From Escherichia phage vB_EcoM_VR25: DNA of 64,000 nucleotides. Below the pieces are notes generated by a model that saw only the letters and a program-made list of their open reading frames with translations, had not been told where the DNA came from and ran no database searches. The position numbers and the translations under genes are program-made. Positions 1-64,000 of this stretch are shown piece by piece; the first letter of the stretch is position 1, and every line of letters starts with the position of its first letter. The DNA is taken from the sequence record NC_028925.1; one strand, given 5' to 3'.

Positions 1-2
1 GA

Positions 3-770
3 AAACTGAAAACCTCTTTAACCGTTGAGCTTGCGCAAGACCTGGAAGCAAATGGTTTCGACGCAACAGATTTTATTGATAATATCCTTGGTATTCAAAT
101 GGCAGAGGAAATTAATAAGGACGTACTGCAATCTTTAATTACCGTGAGTTCGCGTTTTAAAGTCCAGGGTGTTTCCGAAAAAGGTGTACTTAATCTTACT
201 GATGCCGCTTATGATAATGCTCAGGACCGTGCTCGAACTCTGTATTATTATATGTGCGAAATGAATTCCGCAGTTCAACGTCAGACTTCGTTCGCTGGTA
301 CATATGCAGTCGCTTCTTCCCGTTGTGCAGCTATTTTAGCAGCTTCTGGCTGGGTTGAGAAAAAGGAAGACCAAGATGAATTGGCCTATGGTGTTCTGAA
401 GAACGGTTTGCCACTTTATGCAGATATGAATAGCCCGTGCGATTATGTTATTGTTGGTGTAAATGCTGATATGGGTGAAGGTCAGACAGTCGCATCTTTG
501 TATTATGCGCCTTATACGGAAGGTCTTAGTGAAGTTGATGATGAGGGTGACACCTCGGTTGGGGAATTCAAGGTTATCGTTGACCCCGAAAGTTTACAGC
601 CTACAGTTGCACTGTTAGCTCGTTATGCACTGACTGCAAACCCTTACACCGTTGCTAAAGACGATAAAGAAGCTCGCATTATTGATGGAGCTGATATGGA
701 TAAGATGGCTAACCAAAGCCAATTGAGTTCTTATCTTGGTGTTAAACTTCCACCACTGGAAAAAGAATAA
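3..770 (+). CDS. 24: capsid vertex protein gp24 (paralog of major capsid protein gp23), 3' portion; gene begins upstream of window
   Basis: Frame open from window edge (KLKTSLTVELAQDLEANGFDATDF... continuing into listed ORF 99..770); sits immediately upstream of rnlB as in T4; cannot exclude gp23 from sequence alone. Confidence 0.6.
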   Translation, partial: KLKTSLTVELAQDLEANGFDATDFIDNILGIQMAEEINKDVLQSLITVSSRFKVQGVSEKGVLNLTDAAYDNAQDRARTLYYYMCEMNSAVQRQTSFAGTYAVASSRCAAILAASGWVEKKEDQDELAYGVLKNGLPLYADMNSPCDYVIVGVNADMGEGQTVASLYYAPYTEGLSEVDDEGDTSVGEFKVIVDPESLQPTVALLARYALTANPYTVAKDDKEARIIDGADMDKMANQSQLSSYLGVKLPPLEKE

Positions 771-790
771 GGGCCTTGCGGCCCTTTTTA
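771..790. terminator. hairpin terminator after gene 24 (gggccttgcggccc + T-tract), usable in both directions
   Basis: Perfect 5-bp GC stem with ttgc loop followed by TTTTTA; A/T-rich on the other side for rnlB. Confidence 0.7.
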
Positions 791-1795
791 TTAACTAATT
801 AATGCAATCCAAACATGTCTTAATGTATCTCTTACATTTGCAATGAGTTGCTTTTTAACTTCAACAGGATTTTCCGTCTGGGTTAATTCAAGGCCTTCCC
901 GACCTGCTTCTTCCAAAATATCTTGAACAGTCAAACCCATTACCTTTCCAAAATCCTTTGGCGTTACTTCCCCAATTTTACTGATAACATTGTTGATGCG
1001 GTTAACAGTCACATAATCAGTGAACTTCCATAAAATGTCCAGGTCTTCCTGGGACAACACAACAGCAGCCTTGATAGGCTTATCAGACTTTTTCTTTTCG
1101 CTGAATTTAGAGTTCTTACATTTAATCGCTACGCGCTCACCATTAGGTAACCAGGCCGGAGTATCAGGTTTAAGAACATACCCTTCTGCAGTGAATACTT
1201 TACCTTCAACCTTTGCGTCAAAATCGGTGGTATTCGCGGTAGTCAAACCCGCATTATCTACTGTAAAATTGTAATCAGGAACCACAGAATCCAGGTCGTT
1301 AGGGAGCTTAATCAAGTCTTCAAAGCTACCCGTAGCCAGTCGTGGGGCAACCTTAAATTTATGGATAATACAGAAGGCTTCCATCAATGAATCAGTCAAA
1401 ACAGATTCAGAGCCATCTTCCTTAGTAACGCGGATATCAAATACATAGAAATCTTTGTCACCATAATCAACATTCTTCTGGATACCCGCCCCGGCAAACT
1501 CACCATAAATTTGGTATGATTGATAATTAATATCCTGTAAAAGTCTCTGCACAGTTTTAATGGAATCTGCATAGTTCTTGAGTACAATTTCGTAGCCATA
1601 GAAATCTTCTGCAGGTAGGATAGGTCCAGTGCGTTTCGCACATGTCACATTGTCTTGTTCAATGATTAATGAAAAGTTGGTGCCATGAATTTTCTCACGC
1701 GCTACCCATTCACCGCTGGTGAAGCCTTGCAGGCGAATCTTTTCAATGAACTTGTTGTTATAGTGATTTTCAAGGCTGTTGTATTTCTTAAACAT
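791..1795 (-). CDS. rnlB: RNA ligase 2 (Rnl2)
   Basis: 334 aa; nucleotidyltransferase motif I EKIHGTN near N-terminus; same size as T4 Rnl2; synteny. Confidence 0.9.
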
Positions 1796-1892
1796 AATCT
1801 CTCACTTTTGATGTTATAAATATCATTATAAATTATACCCTCTATACTTTCTTTCTCTGAAAGGAATTAATCGTATCGGAAGGTCTAGAACC

Positions 1893-1920
1893 ATTATACC
1901 ACAATTTTATTTGAAGCAAA
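1893..1920 (-). promoter_or_regulatory. MotA-dependent middle promoter candidate upstream of rnlB
   Basis: Minus strand reads tttTGCTTCA-N13-TATAAT (MotA box plus -10). Confidence 0.5.
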
Positions 1921-1924
1921 AAGG

Positions 1925-2188
1925 TCAGAATTTTACATACAATGTTGGCTTGTTTTCTTGCCAATTATAATTCCAGGTAAATGATGTAAATTTTTCTGCC
2001 CGCAGAAAATCAGATATCTTTGTGCGGTTTCCTTCTTCATACTCTTTTTCAGAAACTGCCATATTAACAGCATCTTTGCCATTCTCGGCAGCGGCAATAG
2101 CCACTTTGCGAAATATAACAATAAAGTCATTTGCAACTTTATCTTGTGATTCTTTAGCCATTTGGCGTAGTTCTTCTGCGAATGTCAT
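1925..2188 (-). CDS. hypothetical protein (24.2-position)
   Basis: 87 aa ORF, co-oriented with rnlB. Confidence 0.45.
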   Translation of the reverse strand: MTFAEELRQMAKESQDKVANDFIVIFRKVAIAAAENGKDAVNMAVSEKEYEEGNRTKISDFLRAEKFTSFTWNYNWQENKPTLYVKF

Positions 2189-2388
2189 TTCTTCACCTTT
2201 TTGTTAAACAACCGCTTGCGGTATACGATTTTCTCTCGTGACTTGAACTTTTCTTTAGCTTGTTCAACATCAACCCATGCCTTTGCCATTTCTTTAGCGG
2301 TCCCGCCTAATACCTTGGCGATTTCAATAAATGTCATACCAGTTTCATGCAGGAAATGTACTTTAACCTTATTCATAACCATTCTCAT
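2185..2388 (-). CDS. hypothetical small protein with possible helix-turn-helix (24.3-position)
   Basis: 67 aa; segment GMTFIEIAKVLGGTAKEMAKAW resembles an HTH; basic C-terminus; 4-nt overlap with downstream ORF. Confidence 0.45.
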   Translation of the reverse strand: MRMVMNKVKVHFLHETGMTFIEIAKVLGGTAKEMAKAWVDVEQAKEKFKSREKIVYRKRLFNKKVKK

Positions 2389-2495
2389 GTTGAGTTAGTG
2401 AAGCTATCTTAACATGGAATTTTTAACTTGTAAACAGGAGTTTTATGCCAGATATTCTTGAACGTAAAGATTTACTTTACAACCGCCACTACTTT

Positions 2496-2503
2496 AATAA
2501 ATA
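2496..2503 (+). promoter_or_regulatory. late-promoter-like box (AATAAATA, one mismatch to TATAAATA) upstream of collagen-like gene
   Basis: Located ~25 nt upstream of the ATG at 2526. Confidence 0.3.
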
Positions 2504-2525
2504 TTAAATTAATAACGGAGGATTT

Positions 2526-4106
2526 ATGACACAAACTACAGGTGAAAAAGAAGGCGTATTTTACGGTTATTCTCTTTATGATTTGAATAAAGAAAAACTA
2601 ATAACTTTTGATGAATTACTTACAGGTGTTCAAGGAGAGCCCGGAGAAAATGGCGATATTGGACCAAAAGGCCCTATTGGTTTAACAGGTCCTCAAGGAC
2701 CGAAAGGTGATACCGGGTCAAAAGGTATTAAAGGTGATACCGGCCCTCAAGGTATTCAAGGGCCCGCTGGCCCACAAGGTCCTCAGGGAGAAAAGGGAGT
2801 CCAAGGTTTAGCTGGAGTCCAAGGCATTCAAGGACCAGTCGGCCACCAAGGAGTGAAAGGTGATACCGGCCCTCAAGGTATTCAAGGACCGAAAGGTGAT
2901 ACAGGTCCTCAAGGCCCACAAGGTGACAAAGGCGAAATGGGTCCGGTGGGTCCGGCTGGTCTAACATGGAAAGGAACATGGGACGCTGATGTAGAGTATT
3001 CTATAAATGAGGCTGTCGGATATGGTGGTTCTTTATATTTCGCCAAAACAAAAGTTCCTAATGGCGAAATACCAACACCGACTTCTAACTATTGGGGTGT
3101 TTTGGCTACCGAGGGTCCACAAGGTCCACAAGGTCAACAAGGTCTTAAAGGTGATACCGGTCCTCAAGGTATTCAAGGACCTGTAGGGCCTGTAGGGCAG
3201 CAGGGTATTCAGGGACCAAGAGGACTTCAAGGGTCAGAAGGTGAAATAGGACCGCGGGGTATTCAAGGGCTAAAAGGCGAAACTGGGCCCGCTGGTCCAC
3301 AGGGTATTCAAGGGCTAAAAGGCGAGGTGGGTGCTCAGGGTCCTTCTGGTTCTCCTGGACTTACAGGACCAGAAGGACCTCGTGGGTTAACAGGCGAAGC
3401 TGGAGCTCAAGGACCTCGTGGTGCTATAGGTCCTATCGGTTTAACAGGTCCTATCGGTTTAACGGGTCCTCAAGGTATTCAAGGTCCTAAAGGTGATACA
3501 GGTCCTCAAGGCTTACAAGGTCCTCAAGGCTTACGAGGTATTCAAGGAGCTCCTGGAGTAAAAGGAGAAGCGGGTGCACAAGGTCCTATCGGTTTAACAG
3601 GTCCGAAAGGTGATACCGGTCCTCAAGGTATTCAAGGACCGAAAGGTGATACAGGAGCACAAGGTCCTATTGGTTTAACTGGACCTAAAGGTGATACAGG
3701 CCCGAGCCCTTATACTGTTTATAATTATTCTAATGTTGCAACTGGTTATGCTGAAATGGTTATGCCTGGTGTGTCATCAAACACAGTATTTAGACTTCGT
3801 TCAGTTGGAACTAATATAGAATATAGTGTTCTAAGTAAAGGCGGAGCTAATAGATATGTAGATTGGCACTTTTCAATTCCAAGTGTTTCCGGCAATACAG
3901 TAAGTACTAATAGCGGAACTAATACATTAACTCCTACAGGTAATTTTACTATTGTGGCGACCGCTTATAATGGACTAAGGGGATTTACAATAACATTATG
4001 CGAGTGGGGTTCAAGAGCTATTGTTGATATCACTGTTTATCATCATGGGCGTTCGGGAGACACAACCAAAGCTGTGGCTATTCGTATGACTACTACAAAA
4101 TACTAA
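2526..4106 (+). CDS. collagen-like triple-helix repeat protein with globular C-terminal domain
   Basis: 526 aa; about 100 uninterrupted Gly-X-Y triplets in two blocks separated by a ~50-aa W/Y-rich non-collagen segment; ~130-aa non-repetitive C-terminal domain; AGGA-type RBS (ggagga) 6 nt upstream of ATG. Confidence 0.8.
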   Translation: MTQTTGEKEGVFYGYSLYDLNKEKLITFDELLTGVQGEPGENGDIGPKGPIGLTGPQGPKGDTGSKGIKGDTGPQGIQGPAGPQGPQGEKGVQGLAGVQGIQGPVGHQGVKGDTGPQGIQGPKGDTGPQGPQGDKGEMGPVGPAGLTWKGTWDADVEYSINEAVGYGGSLYFAKTKVPNGEIPTPTSNYWGVLATEGPQGPQGQQGLKGDTGPQGIQGPVGPVGQQGIQGPRGLQGSEGEIGPRGIQGLKGETGPAGPQGIQGLKGEVGAQGPSGSPGLTGPEGPRGLTGEAGAQGPRGAIGPIGLTGPIGLTGPQGIQGPKGDTGPQGLQGPQGLRGIQGAPGVKGEAGAQGPIGLTGPKGDTGPQGIQGPKGDTGAQGPIGLTGPKGDTGPSPYTVYNYSNVATGYAEMVMPGVSSNTVFRLRSVGTNIEYSVLSKGGANRYVDWHFSIPSVSGNTVSTNSGTNTLTPTGNFTIVATAYNGLRGFTITLCEWGSRAIVDITVYHHGRSGDTTKAVAIRMTTTKY

Positions 4107-4115
4107 GGAGCTTTA

Positions 4116-4979
4116 ATGGAACCGGTTAAAGCTGTGTTAGAGCCTGATGTAATAGATGTGGAATATGGTAATACATACTCGGCTACTGTAACTCTGTCTC
4201 CTATAGAAAATATTCCAGATGGTTCCGTGATAAGATATGATTGGGTTGTTAATAACAAGTTCGTTGGTACGGGTGAAGCTACTCGTACCACCCAACCATC
4301 TCAGACCGGAAATTATGTATTATCATGTAGAGTATTCATTACTCCGCCTAATGAAAATACTGTAATGATAACAACTAATAAATCATATGGGTATGTATAT
4401 AAAAATTCCGATACAAGTCCAGTAGATGCAGAAATATTATATGATAACAAGATATACCAAATAGGAAGCAAAGTTAGATTATTAGCCGTTGCCAATAACC
4501 CAGATACCAACTTTGTTAAAGGTATTATATGGAAGGATGCTGATGGTAAGATAATAGGTATAGGTCGGGAATATATCCATACAATGCAATCAGAGTATGA
4601 TATAGTTCGAGCTAAAGTTACAATGGATTCGCCTATAAGAGATGAATTTAGTAAGAACTTTACTATACATTTGTACGCTATAAATGTTCAAGAAGGAACA
4701 TGTATAAGATATATTCATCCTTTAGACCACAGGGATGCAGGATTTATCTGGTGTGGTTGGTGGGTTATGGATGAAATCCAACGAGCGATAAAACTTGGGC
4801 TGGATTGGAAAAATCCAAAAGAGCTAGATTTAAATTACAAGTGTGATTTAGAGACATTAGCGTTATTGCTCAAGACATATCCTGAAGCCGAAGTTCAAGA
4901 ATCAAGACACGGATATATAATAACCAGACTACAAATTGAGACTGGCGAAATATATAAAAAACCATATGAAGTAAAATAA
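4116..4979 (+). CDS. Hoc-like outer-capsid decoration protein paralog (Ig-like N-terminal region plus Hoc-type capsid-binding C-terminal domain)
   Basis: 287 aa; C-terminal ~90 aa (YIHPLDHRDAGFIWCGWWVMDEIQ...YPEAEVQESRHGYI) clearly homologous to C-terminus of ORF 5003..6106; starts 9 nt after collagen-like gene. Confidence 0.75.
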   Translation: MEPVKAVLEPDVIDVEYGNTYSATVTLSPIENIPDGSVIRYDWVVNNKFVGTGEATRTTQPSQTGNYVLSCRVFITPPNENTVMITTNKSYGYVYKNSDTSPVDAEILYDNKIYQIGSKVRLLAVANNPDTNFVKGIIWKDADGKIIGIGREYIHTMQSEYDIVRAKVTMDSPIRDEFSKNFTIHLYAINVQEGTCIRYIHPLDHRDAGFIWCGWWVMDEIQRAIKLGLDWKNPKELDLNYKCDLETLALLLKTYPEAEVQESRHGYIITRLQIETGEIYKKPYEVK

Positions 4980-5000
4980 AAGGGCCTTGCGGCCCTTTAT
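4980..5000. terminator. bidirectional hairpin terminator between convergent Hoc-like paralog and hoc
   Basis: gggccttgcggccc stem-loop identical to the one at 771..784, flanked by T-rich tracts on both strands. Confidence 0.7.
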
Positions 5001-5002
5001 CA

Positions 5003-6106
5003 TTAATAGACGTAATCGTATATAATACCAGCTTCCAATGCCGAACGGTGGACGATACGACCGTTACGAGATTCCTGTACATCAACTTCCGGGTAATCAC
5101 TAAGCATTTTGGCTAATACCGCCAGATGACAATAATATGGTGTATCCTCTTTAGTGGCTTTTTTCCAATCTGTACTTTCAGATGTTAATTTCTGAATAGC
5201 GTCCATAACCCACCAGCCACACCAAATATACGCAGTATTACGGACAGGAAGTGGATGTACATAAATTAAAGGGCATTCTTCTGGAATAACAGGCTCTGCT
5301 TCTTCCACAGTAACGGACTTAGTACCTGATTTAACTGAATTTGTAAAGCCTGTTTGTGATGCGGTAACTTCACAAGTATATGTCTTCAAGCCTTCAGTGG
5401 ATTCCGTTATTGCTCTTGTTGCTTCTGTTGAGTTGTCGTCCCATTTATATGCAAGAGTCGCACCAGGGATAGCAGGGGACACAGAAGCTGTCAAATTGAA
5501 TGGAACATCAACCGTTGCAGTAGACGGGCCTGAAATCTCAACAGTGAACTCAGGAAATGTATTGTTTTCGACCGTAACAACTACTGCCTCAGGATTAATA
5601 ACTTGATTGTCATAATCTGCCGCAGAAACGGTAATTTGGCAAGTTAAAGAAACTGGTCCTGCGTCAGTAGCAGCACGAGTAATATCTTTAGTAATTTCAC
5701 CAGTAGACCACAAATATGCTATTGTAGCTCCACCGGGTTCACCTGTTACATTAGCCGAAGCGTTATATTCCTGACCAACTTTAACAGTAGGAGTGGAAGT
5801 TGTTAATGTTGCTGTTGCAGCCATAGTCTTATTATTAACCGTAATGGTTGTTTGAGCCTCTGCCGTTTCAGGCTCTCCTTCTTCCGGCGTTGTGGTGGCA
5901 ACAACTTTAATTACTTTTGAACCTGCTGGGCCAGCTGCAATATAATCCATAGTAGCAATAACAGAATCTTGTGGAACATCATCAACGGTCCATACAAAAG
6001 ATTCGGTACCAGCGACAGCGGCTCCAGCCCCAGTAGCAGTAAAATTAGTTGTTGCACCTATAACCGCTGTAGGTGTTAAAGGGGCAATTGATACAGTATA
6101 AGCCAT
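5003..6106 (-). CDS. hoc: highly immunogenic outer capsid protein Hoc
   Basis: 367 aa; T/S/A-rich tandem Ig-like segments; C-terminal YVHPLPVRNTAYIWCGWWVMDAIQ...YPEVDVQESRNGRIVH matches remembered T4 Hoc capsid-binding domain; synteny next to inh. Confidence 0.85.
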   Translation of the reverse strand: MAYTVSIAPLTPTAVIGATTNFTATGAGAAVAGTESFVWTVDDVPQDSVIATMDYIAAGPAGSKVIKVVATTTPEEGEPETAEAQTTITVNNKTMAATATLTTSTPTVKVGQEYNASANVTGEPGGATIAYLWSTGEITKDITRAATDAGPVSLTCQITVSAADYDNQVINPEAVVVTVENNTFPEFTVEISGPSTATVDVPFNLTASVSPAIPGATLAYKWDDNSTEATRAITESTEGLKTYTCEVTASQTGFTNSVKSGTKSVTVEEAEPVIPEECPLIYVHPLPVRNTAYIWCGWWVMDAIQKLTSESTDWKKATKEDTPYYCHLAVLAKMLSDYPEVDVQESRNGRIVHRSALEAGIIYDYVY

Positions 6107-6134
6107 AAAACCTCCAAGGGCCGAAGCCCTTTTG

Positions 6135-6815
6135 TTAATTTAAACGAATAAAAGATGAGTTACGTGTTTCACGAATAAGAATGGAACCGTCACGATTGAT
6201 ATAGTAAATCAAACTAAACAATGTTTGGTGTGCGCTTGCATGAGTAAAAGAAGTAGGGCGTTCTTTCCAGTCCGGGGTCTCTTTAATCCACTGGTAAATC
6301 CACCAAGGGAGAGTACAATATCCAGGAGCTTTGCCCAGCATAAGCAGATTGGGGCTAAAATTTTTAGGCAGTGTAAATTTAGGAGTTTCAGCTTCGATGA
6401 TTTGAGCGACAGCTTCTTCAAAGTCTTCGGAAACAAACGGCACTTCAATTTCAACGAGTTTAACTTCTGATTCAGGAACAACTTCCTGGGTAACTTCGAC
6501 TACTTCAACGGGTGCTTCTGGAGCATCAAACAAAAGAACAGCTTCAGGTTTAGCTGATTCTTCACCTTCAAACTTACCACCTGATAATTCATCATCGGCA
6601 TTAATAAGGTCGGTGATGCTTAAGCCTTCGTTATCGTCCGGCATAGGCATGTCAGCAAATGCTTGCAGCCCGGCTTCCAGGTCAATCAACATATTATCGA
6701 AAGTTTTTGTTTTCTTAACATCAACACCAAGCGATGATGCATATTCAGCTAATTTTTCTTTGGCTTCTTTTTTCTCGAGGACACGAATTTCCTCAATATA
6801 GTTCTTATCAATCAT
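6135..6815 (-). CDS. inh: Inh-like protein (inhibitor of prohead protease), by position
   Basis: 226 aa acidic protein between hoc and uvsW as in T4; assignment by synteny and size only. Confidence 0.5.
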   Translation of the reverse strand: MIDKNYIEEIRVLEKKEAKEKLAEYASSLGVDVKKTKTFDNMLIDLEAGLQAFADMPMPDDNEGLSITDLINADDELSGGKFEGEESAKPEAVLLFDAPEAPVEVVEVTQEVVPESEVKLVEIEVPFVSEDFEEAVAQIIEAETPKFTLPKNFSPNLLMLGKAPGYCTLPWWIYQWIKETPDWKERPTSFTHASAHQTLFSLIYYINRDGSILIRETRNSSFIRLN

Positions 6816-6833
6816 AATGAACCTCGGTTATTG

Positions 6834-6841
6834 TATAAATA
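6834..6841 (+). promoter_or_regulatory. T4 late promoter TATAAATA upstream of uvsW
   Basis: Exact TATAAATA ~30 nt upstream of uvsW start. Confidence 0.6.
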
Positions 6842-6869
6842 TAGATATATTTATTACCTTGGAATCATC

Positions 6870-8369
6870 ATGGATATCAAAATCAACTTTTTAAATTTTA
6901 GTCATGTACATGTTGAATGTGAAGATAGTATCTTCTATGAACTCCGTGACTATTTCAGTTTTGAAGCCGAAAACTATCGGTTTAACCCTAAATTCAGAGC
7001 GGGAGTTTGGGACGGACGTATCCGTCTCCTGGATTATAACCGTAAATTACCGTACGGCTTAGTTAACCAGATTAAAAAATTCGCTGACCAGTTTGGTTAT
7101 TCATTTTGGATTGACCCTCAAATCACCGAGAAAGAGGAAATCTCCCGTGTGGATTTCGATAAATGGGTCGAGTCAAAAGAAATCTATTCAGGCCATACCA
7201 AGATTACTCCCCATTGGTACCAAACAGACGCCGTATACGACGGTCTGGTCAACAGAAGAAAGATATTGAACTTACCTACGTCTGCAGGTAAAAGCCTCAT
7301 CCAGGCGCTCCTGGCGCGATATTATCTCGAGAACTATGAAGGCAAGGTTCTTATCCTTGTACCTACAACCGCGCTCGTTGACCAGATGATTAACGATTTC
7401 GTCGATTACAGATTGTTCCCTCGAGAAGCCTGTCTCGGTATCCGCTCCGGAACTAAACGTGATTCGGATGCAATGATTTATGTGTCTACTTATCAGACGG
7501 CAGTAAAACAACCTAAAGAATGGTTTTCACAGTTCGGTCAGTTTATGAATGATGAATGTCATATGGCTACTGGTAAATCCATTTCGACCGTTATCGAAGG
7601 CCTGACTAATTGTATGTTTAAATTTGGTCTCTCTGGTTCTCTCCGTGATGGCAAAGCAAACCTTATGCAATATATGGGTCTGTTTGGTGATATCTTTAAA
7701 CCCGTATCCACATCCCAATTAATGGATGAAGGCCAAGTTACTGACCTTAAGATAAATAGTATTTTCCTTCGTTACCCTGATGAATTCACCATTAAAATGA
7801 AAGGCAAATCTTATCAAGATGAAATCAAGGTAATTACAAAAGCTACGCGTAGAAATAAATGGGTAACAAACCTTGCACTCAAGCTTGCTAAAAAAGATGA
7901 AAACGTCTTTTTGATGTTTAAGAATATCGAGCACGGTAAATCGATGTTTGAAATGCTTAAGGAAGCTGGTCATGAGAATGTGTATTATGTTTCCGGGGAA
8001 GTTGATACAGAAACACGTAACGCATTAAAGGTCATGGCAGAGAATGGAAAGGGAATTATCGTTGTAGCTTCATATGGTGTATTCTCGACGGGAATTTCCG
8101 TTAAAAACCTCCATCATATTATTTTCGCTCACCCGGTCAAGTCAAAGGTAATTGTACTCCAGACAATTGGTCGTGTACTTCGAAAACATGAATCCAAATC
8201 GACCGCAAACGTGTGGGACATCGTGGACGATATGGGGGTCAAACCCAAATCAGCAAACGCTAAAAAGAAATATGTTCACTTGAACTTTGCACTGAAACAC
8301 GCATTAGAACGTATTCAGCGGTATGCAGACGAAAAATTCAATTATATCATTAAACAGGTGGAAATATAA
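6870..8369 (+). CDS. uvsW: UvsW SF2 DNA/RNA helicase
   Basis: Start chosen at MDIKINF within ORF 6831..8369; Walker A LNLPTSAGKS, DECH box; T4 UvsW N-terminus remembered as MDIKVHF. Confidence 0.9.
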   Translation: MDIKINFLNFSHVHVECEDSIFYELRDYFSFEAENYRFNPKFRAGVWDGRIRLLDYNRKLPYGLVNQIKKFADQFGYSFWIDPQITEKEEISRVDFDKWVESKEIYSGHTKITPHWYQTDAVYDGLVNRRKILNLPTSAGKSLIQALLARYYLENYEGKVLILVPTTALVDQMINDFVDYRLFPREACLGIRSGTKRDSDAMIYVSTYQTAVKQPKEWFSQFGQFMNDECHMATGKSISTVIEGLTNCMFKFGLSGSLRDGKANLMQYMGLFGDIFKPVSTSQLMDEGQVTDLKINSIFLRYPDEFTIKMKGKSYQDEIKVITKATRRNKWVTNLALKLAKKDENVFLMFKNIEHGKSMFEMLKEAGHENVYYVSGEVDTETRNALKVMAENGKGIIVVASYGVFSTGISVKNLHHIIFAHPVKSKVIVLQTIGRVLRKHESKSTANVWDIVDDMGVKPKSANAKKKYVHLNFALKHALERIQRYADEKFNYIIKQVEI

Positions 8370-8596
8370 TGAAGTCATTTGAAGAAATTATGTATGAAGC
8401 GGCAATTGAAAGCTTCATGTCTAAGATAGGTTCTTGTCAGACCATGGACGGTCTGAAGGAGCTGGAAGGTTATTATAAAAAGCGCAGCAAAGAAGCTGAA
8501 TTGAAAGATTCCGATGATATCAGTGTTCGCGATGCTCTAGCGGGTAAACGTGCCGAGCTTGAGGATATGGACGACGAAGAAGACGAAGATTTCTAA
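8369..8596 (+). CDS. uvsW.1: UvsW.1 small acidic protein
   Basis: 75 aa ORF immediately following uvsW, acidic C-terminus; synteny. Confidence 0.65.
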   Translation: MKSFEEIMYEAAIESFMSKIGSCQTMDGLKELEGYYKKRSKEAELKDSDDISVRDALAGKRAELEDMDDEEDEDF

Positions 8597-8606
8597 ATAA
8601 AAAGGC

Positions 8607-8640
8607 CCCAACCAAAAAGGAAGGGGCAAAACCAAAATGG
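8607..8640 (-). terminator. possible minus-strand terminator after the uvsY operon
   Basis: Minus strand gcccc…ggggc stem followed by CTTTTTATTT. Confidence 0.35.
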
Positions 8641-8653
8641 TTAACAACACTAG

Positions 8654-8821
8654 CTAAATTAAAAGTTGGGTCTCGTTCAGTTGCTCTTGTGTATTTTCCG
8701 TAACTGGCAAACTCTGAACATAATTATAACAGGCGCCCGGATGCACCGGACCTTGGTCTGTATCCACAACCAATGCAGAATCGATTGGAGTTTTACAGAC
8801 AACACAAATCTTATCTGACAT
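8654..8821 (-). CDS. small Cys-containing protein (uvsY.-2 position), 55 aa
   Basis: Hand-translated MSDKICVVCKTPIDSALVVDTDQGPVHPGACYNYVQSL...; below the 60-aa cutoff of the ORF track. Confidence 0.4.
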   Translation of the reverse strand: MSDKICVVCKTPIDSALVVDTDQGPVHPGACYNYVQSLPVTENTQEQLNETQLLI

Positions 8822-8954
8822 GATTGTCTCCTCAGTTAAACTTACATATCTATTTAGTGCTTCTTTAATGCGGCATTAATAAACTGTTGAAATTCACGCA
8901 TCTTCTCTTCAGAAGGTTTTAATGGTTTTCTAATATTTGCTTTACGACAACCCA

Positions 8955-9389
8955 TCATTTACCTGCCTCAAATTGTCTTATTTCTAACATATGTTTAAGC
9001 GCGAAACTTCGTGACTTAACACCATCTAATGCAGCGCTACAGAAGTCCTGGAGCAGTGCCCAATATTGAATTGAAGTATCAATCTTAAGCACGCTTGAAT
9101 CTGCAGCCATGACTGTTTTCAATTCTGACTTCTCGTACACATCCATGCATACTTCTTCCCCTGGGTCACCCCTTCCTGTATAATGGTCAAGCCTCTTTTT
9201 AAGAGCTGTTTTCTTCTGAATCTCAAGACGCATTATTTCTTTCTTGCAGTTAGTATACAATCTCAACCATTTGCTATGCAACAAAACGTTGTTTTGTGTT
9301 TCATATTGAATTTGTGTACCATCAATTTTTAAATCTGCATCCAACTCATCCTGAAATACTTCCAACTTATATTCAATCTCTGTTTTCAT
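8955..9389 (-). CDS. uvsY: UvsY recombination mediator
   Basis: Start at MKTEIEYK inside ORF 8955..9419; closely matches remembered T4 UvsY (…YSKWL…KSEMKTV…SLQYW…FCSGALD…AFEAGK). Confidence 0.9.
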   Translation of the reverse strand: MKTEIEYKLEVFQDELDADLKIDGTQIQYETQNNVLLHSKWLRLYTNCKKEIMRLEIQKKTALKKRLDHYTGRGDPGEEVCMDVYEKSELKTVMAADSSVLKIDTSIQYWALLQDFCSAALDGVKSRSFALKHMLEIRQFEAGK

Positions 9390-9417
9390 AATGTATCCAA
9401 TGTAAGGGTCTAGAACC

Positions 9418-9444
9418 ATTATACAGCCATAAAATTAAAGCATT
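9418..9444 (-). promoter_or_regulatory. MotA-dependent middle promoter upstream of uvsY
   Basis: Minus strand aaTGCTTTA-N12-TATAAT; uvsY is a known middle gene in T4. Confidence 0.6.
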
Positions 9445-9832
9445 AACCATTTTGACTTAACTGAATCCTGATTTGTTCGAGGGTGTCAGGGTCATCAACA
9501 ATGCTGAACTGAACCGTTACGATGATGGAGTTATCATCATACATAGGGACAACCGCAACCTGTAGATTGCTTATCCTTGGTTCGAAGTTCCGCACCGCGG
9601 AGACGATGTTGCGTTTAATAGTATCTGTGATTAATGGAGTGATATTCTCAAAAAGCTGATTACTTATATCACATCCAAATTCAGGCATAAAAGGCCTTGA
9701 CCCTTTTCTTGTGGTGATTATTCCCAGAAGACTGTTCTTAACAGACCTTGCACCAGTTACTTTAGCAACGTCTTTATCCCAACTCATTGACAAGTCGGGA
9801 GGCACATCGCTATACATTTTGTTTATATTCAT
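9443..9832 (-). CDS. 25: baseplate wedge subunit gp25
   Basis: 129 aa; gp25/GPW-family motif RPFMPEFG; synteny. Confidence 0.9.
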   Translation of the reverse strand: MNINKMYSDVPPDLSMSWDKDVAKVTGARSVKNSLLGIITTRKGSRPFMPEFGCDISNQLFENITPLITDTIKRNIVSAVRNFEPRISNLQVAVVPMYDDNSIIVTVQFSIVDDPDTLEQIRIQLSQNG

Positions 9833-10456
9833 TTACATAAACTTAAAGAATTCTTTAAGCCCCTTAATTACATGGACAGAATGCGCTCCACACTCACAAG
9901 AGATAGGAATAGCCATTTGGACCTGTGGCTTGAGAAGTTCTTCCGTTAGTGCATTGATATCATCGAGGGTAATTGCATTGTACAGGTCCTCGATTTCGGC
10001 CTCATTTAAGTCATCAACAACGATGCGCTCGCCGCCTTCCGTGATAATATATTCAATGCAACAAGCAATCATTTTTCCTTTATCACCGTCTTCAAACAGC
10101 CCAGGATAACGGAATTTGATTTTAAACGACCCGAAATCACGAATAACTTCAGACTCGTCCACGATGCTCGCACGGCTAATCGTTACCGGAATATCTTGTT
10201 CCTTTCCACACTCACATACCCATGTATGCTCGACGTTGACAGCTCCGAGACTATTTGCCCAGAGATTAATAAGAAGCAGTTCAGCTTCCTGTTTGTTTAA
10301 CCCTTTAGCATCAGTGCATTTATTAAGCAGTTCAATTATTGCAGGTTCCATACGCTTTTCTAATTTTGCCTGAAGCAAATCTTTATATTCGCGCAAGGTA
10401 AAAGCCCTACAATTTATAGTTTTATTTTTAATTTGGACAATAAATTCATAAGTCAT
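9833..10456 (-). CDS. 26: baseplate hub subunit gp26
   Basis: ORF 9833..10489; start probably the internal Met (MTYEF..., ~207 aa); synteny between 25 and 51. Confidence 0.75.
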   Translation of the reverse strand: MTYEFIVQIKNKTINCRAFTLREYKDLLQAKLEKRMEPAIIELLNKCTDAKGLNKQEAELLLINLWANSLGAVNVEHTWVCECGKEQDIPVTISRASIVDESEVIRDFGSFKIKFRYPGLFEDGDKGKMIACCIEYIITEGGERIVVDDLNEAEIEDLYNAITLDDINALTEELLKPQVQMAIPISCECGAHSVHVIKGLKEFFKFM

Positions 10457-10473
10457 AATTTGCTCCTTTACTG

Positions 10474-10485
10474 TATTTATAAATA
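10474..10485. promoter_or_regulatory. overlapping divergent late promoters (TATTTATAAATA) for gene 51 (+) and genes 26/25 (-)
   Basis: TATAAATA readable on both strands within a 12-bp palindrome between the divergent genes. Confidence 0.55.
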
Positions 10486-10509
10486 TCAATAAAGATAAAA
10501 GGGGATTCT

Positions 10510-11262
10510 ATGGCCAATATCGTAAGATGTGAAATGCCAGACGGAGTTCATCGTTTCAAACCGTTTACAGTCGCTGATTACCGTGATTTACTGCTTGTGC
10601 GAAACGACATGAACAACAAACCCGTCGAAGAACAAAAACAATTATTAGACGAACTGTTAGAAGATTATTTTGGAGAGTATCCGAAAGCATGGAGACCTTA
10701 CATATTCTTGAAGGTATTCACTTCCTCTATCGGCAAGACAAAAGTCCCGGTAGCGTTCGAATGTCAAAAATGTAAAAAGACAAAGCAGACTTTGTTTAAC
10801 ATGAGTCAAGGCCCATTGATAAATCCAACGATGGAAACCGCAGGGATAAAAATACAATTTAAGTTCCCTGAAATGGAATATAAAGATAAGTCGGAGCTTG
10901 TTCTAAACACCATCCAGACTGTCGAAGACTCAGAACAAAAGTACAATTGGGAAGACCTTCCTGAAGAAACGAAGATGCAGGTTATTGATGCCATTGATAT
11001 AGAGAGTCTCGAAGAGCTCCTTAAGAAAATGCACTCGATTTATCTTCCATTTACATATGGTTGTTGCGAAAAGCACAAAACCGAATACACTGACCTGCTT
11101 GATGTCTTTAAGCTCATCCTTAACCCGGATGAAGTCTTTATATTTTACCAAATTAACCACTTGCTGGTAAAGAATCAATATTCGCTGGATAGCATCATGC
11201 ACATGATTCCTATCGAACGAGGTATCGCTTTATCGTTAGTTGAGAAGGACTTGAAGAAATGA
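10510..11262 (+). CDS. 51: baseplate hub assembly protein gp51
   Basis: 250 aa; divergent from 26 with TATAAATA late promoter upstream; synteny. Confidence 0.8.
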
Positions 11263-12428
11263 CAGCTAAATCTATGCAGCGCGAAGGCTTTCCTAATATC
11301 AGCATACGCCTTTACGAAGATTATGATGCCTGGCTTGAACACCGTTTTGTAGAACTGGCTGCAACATTTACAACGTTAACCATGCGTGATTCCCTTTATG
11401 GAAGAAACGAGGGGCTGTTGCAATTCTATGACACAAAGAACTTACATACAAAAATGAATGGCGAACAAATTATTCAGGTCTCCGTTAAGAATGCCAACTC
11501 AGACCGAACCCAATCCAGGATATACGGAAGCAAGCACTTTGCTGTTTCTGTGGATGCAAAGGGTGATAACATAATTACAATTCAACTGGCACCGATTCAT
11601 GAAATTGAGGACCTGAAATTTAGCCGTATGTTTTACCCGAGTGTACAAGAAACATTAGTCGAAATGACCGGGGTAATTTATCAGGACCGACCATTACTTG
11701 CTCCTCCGATAAACGGCATAAACGTTTATGCTCCTAATGTTCCATGGTGTGATTCGATGAACCAATATATGGAATTCATAAGGGAAGTAGGTCTTGCGGT
11801 TGAGTCTGATAAATTTGTATTTGTTTGGGAAGATATCGATGGCATAAGTATTCAGGATTATGAGTGGTTAACCACCCAAGAGCCGATTAATTTTGTGGTA
11901 GGAGAACCTCGATTGGTTGGTCAGTTTGTACAAAACCTCGAGACTCCGTTAGCCTTCGATTTTGAATGGTTAACAAAAGCAAACCAACATACAAGAAAAC
12001 CATATGAAAACGCAACCGTGTACGCGCATTCATTCCTTGACAAGAATGCAACCAGAATAACTTTTGGGGAAGGACAAAACAGCATTCTGGTATCTCGTTC
12101 CGGGGGCTATTCGGATTACACATACCGAAATGGTTTCGAGGAAGCACAACGATTAATAACCATGTCTCAATATGATGGTTACGCGCACTGCAAAACATAC
12201 GGGAACTTTGAATTAACCCCGGGTGATAAGATTAACTTCTATGACCCGAAGAACCAATTCAAATATGATTTTTACGTAGACGAAGTTATTCATGAAGTGA
12301 GTAACAATACATCAATTACAAACCTCTATATGTTTACCAATGGTAAGCCTATCGAAGTTGAAGAACCACCGAAGGTTAAAAATGAACTTAAAACTGATTC
12401 TGCCGACGAAGAAAATACAGCTGGGTGA
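11259..12428 (+). CDS. 27: baseplate hub subunit gp27
   Basis: 389 aa; 4-nt overlap with gene 51; size and synteny as T4 gp27. Confidence 0.85.
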
Positions 12429-12900
12429 TAAAGAGATTCACGTTCCTAAGCTTGGACTCAAGCATCACAATCTGATTAAAAACGAGGCCAACCCTTACGC
12501 TGCATTAAGAAAGGTTATGCAATCGATATTCCCTAATCTTACGGCAGCCGAATCCGACTTTGTATCCTTACATCTTCTGGAATTCAATGGCAAGCTAAAA
12601 GACAAACGCGAGATTAATGGATTTACATATAAGCTGGACGATGTTTATATCTGCCAACGTCTTGAATTCTCTTATCAAGGAAAGACATTTAAATTCCGCT
12701 CGAATAAACCGTATGAAGAATTCGGGCCAGTTGACAATCTTCTGGAGACTCTTTATCTCGGGGAAGATGTTCCAGACTTTCTGGATATGCCTGCTTTTGT
12801 TGCTAAGTGGGCAGACGATATCACAAGCACATTAGCAATCCCGGGCCCGAATGGTCCTGTTAAGGGGTTACTGAAAATAATGGAACTCCTAAATGAATAA
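12382..12900 (+). CDS. 28: baseplate hub distal subunit gp28
   Basis: ORF 12340..12900; start probably internal Met (MNLKLIL), overlapping 3' end of gene 27; synteny. Confidence 0.75.
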
Positions 12901-14638
12901 GAACTCCGAACAAACGAGCTTCAGACGCGGTGGACCGAATAAAAAGCTTATCGAAGAATTAGCACCACAAAGGAGGGCGGAAGCCCTCTCTGCTGAACAG
13001 AATGATGAACTATCGAATCTGAATACGACTCTTACAAATACTCAGGCTGCGACCGAACTTGTATCGGAAGCTATTGAGGATAAGGGTAATCAGATTATCG
13101 AGAATATCCAAACCAATAATGGAGTCCTCCAGGATATCAGTGCCGGGGTCGAACTGACGGCTGAAGCCACCGAGAAGACTCAACAAGGGATTAAAAACCT
13201 CACGGATATTCTCTCGGATAAGCTCGACAAACTCAGCGCAATGATAAGCGGTAAAATAGGCGTCACGTCTCCTGTGGCTGGTTCTGAAAGCCTTAAACCC
13301 GTTGAGGATGCATTACCAGAGCCTGAAGAGAATAAGCCCACAGCGAGCGTTCCAGCGCTTATACCACCCGAAGAACAAAAGCCAGATGCAGACTTCATAC
13401 CGGAACCGGAGCAGCCAAAGAATGATGCAGAAGGTAAAGAGACTAACACTTGGTCTCTCGGCGATAAGCTTGACACTCTTTCGAAGATAACCGAAAAAGG
13501 ATTTAAGGCATCGGTTTCTGTAGCCGACCGAATCTCAGGGATGCTGTTCAAATACACAATAACTGCGGCAGCAGAAGCAGCTAAATTAATAGGCGGATTA
13601 TTGTTGTTGGTATTCGGTATCGATGCAATACGAGTTTACTTCCAATATTTTATGAAGCAATTTGAAGCTGGTTGGAAAGAATTTAATGATAAGTTCAAAG
13701 AGTGGGGGCCGTTACTCGAAGGATTAATGACTTGGGCTAAGAATGCTGAAGCTATGTTTAGTGAAAGAAATTGGCTTGGGCTGGCAGAAGCTATTATCCG
13801 TGGAATGGTTAACTTAACGAAGAATATGGCTCAACTTCTTATGCTTGGTATTTCAAAATTAATCTCGGCTATCTTAAGTAAAATCCCTGGGATGGGTGAC
13901 CTGGCAGATAATGTGGAAGCCTCTGCGTTGATGTCTTATCAGCAAAACACGGGCGCAGCCCTTGATGATGAAGACCAAACGAAGATAGCTAAGTATCACG
14001 ATAAACGTTCGGCCGAAGCAATGAAAACTGCGGAGAAGATGAATAAGAAGTATAAGGATAAACCTGAACTGATTAATCAAGCCGAAAAATATGGCAATCT
14101 TACCAAGGAACAAGCTGACCAGCTTCGTGCGGGTGGTATTGACACAAGCTTCAGAGACCTTCCAGAAGAAGAACGTCTGGACTATTTCAAGAAGCGTGAT
14201 AAAACCCAAGCCGATATTATTCGTTTAACCCAGACTGCAGATAACTTAATGAAGCCAGATGCAACCGATAAAAAGAATGCTGAAGCCTCATATAAAGCAA
14301 TCCAGGAACAGTTGGCTGACCCTGTTATGGCAAAAGGTGGAGCCCCGAAAGACCTTAATATGCATGCCCTCCTGGAAAAACTCGATAAGTCTCTTGAGAA
14401 GTTCAAAGACGAACCGAAAGTTAAACCACCTGATGTTAAGGCTTCTCCGGATGCACAACAAGCTGCGAAGGTTGACGAAGGCATGAAGGCCAAAGAAAAT
14501 AAATACAAGGATGCACCAGCTAATGCGCAAATTAACACGGTCAATAATATTCAGAAGACTTCCAGGACGCAATACAATATGCCTCCTCAAAGTTCAACCC
14601 CTGCCCCTGGCATGAGACAGGCCACGAGAATTAACTAA
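12893..14638 (+). CDS. 29: baseplate hub subunit / tail length determinant gp29
   Basis: 581 aa, coiled-coil/low-complexity rich; size and synteny. Confidence 0.8.
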   Translation: MNKNSEQTSFRRGGPNKKLIEELAPQRRAEALSAEQNDELSNLNTTLTNTQAATELVSEAIEDKGNQIIENIQTNNGVLQDISAGVELTAEATEKTQQGIKNLTDILSDKLDKLSAMISGKIGVTSPVAGSESLKPVEDALPEPEENKPTASVPALIPPEEQKPDADFIPEPEQPKNDAEGKETNTWSLGDKLDTLSKITEKGFKASVSVADRISGMLFKYTITAAAEAAKLIGGLLLLVFGIDAIRVYFQYFMKQFEAGWKEFNDKFKEWGPLLEGLMTWAKNAEAMFSERNWLGLAEAIIRGMVNLTKNMAQLLMLGISKLISAILSKIPGMGDLADNVEASALMSYQQNTGAALDDEDQTKIAKYHDKRSAEAMKTAEKMNKKYKDKPELINQAEKYGNLTKEQADQLRAGGIDTSFRDLPEEERLDYFKKRDKTQADIIRLTQTADNLMKPDATDKKNAEASYKAIQEQLADPVMAKGGAPKDLNMHALLEKLDKSLEKFKDEPKVKPPDVKASPDAQQAAKVDEGMKAKENKYKDAPANAQINTVNNIQKTSRTQYNMPPQSSTPAPGMRQATRIN

Positions 14639-14646
14639 GGAATAAC

Positions 14647-15747
14647 ATGAAAGTAAAAGAACTCGATTTCGATTTAGATATTGCGGGTTTATTTAACGGA
14701 GGTTCTAAGACCTCCGCTGGGCAGTCAAAAGCTGCCCAGACTCAAGCTACTATTGTGGCGCAATATCCAGCAGAACGAGCTTCCGGTAATGATTCTTCAG
14801 ATGATATGCGAGTTAATGACCTTTATAAAAATGGTCTGTTATTCACGGCATACAATTTCAGTTCAAGAACATCTCCGGAATTACGCTCAGACCGGTCAAG
14901 CCAATTGACTTCATTAAAGAAAGTTTCCAATGGTGCTTCATTTAACCCGGTTAAAAGTTTAACATCTTTTGCTAAATCAAAATTAACCGGCTCCGGTTCA
15001 ACAGGTAAAAGTTTTGATTCGAACGCTGTTGCAAATATCCTGTTGCCTCGTTCGAAGTCTGATGTAGAATCCGTATCGCATCGATTCAATGATGTTGGCG
15101 AATCTCTTGTTACGAAAGGCGGCGGCTCAGCCACTGGTATTCTTAGTAACATCGCATCGACTGCAGTTTTTGGCGCGCTCGAATCAGTTACAAACGGTGT
15201 AATGGCCGACCATGGCGAACAGATTTACACAACGGCAAGAAGCATGTATGCTGGTCCGGATAACAGGACAAAAGTTTACACATGGGAAATGACTCCACGT
15301 AGCGCGCAAGACTTAATCCAGATAGTGAAGATATACGAGATTTTCAACTATTATTCTTATGGTGAAACTGGTAAAAGCTCCTTTGCTTCCGAGCTGAAAG
15401 ATAAAATCGATACGTGGTATAAATCCACCTTCAAAAAGGAAGCAATCGATAACTTTGATGGTAAGTTGCTCGGTGAAGAGATAACAAGCTTCTTAACGAA
15501 CGTTCTGGTGGTCTCTAACCCTACTATCTGGTATATCCGCAACTTCGGTGATACAAGCTCATACGATGGCCGTGGGGAGCTATTTGGGCCATGTCAGATT
15601 CAGAGCATAAGATTCGATAAATCTCCGGATGGTCATTTCGGTGGATTAGCTATTGCTCCTAACCTGCCATCGACTTTTGTACTTGAAATCACTTTCCGTG
15701 AAATCATTACGCTTAACCGTGGCTCATTATATGCGGAAGGTTTCTAA
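14647..15747 (+). CDS. 48: baseplate tail-tube junction protein gp48
   Basis: 366 aa; size and synteny. Confidence 0.8.
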   Translation: MKVKELDFDLDIAGLFNGGSKTSAGQSKAAQTQATIVAQYPAERASGNDSSDDMRVNDLYKNGLLFTAYNFSSRTSPELRSDRSSQLTSLKKVSNGASFNPVKSLTSFAKSKLTGSGSTGKSFDSNAVANILLPRSKSDVESVSHRFNDVGESLVTKGGGSATGILSNIASTAVFGALESVTNGVMADHGEQIYTTARSMYAGPDNRTKVYTWEMTPRSAQDLIQIVKIYEIFNYYSYGETGKSSFASELKDKIDTWYKSTFKKEAIDNFDGKLLGEEITSFLTNVLVVSNPTIWYIRNFGDTSSYDGRGELFGPCQIQSIRFDKSPDGHFGGLAIAPNLPSTFVLEITFREIITLNRGSLYAEGF

Positions 15748-16706
15748 TGTTTACTTTACAAGAATTTCAAACACAAGCGATTAATATCGACTTGCAGAGG
15801 AATAACCTTTTTAGCGTGGTCTTCGCGACCGCGCCTTCCTCTAAATCTCAGAATCTATTGGACCAGTTCGGTGGTGCGTTATTCAGTAACCTTCCTGTTA
15901 ACTCGGATTGGTTTGGTTTAACGCAAGGCGACTTAACCCAGGGAATAACAACTCTTGTTACTGCCGGGACACAAAAGCTTATTCGTAAATCAGGGATAAG
16001 CAAATATCTTATAGGGGCAATGAGTAACCGTGTTGTGCAATCATTATTAGGGGAATTTGAGGTTGGTACTTACCTGCTTGATTTCTTTAATATGGCTTAT
16101 CCAACTGCTGGGCTATTAGTTCACTCCGTTAAGCTTCCGGACAACACATTGAACTACGAAATGGACCTTAACCATAACGCGCCAAATATCAAGATAACAG
16201 GGAGAGAATATTCTCCGTTGGTATTAAGCTTTAGAATGGATTCAGAGGCAGGGAACTTCAGAGCATTTAACGATTGGGTTAACTCTGTACAGGACCCAGT
16301 TACCCAGCTAAGGGCTTTGCCTGAAGATGTTGAAGCAGATATTCAGGTCAACCTTCACTCACGTAATGGATTGCCACACACGGTTGTTATGTTAACTGGT
16401 TGTGTTCCTGTAAGTGTATCTGCACCTGAATTGAGTTATGAAGGGGATAATCAGATAGCTACATTTGATGTGACTTTTGCTTATCGCGTTATGTCAACTG
16501 GGGCGGTGGGAAGAAATGCTGCATTAGAATGGTTAGAAGATAAGGTTATTAAGGGTGTATCTGGTATTAGTTCAGATAACAACTTGAACGCAGAAGTTGC
16601 CAAATTGAGTCGCCTGTCTGGTGCCCAATCTGGATTAACAAGTCTGTACAATACGTTCACTGGTTCTGGGAGAGCAGTCTCTGGTGGAAGTCAACGTATA
16701 TTATAA
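15747..16706 (+). CDS. 54: baseplate tail-tube initiator gp54
   Basis: 319 aa; size and synteny; followed by strong hairpin terminator. Confidence 0.8.
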   Translation: MFTLQEFQTQAINIDLQRNNLFSVVFATAPSSKSQNLLDQFGGALFSNLPVNSDWFGLTQGDLTQGITTLVTAGTQKLIRKSGISKYLIGAMSNRVVQSLLGEFEVGTYLLDFFNMAYPTAGLLVHSVKLPDNTLNYEMDLNHNAPNIKITGREYSPLVLSFRMDSEAGNFRAFNDWVNSVQDPVTQLRALPEDVEADIQVNLHSRNGLPHTVVMLTGCVPVSVSAPELSYEGDNQIATFDVTFAYRVMSTGAVGRNAALEWLEDKVIKGVSGISSDNNLNAEVAKLSRLSGAQSGLTSLYNTFTGSGRAVSGGSQRIL

Positions 16707-16713
16707 AAAGAAA

Positions 16714-16738
16714 GGGACCCGAAGGTCCCTTTTTTATT
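16714..16738. terminator. hairpin terminator after gene 54 (gggacc cgaa ggtccc + T-tract)
   Basis: 6-bp GC stem, tetraloop, TTTTTTATTT downstream; A-run upstream. Confidence 0.75.
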
Positions 16739-17057
16739 TGCGGAATGAAATGAAACCTGCTACAGTCATTACAGCTTCTTTCTTAACAAAGACTGTAATC
16801 GCAATTGGTGCTTCAGATTCAAGCTGTCCAGTTACTATACCATTAAAAATATTTTCTGTTTGTTCAGAATTTACAAAGTTTTCAACAGGGCGAAGGTCGA
16901 ACTTCTTATCTTCACCAAATACACGTCGTAATTCATTACCCACTGCGCTGTCAAACTCTTCTGAAGCTGGGATAACATTCTCAACTACCAGTTCCTGACC
17001 ATTAAAGCGAAAAGATGATTTCATTTTGTTTTCCTCATGTGCAATTGATATGAACAT
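16734..17057 (-). CDS. hypothetical protein (alt.-x position)
   Basis: 107 aa ORF downstream of alt; start may be the internal Met MKSSF. Confidence 0.45.
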   Translation of the reverse strand: MFISIAHEENKMKSSFRFNGQELVVENVIPASEEFDSAVGNELRRVFGEDKKFDLRPVENFVNSEQTENIFNGIVTGQLESEAPIAITVFVKKEAVMTVAGFISFRK

Positions 17058-17087
17058 TGTATCGCACTTCCTTGTGCTTGTAAACCC

Positions 17088-19139
17088 CTACGAAAGGAAT
17101 TTAGGAGGAATACTTTCCAAATTAATACAACTAGCAAGAATACCAAGGCCTTGGTTGACTTTCTTCGTCACCCTGGAGGATGCAAACGATGCGAAGTCAA
17201 CAGATTCTTCTGGTTCCTCGCCTTTATAAACGACAAGCTCGCCAGTTTCCATCAACACATCACCATCATAGATAACTGCATTTTCATCCAGTTGGTCAGT
17301 GGTCTGAATGTCAGCTTCCAGCATTTTGACGTTCGCATTTCCTTGATACGACGCATCCGTAATTTTTGTAATCTTAACTATAGTTCCACGAGGAAGAATA
17401 ACTTCTTGCTCGGTCGGGTTTCCTGACAATTCACCAGGAACAATTACGTTAATTAAGTCCGCTCCAGAAATTTTCCAACCGACATGCATCATTACGTGGT
17501 CGCGGCGGGCATCCGGCATATCTGGTAAAACAATTTCGTCATCAGCCTGGAAAGATGTCCCATCACGATAGTCCTGATGAACTGCGGCCATAGCAACGTT
17601 CGCCACCCAGCCACCAAAGATAATCGGTTTAAACGACGTTGATACATAGTTCCTGAAATAAAATAATTTAGATTTCTTAATTTTATCAAATGTAGGAACG
17701 TTTAAATATTGACCACGCCAAAGAGTTGTATTAGGCGGCAACTTATGTCCAATTTCAAAGGCCGAATCCAATTCCTTAATTGTTTCGACAACTCTGTCTA
17801 GATTTAGGAATTCAGCTTCTTCTTCATAATATTTGCCCATCAAATAATTATTAATATCGGCATAGTTTGCTCCACAATAATCTGCAATTGCTTCTCGCTG
17901 GCCATAATGGAAACGGTTGTCAGTATACCCTGCTGTGAAATTAAGAGTATTTTCTGATGCTTCTTCGGCAAAGTCTTTAACTGCAACACGAATGGCGCTT
18001 GTGTATTCTTTTTCCCAGAGCGAGGCTGCATAAGTGGCTGCATCCAGGTTAGGAGGAGCATCATTCATTTTTCTTTCGATAAATGCGGCTTTGCGAAGGT
18101 TAAGAATCTCTGCGCATGATTCGGCAAAAATCTGCATCTGCTTCATGCTACCAACTGGGGCACGTTTAAGTTCACGATGCATACGGTTAAAAATTGGGTC
18201 AGTGTCTTCAACACGAATTTCTTCTTTCCAAACACCATTTGCTCGCATAGCCGTATCCGCGGCGCGCATACGAGCCATAGTATTCGTTTCAGAAGGCCGG
18301 ACGAAAATTTCCAGTTCTTCGGCATCATCAATTAATTCAGCAGTTGCAGGTCGACTAAATTTAGCAGCTTCTGCATCAATTTCGTCCCAACCTTCTGGCA
18401 CGGAATCACTTGGTGCGTACTGGGCTTGTGCAATAGCTCGGCGACTGATTTTAGTTTTCTGTGCAACAGAAGCATCAGTCTTTTTGTTTGCGGCATCAAT
18501 CAGAACTTCGGCTGCAATTTCTTGTTTGGAGACTTGTGCACCGTTATCTTTATTAGTGAATACGTCGCCAACTTTTGTTGTGACTTTTTGATATTTCTCA
18601 GGGACTGGTGGCATACCATCAACCGAAAGTAAGTCAACCCCCTTTTTGTACATAATTACATAAGCGTTCTTTTTACCGAGACCAGATGCATTCGGAAGAA
18701 CATGATAACGCCCGGAAGTTTTCATTTGAATCAGTCGATTCATAATACGAATAACAGCTTGCTCTTGACCTTTCATCTTTTTGGAGGGGAAACGGAACAA
18801 GACTACATCAGGTTTGCCTAGCTTAATACTTTCCCAGACTGTGGTAAAAATCAGGTTAATCGCATCAAGAGGTTTTTCACCTAGGCCGCCTTTCAGAGGA
18901 ACAGCATGACCATGTGAAGTCCCGGATAACAGGAATACCTCAGCAATTGCATCACCGCGTTTATATTGTTTAACTGTTTCTTTACCCGTGAATTGCATCA
19001 AACGAGCCATAAGAGAATTGGTCCCAGGAACACCGAATTGCCACACCTGTGGGACCTTGTATTTCGGGTTCATATTAATGACAGGATAACCGAAGACTTC
19101 GATATATTTGTCAAAGAGTTCATTTAATTGTTCAGACAT
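17088..19139 (-). CDS. alt: Alt ADP-ribosyltransferase (packaged, modifies host RNA polymerase)
   Basis: 683 aa (T4 Alt remembered as ~682); C-terminal R-S-E ART signature elements (YVSTSF, EQEVILPRG); TATAAATA late promoter upstream on minus strand. Confidence 0.8.
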   Translation of the reverse strand: MSEQLNELFDKYIEVFGYPVINMNPKYKVPQVWQFGVPGTNSLMARLMQFTGKETVKQYKRGDAIAEVFLLSGTSHGHAVPLKGGLGEKPLDAINLIFTTVWESIKLGKPDVVLFRFPSKKMKGQEQAVIRIMNRLIQMKTSGRYHVLPNASGLGKKNAYVIMYKKGVDLLSVDGMPPVPEKYQKVTTKVGDVFTNKDNGAQVSKQEIAAEVLIDAANKKTDASVAQKTKISRRAIAQAQYAPSDSVPEGWDEIDAEAAKFSRPATAELIDDAEELEIFVRPSETNTMARMRAADTAMRANGVWKEEIRVEDTDPIFNRMHRELKRAPVGSMKQMQIFAESCAEILNLRKAAFIERKMNDAPPNLDAATYAASLWEKEYTSAIRVAVKDFAEEASENTLNFTAGYTDNRFHYGQREAIADYCGANYADINNYLMGKYYEEEAEFLNLDRVVETIKELDSAFEIGHKLPPNTTLWRGQYLNVPTFDKIKKSKLFYFRNYVSTSFKPIIFGGWVANVAMAAVHQDYRDGTSFQADDEIVLPDMPDARRDHVMMHVGWKISGADLINVIVPGELSGNPTEQEVILPRGTIVKITKITDASYQGNANVKMLEADIQTTDQLDENAVIYDGDVLMETGELVVYKGEEPEESVDFASFASSRVTKKVNQGLGILASCINLESIPPKFLS

Positions 19140-19164
19140 AATAGGTTCCTTATAAAATATGATG

Positions 19165-19172
19165 TATTTATA
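19165..19172 (-). promoter_or_regulatory. late promoter TATAAATA upstream of alt
   Basis: Exact TATAAATA on minus strand ~25 nt upstream of alt start. Confidence 0.6.
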
Positions 19173-19180
19173 CTAAAAAA

Positions 19181-19192
19181 GGGCCGAAGCCC
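19181..19192 (-). terminator. hairpin terminator after DNA ligase gene (gggccgaagccc + T-tract on minus strand)
   Basis: Stem-loop followed by TTTTTTAG on minus strand. Confidence 0.6.
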
Positions 19193-19197
19193 TTTTG

Positions 19198-20730
19198 TTA
19201 TTTTAACCCCGTCTGTGACCAGTCGCCAAATACTTCTTCGAAAGTATCTGCCTTATCTTTATCGAATCTGAAACCTTTGATAATCGGAAGGAACAGTTTA
19301 ACGGTATTATCTTTACGAGTTTCAGAAGTCAACCAACCATTACATTCACAATCAGCAATCATTCCAACTAATTCACCTTTGCGAGCCTTAATCATAAGAG
19401 CTTCGCGGTCCATTTCATGACGCTCATCAATTGGGATAATAGTCCATTTCTTAGTCTTCGGGTCTTTGACTTGTGTTGTATCTTTGAAGCCTGACCCACA
19501 ATTGGTAACAATTTTACCGCAAGAAGATTGAAGTACAACACCACCAATTTTATTTGGGTCTTTCTCGTGCTCATAGAATCCGATAATTTCCAAAGCGATG
19601 TCAATAACTTCTTTGAACTTGTACATATTCTTAGAACGCTTGTTTTCCCAAGGAGCTGCAGTGTTTTTAAGAATAATACCTTCGAGTTTTAAAGCAATAT
19701 ATTTCTTATAGATGGCTTTGGCTTCTTCGAGGTTATTAACCACGTGGTTTTCAATCAGAATCATACGGTCGTAGCCATGAAGCACCACGTTATCTGCAAT
19801 CATCTTCTCTAATACCGCGAACCGCACATCATATTTCAGAGGGTTAAGAATTTTAACATCTGAATACACTTCAATCAACGGAACATAATCCCAGACCTGG
19901 AATTTCATGCCAGCTGCTTCAACCGCAGTGATAGTTCCTTTTAATGATTTGTTCGCTAGACCGTTTGACTTAGTACGAGATTCCGCAGATTCAATTTGAG
20001 TCTCGGCTTGCTCTGTATCGCCAAAAAGGAAGCCCAAACCGTCATTCTGGGGAGCTACTTTCTGTTCATGGTATACTAACTCGCCATCAATTAAAACGCC
20101 CTCAGGATGTCTCTCACGCGCTTCACGGGTAGCTTCAATCAATTCCTTTTTAAGGAGGTCAAGCTTAAGGTATTCGTTACCAGCTCGGGATAGCAATCGA
20201 ACATCATCCAACTCATCGCCACGAACTTCTGCAAAACACCGAGCACCATCGGCTTTCAATTGTGCAAAGGCCGGGAACTTAATGTTCTTGGCAATACCGG
20301 CTTCATCATAGGAAGAAGCGAGCATCTGCGGTTGTTCGGGAATTAAACCTTTCCAAACTTTATTCGCAATCGATACGGATGCACCACATTCCAGGTCACG
20401 CATCATCACACGGCGCAGGACTTCAACATCATCTTTTTTACCATCAGCAATATAGCCAGATAATTCCTCAATTGCAGCATTACCTGTTAATTTACGAGGT
20501 GCCAATGTAAATTCGATAAAGTCAAGCATATCATCGATATTCAACATGCCAAAGCTTTGAGTCGTTGTCCCGGGTTTTGGCCATTTCTTGATATAAAACT
20601 GAATACCTTTGGAATATGTCAAACGATATACACGTTTAAGGGTTTCATTTTCAGAATACGATTCCAGGATAGCTTGTTTCTCTTTCGTAGAATCGGTTGC
20701 AGCAATTTCATTTAAAATATCTAAAATCAT
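19198..20730 (-). CDS. 30: ATP-dependent DNA ligase gp30
   Basis: 510 aa; adenylation motif KADGARC (KxDG); synteny. Confidence 0.9.
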   Translation of the reverse strand: MILDILNEIAATDSTKEKQAILESYSENETLKRVYRLTYSKGIQFYIKKWPKPGTTTQSFGMLNIDDMLDFIEFTLAPRKLTGNAAIEELSGYIADGKKDDVEVLRRVMMRDLECGASVSIANKVWKGLIPEQPQMLASSYDEAGIAKNIKFPAFAQLKADGARCFAEVRGDELDDVRLLSRAGNEYLKLDLLKKELIEATREARERHPEGVLIDGELVYHEQKVAPQNDGLGFLFGDTEQAETQIESAESRTKSNGLANKSLKGTITAVEAAGMKFQVWDYVPLIEVYSDVKILNPLKYDVRFAVLEKMIADNVVLHGYDRMILIENHVVNNLEEAKAIYKKYIALKLEGIILKNTAAPWENKRSKNMYKFKEVIDIALEIIGFYEHEKDPNKIGGVVLQSSCGKIVTNCGSGFKDTTQVKDPKTKKWTIIPIDERHEMDREALMIKARKGELVGMIADCECNGWLTSETRKDNTVKLFLPIIKGFRFDKDKADTFEEVFGDWSQTGLK

Positions 20731-20740
20731 TAATCACCTC

Positions 20741-21061
20741 TTAGTCGTTGGCTCTATTATATGCCACGTCTTCCAAAAGCAAATCCAGACGCTTATGATA
20801 TGAGAACACAAATTTCGTGGCACCATCTGGTTTCATTTTAGTCATGAAGTGAACATAAATGAATCCTTGCTCAACACATTCACGCCAAACGGGATTATCT
20901 TTAGCCGGATTAATATCAAACGAGTAATCATGATTCACATGACGAATAAACTGGTTAACATGACCATAATCCATCGTGGTGGTTGGACCACGGTCAGAAA
21001 TAGTATGAACGACAAACATATTAACCCCTTCCACAGGTCGGTTGATTATACCAGTATTCAA
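20741..21061 (-). CDS. hypothetical protein (30.1 position)
   Basis: 106 aa ORF; start may be internal. Confidence 0.45.
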   Translation of the reverse strand: MNTGIINRPVEGVNMFVVHTISDRGPTTTMDYGHVNQFIRHVNHDYSFDINPAKDNPVWRECVEQGFIYVHFMTKMKPDGATKFVFSYHKRLDLLLEDVAYNRAND

Positions 21062-21833
21062 TACCAGTACCTACGCCATATTGGTATGGATATGCTGGAT
21101 TATATCCAGGAGTCCATGGCTGACCTGGCTGCCAGCCTTGTTGCATTTGTTGCTGAAGACGTCGAGTTTCACGAAACAGTTCTTCCAGTTTACGGAGTTC
21201 ATCTGGTGTGAATTCTGGTTTGGTCGGTTCATCTTTGTGTTTCAGTTTAAGCTGTCCAGCAACATCGTCCCAATTAAAAACTTTGGAAGCTGTTTTAGGA
21301 ATAGCATCACGTTCACCACGAGCCATCCAATAAACCGGAACTGCAAGGATTTCACTCGCATGGTCACAATGGTGTGCAAGGTCATCAATATAACAAATGA
21401 CATTATATTTGTCTTTTGCCTTCTGGAACAACTCCTCTTTAGAGGCTGTATGACCACACATCATAACTTCTTTAAACGCACCAGGGAACAAAGCATTCAG
21501 GTTGAATTGACGATTCAGGCGGGCGTCAATGGAATCACCCAGGGCTGTAACGGCCACAAAATCATATTGTTCTTTGAGGTTATTAATAACCCTTAACGCA
21601 TCTGCATAAGGAGACAAATAACGAATAAAATCTGAACAGTTATATTTCTCAATCAACTGTGCGCCCAACTCTTCATCACAATTGAACAGTTTGCCCGGGG
21701 TCACAAATTTTTCATCCTGAATCATCTTAAGGATATGTTCCAGGGGTAAATTGTATTTTTGAGCGAAATAAGGCAAGCCAGATTGCCATGACAAACATAC
21801 GCCATCAATGTCTGTTAAAATAACGGGTTTCAT
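21021..21833 (-). CDS. hypothetical HAD-like hydrolase candidate with Q/P/W/Y-rich C-terminal tail (30.2 position)
   Basis: 270 aa; N-terminal ILTDIDGV resembles HAD motif I (DxDG); C-terminal QQMQQGWQPGQPWTPGYNPAYPYQYG low-complexity tail. Confidence 0.55.
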   Translation of the reverse strand: MKPVILTDIDGVCLSWQSGLPYFAQKYNLPLEHILKMIQDEKFVTPGKLFNCDEELGAQLIEKYNCSDFIRYLSPYADALRVINNLKEQYDFVAVTALGDSIDARLNRQFNLNALFPGAFKEVMMCGHTASKEELFQKAKDKYNVICYIDDLAHHCDHASEILAVPVYWMARGERDAIPKTASKVFNWDDVAGQLKLKHKDEPTKPEFTPDELRKLEELFRETRRLQQQMQQGWQPGQPWTPGYNPAYPYQYGVGTGIEYWYNQPTCGRG

Positions 21834-22297
21834 AATGCATCTCTCAATTGGTTAAGTATGTCAATAAATTCTTGTTCAGTCAATATTGTATCATGAACAG
21901 TAAGGTGGCTCGCCATCGAATGCTTTAAAACTTTGCCCTTTGTAGCTTGTAGTGCGTCGCGGAATCCTTTGTTTTGGAGAGCTGCTTCAAAATATGCACT
22001 TGTATACAACTCTTTCCATGCTGCAGAGTATCTTGAAAAGGGAATTCCAAGCCAGAAAAGCGTCCCACGGTCCGCAGCTCTTGCATAAGCTCTTCCAGTT
22101 TGTTGTGCGACCAGTCCGGACATCCCAAATATACGTTTTTGTTGTTCATGATTTCTCACCTTGCACCCTTGGAGGAAACCTTCAAGACCTCCAAACTGGA
22201 TACCATCCATAACAAAAGGCCATTTGGCAAAGTTACTTAATGCACATGATGGCCACGGAAAATTGCTTCTGATTTCTAACTCAGACATCTTTGACAC
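21830..22297 (-). CDS. hypothetical protein (30.3 position)
   Basis: 155 aa ORF. Confidence 0.55.
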   Translation of the reverse strand: MSKMSELEIRSNFPWPSCALSNFAKWPFVMDGIQFGGLEGFLQGCKVRNHEQQKRIFGMSGLVAQQTGRAYARAADRGTLFWLGIPFSRYSAAWKELYTSAYFEAALQNKGFRDALQATKGKVLKHSMASHLTVHDTILTEQEFIDILNQLRDAL

Positions 22298-22493
22298 TGA
22301 TAATATCTACATCAGCCCAATGACCATAACCAGGTAGACGGTCTGCAATGGATAAACCGCCGTCAGATTTCAGCATTTTAATTGTTTTAGTATATGGTTC
22401 AATATTTCGGGCCCATGGACTTACGTCAGTCACGCGATAAGTCACTTCAACCATTTCTGTGCCCAAAATTTTCTGAATCAGTTTCTTAAACAT
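22281..22493 (-). CDS. hypothetical protein
   Basis: 70 aa ORF in co-oriented array. Confidence 0.45.
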   Translation of the reverse strand: MFKKLIQKILGTEMVEVTYRVTDVSPWARNIEPYTKTIKMLKSDGGLSIADRLPGYGHWADVDIISVKDV

Positions 22494-22494
22494 A

Positions 22495-22689
22495 TTATCC
22501 TCGCCTTAAACATTTGATTACAGATAGTTCACCGTCCATGCGAACGTCTTCAGTTCCATCAACCCACAAGACTAAATACGCTTCTTTAATTACAATACCA
22601 CCGAATTTAAAAGCAGGCAAGACCTTAGAAATCATTCCAGGAATACCTACACCTTTTAACTGAACAGTTTGTGATAAGAATAGTTGCAT
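22495..22689 (-). CDS. hypothetical protein
   Basis: 64 aa ORF, abuts neighbours. Confidence 0.45.
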   Translation of the reverse strand: MQLFLSQTVQLKGVGIPGMISKVLPAFKFGGIVIKEAYLVLWVDGTEDVRMDGELSVIKCLRRG

Positions 22690-23006
22690 TAGAACCTCGT
22701 CAGGAAACCGCGTGATTTAACATTTTTGCCATTAATATCAGATGAATTAATTTCACGCGCTGAAATTGGGTCAATATCAATGTCGCGACTAAGCTTGGTG
22801 ATTGCCAGAGTATCGCGTCCATTAACAGTCCTGAATTCAACTGGGCAAACTATATCCGCATAGTTTTTAATGGATTCTTTAGTTGGTTCGCACCCAGCAG
22901 GAACATTAGGGCCTTTTTTAGAGAAAACAACTTCACAGAAATTTTTACGTGTATCAAAGTAAGTAGTCATAAACATAGTATTTTCCTCAAGGGGCTTTCG
23001 CCCCAT
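22689..23006 (-). CDS. hypothetical protein
   Basis: 105 aa ORF. Confidence 0.5.
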   Translation of the reverse strand: MGRKPLEENTMFMTTYFDTRKNFCEVVFSKKGPNVPAGCEPTKESIKNYADIVCPVEFRTVNGRDTLAITKLSRDIDIDPISAREINSSDINGKNVKSRGFLTRF

Positions 23007-23012
23007 TTAAGA

Positions 23013-23378
23013 TTAGATATCAAATTCATTAAGAACTACATCAAAGATTGCTTCCAGGTGTTCAGGTTTTGCTTTGTTACCCAGGATATGGCGAATCCAA
23101 GTTTTAACCAACAGCTTGCGATTAACACCATTCCAACAAGGATGAGTCCCTAAATCACGCTCACGGAAATCATCATCTAAAGCAATTTTAAAGTTGGAAC
23201 CAGTCATTGTGATTGAAAGAGTGATACCATTTTCAAATCGCATATAAACGTAGTTAGGAGTCATATACTGTTCAATTTCACACACTGAACCATTTTTATG
23301 TTTCCACAGGCAAATAACTTCAGAAGAACCTGGGATGCAGTTAGAAACATATTTGCGTTCAAAGTTGATGTAGTTCAT
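23013..23378 (-). CDS. hypothetical protein
   Basis: 121 aa ORF. Confidence 0.5.
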   Translation of the reverse strand: MNYINFERKYVSNCIPGSSEVICLWKHKNGSVCEIEQYMTPNYVYMRFENGITLSITMTGSNFKIALDDDFRERDLGTHPCWNGVNRKLLVKTWIRHILGNKAKPEHLEAIFDVVLNEFDI

Positions 23379-23449
23379 TTTATTCTCCAGTTGTTTTCAT
23401 TTGTTGGTACAGGTCTATAATATCATAACCTGTACCAAAGTAAACTGTT

Positions 23450-23818
23450 TTATGCGACTTTAATCCAATTATCTAAATTTAATTCACCCTTAGCTTTCAT
23501 TTTTTCAATCAAATCATCAGCAGTGGTGCGACCATTTTGATACCATGTAACATCTTCAGAATAACCAGTTTCTTCATCTTCATAGGTCTTACAACGAATC
23601 TTACCAAGAATCAAAGTTTTCAGTTCGTAGGTATCACCAGTAAAAAAGTTAGTTAACATAATTTTCCAAGAGAAATCATCAGAAGGACCTTCAGGAGTCA
23701 TACAACCTACAAATTCAAATTGTTCTTTGTATAAGTGCCATTGCATTTCTTTAGTTTCGATAGCTTTATAACCGTCGTGGTCTTTACCTTTGATGTATGA
23801 GTTAAGATTGATTTTCAT
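23450..23818 (-). CDS. hypothetical protein
   Basis: 122 aa ORF preceded (minus strand) by promoter-like cassette. Confidence 0.5.
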   Translation of the reverse strand: MKINLNSYIKGKDHDGYKAIETKEMQWHLYKEQFEFVGCMTPEGPSDDFSWKIMLTNFFTGDTYELKTLILGKIRCKTYEDEETGYSEDVTWYQNGRTTADDLIEKMKAKGELNLDNWIKVA

Positions 23819-23899
23819 TTTATTCTCCAGTGTTTTATTGTGTAACTCAGTATGGAATCATTATGCACTGGACCAACCCTGTTGTAAACCCCTTTATGG

Positions 23900-23917
23900 A
23901 AAATAAAAAAGGGACTC
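23900..23917 (-). terminator. hairpin terminator after small basic ORF
   Basis: gggactc ttcg gagtccc followed by TTTTTTATTTT on minus strand. Confidence 0.6.
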
Positions 23918-23922
23918 CGAAG

Positions 23923-24084
23923 AGTCCCTGAACTTATGCTTTCGGCTTACCAAAGCAAGCTGCATCGGCACGCAATACCGCACGAGCACGAGCCTGAAGT
24001 TTATCAGTTACCTGATTGATTCGCTTGTTGGACGCACGCTTGTAACCAGCGCGTTTGGAGGAGCCATCAACAACTTTAACTTCT
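23923..24084 (-). CDS. small highly basic protein, 53 aa (30.9 position)
   Basis: Hand-translated MAKKEVKVVDGSSKRAGYKRASNKRINQVTDKLQARARAVLRADAACFGKPKA; followed by hairpin terminator; below ORF-track cutoff. Confidence 0.4.
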
Positions 24085-24391
24085 TTCTTAGCCATATTAA
24101 ATTCTCTTTAAAATAGAATGCAGGACTTATTGACATTGCCTGCGCAAGCCCTCGAAGGGAACATTAGGTTTCGGATATTTAACGACAGGATAACCATAAA
24201 CCTCGTCATCATACCAACCACGGCTTAGACAGATAACCTTTTTCTGACGCGTGATAGTACAAAATACATTCAAGAGGTACACCGTAAAACTGCTGGGGTC
24301 TTAAAACTATAATGATTCGCAAATCATTAATCAGACAGTTCGACGGCTCCTCGATTTTCTAGCCGCACTAAGGTAGCGAATCACCTACAGC

Positions 24392-24646
24392 TTACTTCAG
24401 GGTTACGACAAAATGGCGAACAGCTTTGCGGGCAGCAGATGCCAGCGGCTTAGCAAATTTCAGTTCATCTTTTGCTTCGAGTACAGCGCGAAGGTCGGTT
24501 TGTACCGGGTTAAGATGTTTGAAATACTGCAGGATTTCCAGTGCTTCGGCTTCAACATCAATAGATGCGCCGTAGTTTTCGTGACCGTTATTCCATGCAG
24601 TGCGTTGCAGTTCAAGAGCGTGTTGTAATTGTTTGTTTAAAGACAT
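24392..24646 (-). CDS. rIII: rIII lysis-inhibition accessory protein
   Basis: Start at MSLNKQLQ inside ORF 24392..24781 (~84 aa); sits downstream of gene 31 as in T4. Confidence 0.7.
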   Translation of the reverse strand: MSLNKQLQHALELQRTAWNNGHENYGASIDVEAEALEILQYFKHLNPVQTDLRAVLEAKDELKFAKPLASAARKAVRHFVVTLK

Positions 24647-24803
24647 TTTAGAAGCCTCAATATGAGGTGAATATTTGGTGGACACGTTCTTCTGAATTTC
24701 ACTTCCTTTCGGCAAGTCTCTCAGTTGTAGTCCACCGTTTAGGATTCTCCGGGTAACTAACTGGTCCGGCAGCCAATCCATATTATTATTTATAACGCTA
24801 ATT

Positions 24804-25151
24804 TTACTTATAAAGACAAGGAACAGCTTTATAATGACAGGTCACAAATTTCTGCTTAACTTCTTTAGCCTGCTTAAGTCCCAGAGCAACCAGAGGATGT
24901 GGAACGTTTGCAATCTTGCCAACCGGAAGAGGAGTCAAATCACCTACTTCACAGAAGCCTTCAGGAACATCTGAACCAATCGAAAATACTTCACACATCT
25001 CGGGAATTTCACCCTGATGGAGTTTTCCGATAACGATACCTGATGCCGTAGTTTCTTCATCACCAGCTTGCTTTGGCTCAGAAACCAAAATAATATATTC
25101 ACCTACTGCTTTAATTGGTAATTCCATATTTAATCCATGTTGTTTGGTCAT
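24804..25151 (-). CDS. 31: co-chaperonin gp31 (GroES analogue for capsid protein folding)
   Basis: 115 aa; near-identical to remembered T4 gp31 ([22 protein letters not shown]…[14 protein letters not shown]). Confidence 0.9.
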
Positions 25152-25182
25152 GTATTAATAATAACACGCGTTGTTTGAAGCA

Positions 25183-25482
25183 TTAAAGGACGAGCAGAGT
25201 CTCGGTCTGTAATCCATTCACAGAAATCAATTTATTGAAACAGAATGAACGCCACTCATTAAGCTTGGTATCAAATACCCTGATATAGCTAACCGGTTCT
25301 TTACTAGTTTCTGGTCCAGGGGCCTGGATTTCTTTATACGGCAGCAGGTCCAGGTCGCGAGTACAAGTCATACGACGGGTGCTGCCATCTGCTTTTTCAA
25401 ACAGAACTTCGTGAAAACCAACAGACAAGATAGTCTTGACTTTTTCACGGAGGTGAATTGTTTCTTGTTCAGTTAAAATCAT
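25183..25482 (-). CDS. hypothetical protein (31.1 position)
   Basis: 99 aa ORF. Confidence 0.5.
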   Translation of the reverse strand: MILTEQETIHLREKVKTILSVGFHEVLFEKADGSTRRMTCTRDLDLLPYKEIQAPGPETSKEPVSYIRVFDTKLNEWRSFCFNKLISVNGLQTETLLVL

Positions 25483-25484
25483 AA

Positions 25485-25718
25485 TTATTCCAAAACAGTT
25501 TTAATGGTGGTTGTACCGCGCGATTTTAAAGCGCTCAACAGGTTTTTACATTTTTCAAAAACTGGGTCCGTTTTATACTTAATGCTTTCATCAATCCATT
25601 CGGATTTATAGTAAGACTTCCAGCGAGAGAAAAAGTTCTTTTTGTATTCTACTGAAAAAGCAATTATACCAGTTCCTCTTGAACTAAGCCCGGATATTTT
25701 AACCATACGAAATTTCAT
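25485..25718 (-). CDS. hypothetical protein (31.2 position)
   Basis: 77 aa ORF. Confidence 0.45.
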   Translation of the reverse strand: MKFRMVKISGLSSRGTGIIAFSVEYKKNFFSRWKSYYKSEWIDESIKYKTDPVFEKCKNLLSALKSRGTTTIKTVLE

Positions 25719-26299
25719 TATTCACCACAAAATTCGTTAATGTTTTCCCAGTTCAATTTGTCTAGACTACGCTTAGGCACATTGAACACCTCAATTCCTG
25801 CATTCTTCAGGATATCATCCCAACCAGGAATATTCTTGTCATACGTTTCACAGTAAACCAATTTCTTGATTCCTGATTGAGAAATTGCCTTTGCACAATC
25901 AGGGCAAGGAGAAAGCGTCACGTACATAGTAGCGCCTTCAATTGACGACCCCATCCTTGCTGCAAACAAAATCGCATTAAGTTCTGCGTGGATTTCGTTG
26001 TTCTTTGACCATGCAGAATGTTCTTCACGATGAGCTTTCGCCAATACAAAACGGTCAACCTTACTGAATCTCACACATTCTGGCTTGTGGCCAGGGACGA
26101 GAACAGGTTTAGGTTTATTCAGTAACCAACCTTGCTCCTCTGCATGCTCGCAACAGTTAACCCCACCTGCAGGGGAACCATTATACCCTGTAGAAATAAT
26201 GCGACCATTCTTTTCAATAACAGCTCCCACTTTCCAGGAGCAGCATTTTGATTCTTGAGATACAAGGTACGCGATTTGCAGAACAGTAGTTGGTTTCAT
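25718..26299 (-). CDS. cd: dCMP deaminase
   Basis: 193 aa; zinc-deaminase motifs CEHAE and SPCPDCAKAI; same length as T4 Cd. Confidence 0.9.
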   Translation of the reverse strand: MKPTTVLQIAYLVSQESKCCSWKVGAVIEKNGRIISTGYNGSPAGGVNCCEHAEEQGWLLNKPKPVLVPGHKPECVRFSKVDRFVLAKAHREEHSAWSKNNEIHAELNAILFAARMGSSIEGATMYVTLSPCPDCAKAISQSGIKKLVYCETYDKNIPGWDDILKNAGIEVFNVPKRSLDKLNWENINEFCGE

Positions 26300-26638
26300 T
26301 TACATCACCATGATATAGGCAGATTTATCAGTTTCAACACGATATAATTCATGTCGCAATTTCGTGATTGATTTAACACGTGAGGTTAATATACCATAAC
26401 CATCTTTAAAGCGTTTTTTCTTATCAAAGAATACCACGCCTGATAATGAATTACCGATTTCAACTGGTAACATAGTCAACAACACGCCATCATAATCAGC
26501 TGGGCTAATGCTTTTAAACAAAGTATCATTCATCAACAAAGCCCGGATAAATTGTATAGCACCATCAGAGAGACCTCGATGGTCTCCATCCTTGTCTTCC
26601 TGTAATGCAGTGGTAATAGCTTCTACTAAACTAATCAT
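26300..26638 (-). CDS. hypothetical protein (cd.1 position)
   Basis: 112 aa ORF. Confidence 0.5.
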   Translation of the reverse strand: MISLVEAITTALQEDKDGDHRGLSDGAIQFIRALLMNDTLFKSISPADYDGVLLTMLPVEIGNSLSGVVFFDKKKRFKDGYGILTSRVKSITKLRHELYRVETDKSAYIMVM

Positions 26639-26868
26639 TGAATGTACACTCGCTGCGCTTCAACCAGACCATCAGAACCCAATTTCAATTGAGTAAACTG
26701 GTCACCATCTTTTGGATTAATGACAATCATAAAACTACGTGCAGATTCCTGAATAACTTTCAGAGTCGCATCAGGAAATCGCTGTGATACATGGTTAATC
26801 ATCGCTTGAGCAAATGCCTTCACTTTTTCGTGGAACTCTTCAACAGTAATTGGGGTTTCGCTAAGCAT
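26635..26868 (-). CDS. hypothetical protein
   Basis: 77 aa ORF. Confidence 0.45.
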   Translation of the reverse strand: MLSETPITVEEFHEKVKAFAQAMINHVSQRFPDATLKVIQESARSFMIVINPKDGDQFTQLKLGSDGLVEAQRVYIQ

Positions 26869-27410
26869 CAGATTGTCTCCTGTTTTACTTGTTTAACGAT
26901 AGAAGCTTTTGTTATATCACCTTTGATAATATAACAATCTTCTGCAGTACCACGGCTTAACAGACGCTCTGCTTCGCCTTCCGCATATTCTTTTGACACA
27001 TGACGAGAGTTAATCTCAATCTTGCCATTTTTAACTACAAGCAATTTCCAAACTGATGCAAGTTTTACTGGCACAGGTTCAACTTCTGGCTTAACACCAA
27101 CTTCCGCCTGGATGAAATAATCAAATTCATCAGACAATGGACCAGCAGAAACAAACAGCGCACCATGATGCCTGTTCTGTGTGCCAGATATTTTTGGCAA
27201 ATCCACAAAATCATTTTCATCAATCAAACGGATTTCACAAACTTTTTTACCACCGCTGATGGCATCAGGTACAATTTTCACTTCAAACGGAGTCATACCG
27301 ATGTATCCAGCAATTTGGTAATTAGCTGCCCAGCCTCCGGCAATAAATTGTTTTTTAGCATTTTCAGACGTGAACTTGTAAAACTTACCTTCTTCAAAGA
27401 AATCACTCAT
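26868..27410 (-). CDS. hypothetical protein; N-terminal GKFY...AKKQFIAG motif shared with ORF 40269..40634
   Basis: 180 aa ORF; paralogous N-terminus noted by eye. Confidence 0.5.
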   Translation of the reverse strand: MSDFFEEGKFYKFTSENAKKQFIAGGWAANYQIAGYIGMTPFEVKIVPDAISGGKKVCEIRLIDENDFVDLPKISGTQNRHHGALFVSAGPLSDEFDYFIQAEVGVKPEVEPVPVKLASVWKLLVVKNGKIEINSRHVSKEYAEGEAERLLSRGTAEDCYIIKGDITKASIVKQVKQETI

Positions 27411-27476
27411 TTTGTTTTCCTCATGTGTTGATGAAATTCATTATACACCATCCATGGTGAAAGTAAACACTTTAAA

Positions 27477-27755
27477 TTAAATTGCTTCGACAACTACTGT
27501 TTGTTTCTGGAAGTCCATTTTGCATGAAATAGTCAAAATGTGGTTATCAATTTTAAATGGAACAATTGCAAATGCTGCACCAGGGTGGAGCTGGACAGTG
27601 ATTGCATCAACTGCATCCGGGAACATGATTTCCAGAATAGCAGACAAACGACCATGCACTTTTAGTTCAGTCGACACGTCGACGATTTCGTATAGATAAT
27701 CAGATACAATCTGACTAAAAACTAATTTAACAATTTCAGAATATGTAGGAAACAT
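27477..27755 (-). CDS. hypothetical protein
   Basis: 92 aa ORF. Confidence 0.45.
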   Translation of the reverse strand: MFPTYSEIVKLVFSQIVSDYLYEIVDVSTELKVHGRLSAILEIMFPDAVDAITVQLHPGAAFAIVPFKIDNHILTISCKMDFQKQTVVVEAI

Positions 27756-27826
27756 TTCTTTTCTCGCTTAGTTATTGGGATTATCCAAAGGACCTAGACC
27801 CATTATAACATAAAATTTTTAAAGCG

Positions 27827-28111
27827 TTAATGAACGGTGTGAACCCGAACATCAACAACGAATCGGTCGGTGATTTCGACCAGCGGTGCAAACTCTACAT
27901 GATATTCACCTTTATATCTTGTGTTCATATCATTACGAATTTTTACCAGCTCATTAATCAGGGCAGGTGACATTCCTTGCCCAGCTAGTTTGTTAAGGAA
28001 GCCGTATGCTTCCTCTTTAATTTCATCGTGTTTATCGTACATAATGCTCTTCCAGGAAGTCCAGGAGGGCCGTGGCGGAGGTAAAGATACCACCATCAAC
28101 CTTGTCTTCAT
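27827..28111 (-). CDS. hypothetical protein
   Basis: 94 aa ORF; true start may be internal (MYDKHDE) to avoid overlap with next ORF. Confidence 0.4.
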   Translation of the reverse strand: MKTRLMVVSLPPPRPSWTSWKSIMYDKHDEIKEEAYGFLNKLAGQGMSPALINELVKIRNDMNTRYKGEYHVEFAPLVEITDRFVVDVRVHTVH

Positions 28112-28289
28112 CTTTATAGTCCATCACATCCAGACCGATACGTCCATCAGTTAGCGGCCATACGCTGAAAAAGTATTCATAACCTTTTTCAATTTCTTCA
28201 ATCTTGCGAAAAATCTTTTCGATATTGTTCATAGGTTTCCACATCTCTACTACTTGAGTATAAATATAGTATATCACCAAAGAGGACAT
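28032..28289 (-). CDS. hypothetical protein
   Basis: 85 aa ORF; true start may be internal. Confidence 0.4.
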   Translation of the reverse strand: MSSLVIYYIYTQVVEMWKPMNNIEKIFRKIEEIEKGYEYFFSVWPLTDGRIGLDVMDYKDEDKVDGGIFTSATALLDFLEEHYVR

Positions 28290-30132
<1,843 letters not shown>

Positions 30133-30136
<4 letters not shown>

Positions 30137-30669
30137 ACACCAAGCTCCTTATAAAGTTCTTCGCGACAAGTTTTCAGAATTTTACCAGTTTCATAAGCTG
30201 TGCTTTCAGAAACATCACCAAGTGCAGCGGCAGCTTGCATTTGGCCATGGCGTTTAGCAGCATATTCAAAACTTTTTACTAGCTCACGAATACGTTCTTT
30301 TTCATTGTATTCTTCAATAAATTCTGGATATTCCCAAACAGGTCGCATCATACGATACCACAGTTGGATGGTAATATAATTACTTCCATCCAGATTAATA
30401 ATTTGTGAAGGCTTAATAGCGCCAGGAGCATAAAAAGTTACCTGTCTTACTACATCAATACCATCCACAATAGCCCAAGCAAAATCGAAGGTGGCCTTCT
30501 TTTCAATTGGCGTGCTCGCACAAGACCCTAACTTTAAGAGCTTTTGTAATACAGGAGATTTAACTCCTGAAATGTACACAGGATTAGCTACAAAGCTGTT
30601 ATCACGTAATGACATAATAGTTTCCTCAAATATTTTATAATCCGTGGGAGCATTATACTCTGCTCCCAA
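30133..30669 (-). CDS. hypothetical protein
   Basis: 178 aa ORF; start may be internal (MSLRDN). Confidence 0.5.
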
Positions 30670-30681
30670 GAGTTTGTAAAC
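30646..30681 (-). promoter_or_regulatory. early promoter cassette with stem-loop enclosing the -10 box (PeSL-like)
   Basis: Minus strand GTTTAC-N18-TATAAT; inverted repeat gggagc/gctccc flanks the -10. Confidence 0.5.
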
Positions 30682-30780
30682 TACTTTCCAAAAAGACCAT
30701 CAATACACATGCTGAATACAATTCCAAAACAAAAGCATGCAAAACCCAATCTAAAAACATCCCACCCATCGATACAGGCT

Positions 30781-31074
30781 TCAATCATGACAACGCTCCT
30801 CTTTTAGTTCAGAACGATAATAACATAACATACCTTTTTGGTCATGTACATATCTTTTTACATCATTCATCCAAATCCGGAATTCTTGCGATGCTTCAAA
30901 AGGCATACCAACCCATGGTTGACCGTCAATTACCTTCACTTCCCATTGCTGACGGTATTCCATTAATGTCTGTGGCCAATTAGGATGAACTTGAATTGTG
31001 GGCTCCACAACGGGCTTCTGGGCGCATGAAACAAGTCCAATAGCCAAACATACTGCCATGATAGATTTCATCAT
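30781..31074 (-). CDS. o-spanin (outer-membrane lipoprotein spanin subunit)
   Basis: 97 aa; lipoprotein-type signal MMKSIMAVCLAIGLVSCAQ; immediately downstream of i-spanin-like gene with 4-nt overlap; T4 pseT.2-equivalent position. Confidence 0.6.
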   Translation of the reverse strand: MMKSIMAVCLAIGLVSCAQKPVVEPTIQVHPNWPQTLMEYRQQWEVKVIDGQPWVGMPFEASQEFRIWMNDVKRYVHDQKGMLCYYRSELKEERCHD

Positions 31075-31424
31075 TTGGTGAGCTCCTGGAAGTCCTGGGC
31101 GAACTTATCAAATGACTGGTTAATTTGTTTTTCAACTAATTTAGGCTTAGCTGCCACAACCTTAGTACGTTTTGCATCTGCACGAAGTTTATCATTTTCC
31201 TTCTGCAGAAGTTCAACATATTCCTGGCGCTCCTGGTCAAGGAGATTAATTTGATTGACCTGGTCTTTTATTGATTGCAGATTTTTCGCGTTATCTTCTG
31301 CAACTTTGGTGACCGCAGCCACCTCTGTCTTGAGATTATCCACTTTTGCTTTTAGATAGAAACCACTACCAGCAGTTACTACCAGGGCGAGCATAAGCCC
31401 CGCAGTGATATTACTTATTTGCAT
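31071..31424 (-). CDS. i-spanin (inner-membrane spanin subunit)
   Basis: 117 aa; N-terminal TM helix (ITAGLMLALVVTAGSGFYL) then coiled-coil-like periplasmic part; T4 pseT.3-equivalent position. Confidence 0.6.
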   Translation of the reverse strand: MQISNITAGLMLALVVTAGSGFYLKAKVDNLKTEVAAVTKVAEDNAKNLQSIKDQVNQINLLDQERQEYVELLQKENDKLRADAKRTKVVAAKPKLVEKQINQSFDKFAQDFQELTK

Positions 31425-31918
31425 AACTTGATGATTACCTCAACAATATCATCCTGGGATAAACCATTCAGGAGGATGTGATTTGTACTGTCAGATGCTG
31501 AAATGCGGAACTGATTACCAACTTCATCCGCCATATCATCCTGGGTTAACACTGGGTGCTTAATTCCCAGGCGGTGTTGAAGTGTCAGGGGTTCAACCAC
31601 AACATAACAAACACATCCATTGATATGCACATTAGGTTGGGTCTGATTGATGAACACTTCTGCATCATATTTAACCAAATGGTTCTTTAAGAAGTCAACC
31701 ATTTCAGGAACAGATTCATGAAGGGCTTCTTTCCGCTCTTCTGATTTCTTATTGCGATATTCCTTCTGTTTGGTCTTCAACTTATTATCAGACGCCAGTT
31801 TCTTTCTTAAGTCAGTAAGGAACCCAACATTTTTGGAACCTTTATAAACATAGATTCCGTCATGGCGGTCACCATATACATCAACAATCATATCATTTGA
31901 AATCAGTTGCATATTCAT
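31415..31918 (-). CDS. hypothetical protein at the T4 alc position (167 aa from MNMQLIS)
   Basis: ORF 31415..32017 with start probably at internal Met; size equals remembered T4 Alc (167 aa) but sequence identity not verifiable by eye. Confidence 0.45.
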   Translation of the reverse strand: MNMQLISNDMIVDVYGDRHDGIYVYKGSKNVGFLTDLRKKLASDNKLKTKQKEYRNKKSEERKEALHESVPEMVDFLKNHLVKYDAEVFINQTQPNVHINGCVCYVVVEPLTLQHRLGIKHPVLTQDDMADEVGNQFRISASDSTNHILLNGLSQDDIVEVIIKLCK

Positions 31919-31928
31919 AATATTTTCC

Positions 31929-32162
31929 TCAATAGCGGTTATAACCTCTAGGACCAAAAGAGTTTGCACCCAGGCGCTCATCTTTCTTTTTGGCTCTTGC
32001 TCTAAACCCAGAATCACCTGTTTGGTCTTTCAGTTCTTTTAACAATTTGGCCTTCAGGTCAGTAATGAAACCAATCCGGCGGTCTCCCTTGTAGACATAG
32101 ATTCCATCATTTCTGTCACCATATGCCTTTGTAACTCTGTCATTTGAAATTAAGTTTAACAT
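31929..32162 (-). CDS. short paralog of the N-terminal ~40 aa of the alc-position protein
   Basis: ORF 31929..32195; LISNDRVTKAYGDRNDGIYVYKGDRRIGFITDLKAKL aligns with LISNDMIVDVYGDRHDGIYVYKGSKNVGFLTDLRKKL of the next gene. Confidence 0.4.
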   Translation of the reverse strand: MLNLISNDRVTKAYGDRNDGIYVYKGDRRIGFITDLKAKLLKELKDQTGDSGFRARAKKKDERLGANSFGPRGYNRY

Positions 32163-32232
32163 GTTTTGGTCCTCATCAGTAGTTGATGGAACCATTATGT
32201 ATAGAAAGAAGGGGCTTGTACACCCCTTTTTA

Positions 32233-33369
32233 TTATTCAGGCATGATTACATCCGCTTGGTAGTCCGCTGGGATGTAAAGTTTATGATTTTTAAGGAAAA
32301 CATTATTGATTTGAGCGATAGTTTGCTCTGTTTCCTGGGGACGTTGATATGTGTTCATTAATACAGAGAACAAACCCGGATATGGTTTACACAGTTCTTG
32401 ACCTTTAATCGCAAACTCGCGTCGGTCTTTTCCTGCCAACTGTTTCTGGGCATCAAGCAACAGTCCCAGGGTATTGGACAGATAATCCAGATGGGTCAAA
32501 GTAAAGGCATTAACTTTTTCACGAGCATAATCATCGCCAGTAAACATGGCAATAACATCATCTGCACCGCCTGCAACAACAACTTCAAAAAGACGCTGGT
32601 TATTGTTAACAGAATCCTTTGTATGGTGTAAAGCACAATACCATTCTGTCTTAACTTTAAATTTGCGACCATCGACCAGCTCATAGACAAAGCCTTCAAT
32701 CTCTTTCATATCACGGACGTTTTCAATTGTAGCCGGGTCATATGCTTCAACCAGGAATGGACGAAGCGCTGCATCTTTAAACAAATCCTGATAAGGGATA
32801 TATTCACCAGTTTCATTATGGCGAACGTTCAGTAAAATCAGGTCACGTTCCTGGTAAGGCAAAACAATGCGGTTGGTTGGTGCAACATATTCCATATTGC
32901 ATGTATAACCAGCTTCAGTAATTTCAGTTACACGCTCACGGAAAGCTATACGGTGTTCTTGTTTGAATACCTGCAGGGCTTCTGCTGCCTGGGAGCTTTT
33001 GATTGACCCTTTGGATTTAAAAGCAATATTGGTCTGGTCCATATAAGTGGAGACAAGAGAGCCATCAGCCTTGGTCATGACCAGCGCAACTTCATCCATA
33101 TTGATATTCATGGTCAACGGATTTTCGCCCAAGTTAAAGAACTTTTCCATAGGACGAGCCGCAATACGAACTGGACCATCTGCATCCATTTCAAACATAA
33201 TGCCGCGACATTCAAGTGCATCATCAAGGAGCCAATCACTATAGGAAGCATAGTTATAGCTAAAGATACGGAACTTAGTTTCAAATGGAGAAACGAAATC
33301 AGTATAGAAAAACTTACCTTTTTCAGATTCAGCGCACAGCTTCATTAAGTTGTCATATAATTCAATCAT
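32233..33369 (-). CDS. rnlA: RNA ligase 1 (Rnl1)
   Basis: 378 aa; KxDG adenylation motif (MTKADGSL); size and synteny. Confidence 0.85.
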   Translation of the reverse strand: MIELYDNLMKLCAESEKGKFFYTDFVSPFETKFRIFSYNYASYSDWLLDDALECRGIMFEMDADGPVRIAARPMEKFFNLGENPLTMNINMDEVALVMTKADGSLVSTYMDQTNIAFKSKGSIKSSQAAEALQVFKQEHRIAFRERVTEITEAGYTCNMEYVAPTNRIVLPYQERDLILLNVRHNETGEYIPYQDLFKDAALRPFLVEAYDPATIENVRDMKEIEGFVYELVDGRKFKVKTEWYCALHHTKDSVNNNQRLFEVVVAGGADDVIAMFTGDDYAREKVNAFTLTHLDYLSNTLGLLLDAQKQLAGKDRREFAIKGQELCKPYPGLFSVLMNTYQRPQETEQTIAQINNVFLKNHKLYIPADYQADVIMPE

Positions 33370-33782
33370 TTCTTCACCTTATGTTGGTAGTTCCACGGGG
33401 GATTAAAAAGCTTTATGAACATCGGCTCTTCCAGAGACATAGTTTCGACTGACATCGTACCAAGCTCATTGGTCATTGACAGATTGAAACATTGTCGTGC
33501 ATAGAATACCACCTTTTTACCTGCTTGTAAAGCCTCATGAATCATCCGGGATTTGTTTGAATCACTCGTTTGTTCTATACGATTGATTGCAGTCCGGTAA
33601 TAATTGATTCGCTTCTTCAGGTTGTTCGTCTTACCAATATACACTAGTTCGTCGTCAACTGAAATAGCGTAGATAACATTTTTCTTGTTCGCGAGTGTAA
33701 GGGTAGGGATTTTACCATCGACTAACTCTAACTCCGCATATTTTATAAAACTGTATTCGTCAGCGATTTGTTTCATAGACAA
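33366..33782 (-). CDS. denA: endonuclease II (GIY-YIG family)
   Basis: 138 aa; GIY-YIG-like core VIYAISVDDELVYIGKT; position between rnlA and nrdB as in T4. Confidence 0.7.
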   Translation of the reverse strand: MSMKQIADEYSFIKYAELELVDGKIPTLTLANKKNVIYAISVDDELVYIGKTNNLKKRINYYRTAINRIEQTSDSNKSRMIHEALQAGKKVVFYARQCFNLSMTNELGTMSVETMSLEEPMFIKLFNPPWNYQHKVKK

Positions 33783-33785
33783 AAA

Positions 33786-33797
33786 GGGCCGAAGCCC
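33786..33797 (-). terminator. hairpin terminator after nrdB
   Basis: gggccgaagccc followed by TTTTTG on minus strand. Confidence 0.5.
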
Positions 33798-33802
33798 TTT
33801 CC

Positions 33803-34981
33803 TTATAGATATTTACGGAAACCAGCAAGAACATTCTCATCGACGTCATTGTCAATCTGGGCTACCAGGTAAGCGGACAACTCAACTTCTTGTGGCGCAG
33901 ATTGCACATTATCAGAATTGAGATATTCGCGAATCCATGGAATCGGGTGCTTAGTAGATTCTAACACGATTTCACAAGGGAGACCGCATTGCTTCATACG
34001 AGAAACTGTCAGGTAATCGATGAACCGGTTAAGAATCTCGACGCTCAGCCCGGGGAGTCCACCATCTTTAAACAGATGCACAGCCCATTCTTTTTCCTGG
34101 CGATTGACTTCCATGAAAATAGCTGCGGCTTCTGCTTCACATTCTTGAGCGATTTTAACCCATTCATCACCGTCAACACCAGTCTGCAGCTGACGAAGAA
34201 TATATTGGGTCCCCTTAAGGTGAAGCTGTTCATCACGGGCGATGAACTTCATTATCTTCGCATTGCCTTCCATGATTTCCATGTTCTTATGGAAGTTGAA
34301 AGTACAAGCAAAAGATACATAAAAACGAATTGCTTCCAGGGCGTTAATGACATGCAGGCAGAGATAAAGAGATTTCATCAATGCTCGTTTGGCAATAGCT
34401 TCTTGTTTGATAGCTCGTTCCAAACGTTGGTCCACTTCGGGAGTTTCTTTGGCCAGTTCAACAAAAGCAATCTGGTTTTGCCATTGACGAGTTTTATTCA
34501 GAACATCATCATAGTAATAGCCAATTGATTCGGCTCGCTTCATGATTGCATCATCTAACAGGATTTCGTCGAATACCTTCGCCGGGTCTGTATAGAGATT
34601 TCGCATGATGTGTGTATAAGAACGAGAGTGAATTGTCTCGCTGAATGTCCAGGTCTGAATCCATGTATCAAGACTCGGGTCAGAAACTAATGCGGCTAAT
34701 GCTGCAGCTGGAGCACGACCCTGGATACTATCCAGAAGTGATTGGTACTTCAGGTTATTGGTAAAAATATTTTGTTGATGTTCAGGAAGCTTATTAAATT
34801 GAGCTCCGTCCATCATCAAGTTTACTTCCTCGGGCCGCCAGAAAAATGATAATTGCTTTTCTGTTAATTCTTCAAAAACTTTATGACGCTGGATATCATA
34901 ACGAGCGATGCCCAATCCTGAACCAAAAAACATCGGCTCGGCTAAAACATCCACCGGAGTGGTATTAAAAACTGTACTCAT
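33803..34981 (-). CDS. nrdB: ribonucleotide reductase small subunit (class Ia, R2)
   Basis: 392 aa uninterrupted ORF; ferritin-like R2 fold elements; synteny with nrdA. Confidence 0.9.
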   Translation of the reverse strand: MSTVFNTTPVDVLAEPMFFGSGLGIARYDIQRHKVFEELTEKQLSFFWRPEEVNLMMDGAQFNKLPEHQQNIFTNNLKYQSLLDSIQGRAPAAALAALVSDPSLDTWIQTWTFSETIHSRSYTHIMRNLYTDPAKVFDEILLDDAIMKRAESIGYYYDDVLNKTRQWQNQIAFVELAKETPEVDQRLERAIKQEAIAKRALMKSLYLCLHVINALEAIRFYVSFACTFNFHKNMEIMEGNAKIMKFIARDEQLHLKGTQYILRQLQTGVDGDEWVKIAQECEAEAAAIFMEVNRQEKEWAVHLFKDGGLPGLSVEILNRFIDYLTVSRMKQCGLPCEIVLESTKHPIPWIREYLNSDNVQSAPQEVELSAYLVAQIDNDVDENVLAGFRKYL

Positions 34982-35019
34982 TTTATTTCCTCAATAGCTC
35001 ATCCATGAGCATAATTATA

Positions 35020-37275
35020 TCAAAGTTTACAGGCGGAGCAGTCTTCTGCTTTAGGAGCTTCGATTTCGTAATCGTCTGTTCCGGAACCGTCTCTAGTGTT
35101 ATGATAATAAAGGTTTTTTCCACCAAAATACCAGAAGTACATCAAGTCGTCAAGCATAACTGACATCGGAACTTTTCCTTTCGGAAAAATCTGCGGGTCA
35201 TAGTATGTGTTTGCTGAAGCTGATTGACATACCCATTTCAACATAATAGCTACCATCGTAAGATAAGGTTTATTACCTTTCTTAGCTAGCACCCATGCAT
35301 AATCGTACAACCCTATGTTGTGCTCAATATTGGGCACGACTTGATTAAAGGAACCCTCTTTTGACTCTTTAATAGAGACTGGTCCACGCGGAGGTTCGAT
35401 ACCGTTTGTACTGTTAGAAACTTGGGAAGATGACTCACACGGCATAAGTGCTGATAATGTGCTATTACGGATGCCGTGTGCAACCAGGTCTTCCCGCAAC
35501 TGCGCCCAGTCACAAACGTAGTTTGGAGCTGCGATTTGGTCAATCTTTTTATTGTACCAGTCGATAGGTAATTCGCCTCGAGCCCAACGAGTGTCTGAAT
35601 AATATTCGCAAGGTCCTTTTTCTTTGGCGAGCTTGATTGATGCTCGGATAAGGCCATATTGTAATCTCTCAAATAATTCATGGGTTAAATCGTTTGCATC
35701 AGCGTAAGAAGCGAAATTGCTTGCCAGCCATGCAGCATAGTTAGTAACCCCAACACCCAGGTTGCGACGCTTTTTGGCTTTCAGAGCTTCTTTAACCGGA
35801 TAACCCTGGTAGTCCAACAGATTATCAAGAGCACGAACTTGAACTTCGGCCAGCTCGTTAATCTTATCTTGGTCCTGCCAGTCAAAACTATCCAGAACAA
35901 ATGCAGACAATGTGCACAATCCGATTTCAGCGTCTTCGCTGTTTACATCAGTAGTCGGGATTGCAATTTCACAACAAAGGTTCGATTGGCGAATCGGAGC
36001 CTTATCGCGGATGAACGGAGTATAGTCATTCACGTTATCAACGAACTGTGGATAAACTCGGGCAGTGCCGGAACGTTCGGTCATGAATAATTCGAACAGG
36101 TCTTTTGCTTTGATGCGCTTCTTACGAACTGTCGGGTCTTTTTCCAAGGCTTCGTATAACTCACGGAATTTATCCGGGTTATCAAAATATGAATAATACA
36201 ATTCACCACCGGCTTCGTGTGGACTAAACAGAGTGATGTAATCATTCTTAGCCAGTCGTTCCATCATCAGGTTATTAAGCTGGACACCATAGTCCATATG
36301 TCTGATACGGTTTTCTTCAACGCCCTTGTTGTTCTTCAGAACGAGTAAATTTTCAACTTCCAAATGCCATAAAGGATAATAAGCAGTAGCAGCGCCGCCA
36401 CGGATTCCACCTTGTGAACAGGATTTAACAGCCGTTTGGAAATGTTTCCAGAACGGAATAACACCAGTATGGCGAACTTCACCCATACCGATTTTCGAAC
36501 CTTCAGCACGAATCATACCAACGTTGATGCCGATACCCGCACGCTTACTGATATATTCGATGATTGAATTGGCCGTCTTATTAATTGACTTCAGGGAGTC
36601 AGCAGCTTCGATAACCACACAGGAACTGAACTGCCTGGTAGGTGTTCTGGCGCCCGCCATGATGGGCGTGGGCAACGAAACCTGTCTTGTGGATACTGCA
36701 TCATAAAAACGGCAAACGTGCTTCAGACGGTCCGTTGGTTCATCCTGGTGCAGTGCCATGCCGATAGCCATGATAGCGAATTGTGGAGTCTCGTAGATTT
36801 TCCCAGTGGTTTTATCTTTAACCAGGTATTTCTCTTTCAACTGCATCGCGCCTGCATAAGTCAGGTCAAAATCACGTTCGTGCTTGATACGAGATTCCAG
36901 ATAAGTAATCTCTTCGGCAGAATAGCTTGATAACAGTTCCGGGTCATATTTGCCTTCATTAACACAATAAGAAATCTGGTCAATAAAAGAACGTGGCTCG
37001 AACTGGCCATAGACATCTTTACGCAGAGCAAACATCGTAGCTTTAGCCGCAACATATTGGTAATCTGGTTCTTCAACCGAGATAAGTCCAGCAGACACTT
37101 TGATGATAACCGTCTGAATATCGCGAGTAGTCATACCATCGCGCAGATGTGGTTTGATTGTTTCGTATAATTCATACGGGTCGATATTAGTTCCTTCACA
37201 TGACCAGGAAAGAACTTTAATAATTTTCTGGCCATCAAAATCTTGAGATACGCCACTACTTTTTTGTACTTGCAT
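35020..37275 (-). CDS. nrdA: ribonucleotide reductase large subunit (class Ia, R1)
   Basis: 751 aa; N-terminal ATP-cone-like region, C-terminal Cys pair (...CSACKL); synteny. Confidence 0.9.
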   Translation of the reverse strand: MQVQKSSGVSQDFDGQKIIKVLSWSCEGTNIDPYELYETIKPHLRDGMTTRDIQTVIIKVSAGLISVEEPDYQYVAAKATMFALRKDVYGQFEPRSFIDQISYCVNEGKYDPELLSSYSAEEITYLESRIKHERDFDLTYAGAMQLKEKYLVKDKTTGKIYETPQFAIMAIGMALHQDEPTDRLKHVCRFYDAVSTRQVSLPTPIMAGARTPTRQFSSCVVIEAADSLKSINKTANSIIEYISKRAGIGINVGMIRAEGSKIGMGEVRHTGVIPFWKHFQTAVKSCSQGGIRGGAATAYYPLWHLEVENLLVLKNNKGVEENRIRHMDYGVQLNNLMMERLAKNDYITLFSPHEAGGELYYSYFDNPDKFRELYEALEKDPTVRKKRIKAKDLFELFMTERSGTARVYPQFVDNVNDYTPFIRDKAPIRQSNLCCEIAIPTTDVNSEDAEIGLCTLSAFVLDSFDWQDQDKINELAEVQVRALDNLLDYQGYPVKEALKAKKRRNLGVGVTNYAAWLASNFASYADANDLTHELFERLQYGLIRASIKLAKEKGPCEYYSDTRWARGELPIDWYNKKIDQIAAPNYVCDWAQLREDLVAHGIRNSTLSALMPCESSSQVSNSTNGIEPPRGPVSIKESKEGSFNQVVPNIEHNIGLYDYAWVLAKKGNKPYLTMVAIMLKWVCQSASANTYYDPQIFPKGKVPMSVMLDDLMYFWYFGGKNLYYHNTRDGSGTDDYEIEAPKAEDCSACKL

Positions 37276-37295
37276 GTTTTCCTCTGTTATAAAAT

Positions 37296-37346
37296 GGGGT
37301 CATGCTTATACTAACACATGACCCCTGGAGCGGAATCGTATTTATA
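37296..37346 (-). promoter_or_regulatory. TATAAATA box plus stem-loop upstream of nrdA
   Basis: Minus strand TATAAATA at 37339..37346; inverted repeat ggggtcatg/catgacccc at 37296..37325. Confidence 0.35.
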
Positions 37347-37406
37347 GAAGGAAGTTAAGTCCGACCATTACGACCAAAAATAAAATGCCAGCAATTTGAA
37401 TTTTCA

Positions 37407-39065
<1,659 letters not shown>

Positions 39066-39069
<4 letters not shown>

Positions 39070-39407
39070 TTTAATTCCTTAACTGCCTTTTTGATGGCAG
39101 TAAAATCTTTGCGAATATCGAGAACCAATTTGTAAAGATGTTTAATTGTATCTGTATCAAAATATGATACCGCGCAACGTGATTGGCGAATATCTTCTAA
39201 TGAATACTTGCTTTCACTTGTGCCATATCCAATGATACCACTAATGCACTTGTCATTAAGCGTATACTTCTGGGGGACATCAATAATATTTTTAGGATAG
39301 ATGTAAAGGCTCCAATCAAATTTTTGTTCAAGCGTATTAACCTTAACTTCAAGAATCAGTTCAGGATGCGCATCATCTTTAGCAAAACAAGTGTATTCAG
39401 CAAGCAT
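39066..39407 (-). CDS. hypothetical protein
   Basis: Start chosen at MLAEYTCF within ORF 39066..39644; the N-terminal 78 aa of the listed ORF overlap the next gene in another frame and look spurious. Confidence 0.45.
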
Positions 39408-39417
39408 TATATTTTCC

Positions 39418-39657
39418 TCACGCTTTCTTAGCGATTTTCCAGTCAGCTTTAAATTGGTCAACATCAGAGTGGTGAATCCAGAAACCAGATGAGCTACCAT
39501 CTTCATAAAGAGGACAACCATCACACTCATCTTTCCAACCCATTGCACACAAAGTTTCTTCTGCTTTTTCCAGAGCTTCAGGATTGTTACCTTGGATTGT
39601 GAAGTACCATTTGCCTTTAACTTCTGAATCTTTGATGCTCTCACGTTTTAATTTCAT
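39418..39657 (-). CDS. hypothetical protein
   Basis: 79 aa ORF with Cys/Trp-rich composition. Confidence 0.45.
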   Translation of the reverse strand: MKLKRESIKDSEVKGKWYFTIQGNNPEALEKAEETLCAMGWKDECDGCPLYEDGSSSGFWIHHSDVDQFKADWKIAKKA

Positions 39658-39716
39658 TTTATTCTCCTCAAGTTGATAAGGCTATAGTATCACTACCATA
39701 GCCCTGTTGTAAACAT

Positions 39717-39962
39717 TTATTTTTGAATTAAGCCCATATAAAATTCAGCATCTTCAACATGCATACCATCGCAATACTCGTCAGTCATAAAACGAGTAAG
39801 GTCTTCAAGAGGACCTTGGACTTCAATTTGGATACTGAAGAATTGAGTATCTTTGATGTAAGTCATACTCAAAGAAGGATAACGATTACGGATAACTTCA
39901 TAAGTGTATTCAAAATCAACGATATCAATATTAACTTTAGCCATTTTATTTTCCTCACTCAT
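39717..39962 (-). CDS. hypothetical protein
   Basis: 81 aa ORF preceded by promoter cassette. Confidence 0.5.
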
Positions 39963-40012
39963 TAGTTGATAGGTCTATAGTATCTCAACCATAGACATTG
40001 TACACTACTTTT

Positions 40013-40279
40013 TTAAATTTTATCAAGCCATTTGCCAAGTTTGGTCATTTCTTTAGTAGCTTTTTCCAGACTTCTGAACTTGACTAACAAAGGATAAGTA
40101 TCTACACCCATAACTAAAGTGGTTACAAGACTATGCTCGCCTACAAGCCATAGAGAATACGTTTGAACATCAAGTCCGTAATTTCGGTCTTTATGAACAC
40201 GTACACCCATCACTTCAAACTGTTCGCTGGCTTTTTCTACTGCATCCAGGAAATCATCTTTAGTCATATTAAATTCCAA
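40013..40279 (-). CDS. hypothetical protein
   Basis: 88 aa ORF preceded by promoter cassette. Confidence 0.5.
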   Translation of the reverse strand: MEFNMTKDDFLDAVEKASEQFEVMGVRVHKDRNYGLDVQTYSLWLVGEHSLVTTLVMGVDTYPLLVKFRSLEKATKEMTKLGKWLDKI

Positions 40280-40634
40280 AGGTAGCTTTAATCAGGGCAA
40301 TGACTTCAGCAGCATTTTTGTGATTGACTTGCACATGAATGGTTTGCGTGTCAACAACAGGAGCATCACCATCAACTTCCAGGAAGTGGCGGAATTCCCA
40401 TTCAGCGAGTTCAAAGTACTCATCAGCATCATCCATACTATCCAAGATGGTACCATCTTTCATTTCAACTTTTTCAACAAAATAATCGCCATCAATAAAG
40501 CACATATCCAGGACTTTGAAGGAACTGCCATGCTGTCCCATCAGCTTGACCATGCGCGAATTGTCATCAGGACTACCAGCGATGAATTGTTTTTTGGCAG
40601 CAGGGTCTAATACGTAAAATTTACCAGTTTCCAT
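40269..40634 (-). CDS. hypothetical protein (paralog family with 40700..40957 and 26868..27410)
   Basis: 121 aa; shared motifs GKFY..AKKQFIAG and GSSFKVL. Confidence 0.5.
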   Translation of the reverse strand: METGKFYVLDPAAKKQFIAGSPDDNSRMVKLMGQHGSSFKVLDMCFIDGDYFVEKVEMKDGTILDSMDDADEYFELAEWEFRHFLEVDGDAPVVDTQTIHVQVNHKNAAEVIALIKATFGI

Positions 40635-40699
40635 TTTAATTTCCTCATATTCAATTGAGGGAACATACTATCATGTTCCCATTTGTTTGTATACTACTA

Positions 40700-40957
40700 T
40701 TATACTTCGCTAAAGAATTTAAATTCGCTATCCAGAATTTCAAAACAGTTCACACCAAAATCATCACTTGATGCGATTACACCGTTAGGAAATTCAACGC
40801 AATCAACAATCAGCGTATCCATAAACTTGTTAATGCTCAGGACTTTAAAGGAACCGCCATTCTTGTTAATCAGATTAACCATATCACAATTCTTTGCATC
40901 TTCGCGCTTGTATTCGTTAATCAGATTGTTCAGAGTGTAAGTTTTAAAAGTTTGCAT
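40700..40957 (-). CDS. hypothetical protein (paralog of 40269..40634)
   Basis: 85 aa; GGSFKVL…NGVI aligns with GSSFKVL…DGTI. Confidence 0.5.
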   Translation of the reverse strand: MQTFKTYTLNNLINEYKREDAKNCDMVNLINKNGGSFKVLSINKFMDTLIVDCVEFPNGVIASSDDFGVNCFEILDSEFKFFSEV

Positions 40958-41044
40958 TTCATATCCTTTAGTGTATCAGCAGTTGATGGAATCATTATGC
41001 CTTAGCTCAAAGGACTTGTACACTACTTTTTGAAAATAAAAAAG

Positions 41045-41060
41045 GGACCCGAAGGTCCCC
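41045..41060 (-). terminator. hairpin terminator after gene 32
   Basis: gggacc ttcg ggtccc followed by TTTTTTATTTT on minus strand. Confidence 0.7.
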
Positions 41061-41065
41061 TTATA

Positions 41066-41977
41066 TTAAAGGCCAGCCAGAAGGTCGTCAAGACCATCAT
41101 CAGAAGGCTCTGGAGTGCTTGGAGCAGTCGCAGTGCGTTCAGACTTAGCAGGTTTACTGGAAGTGAAGTCTTCCATATCTTTATCAAAATCGTCCAGGTC
41201 AGCGCCCAGTTTATCAGCTTGTGCAGCAGCTTTAGAAGCAGCACCGCCGAGAGCAGCTGTACCCATTACTTTAGAGAATTTCTTCTGATTCTCTTCAAGG
41301 GATTTAAACACCAGCAATTCGTTCAGGTCAGACATTTCGTCCCAAAGTTTTTTCTGGAATGCTTCATCATTGATGCCAGCGATTTCAGACTGGTTCATGA
41401 ATTTGGAATCATCGTAGTTTTTATAACCGGAAACCATTTTAGATTTCAGTACGAAGTTCGCACCTTCAAAAGGACAAGTTACATCAATAGCTGTTTCGCC
41501 CATGTCAACATCGACTTCAACCATCTGGTTGATTTTGTCCATGATTTTCTTACCGAAGCGGTATTTGAATACTTGGCCTTCGTTAGATGGAACAGCAGGG
41601 TCTTTAATGACCAGGATGTTAGCCCAGTAAGAAGTATTACGCTTCAGTTTACGATATTCGGATTCGTTTGTATTGTACAGGTCATTCTTATTCATGTACG
41701 CACACACAGGACAGTTTTCATAGTCGCCGTGAGTAGAAGTACAGTTTTCAATATACCATTGACCAGCATTTTTAAAGCCGTGGTTAACCAACTTAATGAA
41801 CGGAGATGGATTTTCTTCATTCTTAGAAGGCAGGAAACGAATAACCGCAGAGCCGACGCCATCAGTATCTTTCAGTTTCCATTCTTTTTTATCGTCAGAA
41901 GAGAAACCAGAACCACCTTTCAGAGCATTCAGGGAAGCGGCGAGGTCAGCTGGGTTTTTACGTTTAAACATAGACAT
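41066..41977 (-). CDS. 32: single-stranded DNA-binding protein gp32
   Basis: 303 aa; matches remembered T4 gp32 along whole length (MFKRK…[10 protein letters not shown]…LVNHGFK…YWANILV…[11 protein letters not shown]…acidic C-terminal tail). Confidence 0.95.
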
Positions 41978-42036
41978 AGTGATTTCCTTTGATTATTTGA
42001 TTTTAACAGTTGTTTTGATTACGTATTAATTATACT

Positions 42037-42705
42037 TCAGAGTGATTGAAGCGTTATTTGACAGTTTTTAACCGTCTCAATGAAAAGCTTACGAGCTTCA
42101 AGAGCATCTATATTTAAGATTTTCTTATAAGCATTTAGTTTGGTTGAATACTTGTCCCAAACCAAATCGTTAGTCTGTTCATCATGTTTATTTATTATAT
42201 GCAAAAATGAGTCAAGCAAACAAAACGTTTCAAATGAGATAACATTCGATTGGAGAAGTTTGAAAATATAACTCGTGTTCACTTTAGTATTATACTCGAA
42301 AATCTCTTGAAGCGATTTGACTTCAACTTTCTTACTAAAGTAATAGATGTTCTTTATATCATCTTCGTATACTTGTTTAATTCTTTTAAGTCTGCCGATG
42401 TATTCCCTATAAAATATCAGAGCATCGGCATCACTTATATCACCTATCCATGCATCCTGGTTCGCGACCAGGTTTGACATGAATATTAACGTTAATTCTT
42501 TGAGAGTATACTTATCGCTAAGCTTTTCGAAAAAATACTTATCGCGGCGTTTTTGATAAGCACTATCGGAGATTCGCATGGTCCAGTTATATTTGATAAT
42601 ATCATAACGACCCGAAAAATGCTGTTTGATGGATAAGTACAGTTGATATACTGATTTACCATTTATGTATCGGTTGTTATTTGGAGGCATGCGAATCGTA
42701 ATCAT
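42037..42705 (-). CDS. 59: gp59 helicase-loading protein
   Basis: 222 aa; size and position between 32 and 33. Confidence 0.8.
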   Translation of the reverse strand: MITIRMPPNNNRYINGKSVYQLYLSIKQHFSGRYDIIKYNWTMRISDSAYQKRRDKYFFEKLSDKYTLKELTLIFMSNLVANQDAWIGDISDADALIFYREYIGRLKRIKQVYEDDIKNIYYFSKKVEVKSLQEIFEYNTKVNTSYIFKLLQSNVISFETFCLLDSFLHIINKHDEQTNDLVWDKYSTKLNAYKKILNIDALEARKLFIETVKNCQITLQSL

Positions 42706-42995
42706 AACAAAAAGTCCAGCGTATTAGTTTTCTGTGTACGAGACATACTCGGACGAAGCAGGTTATCATCATATGCTTCGTTCATAATCTTATCAATGAT
42801 TCCCGCGGGAATGTATCGCGCAAAATTACCCTCAGGAACGCCACGTTCTTCTAACCAGGCAGTCGTAGCTTCCAGATAAGACATTTCAGTTGACTCAACC
42901 ATGGCTTCAATATCAAGCCCGTTTTGCTGCTTACTAATCGCCCCGGAAGGCGATTCAGTTTTCTGTGTATCAAAATTAACTAAAGAGGACATCAT
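42702..42995 (-). CDS. 33: gp33 late-transcription co-activator
   Basis: ORF 42702..43091 with probable internal start (~97 aa); position between 59 and dsbA. Confidence 0.55.
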   Translation of the reverse strand: MMSSLVNFDTQKTESPSGAISKQQNGLDIEAMVESTEMSYLEATTAWLEERGVPEGNFARYIPAGIIDKIMNEAYDDNLLRPSMSRTQKTNTLDFLL

Positions 42996-43245
42996 AGAGC
43001 TCCACAGCTTCGGTTTTTTCATCTTCAAAACGCTCACGAGTACCTTTATGATACAAGCCGAGCTGTGTATTGAACATCTTACCGTCAACACCTAATTCAG
43101 TTTTTGCCTTATCTTTAAGGTCTTTAATTTCGTCCGCGTATGCTTCCATTTTTAATTTAGTATCGGAAGCAGCTTTAATCAGCTTGGCCAGTTCAGCACC
43201 GTGAGTATCAGGACAAAATTCAACTTTCACTTTTTTCTCTTTCAT
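42976..43245 (-). CDS. dsbA: DsbA double-stranded DNA-binding protein
   Basis: 89 aa Lys/Glu-rich ORF; same size and position as T4 DsbA. Confidence 0.6.
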   Translation of the reverse strand: MKEKKVKVEFCPDTHGAELAKLIKAASDTKLKMEAYADEIKDLKDKAKTELGVDGKMFNTQLGLYHKGTRERFEDEKTEAVELYDVLFS

Positions 43246-43253
43246 AATATACC

Positions 43254-44198
43254 TTAATAAAATTCAGCAATATTTGCAGTTAGTTTAGACAGACCAGACT
43301 TAACAAAGTAAGGATAAACTTTACTTTTGGCTGGAATAGTGTAGTTATTATATCGTTCTAAGATTGAAGCGGATATTTCCGTTGGGATAAAGTCCATATC
43401 AATCAACAATTGGTTTTCACAGAATCTATTATATTGCTCTTCTGTTAAAAGCGTTTTCAGGACGTCATGGTCGTAATAGTTGAGCGCAATTTGTTCAAGC
43501 TCAGCAGCACGGGTCGGTGGAGTACGTTCCCCTTCTTCGTGAGTGTAATAAAAATCACCACGAACTTTGATGCTTGACACGTTATCTTTTTTGTCGCCTT
43601 TAACAACTTTTGTTACGCAATCCATAAGGGCATCGCCAGATTTTGTTTTTACATATTTTTTCTGCATCGGGGACCATTGTTTTACCCCAGGGAATTTATG
43701 CAACTGGGTAAAGTCACCATCCGAAGAAACAATCATAACCGGATGTCCGAGACCGGTGAGCAACTTCGTTAATACTGCAATATGGTCGTCTGCCTCAACT
43801 TTATCCATATTCATCACGATGTAAGGCATGTATTTTTCCATTTCATCAATGATGATGTGCATGGCAGCATGTAGACCTTCCCAATCGAATTGAGACTCTT
43901 CACGAGCTTTCGCACGGTTTTTCTTATAATAATAAGATTTCGTCCGGCGCCAATAACCATTCTTCGAGTTATCAACACAAATAATTGGAATCGTATAACC
44001 GAGCTTCTTGAACTGCACAATATTTTTTCTGATGGAGTTCAGAACCAGGTGGCGGGTCATTGCGGTTGTTACCTTTGGATAACCAGCGTCTTTGCCGAAT
44101 TCCTGGAATGCCGCAGCCATGATTAGCTGACTAAAATCGAGTAACTGAAAACCTTCTTTTTGACGGTCTTCTTCAGGGAGTAAAAAATCTAAATTCAT
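43254..44198 (-). CDS. rnh: RNase H (5'-3' exonuclease / flap endonuclease)
   Basis: 314 aa; FEN-family acidic clusters (e.g. VEADDHIAV, SSDGDF); synteny before gene 34. Confidence 0.85.
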   Translation of the reverse strand: MNLDFLLPEEDRQKEGFQLLDFSQLIMAAAFQEFGKDAGYPKVTTAMTRHLVLNSIRKNIVQFKKLGYTIPIICVDNSKNGYWRRTKSYYYKKNRAKAREESQFDWEGLHAAMHIIIDEMEKYMPYIVMNMDKVEADDHIAVLTKLLTGLGHPVMIVSSDGDFTQLHKFPGVKQWSPMQKKYVKTKSGDALMDCVTKVVKGDKKDNVSSIKVRGDFYYTHEEGERTPPTRAAELEQIALNYYDHDVLKTLLTEEQYNRFCENQLLIDMDFIPTEISASILERYNNYTIPAKSKVYPYFVKSGLSKLTANIAEFY

Positions 44199-44255
44199 AT
44201 GAACCTCTGTTCAATTAGTTGACTCGATTATATTAGCATAAAATTTTTAAAGCAA

Positions 44256-44263
44256 TATAAATA
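44256..44263 (+). promoter_or_regulatory. late promoter TATAAATA upstream of gene 34
   Basis: Exact consensus ~30 nt upstream of ATG. Confidence 0.65.
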
Positions 44264-44293
44264 CACGTATACCAATCAATAAGGATAAAGCAC

Positions 44294-47200
44294 ATGGCCG
44301 ATATTTTAAAACCAGCATTCAGAGCAACATCCGGTCTCGATGCTGCTGGTGAGAAAGTCATTAATGTCGCGAAAGCTGATTACTCAGTTTTGTCAGACGG
44401 CGTGAACGTAGACTTCTTTATAGAAGAAAACACAATTCAACAATATGATGCAACACGCGGATATAAGAAAGATTTTGCAGTTATCTATGATAACCGTATT
44501 TGGGTTTCCCAACGCGAAATCGCAGAACCAGCTGGCTCATTTGTTCAGCAATATTGGACTGCAACCCGTACTGACCCGAAATGGGAAACTGTTGCATCAC
44601 CGACTCGTCAGCTTAATTCCGGGGAATTTATCGCGGTCGACTCAGCTGCAAGCTTTACCACATTTACATTGCCTCCGAACCCGACTGATGGTGATACCAT
44701 CGTTATTAAAGATATCGGCGGCAATACCGGTTATAATGAAATCAAAGTTCAATCGAGCAATGTGCCTGGTCAAGGTAACCAAAAAATTGTTCGTTTTGGT
44801 AATCAGTATTCAGAAGTTTTAATTACCAAACCGTTCTCTTATAACATGCTTATTTTCTCCAACCGTTTATGGCAGTTCTGGGAAGCAGGTAACGAAGAAC
44901 GTGGAATAAGAATTGAACCAAGCTCTGGTAAATATCGTGCTCAGGCTGCAGACTTTATTATGCGCCGTTACACGACTGCAGAAAAAATTACATTTGTTCT
45001 TCCTAAGTATGCTAACCAAGGTGATATTGTCAAATCAGTAGACATAGATGGATTAGGGCCATTATATCACCTGGATGTTGAAACGTTTGACGAGTCAAGC
45101 TCTCTGGGTAAACAGGGTCAGCACAGTATGGAATTCCGTACAACTGGTGATGGCTTCTTCGTTTATAATGCCACTGAAAAACTGTGGGTGACTTGGGATG
45201 GTGATAACAAAACTCGCCTGCGTGTAATCCGTGACAGTGTGAAATTGCTGCCAAACGAAAGCATTATCGTATTTGGTAATGATAACAGCACTCCACAGAC
45301 AATTAACATCGACCTTCCAACGGGTGTTCGTTCTGGGGACGTAGTTAAGATTGCTCTGAACTATCTTCGCAAGGCACAGACTGTTAATATTAAGGCCACC
45401 GCGCTTGATAAAATCGCGTCTTCTGTTCAGCTGCTTCAGTTCCCGAAACGTTCGGAATATCCACCTGACACTGAATGGGTATTGGTTGACTCTTTGACTT
45501 TCAACGGTAACATAAGTTATACTCCGGTTATCGAATTAAGTTATCTTGAAGATACAGTTAGGAACATTAACTATTGGGTTGTTGCGCAAAACGTTCCGAC
45601 TGTCGAGCGTGTTGACTCTAAAGACGATTTGACCCGTGCTCGTCTGGGTGTTATTGCACTGGCTAACCAGGCACAAGCAAACGTTGACCATGAAAATAAC
45701 CCTGAAAAAGAATTAGCAATTACCCCGCAAACTTTAGCTAACCGTGTGGCTACTGAATCACGCCGCGGTATTGCACGAATCGCTAACACAGCACAGGTTA
45801 ACCAGGATACGACTTTTGCTTTCCAGGATGATATTATCGTTTCTCCGAAAAAGTTAAACGAACGTACAGCTACAGAAACAAGACGTGGACTCGCAGAAAT
45901 CGCCACACAGCAAGAAACTGATGCAGGTATAGATGATACCACAATCATCACTCCACGCAAGCTACAAGCTCGTCAGGGCTCTGAAAGCTTATCTGGTATT
46001 GTCAAGTATGTGCCGACTGTTGGAACTACTCCAGCCGCAAGTCGTATTACCGTTGGGACCAACATTTATAATAAGAACACAACTACTTTAGTTATTTCTC
46101 CTAAAGCTTTAGACCAATATAAAGCTGACCAGAATAACCAAGGTGCTGTATATCTAGCAACTCAGTCAGAAGTTAACGCAGGGGCAACAAATACAGGATT
46201 CAGTAACTCGGCCGTGACTCCTGAAACATTAGGTGCCCGCAGAGCAACAGATTCAAACCACGGTTTAATCGAGATTGCAACTCAGGTTGAAACTAATGCC
46301 GGTACTGATTATACCAGAGCTGTTACTCCTAAAACGTTGAATGACCGTAAAGCAACAGAATCATTATCCGGCATAGCCGAGATTGCTACGCAATCAGAAT
46401 TTGATACTGGCACTGATGATACTCGTATTGCAACGCCATTAAAAATTAAAACTAGACTTAATAATACTGCTCGTACTTCTGTTATTGCTGCAAGTGGTTT
46501 AGTAGAAACAGGGACGCTCTGGGACCATTATACGCTGAATATTCTTGAAGCAAATGAGACTCAACGTGGCACCGCAAGACTGGCTACTCAGCTTGAAGTT
46601 AATACTGGTACTGACGATAAAACAATCGTTACTCCGCTTAAGTTGATGTCGAAAAAAGCTACAGAAGGCACCGAAGGTATTGTTCGCATCGCAACTCGTG
46701 CCGAAACCATCGCAGGAACAAGTTCTGTTCTGGCTGTTTCTCCTGTTAGTCTGAAATGGATTGCACAGTCCGAACCAACATGGGCGGCAACCACGACGAC
46801 CCGCGGCTTTGTTAAGATGTCTGAAGGCGCAATTACTTTTGTCGGTAATGCAACCGCAGGTTCTACTCAGGCCCTTGACCTGTACGAGAAAAATAGCTAT
46901 GCTATCTCTCCGTATGAGTTAAACAAAACCCTTGGTAACTTCCTGCCACGTCTGGCTAAAGCAGCGGACTCGGATAAACTGGACAACCTGGATAGCACGC
47001 AGTTTATTCGTCGTGATATCGACCAAATCGTTGAAGGTACATTAACCCTTAGAAAGAACATAAGAGTTGATGGTCAACTGGCAACCGGCGGTACTGGTGA
47101 ATTTGGTGGCTCATTAGCTGCTAACTCAACATTTACTATCCGTAACACAGGTGCTTCAACTCGTTTGATATTTGAAAAAGGACCACAAACTGGAAATAAC

Positions 47201-48193
47201 CCGTTTCAAACCATGAATATCCGAGTATGGGGTAACCAATTCGCTGGTGGTTCTGATACAAGTCGTTCTACGATATTTGAAGTTGGCGATGAAACATCCA
47301 ACCACTTTTATTCGCAACGTAATAAAGACGGTAATATAGCGTTTAGCATTAATGGTACTGTAATGTCAATAAATGTTAATGCTTCCGGTTTGTTGAATGT
47401 GAATGGCGTTGCAACATTCGGTCGTTCAGTTACTGCTAACGGTGAATTCATTAGCAAGTCTGCAAATGCTTTTAGAGCAATTAATGGTGATTACGGATTC
47501 TTTATTCGCAATGATGCTGCTACCACCTATTTTATGTTAACTAATTCAGGTGACCAGACTGGTGGATTTAATGGATTACGGCCTTTAGCTATTAATAATG
47601 CCTCCGGTTTAGTAACTATTGGCGAAAGTTTGATTATTGCTAAAGGTGCAACGATTAATGCTGGCGGTTTAACAGTTAACTCGAGAATTCGTTCACAAGG
47701 TACTAAACCCGCTGACCTTTATTCGAGAAAACCTAATGCAGATAATACAGGCTTCTGGTCTGTTGAAGTTAATGACTCTGCTACATATAATCAGTTCCCG
47801 GGTTATTTCAAAATGGTTGAAAAGACCAACGAAGTAACTGGTCTGCCTTATTTGGAGCGTGGTGAAGAAGTTAAATCACCGGGTACATTAACTCAGTTTG
47901 GTAACACACTGAATTCACTCTATCAAGACTGGATTACTTATCCGAATACGACCACAGCAAGCACCACTCGCTGGACTCGTACATGGCAGCAGAACAAAAA
48001 CGCATGGTCTGGTTTTGTTCAGGTATTTGATGGCGGTAACCCACCACAGCCTTCAGATATCGGTGCATTGCCTGCTGATAACGCTTCGATGAGCAACCTG
48101 ACTATCAGAGATTGGTTAAGAATCGGTAACGTACGTATTGTTCCGGACCCAGTAACTAAATCCGTTAAATTCGAATGGATTGATACACCATAA
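44294..48193 (+). CDS. 34: long tail fibre proximal subunit gp34
   Basis: 1299 aa; TATAAATA late promoter 30 nt upstream; repetitive beta-rich sequence; synteny. Confidence 0.9.
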   Translation: MADILKPAFRATSGLDAAGEKVINVAKADYSVLSDGVNVDFFIEENTIQQYDATRGYKKDFAVIYDNRIWVSQREIAEPAGSFVQQYWTATRTDPKWETVASPTRQLNSGEFIAVDSAASFTTFTLPPNPTDGDTIVIKDIGGNTGYNEIKVQSSNVPGQGNQKIVRFGNQYSEVLITKPFSYNMLIFSNRLWQFWEAGNEERGIRIEPSSGKYRAQAADFIMRRYTTAEKITFVLPKYANQGDIVKSVDIDGLGPLYHLDVETFDESSSLGKQGQHSMEFRTTGDGFFVYNATEKLWVTWDGDNKTRLRVIRDSVKLLPNESIIVFGNDNSTPQTINIDLPTGVRSGDVVKIALNYLRKAQTVNIKATALDKIASSVQLLQFPKRSEYPPDTEWVLVDSLTFNGNISYTPVIELSYLEDTVRNINYWVVAQNVPTVERVDSKDDLTRARLGVIALANQAQANVDHENNPEKELAITPQTLANRVATESRRGIARIANTAQVNQDTTFAFQDDIIVSPKKLNERTATETRRGLAEIATQQETDAGIDDTTIITPRKLQARQGSESLSGIVKYVPTVGTTPAASRITVGTNIYNKNTTTLVISPKALDQYKADQNNQGAVYLATQSEVNAGATNTGFSNSAVTPETLGARRATDSNHGLIEIATQVETNAGTDYTRAVTPKTLNDRKATESLSGIAEIATQSEFDTGTDDTRIATPLKIKTRLNNTARTSVIAASGLVETGTLWDHYTLNILEANETQRGTARLATQLEVNTGTDDKTIVTPLKLMSKKATEGTEGIVRIATRAETIAGTSSVLAVSPVSLKWIAQSEPTWAATTTTRGFVKMSEGAITFVGNATAGSTQALDLYEKNSYAISPYELNKTLGNFLPRLAKAADSDKLDNLDSTQFIRRDIDQIVEGTLTLRKNIRVDGQLATGGTGEFGGSLAANSTFTIRNTGASTRLIFEKGPQTGNNPFQTMNIRVWGNQFAGGSDTSRSTIFEVGDETSNHFYSQRNKDGNIAFSINGTVMSINVNASGLLNVNGVATFGRSVTANGEFISKSANAFRAINGDYGFFIRNDAATTYFMLTNSGDQTGGFNGLRPLAINNASGLVTIGESLIIAKGATINAGGLTVNSRIRSQGTKPADLYSRKPNADNTGFWSVEVNDSATYNQFPGYFKMVEKTNEVTGLPYLERGEEVKSPGTLTQFGNTLNSLYQDWITYPNTTTASTTRWTRTWQQNKNAWSGFVQVFDGGNPPQPSDIGALPADNASMSNLTIRDWLRIGNVRIVPDPVTKSVKFEWIDTP

Positions 48194-48201
48194 GAGGTAT
48201 T

Positions 48202-49338
48202 ATGGAAAAATTTATGGCTGAATTTGGACAGGGATATGTCCAGGTTCCCGTGCTTTCTGAAAATAACGCAGTAAGATATAAATTGTCGATTGCAGGGACT
48301 TGTACTAAATCGCCAAACTATCCCTACGTTAAGTTTCAAGATGAGGCCTTCGGGCCTCAGAACTTCCAGAATGGATTAAACCTTATTGAAATCAACCCTG
48401 TAACAAATACAATTACAGCAACCAAAAACTATGGTTTCACAAAGGATTATGATGTAATTTCACAAGCTTTTGTGACTTACATTAATTCAATCCCGGCTGG
48501 TAGAATTGTTTGTTTGATATCACAGGGTAAATTAAATGCATCACAGACTTTAATTGATTGGTTTCGTGCTCATGGCTCGACTGCATTCCCAGATAAGTGG
48601 TTAATCGACCAGGTTGACACATCTTATGCAGCCTTTTATATCACCGGACGAAATGCAATCGTTAAAGAACATGTATTGTATAATGATGGGGTAACTGTTG
48701 AGGATGTATTGACTCCATTGGAAATGGTGTACGACGACTTTGCTGATGTTGGTGGCACAGGCTTCCCCCTGCGCATCGTGGAAGACGAAAATACATATTA
48801 CAGTAATGTTACACAAGAAATAAAACGCTTCCCCACAGACGACCCTATCACTCCTGTGGCCACATATAATATGGCTCCTGGTGATACTTTTTATTTGAAG
48901 TTTCAACTGACTTATGACCAGGCGTTAAAAGACCTTGGGACAACTCAGATGTCTGTACGATTCTTTACTGGTCAGACAATGATTCAGTCAAATGATTATG
49001 ATATCCCGGCGACTGGTCAGGCAAGTCCGCCCGCTGGAGCATGGATGACATTTGAACGCTATGTTGTTGTTCCACCGAATGCTGATGGATTTACATTATA
49101 TGCAAGGAAGACTGTAACCACAGGTCAGGGTGGAGTAAGGAATATTTTCTTCACAGAAATAGCGAGACAAGAAACTCAAGCCAAATCTGCTGAAATTGGT
49201 GTCAACGGTATAAGAATGGTTGTTGCCGGAGAACCAGGTAATATGGGTAATGTCATTGCACAATTGAATGATAAAAATGCAACAAGGTCCAGTCAAGCTG
49301 GATTCGTATTTGCGGCTGAATTCAGAGAAAAACAATAA
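48202..49338 (+). CDS. 35: long tail fibre hinge connector gp35
   Basis: 378 aa; size and synteny. Confidence 0.8.
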   Translation: MEKFMAEFGQGYVQVPVLSENNAVRYKLSIAGTCTKSPNYPYVKFQDEAFGPQNFQNGLNLIEINPVTNTITATKNYGFTKDYDVISQAFVTYINSIPAGRIVCLISQGKLNASQTLIDWFRAHGSTAFPDKWLIDQVDTSYAAFYITGRNAIVKEHVLYNDGVTVEDVLTPLEMVYDDFADVGGTGFPLRIVEDENTYYSNVTQEIKRFPTDDPITPVATYNMAPGDTFYLKFQLTYDQALKDLGTTQMSVRFFTGQTMIQSNDYDIPATGQASPPAGAWMTFERYVVVPPNADGFTLYARKTVTTGQGGVRNIFFTEIARQETQAKSAEIGVNGIRMVVAGEPGNMGNVIAQLNDKNATRSSQAGFVFAAEFREKQ

Positions 49339-49358
49339 GGACCTTCGGGTCCTTTTTT
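49339..49358 (+). terminator. hairpin terminator after gene 35
   Basis: aaggacc ttcg ggtcctt followed by TTTTTT. Confidence 0.65.
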
Positions 49359-49361
49359 CGT

Positions 49362-49369
49362 TATAAATA
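49362..49369 (+). promoter_or_regulatory. late promoter TATAAATA upstream of gene 36
   Basis: Exact consensus ~25 nt upstream of ATG. Confidence 0.65.
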
Positions 49370-49394
49370 CTCCTATCTAATAAGGGGAACTAAT

Positions 49395-50054
49395 ATGGCC
49401 GATTTAAGAGTAGGCTCAACGACTGGCGGGTCAGTAATATGGCACCAGGGTAATTTTCCGTTGACGCCGGTTAGCAACGATGTTTTTTACAAAACATACA
49501 AAGTATACACAGAATTTAATAAACCACAAGCAGCAGATAACGACTTTGTTTCTAAAGCAGCAGGTGGGACATATCTGAACACTGTAGGGTTTGATAAAGA
49601 TTTACAGTTTAAAGACACCGATGGGTATTGGGTTAAATTAGGACGTAAAGTAAACAACTCCCCAATGTCTGCTACATATTCTTTCTCATTTAGAATGAGC
49701 AAAGGTATGGGTCTTGAGACATCGGATGGTACACCGTTTGTAATTTTTGACCCGAGCACTGTTGTAGGTGCAAACAGACTTACTGTTATGGGTGATATCC
49801 TTGGTCGTCAAATTAAAGATGAATCAGGGAGAGTATTTTCTCCAGGGAATACTCCGTCAAAAGCACAAGTTGGATTAAGTGATGTGGATAACGCAAAACA
49901 GGTCCAAATAAATAATAGTAACATACAATCTATGGCTGGTGTTCTTTCAGCCCCGAATTTTATATCTAGGAACCCAGGTACATTGAACGAACACGTTCCT
50001 CGTATTGACCAGGTTGTTCTTAGAGGCACATACGAAGATTTTGGATATTATTAA
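49395..50054 (+). CDS. 36: long tail fibre distal connector gp36
   Basis: 219 aa; own TATAAATA late promoter; synteny. Confidence 0.8.
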
Positions 50055-50062
50055 GAGGCAAT

Positions 50063-53000
50063 ATGGCTACTTTAAAAGCGATACAATTTAAAAGAAGTAA
50101 GACAGCTGGTGCCAAGCCTACTGTAGACCAGTTGGTTGAAGGTGAACTGGCTATTAACTTACGCGACCGCACGATTTATACCAAAACCGACCAGAACCAG
50201 ATTATCGACCTTGGATTTGCTAAAGGTGGTCAGGTTGATGGTGATATTCTCCAGAACGGCACATTTAACCTCAATGGTAATATGTTCGTTTACGCTGGTA
50301 AGTATATTGAATTCCTGCCTAAAACTGCCGGTAATGGCGCATGGTCCAACCAGCACTTGAATAAAGCTCCTATCTTTGCAGATTTAAGTTCAACTACCTC
50401 AGTATCAGAATACCATCCTCTGATTAAGCAACGTTATAAAGACGGTACTTTTTCTGCCGGTACATTAGTAAATGAAGGTAGTTTTAAATTCCATTATATT
50501 GATGAAACTGGTCAATCTAAATATTGGACATTTGCGCGCTCAGGTAATTTTCAAGTTGATTCTGGTAATTTATTAGTATCTGGTGGGTATTTAGTCGCTC
50601 AGAATAATATTGAAACAAGAACAGGTTCTTTGATTGGTCCATCTGTTGTAACTAAAAATATTTCATTTGATACAAAAGCGTTCGGACAATACGATTCGCA
50701 GTCATTAGTTCAATATGTTTATCCTGGAACAGGTGAAGAAAATGGTATAAACTATCTTCGTAAAGTTCGAGCTAAATCAGGTGGAACCATTTACCATGAA
50801 ATCGCTTCAGCTCAAACTGGTAAGAATGATGAAATTTCTTGGTGGAATGGAAATACACCTACTACTAAATTAATGGGTCTTCGTAATGATGGCGCCATGG
50901 TATTACGTCGTTCACTTGCTATTGGCACAATTACTGCTGACGAAAATACTAACAACTACGGCTCTCCTACTCCATTGGGAGAAAGATATATTGCTTTGGG
51001 CGATGCTGCCACTGGTTTAAAATACATTAAGCAGGGCGTTTATGATTTAGTAGGTAATTGGAATTCTGTCGCATCTATTACACCTGACAGTTTCCGCAGT
51101 ACTCGCAAAGGTTTATTTGGACGTTCAGAAGACCAAGGCACTACATGGATTATGCCTGGAATCAACGCCGCTCTTTTATCAGTCCAAACTCAGGCTGATG
51201 TGAATAACGCAGGTGATGGTCAGACGCATATTGGCTATAACTCTGGTGGAAAAATGTCACATTATTTCCGCGGTAAAGGTCAAACGAATATTAACACTCA
51301 AGAAGGCATGGAACTTAATCCAGGTATTCTTAAACTGGTAACCGGTGCAAATAATGTACAATTTTATGCTGACGGCACTATTTCTTCTATCCAACCTGTT
51401 AAATTAGACAACGAATTATTTTTAAATAGTTCTAATAATACTGCAGGCCTTAAACTTGGTGCCCCTAGCAAAGTTGATGGCTCGAGAACTATCCAGTGGA
51501 ACGCCGGGACCCGTGCAGGACAAAATAAAAGTTATCTGACTATGAAAGCTTGGGGTAATGCATTCGACTCCACTGCCGGCGAACGCGAAACTGTATTTGA
51601 ATTGTATGACGGCCAGGGCTATCATTTTTATTCTCAACGTTTAGCTCCGACGGGTTCTGAAACTGTCGGTACTCTTCAATTCAGAATTTCTGGCGCTTTA
51701 CGTGTAGGTGGCGGTATTATATCGGCAGGTTCTATTGTTACTGAATCAAGTTTAGTTGCAAATAATGGATTATCTGTAAACGGACAAGCTAAATTCGGTG
51801 GAACAGCAGATGCATTAAGAATTTGGAATGCTGAATACGGTGCTATTTTCCGTCGTTCAGAAGCAGCATTGCATATTATTCCAACTCCTAAAGACGCTGG
51901 TGAAAGCGGTGGAATAAGTAATCTCCGTCCATTAAGTATCAGCCTTAATAATGGTATGGTGCAAATGCGACATTCTGTTACGTTAGGCGATGATGGAGCT
52001 GGCGGTAATATGATTACTGTGGACAATGACGGTAAACTTGTTGTTGTTACGAGTCATAGTCGCATTTCTCCTAATTATAATATGCAATTAGGACAAAATG
52101 CTTATATAGATATTGAGGCTACTGAAGGTGCACGCCCGGCGGGTTGGGGTTCATTTGCATCTCAGAACGATGCAAATGTCAGGGCTCCGATTTATATGAA
52201 TATAGACCGTGCCGCTACTTCTGAATATCTCCCTATTATCAAACAACGTTACGTACAGGGCGATAGTACTTATTCTATGGGCACCTTAATTTCTCGAGGA
52301 GACTTCCGCATCCATTATCACCAAGGTAATAGTACTACCGGCACTGATTTAAGCTGGGAATTCCGCCGCGACGGTGATTTCCGCGCTTCGGGTAAAATTA
52401 TTGCCGGTTCTGTTACTCTTGACCATGATGGTAACATCACAGGTGGTTCTGGTAATTTTGCTAACTTGAACAGTACAATTGAATCACTTAAAACCGATAT
52501 TGTATCAAGCTATCCAATTGGTGCTCCTATTCCATGGCCAACAGATACTCCTCCTGCGGGTTATGCTTTAATGACGGGTCAGCCCTTTGACAAGAGCACA
52601 TATCCCAAGCTTGCCGTTGCTTATCCATCAGGTACTATTCCGGATATGCGTGGACAAACTATTAAGGGTAAACCGAGTGGTCGTGCCGTGCTGAGTGCGG
52701 AAGCTGATGGTATTAAGTCTCATAATCATAGTGCTTCTGCATCTAATACTGATTTGGGTACTAAAACCACATCAAGCTTTGATTATGGTACTAAAACCAC
52801 ATCAAGCTTTGATTATGGTACTAAGACCAGTAATACCACTGGTAACCATAACCATACAGTAAGTGGAACTACTGCCGCTGCAGGTAACCACCAACACGCG
52901 CGTTCAGGTCCTCAGGTACAAGGCGGCATACCCACTAGCGTATTCTATGACGGATACAATACTGTAGGTCCAAACGGCAACGCTAAATTCACTGCAACCG

Positions 53001-53266
53001 TGAGCGGTGCTACTGCATCGTCGAATATGGCCAAAACATCAACAGAAGGTAACCATACTCATACTTGGTCAGGTACTACTAGCGCTACGGGTAACCATGC
53101 TCATACTGTAGGTATCGGTGCTCACACTCACACTGTAGGTATCGGTGCCCACTCGCATTCAGTAGCGATTGGTTCGCACGGACATACTATCACTGTAAAT
53201 AGTACAGGTAATACAGAAAACACGGTTAAAAACATTGCTTTTAACTATATCGTTCGTTTAGCATAA
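50063..53266 (+). CDS. 37: long tail fibre distal subunit gp37 (receptor-binding tip with His-x-His repeats)
   Basis: 1067 aa; C-terminal GNHNHT/GNHTHT/GAHTHT/GSHGHT motifs and ending ...[11 protein letters not shown] as remembered for T4 gp37. Confidence 0.9.
52757..52828 (+). repeat. perfect 30-bp in-frame tandem duplication inside gene 37 ([10 protein letters not shown] x2 plus partial third)
   Basis: ggtactaaaaccacatcaagctttgattat occurs twice consecutively, followed by ggtactaagacc. Confidence 0.85.
53105..53158 (+). repeat. 27-bp near-perfect tandem repeat in gene 37 His-x-His region ([19 protein letters not shown])
   Basis: actgtaggtatcggtgctcacactcac / actgtaggtatcggtgcccactcgcat. 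Confidence 0.8.
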
Positions 53267-53270
53267 GGAG

Positions 53271-53286
53271 AGGGGCTTCGGCCCCT
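53271..53286 (+). promoter_or_regulatory. stem-loop between Shine-Dalgarno-like AGGAG and the gene 38 start codon (split ribosome-binding site)
   Basis: aggggc ttcg gcccct hairpin lies between aaggag (53265..53270) and ATG (53294). Confidence 0.5.
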
Positions 53287-53293
53287 TCTGAAT

Positions 53294-53839
53294 ATGAAAA
53301 TTTATCACTTTTATTTTGACACGAAAGAATTTTACAAAGAAGAAAATTACAAACCGGTTAAAGGCCTTGGTCTTCCGGCTCACTCGACATCTAAAAAACC
53401 TTTAGAACCTAAAGAAGGATACGCGGTTGTATTTGATGAACGTAAACAAGATTGGATTTATGAAGAAGACCATCGCGGCAAACGAGCATGGACTTTTAAT
53501 AAAGAAGAAATCTTAATAAATGATATCGGAAGTTTAATAGGGGTTACTTTTGACGAGCCTGGTGAGTTTGATTTATGGACAGACGATGGTTGGAAAGAAG
53601 ACGAGACGTATAAACGAGTAATGATTCGTAATCAAAAAATTGACGATTTGTATAAAGAATTCCAGGTATTAAGTAATATGGTTGAAGCCTCTGTTGCTGA
53701 TAAGAAAGAAAAATTCTATCACCAGAATCTTAAACGTTTCTTTGCTCTTTTAGAAAAACACGAACACTTAGGTGGTGAATTTCCGGCTTGGCCAGAGAAA
53801 GAGAAAAAATCCTTTTTCAAAAGATTGTTTAAAAAATAA
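53294..53839 (+). CDS. 38: gp38 tail-fibre assembly chaperone (T4 type)
   Basis: 181 aa; near-identical to remembered T4 gp38 N-terminus (MKIYH.YFDTKEFYKEENYKPVKGLGLPAHST.KKPLEPKEGYAVVFDER). Confidence 0.9.
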   Translation: MKIYHFYFDTKEFYKEENYKPVKGLGLPAHSTSKKPLEPKEGYAVVFDERKQDWIYEEDHRGKRAWTFNKEEILINDIGSLIGVTFDEPGEFDLWTDDGWKEDETYKRVMIRNQKIDDLYKEFQVLSNMVEASVADKKEKFYHQNLKRFFALLEKHEHLGGEFPAWPEKEKKSFFKRLFKK

Positions 53840-53853
53840 TAACGCAAAAGCAT

Positions 53854-53861
53854 TATAAATA
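53854..53861 (+). promoter_or_regulatory. late promoter TATAAATA upstream of holin t
   Basis: Exact consensus ~20 nt upstream of ATG. Confidence 0.65.
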
Positions 53862-53879
53862 TCTTTAAAGGAGAAAAGT

Positions 53880-54533
53880 ATGGAACCAAAAGTAGGAATC
53901 TCAATTCCCGACCTACTTTTTGGACTTCTTGATAGAATTTTTAAAGATAATGCAACCGGGAAAGTTGTTTTTTCCCGGGTACTAGTTATTGTTCTATTAT
54001 TTTTAATGGCGGTAATCTGGTATAAAGGTGATGCAATTTTAGATGCGTATAGGGATGCTTCATATGCCTCGTACACAGAGATGATAAGGCAAGACCAGGA
54101 TAACAGATTTAAAATTGCAGCTATCGAGCAAATCCAGATAGTTCACTCATCAAGCGGAGCAGACTTTACAGCGATATATTCCTTTAGACCAACTAACCTT
54201 AACTACTTCGTGGATATGGTGGGGTATGAGGGGATATTACCTGAATCAGTTGACGAAAAAAATTTGGGTGGGTTTCCAATAGATAAGACTTCAGCGGAAT
54301 ATTTGGCGGGGGTTAATGGTAATTATTTTGAATCCGGTACGGAATCTGTATTCTTACCAACAAAGAAAAAAAGCAGCTTCGAATATATGTTCAGCTGCCC
54401 ATTCTTTAATTTGGAAAACGTTTACGCAGGCACAGTCTCGTTGTACTGGTATAAGCAAAAACCCGACCTTGGTTTTGATAGACTTTCTGCTATGTGTGGA
54501 CAAGCAGGTCGTACGCTCGGGCGTACACGTTAG
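53880..54533 (+). CDS. t: holin T
   Basis: 217 aa; N-terminal TM segment, matches remembered T4 T (…LFG.LDR.FKDNATGKV…YWY…); TATAAATA late promoter upstream. Confidence 0.9.
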   Translation: MEPKVGISIPDLLFGLLDRIFKDNATGKVVFSRVLVIVLLFLMAVIWYKGDAILDAYRDASYASYTEMIRQDQDNRFKIAAIEQIQIVHSSSGADFTAIYSFRPTNLNYFVDMVGYEGILPESVDEKNLGGFPIDKTSAEYLAGVNGNYFESGTESVFLPTKKKSSFEYMFSCPFFNLENVYAGTVSLYWYKQKPDLGFDRLSAMCGQAGRTLGRTR

Positions 54534-54805
54534 AATCCGGAGGTATACATCATCAGATATCGGTGTATATCTTCGAATCCTTCGTTAAATTGTTCAATGA
54601 TTTGTTCAATTTCATCTTCAGATAAACTTTTAAACAACTTGTTAAACGATACATTGTTTAACTCATTCCCATTCTCATTCCGCAATCCCAACTCATTCAA
54701 AAACGCGATAAACACATCACGCTTCATCGTAATATCTTCCCGGTCGGTTTTAATCAAAATAGAAGTTACAGTAACAATTTCAGAAACGATTTCAAATTTA
54801 GTCAT
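54530..54805 (-). CDS. asiA: anti-sigma70 factor AsiA
   Basis: 91 aa; matches remembered T4 AsiA (…TVASILIK..REDI…FIAFLNE.G…FNEGFE…YRYL.MYT). Confidence 0.85.
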   Translation of the reverse strand: MTKFEIVSEIVTVTSILIKTDREDITMKRDVFIAFLNELGLRNENGNELNNVSFNKLFKSLSEDEIEQIIEQFNEGFEDIHRYLMMYTSGF

Positions 54806-54863
54806 TTTAATTTACTCAAGTATTCAATAAGACATTCAATTATTCAGTAAGGATATTGTACTA

Positions 54864-55028
54864 TTATTCCTCTGGGTTGTACACATGATTTTCCATCTGT
54901 ACAACATATGTCTGATACATATCTTCAATTGGTTCCTGGAACTTAAAATCAGCCCCAAGAAATTCCTCAAAGCAAGCCTGCTCGTGTGTACGCTGACCAG
55001 TGATGGTGTTCTCTAAGTTATGACTCAT
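54864..55028 (-). CDS. small hypothetical protein, 54 aa (asiA.1 position)
   Basis: Hand-translated MSHNLENTITGQRTHEQACFEEFLGADFKFQEPIEDMYQTYVVQMENHVYNPEE; below ORF-track cutoff. Confidence 0.35.
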   Translation of the reverse strand: MSHNLENTITGQRTHEQACFEEFLGADFKFQEPIEDMYQTYVVQMENHVYNPEE

Positions 55029-55038
55029 ATGTTATTCC

Positions 55039-55320
55039 TCAATCAATATAATCTTCTAGACCAAAATCATCGATTTCTTCTTGGATTTCTCTTAAAATTT
55101 GTTCTTCATCTAAGTCAGCACCAAAGGTCACTTTAACATAACCGGGACGTTCACTAGAGAACCGAATTGTGTATTCCGGTTGAATATAACCAAAACTACT
55201 ATCCAAATCACAAAGAATTTCTGCATAGATTTCGTCGCCGACAGCAGCATGAATTTTAAAAAGTTCATCAATGAGAATAACTAGTTCAGTTGCTTTGCAC
55301 GTATGGAGTTTAGTAATCAT
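55039..55320 (-). CDS. acidic small protein, possible Arn-like anti-restriction DNA mimic (by position and charge)
   Basis: 93 aa, strongly acidic C-terminal half; T4 arn position. Confidence 0.4.
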   Translation of the reverse strand: MITKLHTCKATELVILIDELFKIHAAVGDEIYAEILCDLDSSFGYIQPEYTIRFSSERPGYVKVTFGADLDEEQILREIQEEIDDFGLEDYID

Positions 55321-55421
55321 AGCCTTTACCCTTGTGTTTCTGCTTGCGATTGGATTCTTTAAAGTTTTTCTTCTTGTCCTTATGGACAGACGCCTTATTG
55401 AAATCGTGCTTAGCTACTAGA

Positions 55422-55619
55422 TTATTCATAATATGCAATTACCTCTCTTAAACATCCACCTGTAAGACTGAAACGCTTGGCTACCCCACACTCAATGATA
55501 TGTTCTGAAAGCATATTCACATCAGTATAACCCAGCTCGACGATGAAGTATTTTATAGTTTCCTTATCACGAGAATTTAAACTATTGAAATACTCTGATT
55601 TTGAATTAAGAGTCTTCAT
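55422..55619 (-). CDS. hypothetical protein
   Basis: 65 aa ORF. Confidence 0.45.
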   Translation of the reverse strand: MKTLNSKSEYFNSLNSRDKETIKYFIVELGYTDVNMLSEHIIECGVAKRFSLTGGCLREVIAYYE

Positions 55620-55881
55620 GTAATTTCCTCAATTGATATTCCAACGAACTAATAATTCCTTTGTTTGTAGCAATATACATATCACGTAAAAATGGTTTTA
55701 AACCGGACATATTTTTGTGAATGTCGTCAGGAGAAATATGGTTTATATATTCGTGGTCTAAAGCATCCCAGGCGGGTTGGTTAACATAAGTTCCCCAGTT
55801 ATCTTCCATCATAGCATTCAGACGTTTGATATGATTAATATGACCTTCGATTGCATCAATCTGGAGTTGTTTAAGGTTCAT
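55606..55881 (-). CDS. hypothetical protein
   Basis: 91 aa ORF. Confidence 0.5.
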   Translation of the reverse strand: MNLKQLQIDAIEGHINHIKRLNAMMEDNWGTYVNQPAWDALDHEYINHISPDDIHKNMSGLKPFLRDMYIATNKGIISSLEYQLRKLHEDS

Positions 55882-56351
55882 TAGTAAAGGTCCTCTGAAT
55901 AAAGTTCGTCTTCGCGACCGCCACGTTCAATACGTACCTGGCCTGCATAAGTAGCAATAATCATGGCTTCTTTACGAGTCCAATAATTGCTGTATTGGTC
56001 GATAAATCCTTGGTCGTCGCCACATACCTGACATGAAACCACTTTGTCTTCAACTGCATCCAATACTGCAGCCATGTCTTTAGAATAATGACGAGCACCC
56101 GGAATAACGAGTGTTCCACCTTCCTTTAATTTAAAACGGTTCGCTGCTGAAACAATACGTCGTTGGAATTTCTGGTCATTACACCAGTACCCGAGCTCCC
56201 AACAGATTTCTGGGACTTCATCCAGGACATCTTGTTCTGTATATTCACCACCATAAGAAGCTAATTTAGCAGCCAGACTTTCAGGAGTCTCGCGTGATAA
56301 AGCCAGGTCTAATAGTTCAAGGCGTTCTTTGAAGGTTTTCATTTGAACCAT
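55881..56351 (-). CDS. hypothetical protein
   Basis: 156 aa ORF. Confidence 0.5.
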
Positions 56352-56683
56352 CCTTTAACACGTTGCCACAGACTTTTCTGTTGAGCTTTATTAACACCAA
56401 TTGAGCGAATAACTGGTTGTGATTCCTGGTATTCTTTGTAGTCAGCTTTATATACTTCATATGCCGCTGGAACAAAGGCACCAATTGCCGCCATGAAGTT
56501 CTTGCGAATACCACCAGGAGCTACTCCATTAGGGAATTCAGAATTTTCACGAATGATTAAATATAACCCAGCTTTGACCTTGATAATAGTTCCAAGATAA
56601 GCGCCATGATACCAAACATCCCAACCCTCTTGAGTAGGTTCTACACAAGCGCGCAATTCATTAACAATATTCAGCTTATTCAT
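56339..56683 (-). CDS. hypothetical protein
   Basis: 114 aa ORF. Confidence 0.5.
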
Positions 56684-56685
56684 AA

Positions 56686-56862
56686 TTAGCCCCTCACTTT
56701 CAAAGTTACAGATTGAATTTCAATTTCAACATCATCGCGATATTCACGGTCATCACCATGAATCTGACCAAGGCGAACACACGCATCATATTCATTTTTT
56801 GCAGGGATTTGGTAATCACGTTCTTTACCATCTTTTAAGTACTTAATCAGATAGATGTTCAT
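56686..56862 (-). CDS. small hypothetical protein, 58 aa (motA.1 position)
   Basis: Hand-translated MNIYLIKYLKDGKERDYQIPAKNEYDACVRLGQIHGDDREYRDDVEIEIQSVTLKVRG; below ORF-track cutoff. Confidence 0.35.
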   Translation of the reverse strand: MNIYLIKYLKDGKERDYQIPAKNEYDACVRLGQIHGDDREYRDDVEIEIQSVTLKVRG

Positions 56863-56872
56863 AATAATTTCC

Positions 56873-57481
56873 TCACTTTAAGATGTTAATAACATGTTGA
56901 ATGTTTTCAGTTGACATATGATTGTCAATGTATGTATTCAATCCACCTACTTTAACGCTAAATCCCACGTCTGTAAACTGTTTTACTATCTTTTGTTCAG
57001 TATTATACGCATGCACGCGAATCTGACCATCACGTCGCACATCAATCTGTTTTAATGTCTTGACACGCTTGAACTTCACAATCAAATTACTGCGGTCTTC
57101 TGAAATGCTCTTAAAGTCAATACCAATGGACAACAATTGCTCTTTGATATATTCTGCAGTCGCTTCCATTTCATCAGTCACGCCGCGTTTTGTTCTTGTC
57201 TTCTTTACTTCCAGAAGGTCAGGATTATTTTCATTTGCCCAAAGTTCAGCTGCATCCAGAATAAGGTCAACACCCTTTTCTGTAATCATCAAACCATCGC
57301 CAGAAGCTTCAACATAGTTGTTATTCAACAATGTCTGTACGCTATCAATTGATGTGTTCTGCTGGTCTAAAACAACCTCAGGACGAACAAAGTTGTTTTT
57401 GTATACAAACACCAGAGCATTAACATCAGTCTCGTGTAGAGCGTTCTGGGAGCATTTAACGATATAATTTAACTTGTTCAT
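56873..57481 (-). CDS. motA: MotA middle-transcription activator
   Basis: 202 aa; similarity to remembered T4 MotA (…GLVEKSGDGL.IT…, C-terminal …FTDIG.S.K…ENI…VI); synteny. Confidence 0.75.
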   Translation of the reverse strand: MNKLNYIVKCSQNALHETDVNALVFVYKNNFVRPEVVLDQQNTSIDSVQTLLNNNYVEASGDGLMITEKGVDLILDAAELWANENNPDLLEVKKTRTKRGVTDEMEATAEYIKEQLLSIGIDFKSISEDRSNLIVKFKRVKTLKQIDVRRDGQIRVHAYNTEQKIVKQFTDVGFSVKVGGLNTYIDNHMSTENIQHVINILK

Positions 57482-57483
57482 AA

Positions 57484-57711
57484 TTATCCCTTGATGGATT
57501 TCATGTAATTGGATGCATATGATTGTACCACAGTACGCTTCATATGGGAAGTAGAAACAATAACATCAATCGCTTGTTTACGTTCTTCTTTAGAATTCGC
57601 CAGTTTGAACATGTCAAAGTAGTAATAGCAAGCTTCTTTGTTAGATTTGAATTTAGCGTTGATGTATTCTTGACCTTCATTCTGTTGTGCAGTAAACATT
57701 TTATTCTCCAA
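57484..57711 (-). CDS. hypothetical protein
   Basis: 75 aa ORF. Confidence 0.45.
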   Translation of the reverse strand: MENKMFTAQQNEGQEYINAKFKSNKEACYYYFDMFKLANSKEERKQAIDVIVSTSHMKRTVVQSYASNYMKSIKG

Positions 57712-57808
57712 AGTTTTTGTGATTCAGTGTGTAACTCAGTATGGAATCATTATGCATCAGGTCAAGGGGTTTGTATACTACTTTTTTTAAAATATTTTAA
57801 AATAAAAA

Positions 57809-57826
57809 AGGACCCCGAAGGGTCCT
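57809..57826 (-). terminator. hairpin terminator downstream of gene 52 and small membrane ORF
   Basis: aggaccc cgaa gggtcct followed by TTTTTTATTTT on minus strand. Confidence 0.6.
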
Positions 57827-57922
57827 AGTCTTTATCTATCTTATTGCCAATAAACATACCAACAATCACACCCGCGATTGCCGCGAAAATACAAAGCAAT
57901 GCAAACTCCACTCCAAAACTCA
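57826..57922 (-). CDS. small membrane protein, ~32 aa, start overlapping gene 52 stop (ATGA)
   Basis: Hand-translated MSFGVEFALLCIFAAIAGVIVGMFIGNKIDKD; single TM helix; coordinates +/-1 nt. Confidence 0.35.
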
Positions 57923-59299
57923 TAGAGCCTCCAAGTCATTAAGGTATTCCGTTTTAACATCAGTTGCCTTCCAGTACTCATGCTCAGCTTTCTTAGCCTT
58001 TGCTTCGTCTGCAAGCTTCTTGGCTTCGTCAGAGGTCATATGGTAGATGTTCATCGCCACTAACTTCTCTGCATAATCGCCATATATTTCGCTTGCCTGG
58101 AGCTCCTCAATCAACTTCTTACGAGGTTTCCCCTGGATAACAACCTTGCCATCAATCACTTCTTTAATAAAGAAAACTTTCGCGCGGGCCAGTTTAAATG
58201 CTGCTTCAGTTTCTTTAATCTTACTGTCAATTCGCACTTGGACATAAGTCTTACGGACATCAACGAAATCGCGAATCAGGTCAAGCGTGTTGGTGTATTC
58301 AGCCAGTTTACCTTTGTGATTAAGCACTGTTAAGTTCTGGGAGAGCTTTTCAATCAGACCAAAGTCTTTCATGATTTTCTCATGATTCTCTTCTTCAGTG
58401 CCATCCAGCTTGTATTCTTTACGGAATTTAATCTTAAACCCAAAACCATGTTCGCCGCAGTTATCTTTCCAGGTGATAAAACCTTTCTCTTCCAGCGGGT
58501 CCAGGATTTTACTTGTATACTTTTCCAGGTTCCATTGGACTGGAATTTCAGTAATTTCCATTTGAGTCCTGGAAGTCATTTTGTACGTGCCATGAAGCTC
58601 ATACTTGCCAGGTTCTTCCAGCTCAACAACTTCACCACGGAATTCTGGATATTTTACTTTCGGAGCAACCGGCTCACGACCTTCCACGATAGCTTTAACA
58701 GCTTCCTTGACGTCCTGGAACGAATGAGGAAGAATATCAGTAGCGAAGCCAACAGCAATCCCAGAAGTGGCGTTAAGTAATACAGTAGGAATAACAGGAA
58801 GATAAAAAGCAGGAGGCTTATGTTCTTCATCAGGATGGACCGGAGCATATTCTGTATCCTTAAACAAGTTGTAAAAGTTCTTTGAAACCCTTGCGAATAC
58901 ATAACGAGCTGATGATGCTTCTGGAACCATTCTGGAACCAAAGTTGCCTTGCCCATCAAACATAGGATATTCATTTTTATATGTTGCGACCAAACCGGAT
59001 GTTGCTTCTTCTGCTGATGCTTCACCATGGTGATAACCATAATCAGCTACGCCACCTGCGATGGATGCAACCTTATGGAATTTATTCTTATCGCCACGAG
59101 CCAGGTCTAATGCTCTCGCCATAACAAATCTGTGAACTGGTTTAAAACCATCAATCATGTTTGGGATGGCGCGACCTTCCACAGTGTAGATAGCATATGA
59201 CAATGCTTCCACATCAATAATGTCTTTTAGACTACGTGGGTTAAGCGACCCCATGGAATCACTGAACTGTTTGGACATCATACTTAAAACGTCAGACAT
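57920..59299 (-). CDS. 52: DNA topoisomerase II medium subunit gp52 (GyrA-like breakage-reunion domain)
   Basis: 459 aa; N-terminal GyrA-like region (…AIPNMIDGFKPVHRFV…); synteny after motA. Confidence 0.85.
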   Translation of the reverse strand: MSDVLSMMSKQFSDSMGSLNPRSLKDIIDVEALSYAIYTVEGRAIPNMIDGFKPVHRFVMARALDLARGDKNKFHKVASIAGGVADYGYHHGEASAEEATSGLVATYKNEYPMFDGQGNFGSRMVPEASSARYVFARVSKNFYNLFKDTEYAPVHPDEEHKPPAFYLPVIPTVLLNATSGIAVGFATDILPHSFQDVKEAVKAIVEGREPVAPKVKYPEFRGEVVELEEPGKYELHGTYKMTSRTQMEITEIPVQWNLEKYTSKILDPLEEKGFITWKDNCGEHGFGFKIKFRKEYKLDGTEEENHEKIMKDFGLIEKLSQNLTVLNHKGKLAEYTNTLDLIRDFVDVRKTYVQVRIDSKIKETEAAFKLARAKVFFIKEVIDGKVVIQGKPRKKLIEELQASEIYGDYAEKLVAMNIYHMTSDEAKKLADEAKAKKAEHEYWKATDVKTEYLNDLEAL

Positions 59300-59307
59300 A
59301 TATCACC

Positions 59308-59448
59308 TTACCAGATTAACGAATGTACTGCCATTATAGCATCAGAAATAAAAAGCACAACCTGCACTAATGCAAACATAACTCCATAATACAGCGCTAC
59401 CAATAAGGTAGCAAGGGCTAACGAGTAGCCCAAGATTTTCTTAATCAT
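59308..59448 (-). CDS. small membrane protein, 46 aa
   Basis: Hand-translated [46 protein letters not shown]; below ORF-track cutoff. Confidence 0.35.
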   Translation of the reverse strand: MIKKILGYSLALATLLVALYYGVMFALVQVVLFISDAIMAVHSLIW

Positions 59449-59629
59449 TGCTCACCGCGGAAACCATAAATTTAACAAAGGCATCAACTACAAACCATCC
59501 ACACAAGAAATAAACAAACCACATAGGCGGGATGAAGACACCTGCGACAAAAAGAGTTACTAAAACAATGACCGCCACTAGATAAATGAATGAAAAGACT
59601 GATGTCATATTTTCCTCAAGGGCGTCCAA
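59441..59629 (-). CDS. small membrane protein
   Basis: 62 aa with two hydrophobic helices. Confidence 0.45.
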
Positions 59630-59697
59630 AGACGCCAGTTAATTTCAGATTATGACGATGCCATTGCATCACATGTTCGTTATGGAAATTACTCATA

Positions 59698-60147
59698 TTA
59701 ATAGCTCTGCAGAATAAATTTAAAGTTATCAGCAAGCATGCGATTCATTTCTGAAAGGGTCTGGCAATCAGAACTATGCGAGCGAGTGAACGCCATCGCA
59801 ATTTGACCTTTACCATAACCAGTTGTCAGAGGTTTCATTTTAGAAACCGGGACAAACAGGACTTCATAGATAACCCCATTGTTCGCCATTGTGCGAGACA
59901 GTTGTGAACGCTGTTTGCGGATGTGACTTAATACAGTGTCAAACCCTTGTTGTGAACGTTGGTTACCAACATAAAAACGTGCAGCAACAATACGTGATTC
60001 GCCTTCACCTTTGACCACGAAATAAAAACCTGGTTGGGTAATAGCTTCTTTAGTTGGACGACCCGCAACATAATTACCATTATGGATGTAAGCAATAGTG
60101 GTAGCGCCGGCATTCAGTACGTCACGACGAGTCATGTAAGTAGTCAT
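59698..60147 (-). CDS. ndd: Ndd nucleoid-disruption protein
   Basis: 149 aa; matches remembered T4 Ndd (…NAGAT…KPGFYF…[19 protein letters not shown]…MKPLTTG.GKGQ.A.AFTR…[14 protein letters not shown]). Confidence 0.85.
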
Positions 60148-60185
60148 ATTAATTTCCTCAGTAAGTTAAAGTTTTGTGCTCCAGT

Positions 60186-60221
60186 GGGGTCATTATACTC
60201 TGACCCCAAGAGTTTGTACAC
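60186..60221 (-). promoter_or_regulatory. early promoter cassette with stem-loop enclosing the -10 box (PeSL-like), paralog of 30646..30681
   Basis: Minus strand GTGTAC-N18-TATAAT; inverted repeat ggggtc/gacccc flanks the -10. Confidence 0.5.
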
Positions 60222-60565
60222 TATTTTTGAAGCTGTTCTAAAATAAATCCGCTGGTGTAAAGGCTTGCATTATACAGGCGGTCAAGAGACAATGAATCCA
60301 ATCCATAAGCTTCACGAATTGCATTGATAGCACTTTCGTAACTTGTATAATAAACATCGCGATAATCACGGTCCATAGTCATGCGGAACTTAATAAATTT
60401 ATAGAAACCAGTTTCAGGGTCCTGATAGAATGCAAATTCTGCAGACATCAAATTTTTAAGGTGAACAACTTTTGTGCCACCTGAATAACTTAAATCAAAG
60501 GCTTCTGATACGCTAATTTGTTTAAAGAACATAATGTTGCGATTGCCAAAAAAGACTTTAGACAT
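60221..60565 (-). CDS. hypothetical protein
   Basis: 114 aa ORF preceded by promoter/stem-loop cassette. Confidence 0.5.
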   Translation of the reverse strand: MSKVFFGNRNIMFFKQISVSEAFDLSYSGGTKVVHLKNLMSAEFAFYQDPETGFYKFIKFRMTMDRDYRDVYYTSYESAINAIREAYGLDSLSLDRLYNASLYTSGFILEQLQK

Positions 60566-60581
60566 AATGATTTCCTCAATT

Positions 60582-60827
60582 TTATTCAGGGTCTACCGCG
60601 CTATCCCACAAGTCAACTTCTTCTGATGATTCCATCAGTTCATCGACCGTAAAACATTCAGTATTATTTTCAATTGCAAAGCGCTTGCGATACCAGGGGT
60701 AATCCAAACAGTTTTCAGTGCGCACAGGGCGTTCACTGTTATCCATCAAAGGTGAAATGCGAATCAGTTGTTGACCATTACCCAGGACAAATTTTTCACC
60801 AACTACAATGTCTTTAAAAAGTTTCAT
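60582..60827 (-). CDS. hypothetical protein
   Basis: 81 aa ORF. Confidence 0.45.
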   Translation of the reverse strand: MKLFKDIVVGEKFVLGNGQQLIRISPLMDNSERPVRTENCLDYPWYRKRFAIENNTECFTVDELMESSEEVDLWDSAVDPE

Positions 60828-61078
60828 TGCTTAGCTCCATTCCAAATTACGTCAACAACAGACTTCAGACCATTATCCTGGATTTGCGTGAACACTTCAG
60901 CAGCAATCCAGACCTGGAAACCAATCATTACAATGGCACCAATGAAAATCAGGATAATCATCGCCACAATAAACTTGAACATAAAGTCAAAGCGACGATT
61001 GGATTTTTTAAATTGTGATTGGTAATTCATAATATTATCCTCAAAAGAAATAGTTAAAGTAAACATGCACATGGTCAA
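60824..61078 (-). CDS. hypothetical membrane protein
   Basis: 84 aa; TM helix FIVAMIILIFIGAIVMIGF. Confidence 0.45.
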   Translation of the reverse strand: MTMCMFTLTISFEDNIMNYQSQFKKSNRRFDFMFKFIVAMIILIFIGAIVMIGFQVWIAAEVFTQIQDNGLKSVVDVIWNGAKQ

Positions 61079-61296
61079 TCATAAAAACAATTGGGAAAAT
61101 GCTCAGGACAACAAACAGTACAAACATGTTCCAAATGGCTTTAAGTAACTTTTTCATAATCATCTCCAGTAGTTGATAGGTTCATTATACTACAACCACC
61201 GGAGATGTACACTCTTTTATGCTGTTATTAATAAACTAAAACACACACAAATCATTGGAATGGATAATACCCAGATAAGACACCAATTTTTGCTGC

Positions 61297-61563
61297 TCAA
61301 AATATCACCTCTTTGATTTCAATCAATCCCCTGTACAATGCAGTGCGGAGGTCATAAAGAATATCTATGCCATCAACATTATCCAGCTTGCCATCAATAA
61401 GCTTTTCCAAATCTTCCTTTGATGCAACCAATGGGCGAAGAAATTTACAATCAGAAAGAGATAACTCTGTAGTAACATCATCACCATCACCTGACGCATC
61501 ATACATAGCGGCAACAACCGTACCTGTAACTTTGTGTTTGGCGTAGTATAATTTAATATCCAT
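61297..61563 (-). CDS. hypothetical protein
   Basis: 88 aa ORF preceded by promoter cassette. Confidence 0.5.
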   Translation of the reverse strand: MDIKLYYAKHKVTGTVVAAMYDASGDGDDVTTELSLSDCKFLRPLVASKEDLEKLIDGKLDNVDGIDILYDLRTALYRGLIEIKEVIF

Positions 61564-61639
61564 TTTATTTTCCAGTTGTTTAGTAACTCAGTACGGAATC
61601 ATTATACATAGACTCCATACTGATGTACACTATTTTTAA

Positions 61640-62020
61640 TTAATTATGCATTTGTTCTTTAACTTCTTTGTATGCGCCAACTGCATTCACGACCCCAGTA
61701 AAATCTGCAGTCCCACGATAGAGATAGAAAGCGATTTCAGTCAGGTGGTAGACTTCAAATTCTGAAAGATAAACGATAACGTCATAATAGGCAACTTGAC
61801 CCTGGACTTCGTTGAATACCACATCAAAAATTTCATGGGTTGGAAAATTGATGTTGTTGTTTTTGAGTGCTTGAATAAGAATTTGTTTGATGTGATGAGT
61901 AGTAACGTGTTCCATGATAATGTCCTCATTTGTTGGTATGAGGACATTATTACACAGTTGGTTCAGCTTGTAAACCGGTGATAGGGAAATTTTTCTTCTG
62001 AACAAGAACGGAGGTACCAA
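61640..62020 (-). CDS. hypothetical protein
   Basis: 126 aa ORF. Confidence 0.5.
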   Translation of the reverse strand: MVPPFLFRRKISLSPVYKLNQLCNNVLIPTNEDIIMEHVTTHHIKQILIQALKNNNINFPTHEIFDVVFNEVQGQVAYYDVIVYLSEFEVYHLTEIAFYLYRGTADFTGVVNAVGAYKEVKEQMHN

Positions 62021-62556
62021 CCATCCCCTTGTGACTTCTGCACAAGTCCAGACTCAGGAACGAAAGCACCAGGCCCAGCAAGGAATTTTGGTTTAAATCT
62101 ATAACCTTTGATAGTCTCTTTAACATTAAACATAATCATAAGGTCAGCAAGCTTGTGTTGCATAAAGGGTCCAAGATTAACTCCGTAACCATGTGGATAA
62201 TCGCCCTGGTGGCCAGTATGCACGGATATCCATTTGGAGCCAGATTGGTGAGTCTTAACTTCGATTCTTACCCCTTCCTGGGAGACTACATCGAATGCAA
62301 AAGAGAATGGGTTATTGTAATCTTCATCGCCGCCACATAAGAAACCGGAGGTCCATTTGGCAATAGCTTGTTCGGCCATTGTAGCCACCATACATCTTTG
62401 CATGACTTGCTCACGGTCCTGGCCTGGGTCTTTACTCAATGAATACCTGGCGGTGTCTACAATCTTTTGCAGGGATTCGGGGGTTAAGTCTTCCTTTGTA
62501 TAAAGAAAGGAAGGCATCTTTTTCAGATGCTCCCATGTTTTACTCTTCTGAATCAT
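61963..62556 (-). CDS. hypothetical protein (denB-position candidate; function not established here)
   Basis: ORF 61963..62664, probable internal start (MIQKSK, ~197 aa). Confidence 0.4.
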   Translation of the reverse strand: MIQKSKTWEHLKKMPSFLYTKEDLTPESLQKIVDTARYSLSKDPGQDREQVMQRCMVATMAEQAIAKWTSGFLCGGDEDYNNPFSFAFDVVSQEGVRIEVKTHQSGSKWISVHTGHQGDYPHGYGVNLGPFMQHKLADLMIMFNVKETIKGYRFKPKFLAGPGAFVPESGLVQKSQGDGWYLRSCSEEKFPYHRFTS

Positions 62557-62809
62557 CTTGAACCTCATCAATACCGACGATTCCCCGGATATGAAGCTCG
62601 CCATAGTACAAACGGTCATTAGCATCAAATGTATCAGAATCCGGGTCAGGGAATTCCCCAACAACTACTTCATCACATTCCAACCAGCCATAGTGAACAT
62701 CACCTTCATGCTTGATGAGCTTACCACAGTAAACTGTTCCTGCATAATGATGACCCCGGAGATTTGAAACTTTGATGTCACGGTCTGACACATTGAAATG
62801 CTTAATCAT
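62540..62809 (-). CDS. hypothetical protein
   Basis: 89 aa ORF. Confidence 0.45.
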   Translation of the reverse strand: MIKHFNVSDRDIKVSNLRGHHYAGTVYCGKLIKHEGDVHYGWLECDEVVVGEFPDPDSDTFDANDRLYYGELHIRGIVGIDEVQDDSEE

Positions 62810-62812
62810 AAT

Positions 62813-63010
62813 TTATTCACCAAAATAAGAAATACGGATTGCCAGTACATGAGCGTAAGCGCTCATTGCATCTAACTGGGCATTCAAAAGACCTTGCTGA
62901 CGATTATCGAGAGTTTCAAAAACACCACCTTTAACAAACGTTTCAAGAGCATTGATTTTCAGGACCAGTTGGTCATATTCTTCAACTACACGTGCTTGGA
63001 AACCTAACAT
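62813..63010 (-). CDS. hypothetical protein (rII.1 position)
   Basis: 65 aa ORF. Confidence 0.45.
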   Translation of the reverse strand: MLGFQARVVEEYDQLVLKINALETFVKGGVFETLDNRQQGLLNAQLDAMSAYAHVLAIRISYFGE

Positions 63011-63045
63011 AAAGCCTCATTAGGGGCCGAAGCCCCCCGATTAAT

Positions 63046-63999
63046 TTAGAATTGTTCAGTTACATCGTCAAGAACCAGGTAACCACAAACTCTCATTTTT
63101 GAATCATTATAATCCACCGGGATACTTACAACATCACGCGGGTGAACTTTACAGGATACGATACGGCCATCACCATGACCAAAACCGCTTCCGATATAAC
63201 CTTTAGAGCAAACATGCAGTCCAGTTGAACAGGTCTGTTCGTCATTGTCATTCACACGAGAGCGCGGCATTTTAACATATTGACCAGGGCTGTTGTCAAA
63301 TGTATTTGAGTGACAATCTTTGTAGGTTGAACGAACCATTTTCCAGGCGATGAAATGACCGTCTTCAGTGATTTCGATATCGTTCGCAACCAGGAAGTCA
63401 AACAAACGCTGTACTGCTTTCTCGCTTGGGTTCTCAAGGAGATTCTCAAGGAACGGCAGATAGAATTCAAAATCTTCGCCATTTTGCATTGAATTGATGA
63501 TACGAGTAACCAGACCGGAGCGCAGTTCAATTCCCTGATAGAACAGACTACCGCCTTCAATACGCACATCGCCTTTCACATATTTTTGCACCGCAGCTTT
63601 GATAGAGATAAACTCGATAGCATCATCAAAACGAGATTCTTTGAGTGCCTGGATAATAGCATCAAAGTGTTTATGGTCTTTTGTTGCGTTCCAGACTGTA
63701 CGACCTTCGGTGATGGAAACAAATTTGCTTGATGCGTTCCATACGATTTCCGGTCGGCTTCCACCAATTGTATCAGTAACTGGGACCACTTGAGGTTCAT
63801 TAGGAACCGTTACTGTAATATTTCCGGTAATAACTACTTCAGAAGGCTTAAATTCTTTATCATTTTTCAAAACGCGACGAATGGTATCAACTGAAATATT
63901 GTACCAGTCAGCTAGTTCCTGTTGTGTATAGTTACCTGAAGCATACAGAGAAACAATTTGTTTTTGTTCGTATTCAGAGACGCATTTAATATTGTACAT
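63046..63999 (-). CDS. rIIB: rIIB membrane-associated protein
   Basis: 317 aa; matches remembered T4 rIIB (MYNIKC…SGNYTQQELADW…SVDTIRRVLKN…DVRIEGGSLFYQ.IELRSGLV…FEFY.PFLENLLENPS.KAV.RLFDFLVANDIEITEDG…). Confidence 0.9.
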   Translation of the reverse strand: MYNIKCVSEYEQKQIVSLYASGNYTQQELADWYNISVDTIRRVLKNDKEFKPSEVVITGNITVTVPNEPQVVPVTDTIGGSRPEIVWNASSKFVSITEGRTVWNATKDHKHFDAIIQALKESRFDDAIEFISIKAAVQKYVKGDVRIEGGSLFYQGIELRSGLVTRIINSMQNGEDFEFYLPFLENLLENPSEKAVQRLFDFLVANDIEITEDGHFIAWKMVRSTYKDCHSNTFDNSPGQYVKMPRSRVNDNDEQTCSTGLHVCSKGYIGSGFGHGDGRIVSCKVHPRDVVSIPVDYNDSKMRVCGYLVLDDVTEQF

Positions 64000-64000
64000 A

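Follow-up and report, generated by a model that had tools for sequence, protein, structure and literature searches.

The frd–gene 32 interval of VR25 is a known hyperplastic region

The interval between frd and gene 32 of Escherichia phage vB_EcoM_VR25 is, at a probability of roughly 80%, the frd–gene 32 hyperplastic region of a T4-like Gaprivervirus, in which seven early genes would form four transcription units and derive from modules shuffled with their promoter-early stem-loop (PeSL) cassettes. The interval is a known variable region of T4-like phages, and its seven genes are real but ordinary. It was analysed within a stretch of 64,000 nucleotides of sequence record NC_028925.1, which we call the window. 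All features described below lie on its minus strand.

Upstream of frd (dihydrofolate reductase, 193 aa; 38264-38845), the downstream anchor, lie seven ORFs that do not overlap, ATGA junctions aside. In the direction of gene 32 they are A, B, Frd.1, Frd.3, E, F, and G, of 75, 113, 79, 75, 84, 121, and 85 aa. The exact proteins of all seven are annotated in VR25 as the consecutive products gp188–gp194, and the pN/pS values against relatives ranged from 0.03 to 0.30 (0.07 for E; 0.17 for frd). On these two grounds all seven look real, and we conclude that they are genuine genes. A sequence-only reading of this DNA had likewise reported seven small ORFs of 75-121 aa, more than the roughly three that it gave for T4, and this was borne out, as the T4 interval holds exactly three, frd.1, frd.2, and frd.3. 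The range that it gave, 39066-40957, omits ORF A, which it had counted. The array is not unusual, being the normal state of a known hyperplastic region, in which close relatives carry 3 to 8 ORFs.

Three of the seven are orthologues of the T4 genes. Frd.1 (39418-39657, gp192; DUF5417) matched the full profile of PF17438 with E=2.9e-35 and 120.8 bits against a threshold of 23.9, and is 72% identical to T4 Frd.1. Frd.3 (39717-39944, gp191) matched positions 1-75 of 75 of PF05798 (Phage_FRD3) with E=6.6e-37 and 126.3 bits against a threshold of 28.1, and is also 72% identical to its T4 counterpart. F (40269-40634, gp189; phrog_622) is a full-length Frd.2 of the JS98 type, matching PF03197 with E=1.4e-32. 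Three others belong to PHROG families with members in VR7, JS98, and RB32: E (40013-40267; phrog_4423, VR7 gp254 / JS98 ORF232c type), which had no match in Pfam, PDB, or NCBIfam; B (39066-39407, gp193; phrog_8592, JS98 ORF228c type); and A (38842-39069, gp194; phrog_3183, RB32 ORF231c type). The seventh, G (40700-40957, gp188), is a divergent paralog of Frd.2 and consists of the N-terminal domain alone. An alternative Frd.3 start at 39962 was rejected in favour of the ATG at 39944, which is preceded by a Shine-Dalgarno (SD) sequence and annotated as the start in VR7, VR26, and VR25. A longer 192-aa GTG reading of B was also rejected; it overlaps Frd.1 and appears in no annotation. An Rfam search of positions 38000-42800 returned no match.

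Four genes are preceded by candidate PeSLs

A terminator scan predicted an intrinsic terminator of gene 32 at 41041-41062, formed by a GGGGACC-TTCG-GGTCCC hairpin with a T run behind it; its RNA fold has an energy of −14.4 kcal/mol (z=−5.4). It is conserved in VR7, VR26, SP18, and VR20. The window was scanned for PeSL-type sites, defined as intergenic sites on the early strand with an AT-rich stretch, sigma-70-like −35 and −10 elements separated by a 16-18 nt spacer, and an SD followed by ATG. The minus strand has eleven such sites, four of which fall inside the frd–gene 32 interval; the plus strand has none. MotA-type middle promoters and late promoters were absent from this interval.

The first cassette, between gene 32 and G (40958-41030), consists of an AT-rich stretch, a −35 TGTACA (41022-41017), a 17-nt spacer, a −10 CATAAT (40999-40994), and the SD AAGGA before the ATG of G; its stem-loop is weak (fold z=−1.3). 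In the other three the stem-loop is better defined. The G/F cassette (40635-40699; −12.8 kcal/mol, z=−2.5) has a −35 TATACA (40693), a −10 TAGTAT (ending at 40665), and an 8-bp stem, GGGAACAT/ATGTTCCC (40659-40680), which overlaps the −10 and is followed by the SD GAGGAAA. The E/Frd.3 cassette (39945-40012; −12.7 kcal/mol, z=−2.5) has a −35 TGTACA (40004) and a −10 TACTAT (ending at 39977) overlapped by a stem-loop at 39973-39996. The Frd.3/Frd.1 cassette (39658-39716; −16.4 kcal/mol, z=−4.0) has a −35 TTTACA (39713), a −10 TACTAT (ending at 39684) overlapped by a 12-bp stem-loop at 39678-39705, and the SD GGAG; its stem GGCTAT/ATAGCC is compensatory relative to GTCTAT/ATAGAC of the E/Frd.3 cassette. 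Over the whole window, a stem of at least 6 bp crosses the −10 at 6 of the 11 promoter sites, with a combined p of about 1e-6 in a shuffle test. We considered these −10-enclosing hairpins as a new feature distinct from PeSLs, which the published stem-loop classes ruled out: loops between −35 and −10, or overlapping −10, are the commonest PeSL class (Arbiol et al. 2010, PMC2839356). Comeau et al. (2014, PMC4122927) place the PeSL stem-loops upstream of the promoter. Judged by their sequence, the four VR25 cassettes fit the published PeSL description.

The claim that each ORF has a promoter-like cassette of its own thus stood for four of the seven, G, F, Frd.3, and Frd.1, and failed for E, B, and A, for which no promoter was found. 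E begins 1 nt past the stop codon of F; B begins 10 nt past that of Frd.1, with its SD overlapping the Frd.1 stop; and A overlaps B upstream and frd downstream, in each case by ATGA. These gaps suggest that E, B, and A are translationally coupled to the preceding ORF, and frd in the same manner to A.

The interval would then comprise four transcription units, G, F-E, Frd.3, and Frd.1-B-A-frd-td, each beginning at a PeSL, in which a sigma-70-type early promoter follows an AT-rich stretch, a stem-loop lies within or across the −10, and a Shine-Dalgarno sequence completes the cassette. Immediately after infection, host RNA polymerase would fire these promoters, the stem-loops would attenuate read-through from upstream units, and the promoterless ORFs would be translated by coupling. 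We infer the promoter and attenuator activities of the VR25 cassettes from their sequence and from the PeSL experiments in RB49 and phi1.

Module shuffling among relatives probably explains the gene number

Alignment with VR7 and VR26, whose genomes are 94-97% identical to that of VR25, revealed an insertion of about 330 bp in VR25 that amounts to one ORF and one PeSL and has its breakpoints inside cassettes. The segment absent from these relatives (40648-40977) spans the 5′UTR and the ORF of G together with the G/F PeSL as far as the SD that precedes F. The counterpart of the 32/G cassette in VR7 and VR26 precedes and presumably drives frd.2 directly, and the G/F cassette recurs in VR20 and in L007-L014, where it would drive a Frd.2 of the same type.

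Comparison with further relatives revealed similar variability. The number of ORFs varied from 3 to 8 across 10 relatives that span the whole interval. An identical G protein is encoded by eleven metagenome contigs, six of which, read across the whole interval, carry 3-8 ORFs; three Frd.2 paralogs are present in two metagenome contigs. The nucleotide identity of the G module was 98-100% in all carriers, and that of the adjoining F 83-98%. In VR20, Frd.3 has been relocated to another slot, and SP18 lacks it.

These comparisons indicate that module shuffling explains why VR25 has seven ORFs where T4 has three. The repetition of PeSLs, together with short homologies at the junctions, would allow the phage recombination system to insert, delete, and reorder ORF modules, so that VR25 would have come to hold the T4 set of Frd.1, Frd.2, and Frd.3, three modules shared with VR7, JS98, and RB32, and the PeSL-bounded G. 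Recombination at PeSLs cannot explain all of the shuffling, because A, B, and E, modules that no PeSLs flank, move as well.

A host-takeover or anti-defence role is possible but unlikely

The sequence-only reading had noted that host-takeover and anti-defence functions tend to be found in small early gene families of this kind. The array could also be an island for anti-defence or host takeover, whose members inhibit host immunity systems or host factors and whose variability reflects an arms race, a reading that is compatible with modular shuffling. Small early genes in the hyperplastic regions of T4 include anti-defence functions, and presence and absence of the VR25 genes vary strongly among close relatives. 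The PeSL papers also argue that hyperplastic regions are adaptive (PMC2839356; PMC4122927), and a genome-wide CRISPRi-ART knock-down screen scored T4 frd.2 as a fitness gene, the only one whose function is unknown (PMC11879866). However, an amber mutation in frd.2 leaves plating on laboratory strains normal (PMC12152347), the seven genes are under ordinary purifying selection with no sign of diversifying selection, and searches of Pfam, PHROGs, NCBIfam, and PDB linked none of the seven ORFs to a characterised inhibitor. Sequence searches with A, B, Frd.1, Frd.3, E, and F found no match in PDB, and the NCBIfam search gave none either. We therefore regard the anti-defence reading as unlikely.

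F, G, and a distant ORF share the Frd.2-type N-terminal domain

The sequence-only reading had proposed F and G as an internal paralog pair. Their similarity is significant (BLASTP, 29/87 identities, E=5e-10), and both score above the gathering threshold of PF03197 (FRD2), which is 29 bits: F with 112.7 bits over positions 1-95 of 96, and G with 49 bits over positions 1-61 of 96. The pair is, in effect, two members of an already described family, Frd.2. F consists of an N-terminal barrel, an acidic linker, and a short C-terminal domain with a conserved segment (…TQTIHVQVNHKNAAEVIALIK…). In the alignment, G ends with …EFKFFSEV, immediately before the linker, and lacks the linker and the C-terminal domain, which makes it a partial member of PF03197.

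A proposed link from F to ORF 26868-27410, originally based on a short N-terminal motif, was upheld and extended. This ORF encodes a 180-aa protein (VR7ORF232c type, phrog_5804) between cd.2 and cd.3. Its similarity to F gave E=1e-4 in pairwise comparison and a probability of 91.9% with E=6.9e-7 over 89 columns in profile-profile comparison (hhalign), and spans the whole N-terminal domain, beyond the motif. The two are mutual best non-self HMM matches among the 390 ORFs of the window, and the distant ORF also matches the PHROG profiles of goF (3.3e-8) and of Frd.2. Its N-terminal part of about 105 aa thus appears homologous to the Frd.2 N-terminal domain, on the strength of hhalign, since the predicted structure was unusable (shallow alignment, pLDDT 46). 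By this alignment the protein would be a Frd.2-type barrel fused to a different C-terminal part. The comparison of the 390 window ORFs uncovered no further paralogs, whether inside the array or outside it.

A word-indexed protein search with G returned a single cluster, and an exhaustive profile search of 1.84 billion representatives returned 52 matches, of which about 35 were full-length clusters, indicating a small family; the G cluster was the sole one of 85 aa among those 52 matches. Multi-stretch matches of 2,000-4,400 aa in the exhaustive search were set aside, as they look composition-driven: an 865-aa example, P0096, matched many unrelated Pfam families, and no single stretch of it passed. 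VR20 gene 252 (87 aa, 'similar to Frd.2') was considered as a second protein with the N-terminal domain only, and turned out to be the C-terminal 87 aa of a frameshifted T4-type Frd.2.

Predicted fold and possible role of the barrel

Kim et al. (2025, PMC12152347) described the GoF/MotB.1/Frd.2 family, with a tree of 210 sequences, and assigned it an LSm-like fold. The predicted structures of the VR25 Frd.2 members contain the bent five-stranded antiparallel beta-barrel that marks the N-terminal part of the family, a fold search recovered T4 MotB.1 (E=1e-3), and the nearest solved folds were FeoA-like SH3 domains. Foldseek found nothing significant in PDB; its weak matches include chains of Dcp1-Dcp2-Edc3 decapping complexes, which we take to be the Edc3 LSm domains. 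According to these models, G is the N-terminal small SH3/LSm-like beta-barrel by itself.

It is possible, and we put it forward tentatively, that the barrel binds a macromolecular partner and thereby tunes early gene expression. Candidate partners are RNA, which has been proposed for GoF, and proteins, RNA polymerase among them. RNA binding by F and G is not favoured, because both are acidic (pI ~4.5). The same acidity would suit a protein-binding module of the Tudor/CarD/UvrD-CTD kind, possibly contacting RNA polymerase, in place of an LSm-like RNA binder, as would the suppression of a host rho defect by goF mutations, a finding cited in PMC12152347. This assignment is nevertheless rather improbable. 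The scores operate at the level of the fold, where the SH3, Tudor, KOW, and LSm classes are inseparable, the decapping-complex chains are among the weak matches, and GoF(D25Y) stabilises a reporter RNA; only this mutant had an effect in that assay, in which wild-type GoF and MotB.1 had none (PMC12152347).

G could also compete or pair with full-length family members. The fullest form of this idea, which we consider distinctly unlikely, is that G is a natural stand-alone Frd.2/GoF/MotB.1 barrel, travelling as a self-contained PeSL-bounded module, which pairs or competes with F, the cd.2-cd.3 ORF, GoF, and MotB.1 and so re-tunes their early process. If true, the Gapriverviruses would supply a naturally made domain dissection of T4's sole 'fitness' gene of unknown function.

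Origin of G

G could instead be a decaying remnant, a truncated Frd.2 pseudogene without a function of its own. Its C-terminal domain is missing, and decay does occur at this locus, as the T4-type copy of VR20 is frameshifted with only the C-terminal 87 aa annotated. However, the G ORF ends exactly at a domain boundary, has its own candidate promoter and SD, and yields a confident, compact predicted fold (pLDDT 88.9). Across 12 contigs and VR25 its protein sequence is 99-100% conserved; the selection test comprises only nine substitutions, 8 of them synonymous and 1 non-synonymous. Taken together, these features make a pseudogene very unlikely.

A recent tandem duplication in VR25 with subsequent truncation of one copy, in a locally expanding family, would account for two adjacent genes of the same orientation and Pfam family, and is largely refuted: G shares 34% identity with F and 30-42% with every other Frd.2 subfamily, its best phage match being EcS1 at 42%; it has no nucleotide similarity to F, and a search of 50,697 phage records with its coding body gave no nucleotide match; the identical G module adjoins F alleles that differ by up to 17%; and relatives carry other combinations, T4-type with JS98-type in SP18 and all three types in L009. 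F and G are better regarded, from these comparisons, as anciently diverged members of the Frd.2 family than as products of a local duplication.

Comparison with known systems

Much of what the locus contains is already known. The public VR25 genome has these genes annotated, Pfam and PHROGs include the families, the cassettes and their shuffling were published in 2010 and 2014, and the relationship of Frd.2, GoF, and MotB.1 was published in 2025. As a discovery, the locus matters little. Its value is that of a clean worked example of modular shuffling, in which an insert of one ORF and one PeSL is 98-100% identical across otherwise differing backgrounds. In addition, two variants could help to find what Frd.2 does, namely the barrel alone (G) and the barrel with a different C-terminal part (ORF 26868-27410).

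Like the T4 interval, that of VR25 holds orthologues of all three T4 families, with the strand and the flanking anchor genes unchanged. It differs in carrying four additional ORFs and in gene order, which is 32-frd.3-frd.2-frd.1-frd in T4 and 32-G-F-E-frd.3-frd.1-B-A-frd in VR25. F, moreover, is a JS98-type Frd.2 that is 33% identical to T4 Frd.2, and VR25 lacks a T4-type copy.

PeSLs and PeSL-mediated shuffling have been described in RB49/phi1, PST/T4, and nt-1/KVP40 (PMC2839356; PMC4122927). Arbiol et al. (2010) used reporter assays and outward-facing PCR to examine promoter and terminator activity and the formation of mini-circles. The VR25 cassettes resemble them in having an AT-rich stretch, −35 and −10 elements of the TTTACW N17 TAYWAT type, a stem-loop within or across the −10, an SD, and an ATG. 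They too are located between genes of a hyperplastic region and border small ORFs of unknown function, and an indel between near-identical genomes (VR25 versus VR7/VR26) has its junctions inside them. Unlike the VR25 cassettes, the published ones come from phages that are not Gapriverviruses. A further difference is that E, B, and A of VR25 have no flanking PeSLs and yet vary between genomes.

Tandem Frd.2 paralogs have a precedent in another Gaprivervirus, Shigella phage SP18 (GQ981382), where the public record names them frd.2a and frd.2b. The SP18 pair combines a T4-type and a JS98-type protein, both of full length, whereas the VR25 pair combines the G type with the JS98 type. The VR25 members share with the published GoF/MotB.1/Frd.2 family (PMC12152347) the N-terminal five-stranded small beta-barrel and the FeoA-like SH3 domain as nearest solved fold, and F shows the published layout of barrel, linker, and C-terminal domain. 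Departing from this layout are G, which has neither linker nor C-terminal domain, and ORF 26868-27410, with its different and larger C-terminal part.

Gene content of the frd–gene 32 interval

The window belongs to a T4-like phage of the genus Gaprivervirus. The gene order is 59, 32, the interval, frd and td, all on the minus strand. We found seven small ORFs in the interval, all on the minus strand: G (40700-40957, 85 aa), F, which is Frd.2 (40269-40634, 121 aa), E (40013-40267, 84 aa), Frd.3 (39717-39944, 75 aa), Frd.1 (39418-39657, 79 aa), B (39066-39407, 113 aa) and A (38842-39069, 75 aa). ORF calls confirmed the number given by the earlier sequence-only reading, with starts matching the VR7, VR26 and VR25 annotations, and T4, put there at about three ORFs, has exactly three. 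All seven proteins are annotated in VR25, with exact sequence, as consecutive AVV67_gp188 to gp194. The interval is 97% identical to that of VR26 and 94% to that of VR7, and a 24-kb stretch of the window is 97.8% identical to VR7. Pooled pN/pS of the seven ORFs against relatives was 0.03-0.30 (frd, 0.17; gene 32, 0.05). The seven ORFs behave as coding genes.

The flanking genes were also inspected. The longest frd ORF starts at ATG 38857 (197 aa), probably an unused start; translation from ATG 38845, which overlaps the stop of A as ATGA, yields 193 aa, in line with the VR7 and VR26 annotations. The td gene (37407-38267, 286 aa) is uninterrupted in the window, and in several metagenome contigs with identical G (L007, L010 and L012 were compared) it is in two pieces of 183 and 104 aa; in L007 a GIY-YIG/I-TevI-like ORF lies between the pieces (a td intron as in T4). 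Gene 59 is immediately upstream of gene 32 (41978-42036). The position between them holds a SegG-like GIY-YIG homing endonuclease gene in VR7 and SP18, and an unannotated 212-229-aa ORF in contigs L008 and L011.

Profile searches assigned Frd.1 to DUF5417 (E=2.9e-35), Frd.3 to PF05798 (E=6.6e-37), F to PF03197/FRD2 (E=1.4e-32) and G to FRD2 (E=1e-12), the G match being confined to profile positions 1-61 of 96. A, B and E fell into PHROGs 3183, 8592 and 4423, none with a known function, and are annotated in relatives as RB32 ORF231c-like, JS98 ORF228c-like and JS98 ORF232c-like, respectively. All seven proteins are small and soluble (pI 4.0-6.7). None matched NCBIfam (0/7), and PDB sequence searches with A, B, Frd.1, Frd.3, E and F found no relative for any of the six. 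Frd.3 aligns to positions 317-390 of the 391-position phrog_1764 profile, so this family must also include proteins far longer than Frd.3, or gene calls that were fused, with the Frd.3-like segment last.

Four PeSL cassettes and the predicted transcription units

A promoter cassette had been proposed before each ORF; one is present for G, F, Frd.3 and Frd.1, and absent for E, B and A. E starts 1 nt past the stop codon of F. For B the distance from the Frd.1 stop is 10 nt, and the SD of B overlaps this stop; A, frd and td are each joined to the preceding gene by an ATGA overlap. These junctions, together with the four cassettes, suggest the units [G], [F-E], [Frd.3] and [Frd.1-B-A-frd-td]. No MotA-type or late promoter was found across the interval.

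Each cassette comprises an AT-rich stretch, a T4-type −35 (T[GTA]TACA), a 16-18 nt spacer and a −10 (TAYWAT or CATAAT), followed by a conserved ATCAACT-like box, SD and ATG. A stem-loop overlaps the −10 in three of the four. Folding energies were −12.8 kcal/mol (z −2.5) for the G/F cassette, −12.7 kcal/mol (z −2.5) for E/Frd.3, −16.4 kcal/mol (z −4.0) for Frd.3/Frd.1 and −12.8 kcal/mol (z −1.3, weak) for 32/G. The promoter pattern occurs at 11 minus-strand sites and no plus-strand site in the window; six have a perfect stem, 6 bp or longer, spanning the −10 (combined shuffle p ~1e-6), and these stems differ between copies in a compensatory manner. Judged by sequence, the interval cassettes are the published promoter-early stem-loop (PeSL) cassette, whose stem-loops lie most commonly between −35 and −10 or over −10 and work as terminators or attenuators (Arbiol et al. 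2010, PMC2839356), and whose T4/PST promoter form is TTTACW-N17-TAYWAT (Comeau et al. 2014, PMC4122927).

Beyond the interval, minus-strand −35 elements start at 61629, 61211, 60220, 54883, 30680, 27467, 23444 and 17084. Cassettes 60220 and 30680 are near-identical, with compensatory stem changes (TGGGGTCA/TGACCCCA versus TGGGAGCA/TGCTCCCA), and in cassette 23444 a stem of 10 bp surrounds the −10. In T4 (NC_000866.4), the 138-nt frd.2–frd.1 gap (about 146005-146142) contains a PeSL with the stem AGGGTA/TACCCT over the −10, then SD GGAG and a 22-codon hydrophobic ORF, MFAPYIMAAVMLVCLYLLIKAC, which is missing from the record's feature table and could encode a small membrane peptide.

G is a stand-alone Frd.2 barrel

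The proposed internal paralog pair was borne out: F and G, both FRD2 members, share 33% identity (E=5e-10). In the family alignment G ends exactly where the N-terminal domain ends; the acidic linker that comes next in full-length Frd.2, and the conserved C-terminal segment, are missing. Its AlphaFold2 model is confident (pLDDT 88.9, pTM 0.79), with three helices and five strands. Foldseek found no significant match to it in the PDB; among predicted viral structures the best match was the identical VR25 protein, followed by Frd.2-type proteins (TM 0.8-0.95), and T4 MotB.1 was also matched (E=1e-3). These results agree with the Frd.2/GoF/MotB.1 barrel family described by Kim et al. 2025 (PMC12152347).

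Recent duplication of F was considered as the origin of G and rejected. Against each Frd.2 subfamily G shows 30-42% identity (34% against F), its best phage-genome match is EcS1 (42%), and none of 50,697 phage records matches its coding DNA at the nucleotide level. An exhaustive profile search over 1.84 billion representatives gave 52 hits in all, about 35 being full-length clusters (112-131 aa) and the sole 85-aa cluster being of the G type. In long proteins (865-4,421 aa; P0067, P0071, P0083, P0089, P0096 and others), 6-17 short segments each match the Frd.2 profile around the 'FKVL…VEKVEMKDGT' hairpin. One of them also matches many unrelated Pfam families, none through a stretch that passes by itself; the matches thus probably reflect repeat or composition similarity, not homology.

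The resemblance of F to the distant ORF 26868-27410 (VR7ORF232c type, flanked by cd.2 and cd.3), first noticed in a GKFY…AKKQFIAG motif, proved real and spans the whole barrel. Pairwise comparison gave E=1e-4, the two families are reciprocal top non-self hits among 390 window ORFs, and profile-profile comparison gave 91.9% probability (E=6.9e-7, 89 columns). The N-terminus of ORF 26868-27410 matches the goF PHROG (3.3e-8). These profile matches indicate that the ORF carries a Frd.2-type barrel; its structure model (pLDDT 46) was too low for use.

Modular shuffling among relatives

Compared with VR7 and VR26, which have six ORFs in the interval, the window has an insertion of about 330 bp (about 40648-40977) made up of the G ORF with its 5′UTR and the G/F PeSL. 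The alignment breaks off directly behind the ATCAACT box in the cassette next to gene 32 and picks up again at the F SD. The G module is 98-100% identical across all carriers and the neighbouring F 83-98%, a pattern of mosaicism by recombination. The A, B and E modules vary between genomes without flanking PeSLs, so other short homologies must contribute too.

Arrangements differ widely. T4 has the order frd.3-frd.2-frd.1; SP18 is without frd.3 and has T4-type and JS98-type Frd.2, annotated frd.2a/frd.2b; VR20 has frd.3 between two Frd.2 copies; and six identical-G contigs spanning the interval (L007-L012) have 3, 4, 6 or 8 ORFs. In the metagenome Gapriverviruses L009, L011 and L014, a single interval carries three Frd.2 paralogs (G-type, JS98-type and T4-type). 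The largest array seen, eight ORFs from gene 32 to frd, is in L009 (ENA ERZ23878415 k141_44718, 170.6 kb). The T4-type copy of Frd.2 in VR20 (KP007360, 2848-3230, minus strand) is apparently frameshifted: the annotated 87-aa product is the C-terminal part only, with the N-terminal part in another frame. The copy is a pseudogene unless the shift comes from a sequencing error.

Possible function and relation to known systems

Neither this analysis nor the literature searched assigned a biochemical function to any of the seven ORFs. Among the fitness genes scored in a CRISPRi-ART screen, T4 frd.2 alone had no known function (PMC11879866); a frd.2 amber mutant plated normally (PMC12152347); and the NAD-capped T4 RNAs of high abundance include frd.3 mRNA (bioRxiv 10.1101/2024.04.04.588121). 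Our best guess, to which we give roughly one chance in three, has the barrel binding a macromolecular partner that affects early gene expression. The modelled fold alone would fit either RNA binding (LSm-like) or protein binding (Tudor/CarD/SH3-like); F and G both have an acidic pI, which tilts us slightly toward protein. The interval ORFs may have the anti-defence role raised earlier, for which we found no support.

Overall, the feature is real, and the sequence-only reading described it well save for the promoter count. Only two points are mildly new: G as a stand-alone barrel on a PeSL-bounded module, and the same barrel in the cd.2-cd.3 ORF. The locus is otherwise ordinary and already annotated, a T4-type hyperplastic region with PeSL cassettes, the Frd.1, Frd.2 and Frd.3 families, and the published Frd.2/GoF/MotB.1 barrel family.

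Follow-up and report, generated by a model that had tools for sequence, protein, structure and literature searches.

The window, a stretch of 64,000 nucleotides from Escherichia phage vB_EcoM_VR25 (NC_028925.1; hereafter VR25), carries the gene for the distal subunit of the long tail fibre (gp37), with the gene for its assembly chaperone gp38 directly downstream, as expected for a needle of the T4 type (Table 1). Aligned over its full length, VR25 gp37 is 58% identical to T4 gp37, and its C-terminal 267 amino acids match 2XGF, the T4 gp37 receptor-binding needle structure of Bartual et al. 2010, with E = 9.8e-87 (phmmer; query residues 1-267 against chain residues 13-242). The Collar domain (PF07484) precedes the stem, as in needles of the 2XGF type, and the conserved HxH spacings are present on both stem strands. 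Judged from its sequence, the gene 37 product is a T4-type gp37 receptor-binding needle with the 2XGF fold, in agreement with the identity proposed in the earlier note. A terminator scan called none at the hairpin separating genes 37 and 38, which lacks a T-run.

VR25 gp37 contains eight HxH motifs (residues 887, 929, 943, 998, 1012, 1021, 1030 and 1039; spacings 42, 14, 55, 14, 9, 9, 9) and T4 gp37 contains seven (spacings 32, 14, 37, 14, 9, 9), so that the additional HxH motif claimed in the earlier note is upheld by the alignment to T4 for which that note had called. The spacing of 14 residues between H2 and H3 is kept across the needle family, while the distance from H3 to H4 is 55 residues in VR25 and 37 in T4. 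Both in the alignment to 2XGF and in that of the full protein, T4 shows one gap of 10 residues and one of 9 residues, located exactly at the repeats. The two needles thus share the Collar domain, the stem of interwoven up and down strands with its HxH metal sites, the conserved C-terminus and the position of gene 38, and VR25 differs by one additional ascending decamer, one additional descending HxH nonamer, and another and longer type of H3-H4 region. Two decamers in T4 itself were ruled out by alignment to 2XGF and NC_000866, the two-decamer sequence (P0007) being of the prophage/lambda-Stf type.

Table 1. Features of the gene 37-gene 38 region of VR25 (positions in the window)
Feature	Position	Strand	Remarks
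Gene 37, long tail fibre distal subunit, 1067 aa	50063..53266	+	T4 type with built-in adhesin; ORF
Collar (knob, D10) domain core, residues 820-867	52520..52663	+	Pfam PF07484 Collar, E = 4.1e-11
H1, first HxH (HNH, residues 887-889)	52721..52729	+	Base of ascending stem strand; aligns with T4 H883/H885
Decamer 1, ascending stem strand	52757..52786	+	1 nt off the single copy of T4
Decamer 2, unit absent from T4	52787..52816	+	DNA identical to decamer 1
Degenerate third decamer, leads into H2	52817..52846	+	TRF reports 2.7 copies
H2 (HNH, 929-931) and H3 (HQH, 943-945), distal ascending metal sites	52847..52897	+	
Variable H3-H4 region, residues 946-997, with TuIb/Ge15-type receptor-binding tip	52898..53053	+	
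H4 (HTH, residues 998-1000), first descending HxH	53054..53062	+	Approximate right-hand junction of mosaic relative to VR7
Four tandem 9-residue HxH units B1-B4, descending strand	53096..53203	+	T4 has three; extra unit is B1 or B2
Nonamer B1	53096..53122	+	HxH phase
Nonamer B2, HTHTVGIGA	53123..53149	+	4 nt differences from B1
Nonamer B3, HSHSVAIGS	53150..53176	+	
Nonamer B4, HGHTITVNS	53177..53203	+	
Hairpin GGGGC-TTCG-GCCCC, gene 37 stop to gene 38 start	53273..53286	+	Fold -15.6 kcal/mol for 53262-53300
Gene 38, T4-type tail fibre assembly chaperone, 181 aa	53294..53839	+	87% identity to T4 gp38, E = 1e-122

Codon-level comparison of the two decamers revealed no differences, both reading GGT ACT AAA ACC ACA TCA AGC TTT GAT TAT, and tandem repeat analysis (TRF) recovered the array at 52750-52829 (period 30, 2.7 copies, score 139) together with a second one at 53100-53152 (period 27, 2.0 copies, 92% matches, score 92). 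The perfect 30-bp head-to-tail pair and the 27-bp pair with four mismatches described in the earlier note are thereby confirmed, the coordinates 53105-53158 given there for the latter denoting the same array in a different phase. Both repeats are in frame within the open reading frame, and chance cannot account for a perfect tandem pair of 30 bp in 64 kb of sequence. In the T4 gp37 chain, residues 882-931 run up the stem, 932-959 form the tip that contacts the receptor, and 960-1009 return down the stem (Islam et al. 2019, PMC6957217). In VR25, the repeats occupy residues 899-918 and 1012-1029, on either side of a tip that falls within residues 946-997, which places the repeats in the needle stem and not, as had been proposed, in the receptor-binding tip.

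The two-decamer layout with eight HxH motifs was found in TuIb (X55191, 1990), Ge15, VR7, mogra and 14 further sampled T4-like phages, in more than 100 T4-like phage records altogether, as well as in many E. coli prophage fibres, and 117 phage records span 80% or more of the region, many of them without gaps. Between decamer copies, 3-13 of 30 nucleotides differ in 30 other two-copy loci, 6-8 in 45 IMG/VR loci and 3-8 in 15 T4-like phages; at the protein level, most T4-like phages show 0-1 amino-acid differences. The duplication is old, because the copies in most homologues have diverged at these 3-13 mostly synonymous sites. The form with two decamers and four nonamers is thus an old and common allele of TuIb type that was not created in the VR25 lineage, contrary to the expansion proposed earlier. 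TuIb gp37 (Montag, Hashemolhosseini and Henning 1990) aligns with that of VR25 over 804 nucleotides without gaps (83% identity) and shares both the architecture (42, 14, 55, 14, 9, 9, 9) and the tip type, the two tips being about 75% identical as judged by eye; its decamers differ at eight synonymous sites, whereas those of VR25 are identical. The receptor of TuIb, and of TuIb only, is listed as OmpC/LamB (PMC9659904). By these features, VR25 gp37 can be classed as a TuIb-type allele: it combines two decamers with four terminal nonamers and has an H3-H4 tip of 55 residues belonging to the ARSGPQ...FYDGYN type. The allele is unremarkable within a known family, in which variation in HxH number (7-9 in T4-like gp37; Korf et al. 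2019) and gp37 host-range duplications have already been published.

Across 195 distinct homologous C-terminal domains with three to seven trailing HxH motifs, the number of decamers on the up strand matches the number of HxH nonamers on the down strand in 194. Classified by H1-H2 spacing and number of trailing 9-residue spacings, the domains comprise (32;2) in 87 cases, (42;3) in 97, (41;3) in 2, (52;4) in 6 and (73;6) in 1, the remainder consisting of one apparent outlier that merely lacks H2 and one true exception; P0159 adds the class (62;5). These counts were obtained with a collar-anchored parser and include sequences with differing H1 context, and the raw Fisher p of 1e-53 overstates independence, the sequences being phylogenetically related. 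All 20 sampled T4-like phages conform to the rule, and five tip families are each found with more than one state of the stem. PhiZZ23 and JK45 differ by 2 substitutions in 420 aligned nucleotides (99.5% identical) and, apart from these, only by a single indel of 30 bp and a single one of 27 bp. L005, a natural allele from a metagenome assembly, breaks the rule with two decamers and three nonamers. The two repeats did not arise independently of each other but are one coupled module whose decamer and nonamer numbers co-vary family-wide.

A structural basis for this coupling is suggested by the T4 needle, in which contacts G921-F970 and G964-H929 and seven irons have been reported (PMC6957217). 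With residue numbering checked against the T4 sequence, these contacts give a register of i + j ~1891-1893, which sets decamer 895-904 opposite nonamer 989-997. By extrapolation from T4, the extra decamer of VR25 would lengthen the ascending strand of the stem, and the extra nonamer, HxHTVGIGA, would extend the descending strand at a matching height and bring the HxH metal sites to eight. In such an arrangement, decamer and nonamer would pair physically within the trimer, an eighth metal ion would be bound and the stem would be longer by roughly 2.5-3 nm. A PDB search for the trimer structure of a two-decamer needle returned matches only to 2XGF and to an unrelated short fibre, and the gain is unequal, with ten residues on one strand versus nine on the other, which we count against the reading as a rung. 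Taken as a whole, the reading that the repeats form one extra rung of the stem, that they belong to an old TuIb-type allele and that the decamer identity stems from a recent short gene conversion is assigned a probability of about 0.78.

The third part of this reading derives from comparison with Ge15 (PP359696), which shares 95-100% nucleotide identity with VR25 over 52673-53270, including decamer 1, the four nonamers (B1 and B2 being identical in the two phages) and the H3-H4 region. Ge15 differs in its backbone, which is Tequatrovirus, whereas that of VR25 is VR7-like, Gaprivervirus, and in its decamer 2, which reads GTKTSSSFDY (ACA TCT). From position 52700 on, 9 of 567 sites differ between the two phages, three of them within 4 nucleotides in decamer 2 and without an indel. 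It is these VR25-specific changes, at 52798, 52799 and 52801, that render decamer 2 equal to decamer 1; Ge15, O157tp3, 04086 and DCP80 all have ACA TCT in decamer 2, so that the VR25 state, which also changes S to T, is derived relative to these four. Perfect pairs are not confined to VR25: VR7, its closest whole-genome relative (97.9%), and ESCO10 carry the same stem with two decamers and four nonamers, each with a perfect 30-bp pair of its own sequence. The VR7 unit is 5 nucleotides off that of VR25 and its H3-H4 distance is 37 residues; the ESCO10 unit encodes GTKNTSSFDY, an amino-acid change shared by both copies, and its H3-H4 distance is 56 residues. Since these perfect pairs have different sequences, concerted evolution of the decamers is indicated. 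Only the DNA identity of the decamers is thus recent, and it is best explained by recent short gene conversion. The two-decamer form would have been inherited, or acquired by tip-module exchange from a Ge15-like phage, after which decamer 2 would recently have been overwritten by decamer 1 through a short conversion tract to give the perfect 60-bp repeat, similar homogenisation having probably occurred independently in VR7 and ESCO10. Conversion is the mechanism we infer; the same sequence data would be expected if a copy had been lost and then duplicated anew, or if the consensus or its polishing had introduced an error. Of the recent slippage or recombination event postulated in the earlier note, a recombination-type event remains the best explanation of the perfect identity, while the duplication itself is old.

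A recent slippage expansion, by which the lineage would have passed from one to two decamers and from three to four nonamers and acquired a needle longer than that of its ancestors, would account for the perfect DNA identity of the decamers and for the one fewer copy of each unit in T4, and copy number does change between phages as similar as PhiZZ23 and JK45. However, the close relatives Ge15, O157tp3, 04086 and DCP80 and the backbone relative VR7 already possess two decamers and four nonamers, the nonamer pair is imperfect with the same four differences as in Ge15, and decamer 2 is set apart from that of Ge15 by the three clustered substitutions alone, which together make such an expansion very unlikely. 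That the decamers are identical for want of divergence, or through selection on codon usage, and hence without any homogenisation, is consistent with the strong conservation of the unit at the protein level, but is scarcely credible given the synonymous divergence of 3-13 nucleotides usual elsewhere, the derived state of decamer 2 with its replacement of S by T, and the occurrence of three different perfect pairs in three phages. We also consider it highly unlikely that the identity or number of the decamers is due to a near-identical repeat having been mis-assembled or altered in consensus polishing. The exact 60-mer of the VR25 pair was absent from the phage collection and from IMG/VR, which we also count in favour of conversion, and such regions can be error-prone, the rule-breaking L005 itself coming from a metagenome assembly; yet the copy number agrees with more than 100 independent genomes and with the coupling rule, current reads are without exception longer than the 60-bp array, and VR7 and ESCO10, which were sequenced independently, likewise have perfect pairs, each of its own sequence.

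The suggestion that the repeats provide a built-in means to vary tip length and possibly host range calls for more nuance, in that duplication in gp37 has been linked to host range since 1996 (Tetart et al.) while the VR25 repeats lie in the stem. In its strongest form, as a contingency locus that alters needle length and thus host range at high frequency within phage populations, the idea gains from the natural one-rung polymorphism between PhiZZ23 and JK45, from the single-unit deletion allele L005, from concerted evolution, which shows that the decamer copies interact, and from laboratory T4 host-range mutants that, according to papers citing the 1996 study, carry gp37 duplications. Nevertheless, the 30-bp unit is present in just two copies, two events would apparently have to be coordinated for a change to be viable, the repeats avoid the receptor-contacting tip, and the mutations of the Tetart study concern the tip region, with G938V as the reported host-range substitution. 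Two in-frame 30-bp copies and four diverged 27-bp copies do not resemble a phase-variation contingency locus, in which a short unit is present many times and frequent changes in its number alter expression or frame, and we regard such a switch as improbable.

Host-range duplications in T4 gp37 are the subject of Tetart, Repoila, Monod and Krisch 1996 (J Mol Biol 258:726). As in VR25, the duplications are in frame and in tandem and affect the C-terminal adhesin region of gp37. They are reportedly bounded by His-box (GxHxH) motifs and are said to cover the receptor-recognition region. They differ from the VR25 repeats in their laboratory origin under selection: those of VR25 form a stem module that was inherited and lies outside the tip, with a copy number shared by all close relatives, and did not arise de novo. 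Side tail fibres of the lambda Stf type and of other E. coli prophages belong to the T4/lambda family of receptor-binding proteins (Magaziner and Salmond 2022, PMC9659904) and have the same needle at their C-terminus, in which one to five decamers are matched by the corresponding number of nonamers; they differ in their N-terminal fibre parts and chaperones, and their decamer copies have long diverged (6-13 nucleotides).

The repeats as such thus change little in the picture of VR25, a VR7-like phage whose gp37 is a normal allele of TuIb type. Because the decamer copies of lytic T4-like phages evolve in concert, perfect identity between repeats is not in itself a sign of a new duplication, a caution for the interpretation of tandem repeats in phage adhesins. 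The coupling rule offers a modest additional insight in that engineering of fibre length, for example for host range, should add or remove both units together. With somewhat less than even odds, we propose as a tentative generalisation that needles of the gp37/lambda-Stf type may be modular ladders whose stem length changes only by one decamer and one HxH nonamer together, equivalent to one metal site, with states of three to seven terminal HxH motifs in nature, and that the decamers of lytic T4-like phages may be repeatedly homogenised by gene conversion. Should such a ladder rule be true and new to the literature, and should the number of rungs influence reach, adsorption or host range, it would be usable as a design rule for fibres of altered length.

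The repeats noted in the window gp37 are real, but the feature they form is ordinary and was inherited; the recent part is a small change, probably by conversion. The C-terminal 267 residues match a T4 gp37 needle fragment (PDB 2XGF, E = 9.8e-87) with the entire fragment covered, the full-length protein is 58% identical to T4 gp37, and the Collar domain and the neighboring gp38 gene complete a set of features that, at the level of sequence, identify a gene 37 of the T4 type that carries its own adhesin. Tandem Repeats Finder placed one array, of period 30 bp, at 52750-52829 (2.7 copies, score 139) and another, of period 27 bp, at 53100-53152 (2.0 copies, 92% matches). The units themselves are as the earlier note had described them, namely a perfect head-to-tail 30-bp pair (the decamers) and a 27-bp pair with 4 mismatches, the latter forming the first two HxH nonamers of a longer array; a degenerate third decamer unit follows directly after decamer 2. 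Alignment with T4 gp37, which has exactly one decamer and one nonamer fewer, also bore out the extra HxH motifs (8 in the window versus 7 in T4).

Positions of gene 37 features in the window, and strand pairings predicted for the T4 gp37 stem
Feature	Position	Strand	Basis or remark
Gene 37, T4-type with built-in adhesin (assigned by sequence)	50063-53266	+	1067-aa ORF, homology to T4 gp37
Collar domain (Pfam)	gp37 residues 820-867		Pfam match
Decamer 1	52757-52786	+	GGT ACT AAA ACC ACA TCA AGC TTT GAT TAT, codon reading
Decamer 2	52787-52816	+	0 nt different from decamer 1
Four consecutive 9-residue HxH nonamers, the last HGHTITVNS	53096-53203	+	far side of tip from decamers
gp38 chaperone gene	53294-53839		directly after gene 37; 87% identity to T4 gp38
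T4 ascending segment	T4 gp37 residues 886-894		predicted from register to face descending HGH unit 998-1006
T4 ascending decamer	T4 gp37 residues 895-904		predicted from register to face descending HTH unit 989-997
T4 ascending degenerate decamer	T4 gp37 residues 905-914		predicted from register to face descending HSH unit 980-988

The proposal that the repeats arose by expansion in this lineage is not borne out, as TuIb, Ge15, VR7 and other relatives already possess two decamers. Dozens of phage records give gap-free alignments to the 804-nt C-terminal region, and 117 records cover 80% or more of it, among them TuIb gp37 (X55191, deposited in 1990), whose decamer pair and four nonamers are the same in peptide sequence as those of the window. 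The two-decamer architecture is common to Ge15, mogra, VR7 and another 14 T4-like phages in a sample drawn from Tequatrovirus, Mosigvirus, Dhakavirus and Gaprivervirus, and it recurs in numerous tail fibers of E. coli and Shigella prophages. The two TuIb decamers encode the same peptide with 8 of 30 nucleotides different, all synonymously; the copies differ at 3-8 nt in 15 two-copy T4-like phages, at 6-8 nt in 45 IMG/VR loci encoding the window's decamer peptide twice, and at 3-13 nt, with 0-4 amino acid differences, in 30 other two-decamer loci. These comparisons mark the decamer duplication as old, and the nonamer pair, with its 4 differences and DNA identical to that of Ge15, is ordinary. 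The window gp37 displays all testable defining features of a TuIb-type allele of the T4 gp37 needle family. Variation in gp37 HxH number and gp37 variation by duplication are both already published; T4-like gp37 C-termini were reported with "between seven and nine" HxH repeats (Korf et al. 2019, PMC6563267), and the T4/lambda RBP family has been defined across >200 phages, TuIb included (Magaziner and Salmond 2022, PMC9659904).

The window decamers are nevertheless perfectly identical. From 52700 to the stop codon it differs from Ge15 at 9 of 567 positions, three of which (52798, 52799 and 52801) lie inside decamer 2, where the window reads ACC ACA and Ge15, O157 typing phage 3, 04086 and DCP80 all read ACA TCT, so that the window state is the derived one. 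The three changes render decamer 2 identical to decamer 1, 30 nt upstream. Three changes within 4 nt, all toward the paralogue and in ~99% identical surroundings, carry the signature of gene conversion, in which a short tract of decamer 2 would have been overwritten toward decamer 1, homogenizing an existing pair. Loss of a decamer copy followed by re-duplication, or a consensus error behind the perfect identity, are possible alternatives. Of the recent slippage or recombination suggested in the earlier note, a recent recombination-type event thus probably stands behind the three clustered changes, one that homogenized the pair and added no new copy. The exact 60-mer of the decamer pair did not occur in the phage collection records or IMG/VR.

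Other phages have perfect pairs of their own. VR7 carries GGT ACT AAG ACC ACC TCA TCA TTT GAT TAT twice (locus L085, 9140-9199), and ESCO10 carries GGT ACT AAA AAC ACC TCA TCA TTT GAT TAT twice, with an amino acid change common to both copies (GTKNTSSFDY); in prophage-type loci the decamer copies have diverged by 6-13 nt. Decamers identical within a genome and different between genomes indicate concerted evolution, and homogenization has therefore recurred among lytic T4-like phages. The 27-bp units may be partly homogenized too. Nonamers 1 and 2 are only 1-2 nt apart in some lytic phages (vB_EQ1, JK45) and 5-12 nt apart in prophage-type loci.

To relate decamer to nonamer number, we compared the spacing between the first two HxH motifs (H1-H2) with the count of 9-residue spacings that separate the terminal HxH motifs in 195 distinct C-terminal domains, obtained from two protein searches and fetched loci. 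An H1-H2 spacing of 32 accompanied 2 trailing spacings (87 domains), 42 or 41 accompanied 3 (97 and 2 domains, respectively), 52 accompanied 4 (6 domains) and 73 accompanied 6 (1 domain), following H1-H2 ~ 12 + 10n, with n, the count of these trailing 9-residue spacings, running from 2 to 6. Only two of the 195 fell outside these classes. Protein P0219 parsed as 78/1 merely through loss of H2 and is otherwise of the 32/2 type, leaving as sole real exception the IMG/VR locus IMGVR_UViG_3300030021_000020 (42/2; two decamers, three terminal HxH), which resembles a TuIb-type array short of one 27-bp unit between direct repeats GGTGCTCATACCCA (locus ~1200-1290) and, being a metagenome contig, is possibly an assembly error. 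Protein P0159, missed by the parser, has a spacing of 62 with five 9-residue spacings, and all 20 of 20 sampled T4-like phages fit the rule. Among tip families, grouped at 55% identity or above, five were found in more than one stem state; the coupling has therefore survived repeated changes. PhiZZ23 (32; 9,9) and JK45 (42; 9,9,9) are separated by precisely two in-frame indels, one of 30 bp and one of 27 bp; between the first of these and the stop codon only 2 of 420 aligned nt are substituted. The decamer and nonamer repeats thus behave as one module, and PhiZZ23 and JK45 constitute a natural one-rung versus two-rung pair suited to testing needle-length function. In the literature covered, which does not include Bartual et al. 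2010 or Montag et al. 1990, neither this coupling nor concerted evolution of the decamers was found.

PhiZZ23 and JK45 are isolates of different hosts and countries, and a short divergent patch just upstream of their decamer indel suggests recombination rather than simple slippage. Much longer stems obeying the rule occur in P0159 (four full decamers and a degenerate fifth, six terminal HxH) and P0215 (H1-H2 spacing 73, seven terminal HxH). A sub-class of prophage fibers (P0062, P0098, P0046 and similar) is without the H3/H4 pair and has spacings 42, 34-42, 9, 9, 9, six HxH, a shorter distal stem and the tip inserted directly after H2.

In T4 gp37 the stem comprises residues 882-931 and 960-1009, the tip residues 932-959, with seven irons and contacts G921-F970 and G964-H929 (Islam et al. 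2019, PMC6957217); H929/H931, I933, G964 and F970 were all at the published positions when we checked the numbering. The two contacts set an antiparallel register of i + j ~ 1891-1893, in which each descending HxH nonamer would lie opposite one His-free ascending segment of ~10 residues, as the counting rule says. The extra decamer and nonamer of the window would accordingly add one stem layer below the tip, with an eighth metal site predicted from the T4 data. The window tip, which falls within residues 946-997, belongs to the TuIb/Ge15 type, and its sequence bears no relation to that of the T4 tip. Contrary to the placement of the repeats in the receptor-binding tip, the T4 register thus puts them in the stem, outside the receptor-contacting part, and any host-range effect would be indirect, via reach or rigidity.

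The gp37 duplications of Tetart and colleagues reportedly cover the recognition region. Identity of the window repeats with a laboratory host-range duplication of the type in Tetart et al. 1996 was rejected, as those changes reportedly affect the tip/recognition region and the window repeats lie in the stem; a contingency locus was likewise rejected. The host-range substitution reported in Tetart et al. 1996, G938V, is within the T4 tip.

The nearest backbone relative of the window is vB_EcoM_VR7 (Gaprivervirus; 97.9% over 30000-44000). Identity to VR7 is 96% up to 50241, 65-75% over most of gene 37 (50242-53054), and 94% again from ~53054, a junction near the H4 His box, through g38 and the holin gene t that comes after it. 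Identity to Ge15 (Tequatrovirus) is 95-100% over 52673-53270, and the adhesin end has therefore been exchanged between genera, as is ordinary among such phages (PMC3157838; PMC6563267). A hairpin with a UUCG-type tetraloop, GGGGC-TTCG-GCCCC (53273-53286), sits after the stop of gene 37 and ahead of the start of gene 38; a terminator scan did not call it because it is without a T-run; the equivalent site is marked as a terminator in the annotation of phage NBG1.
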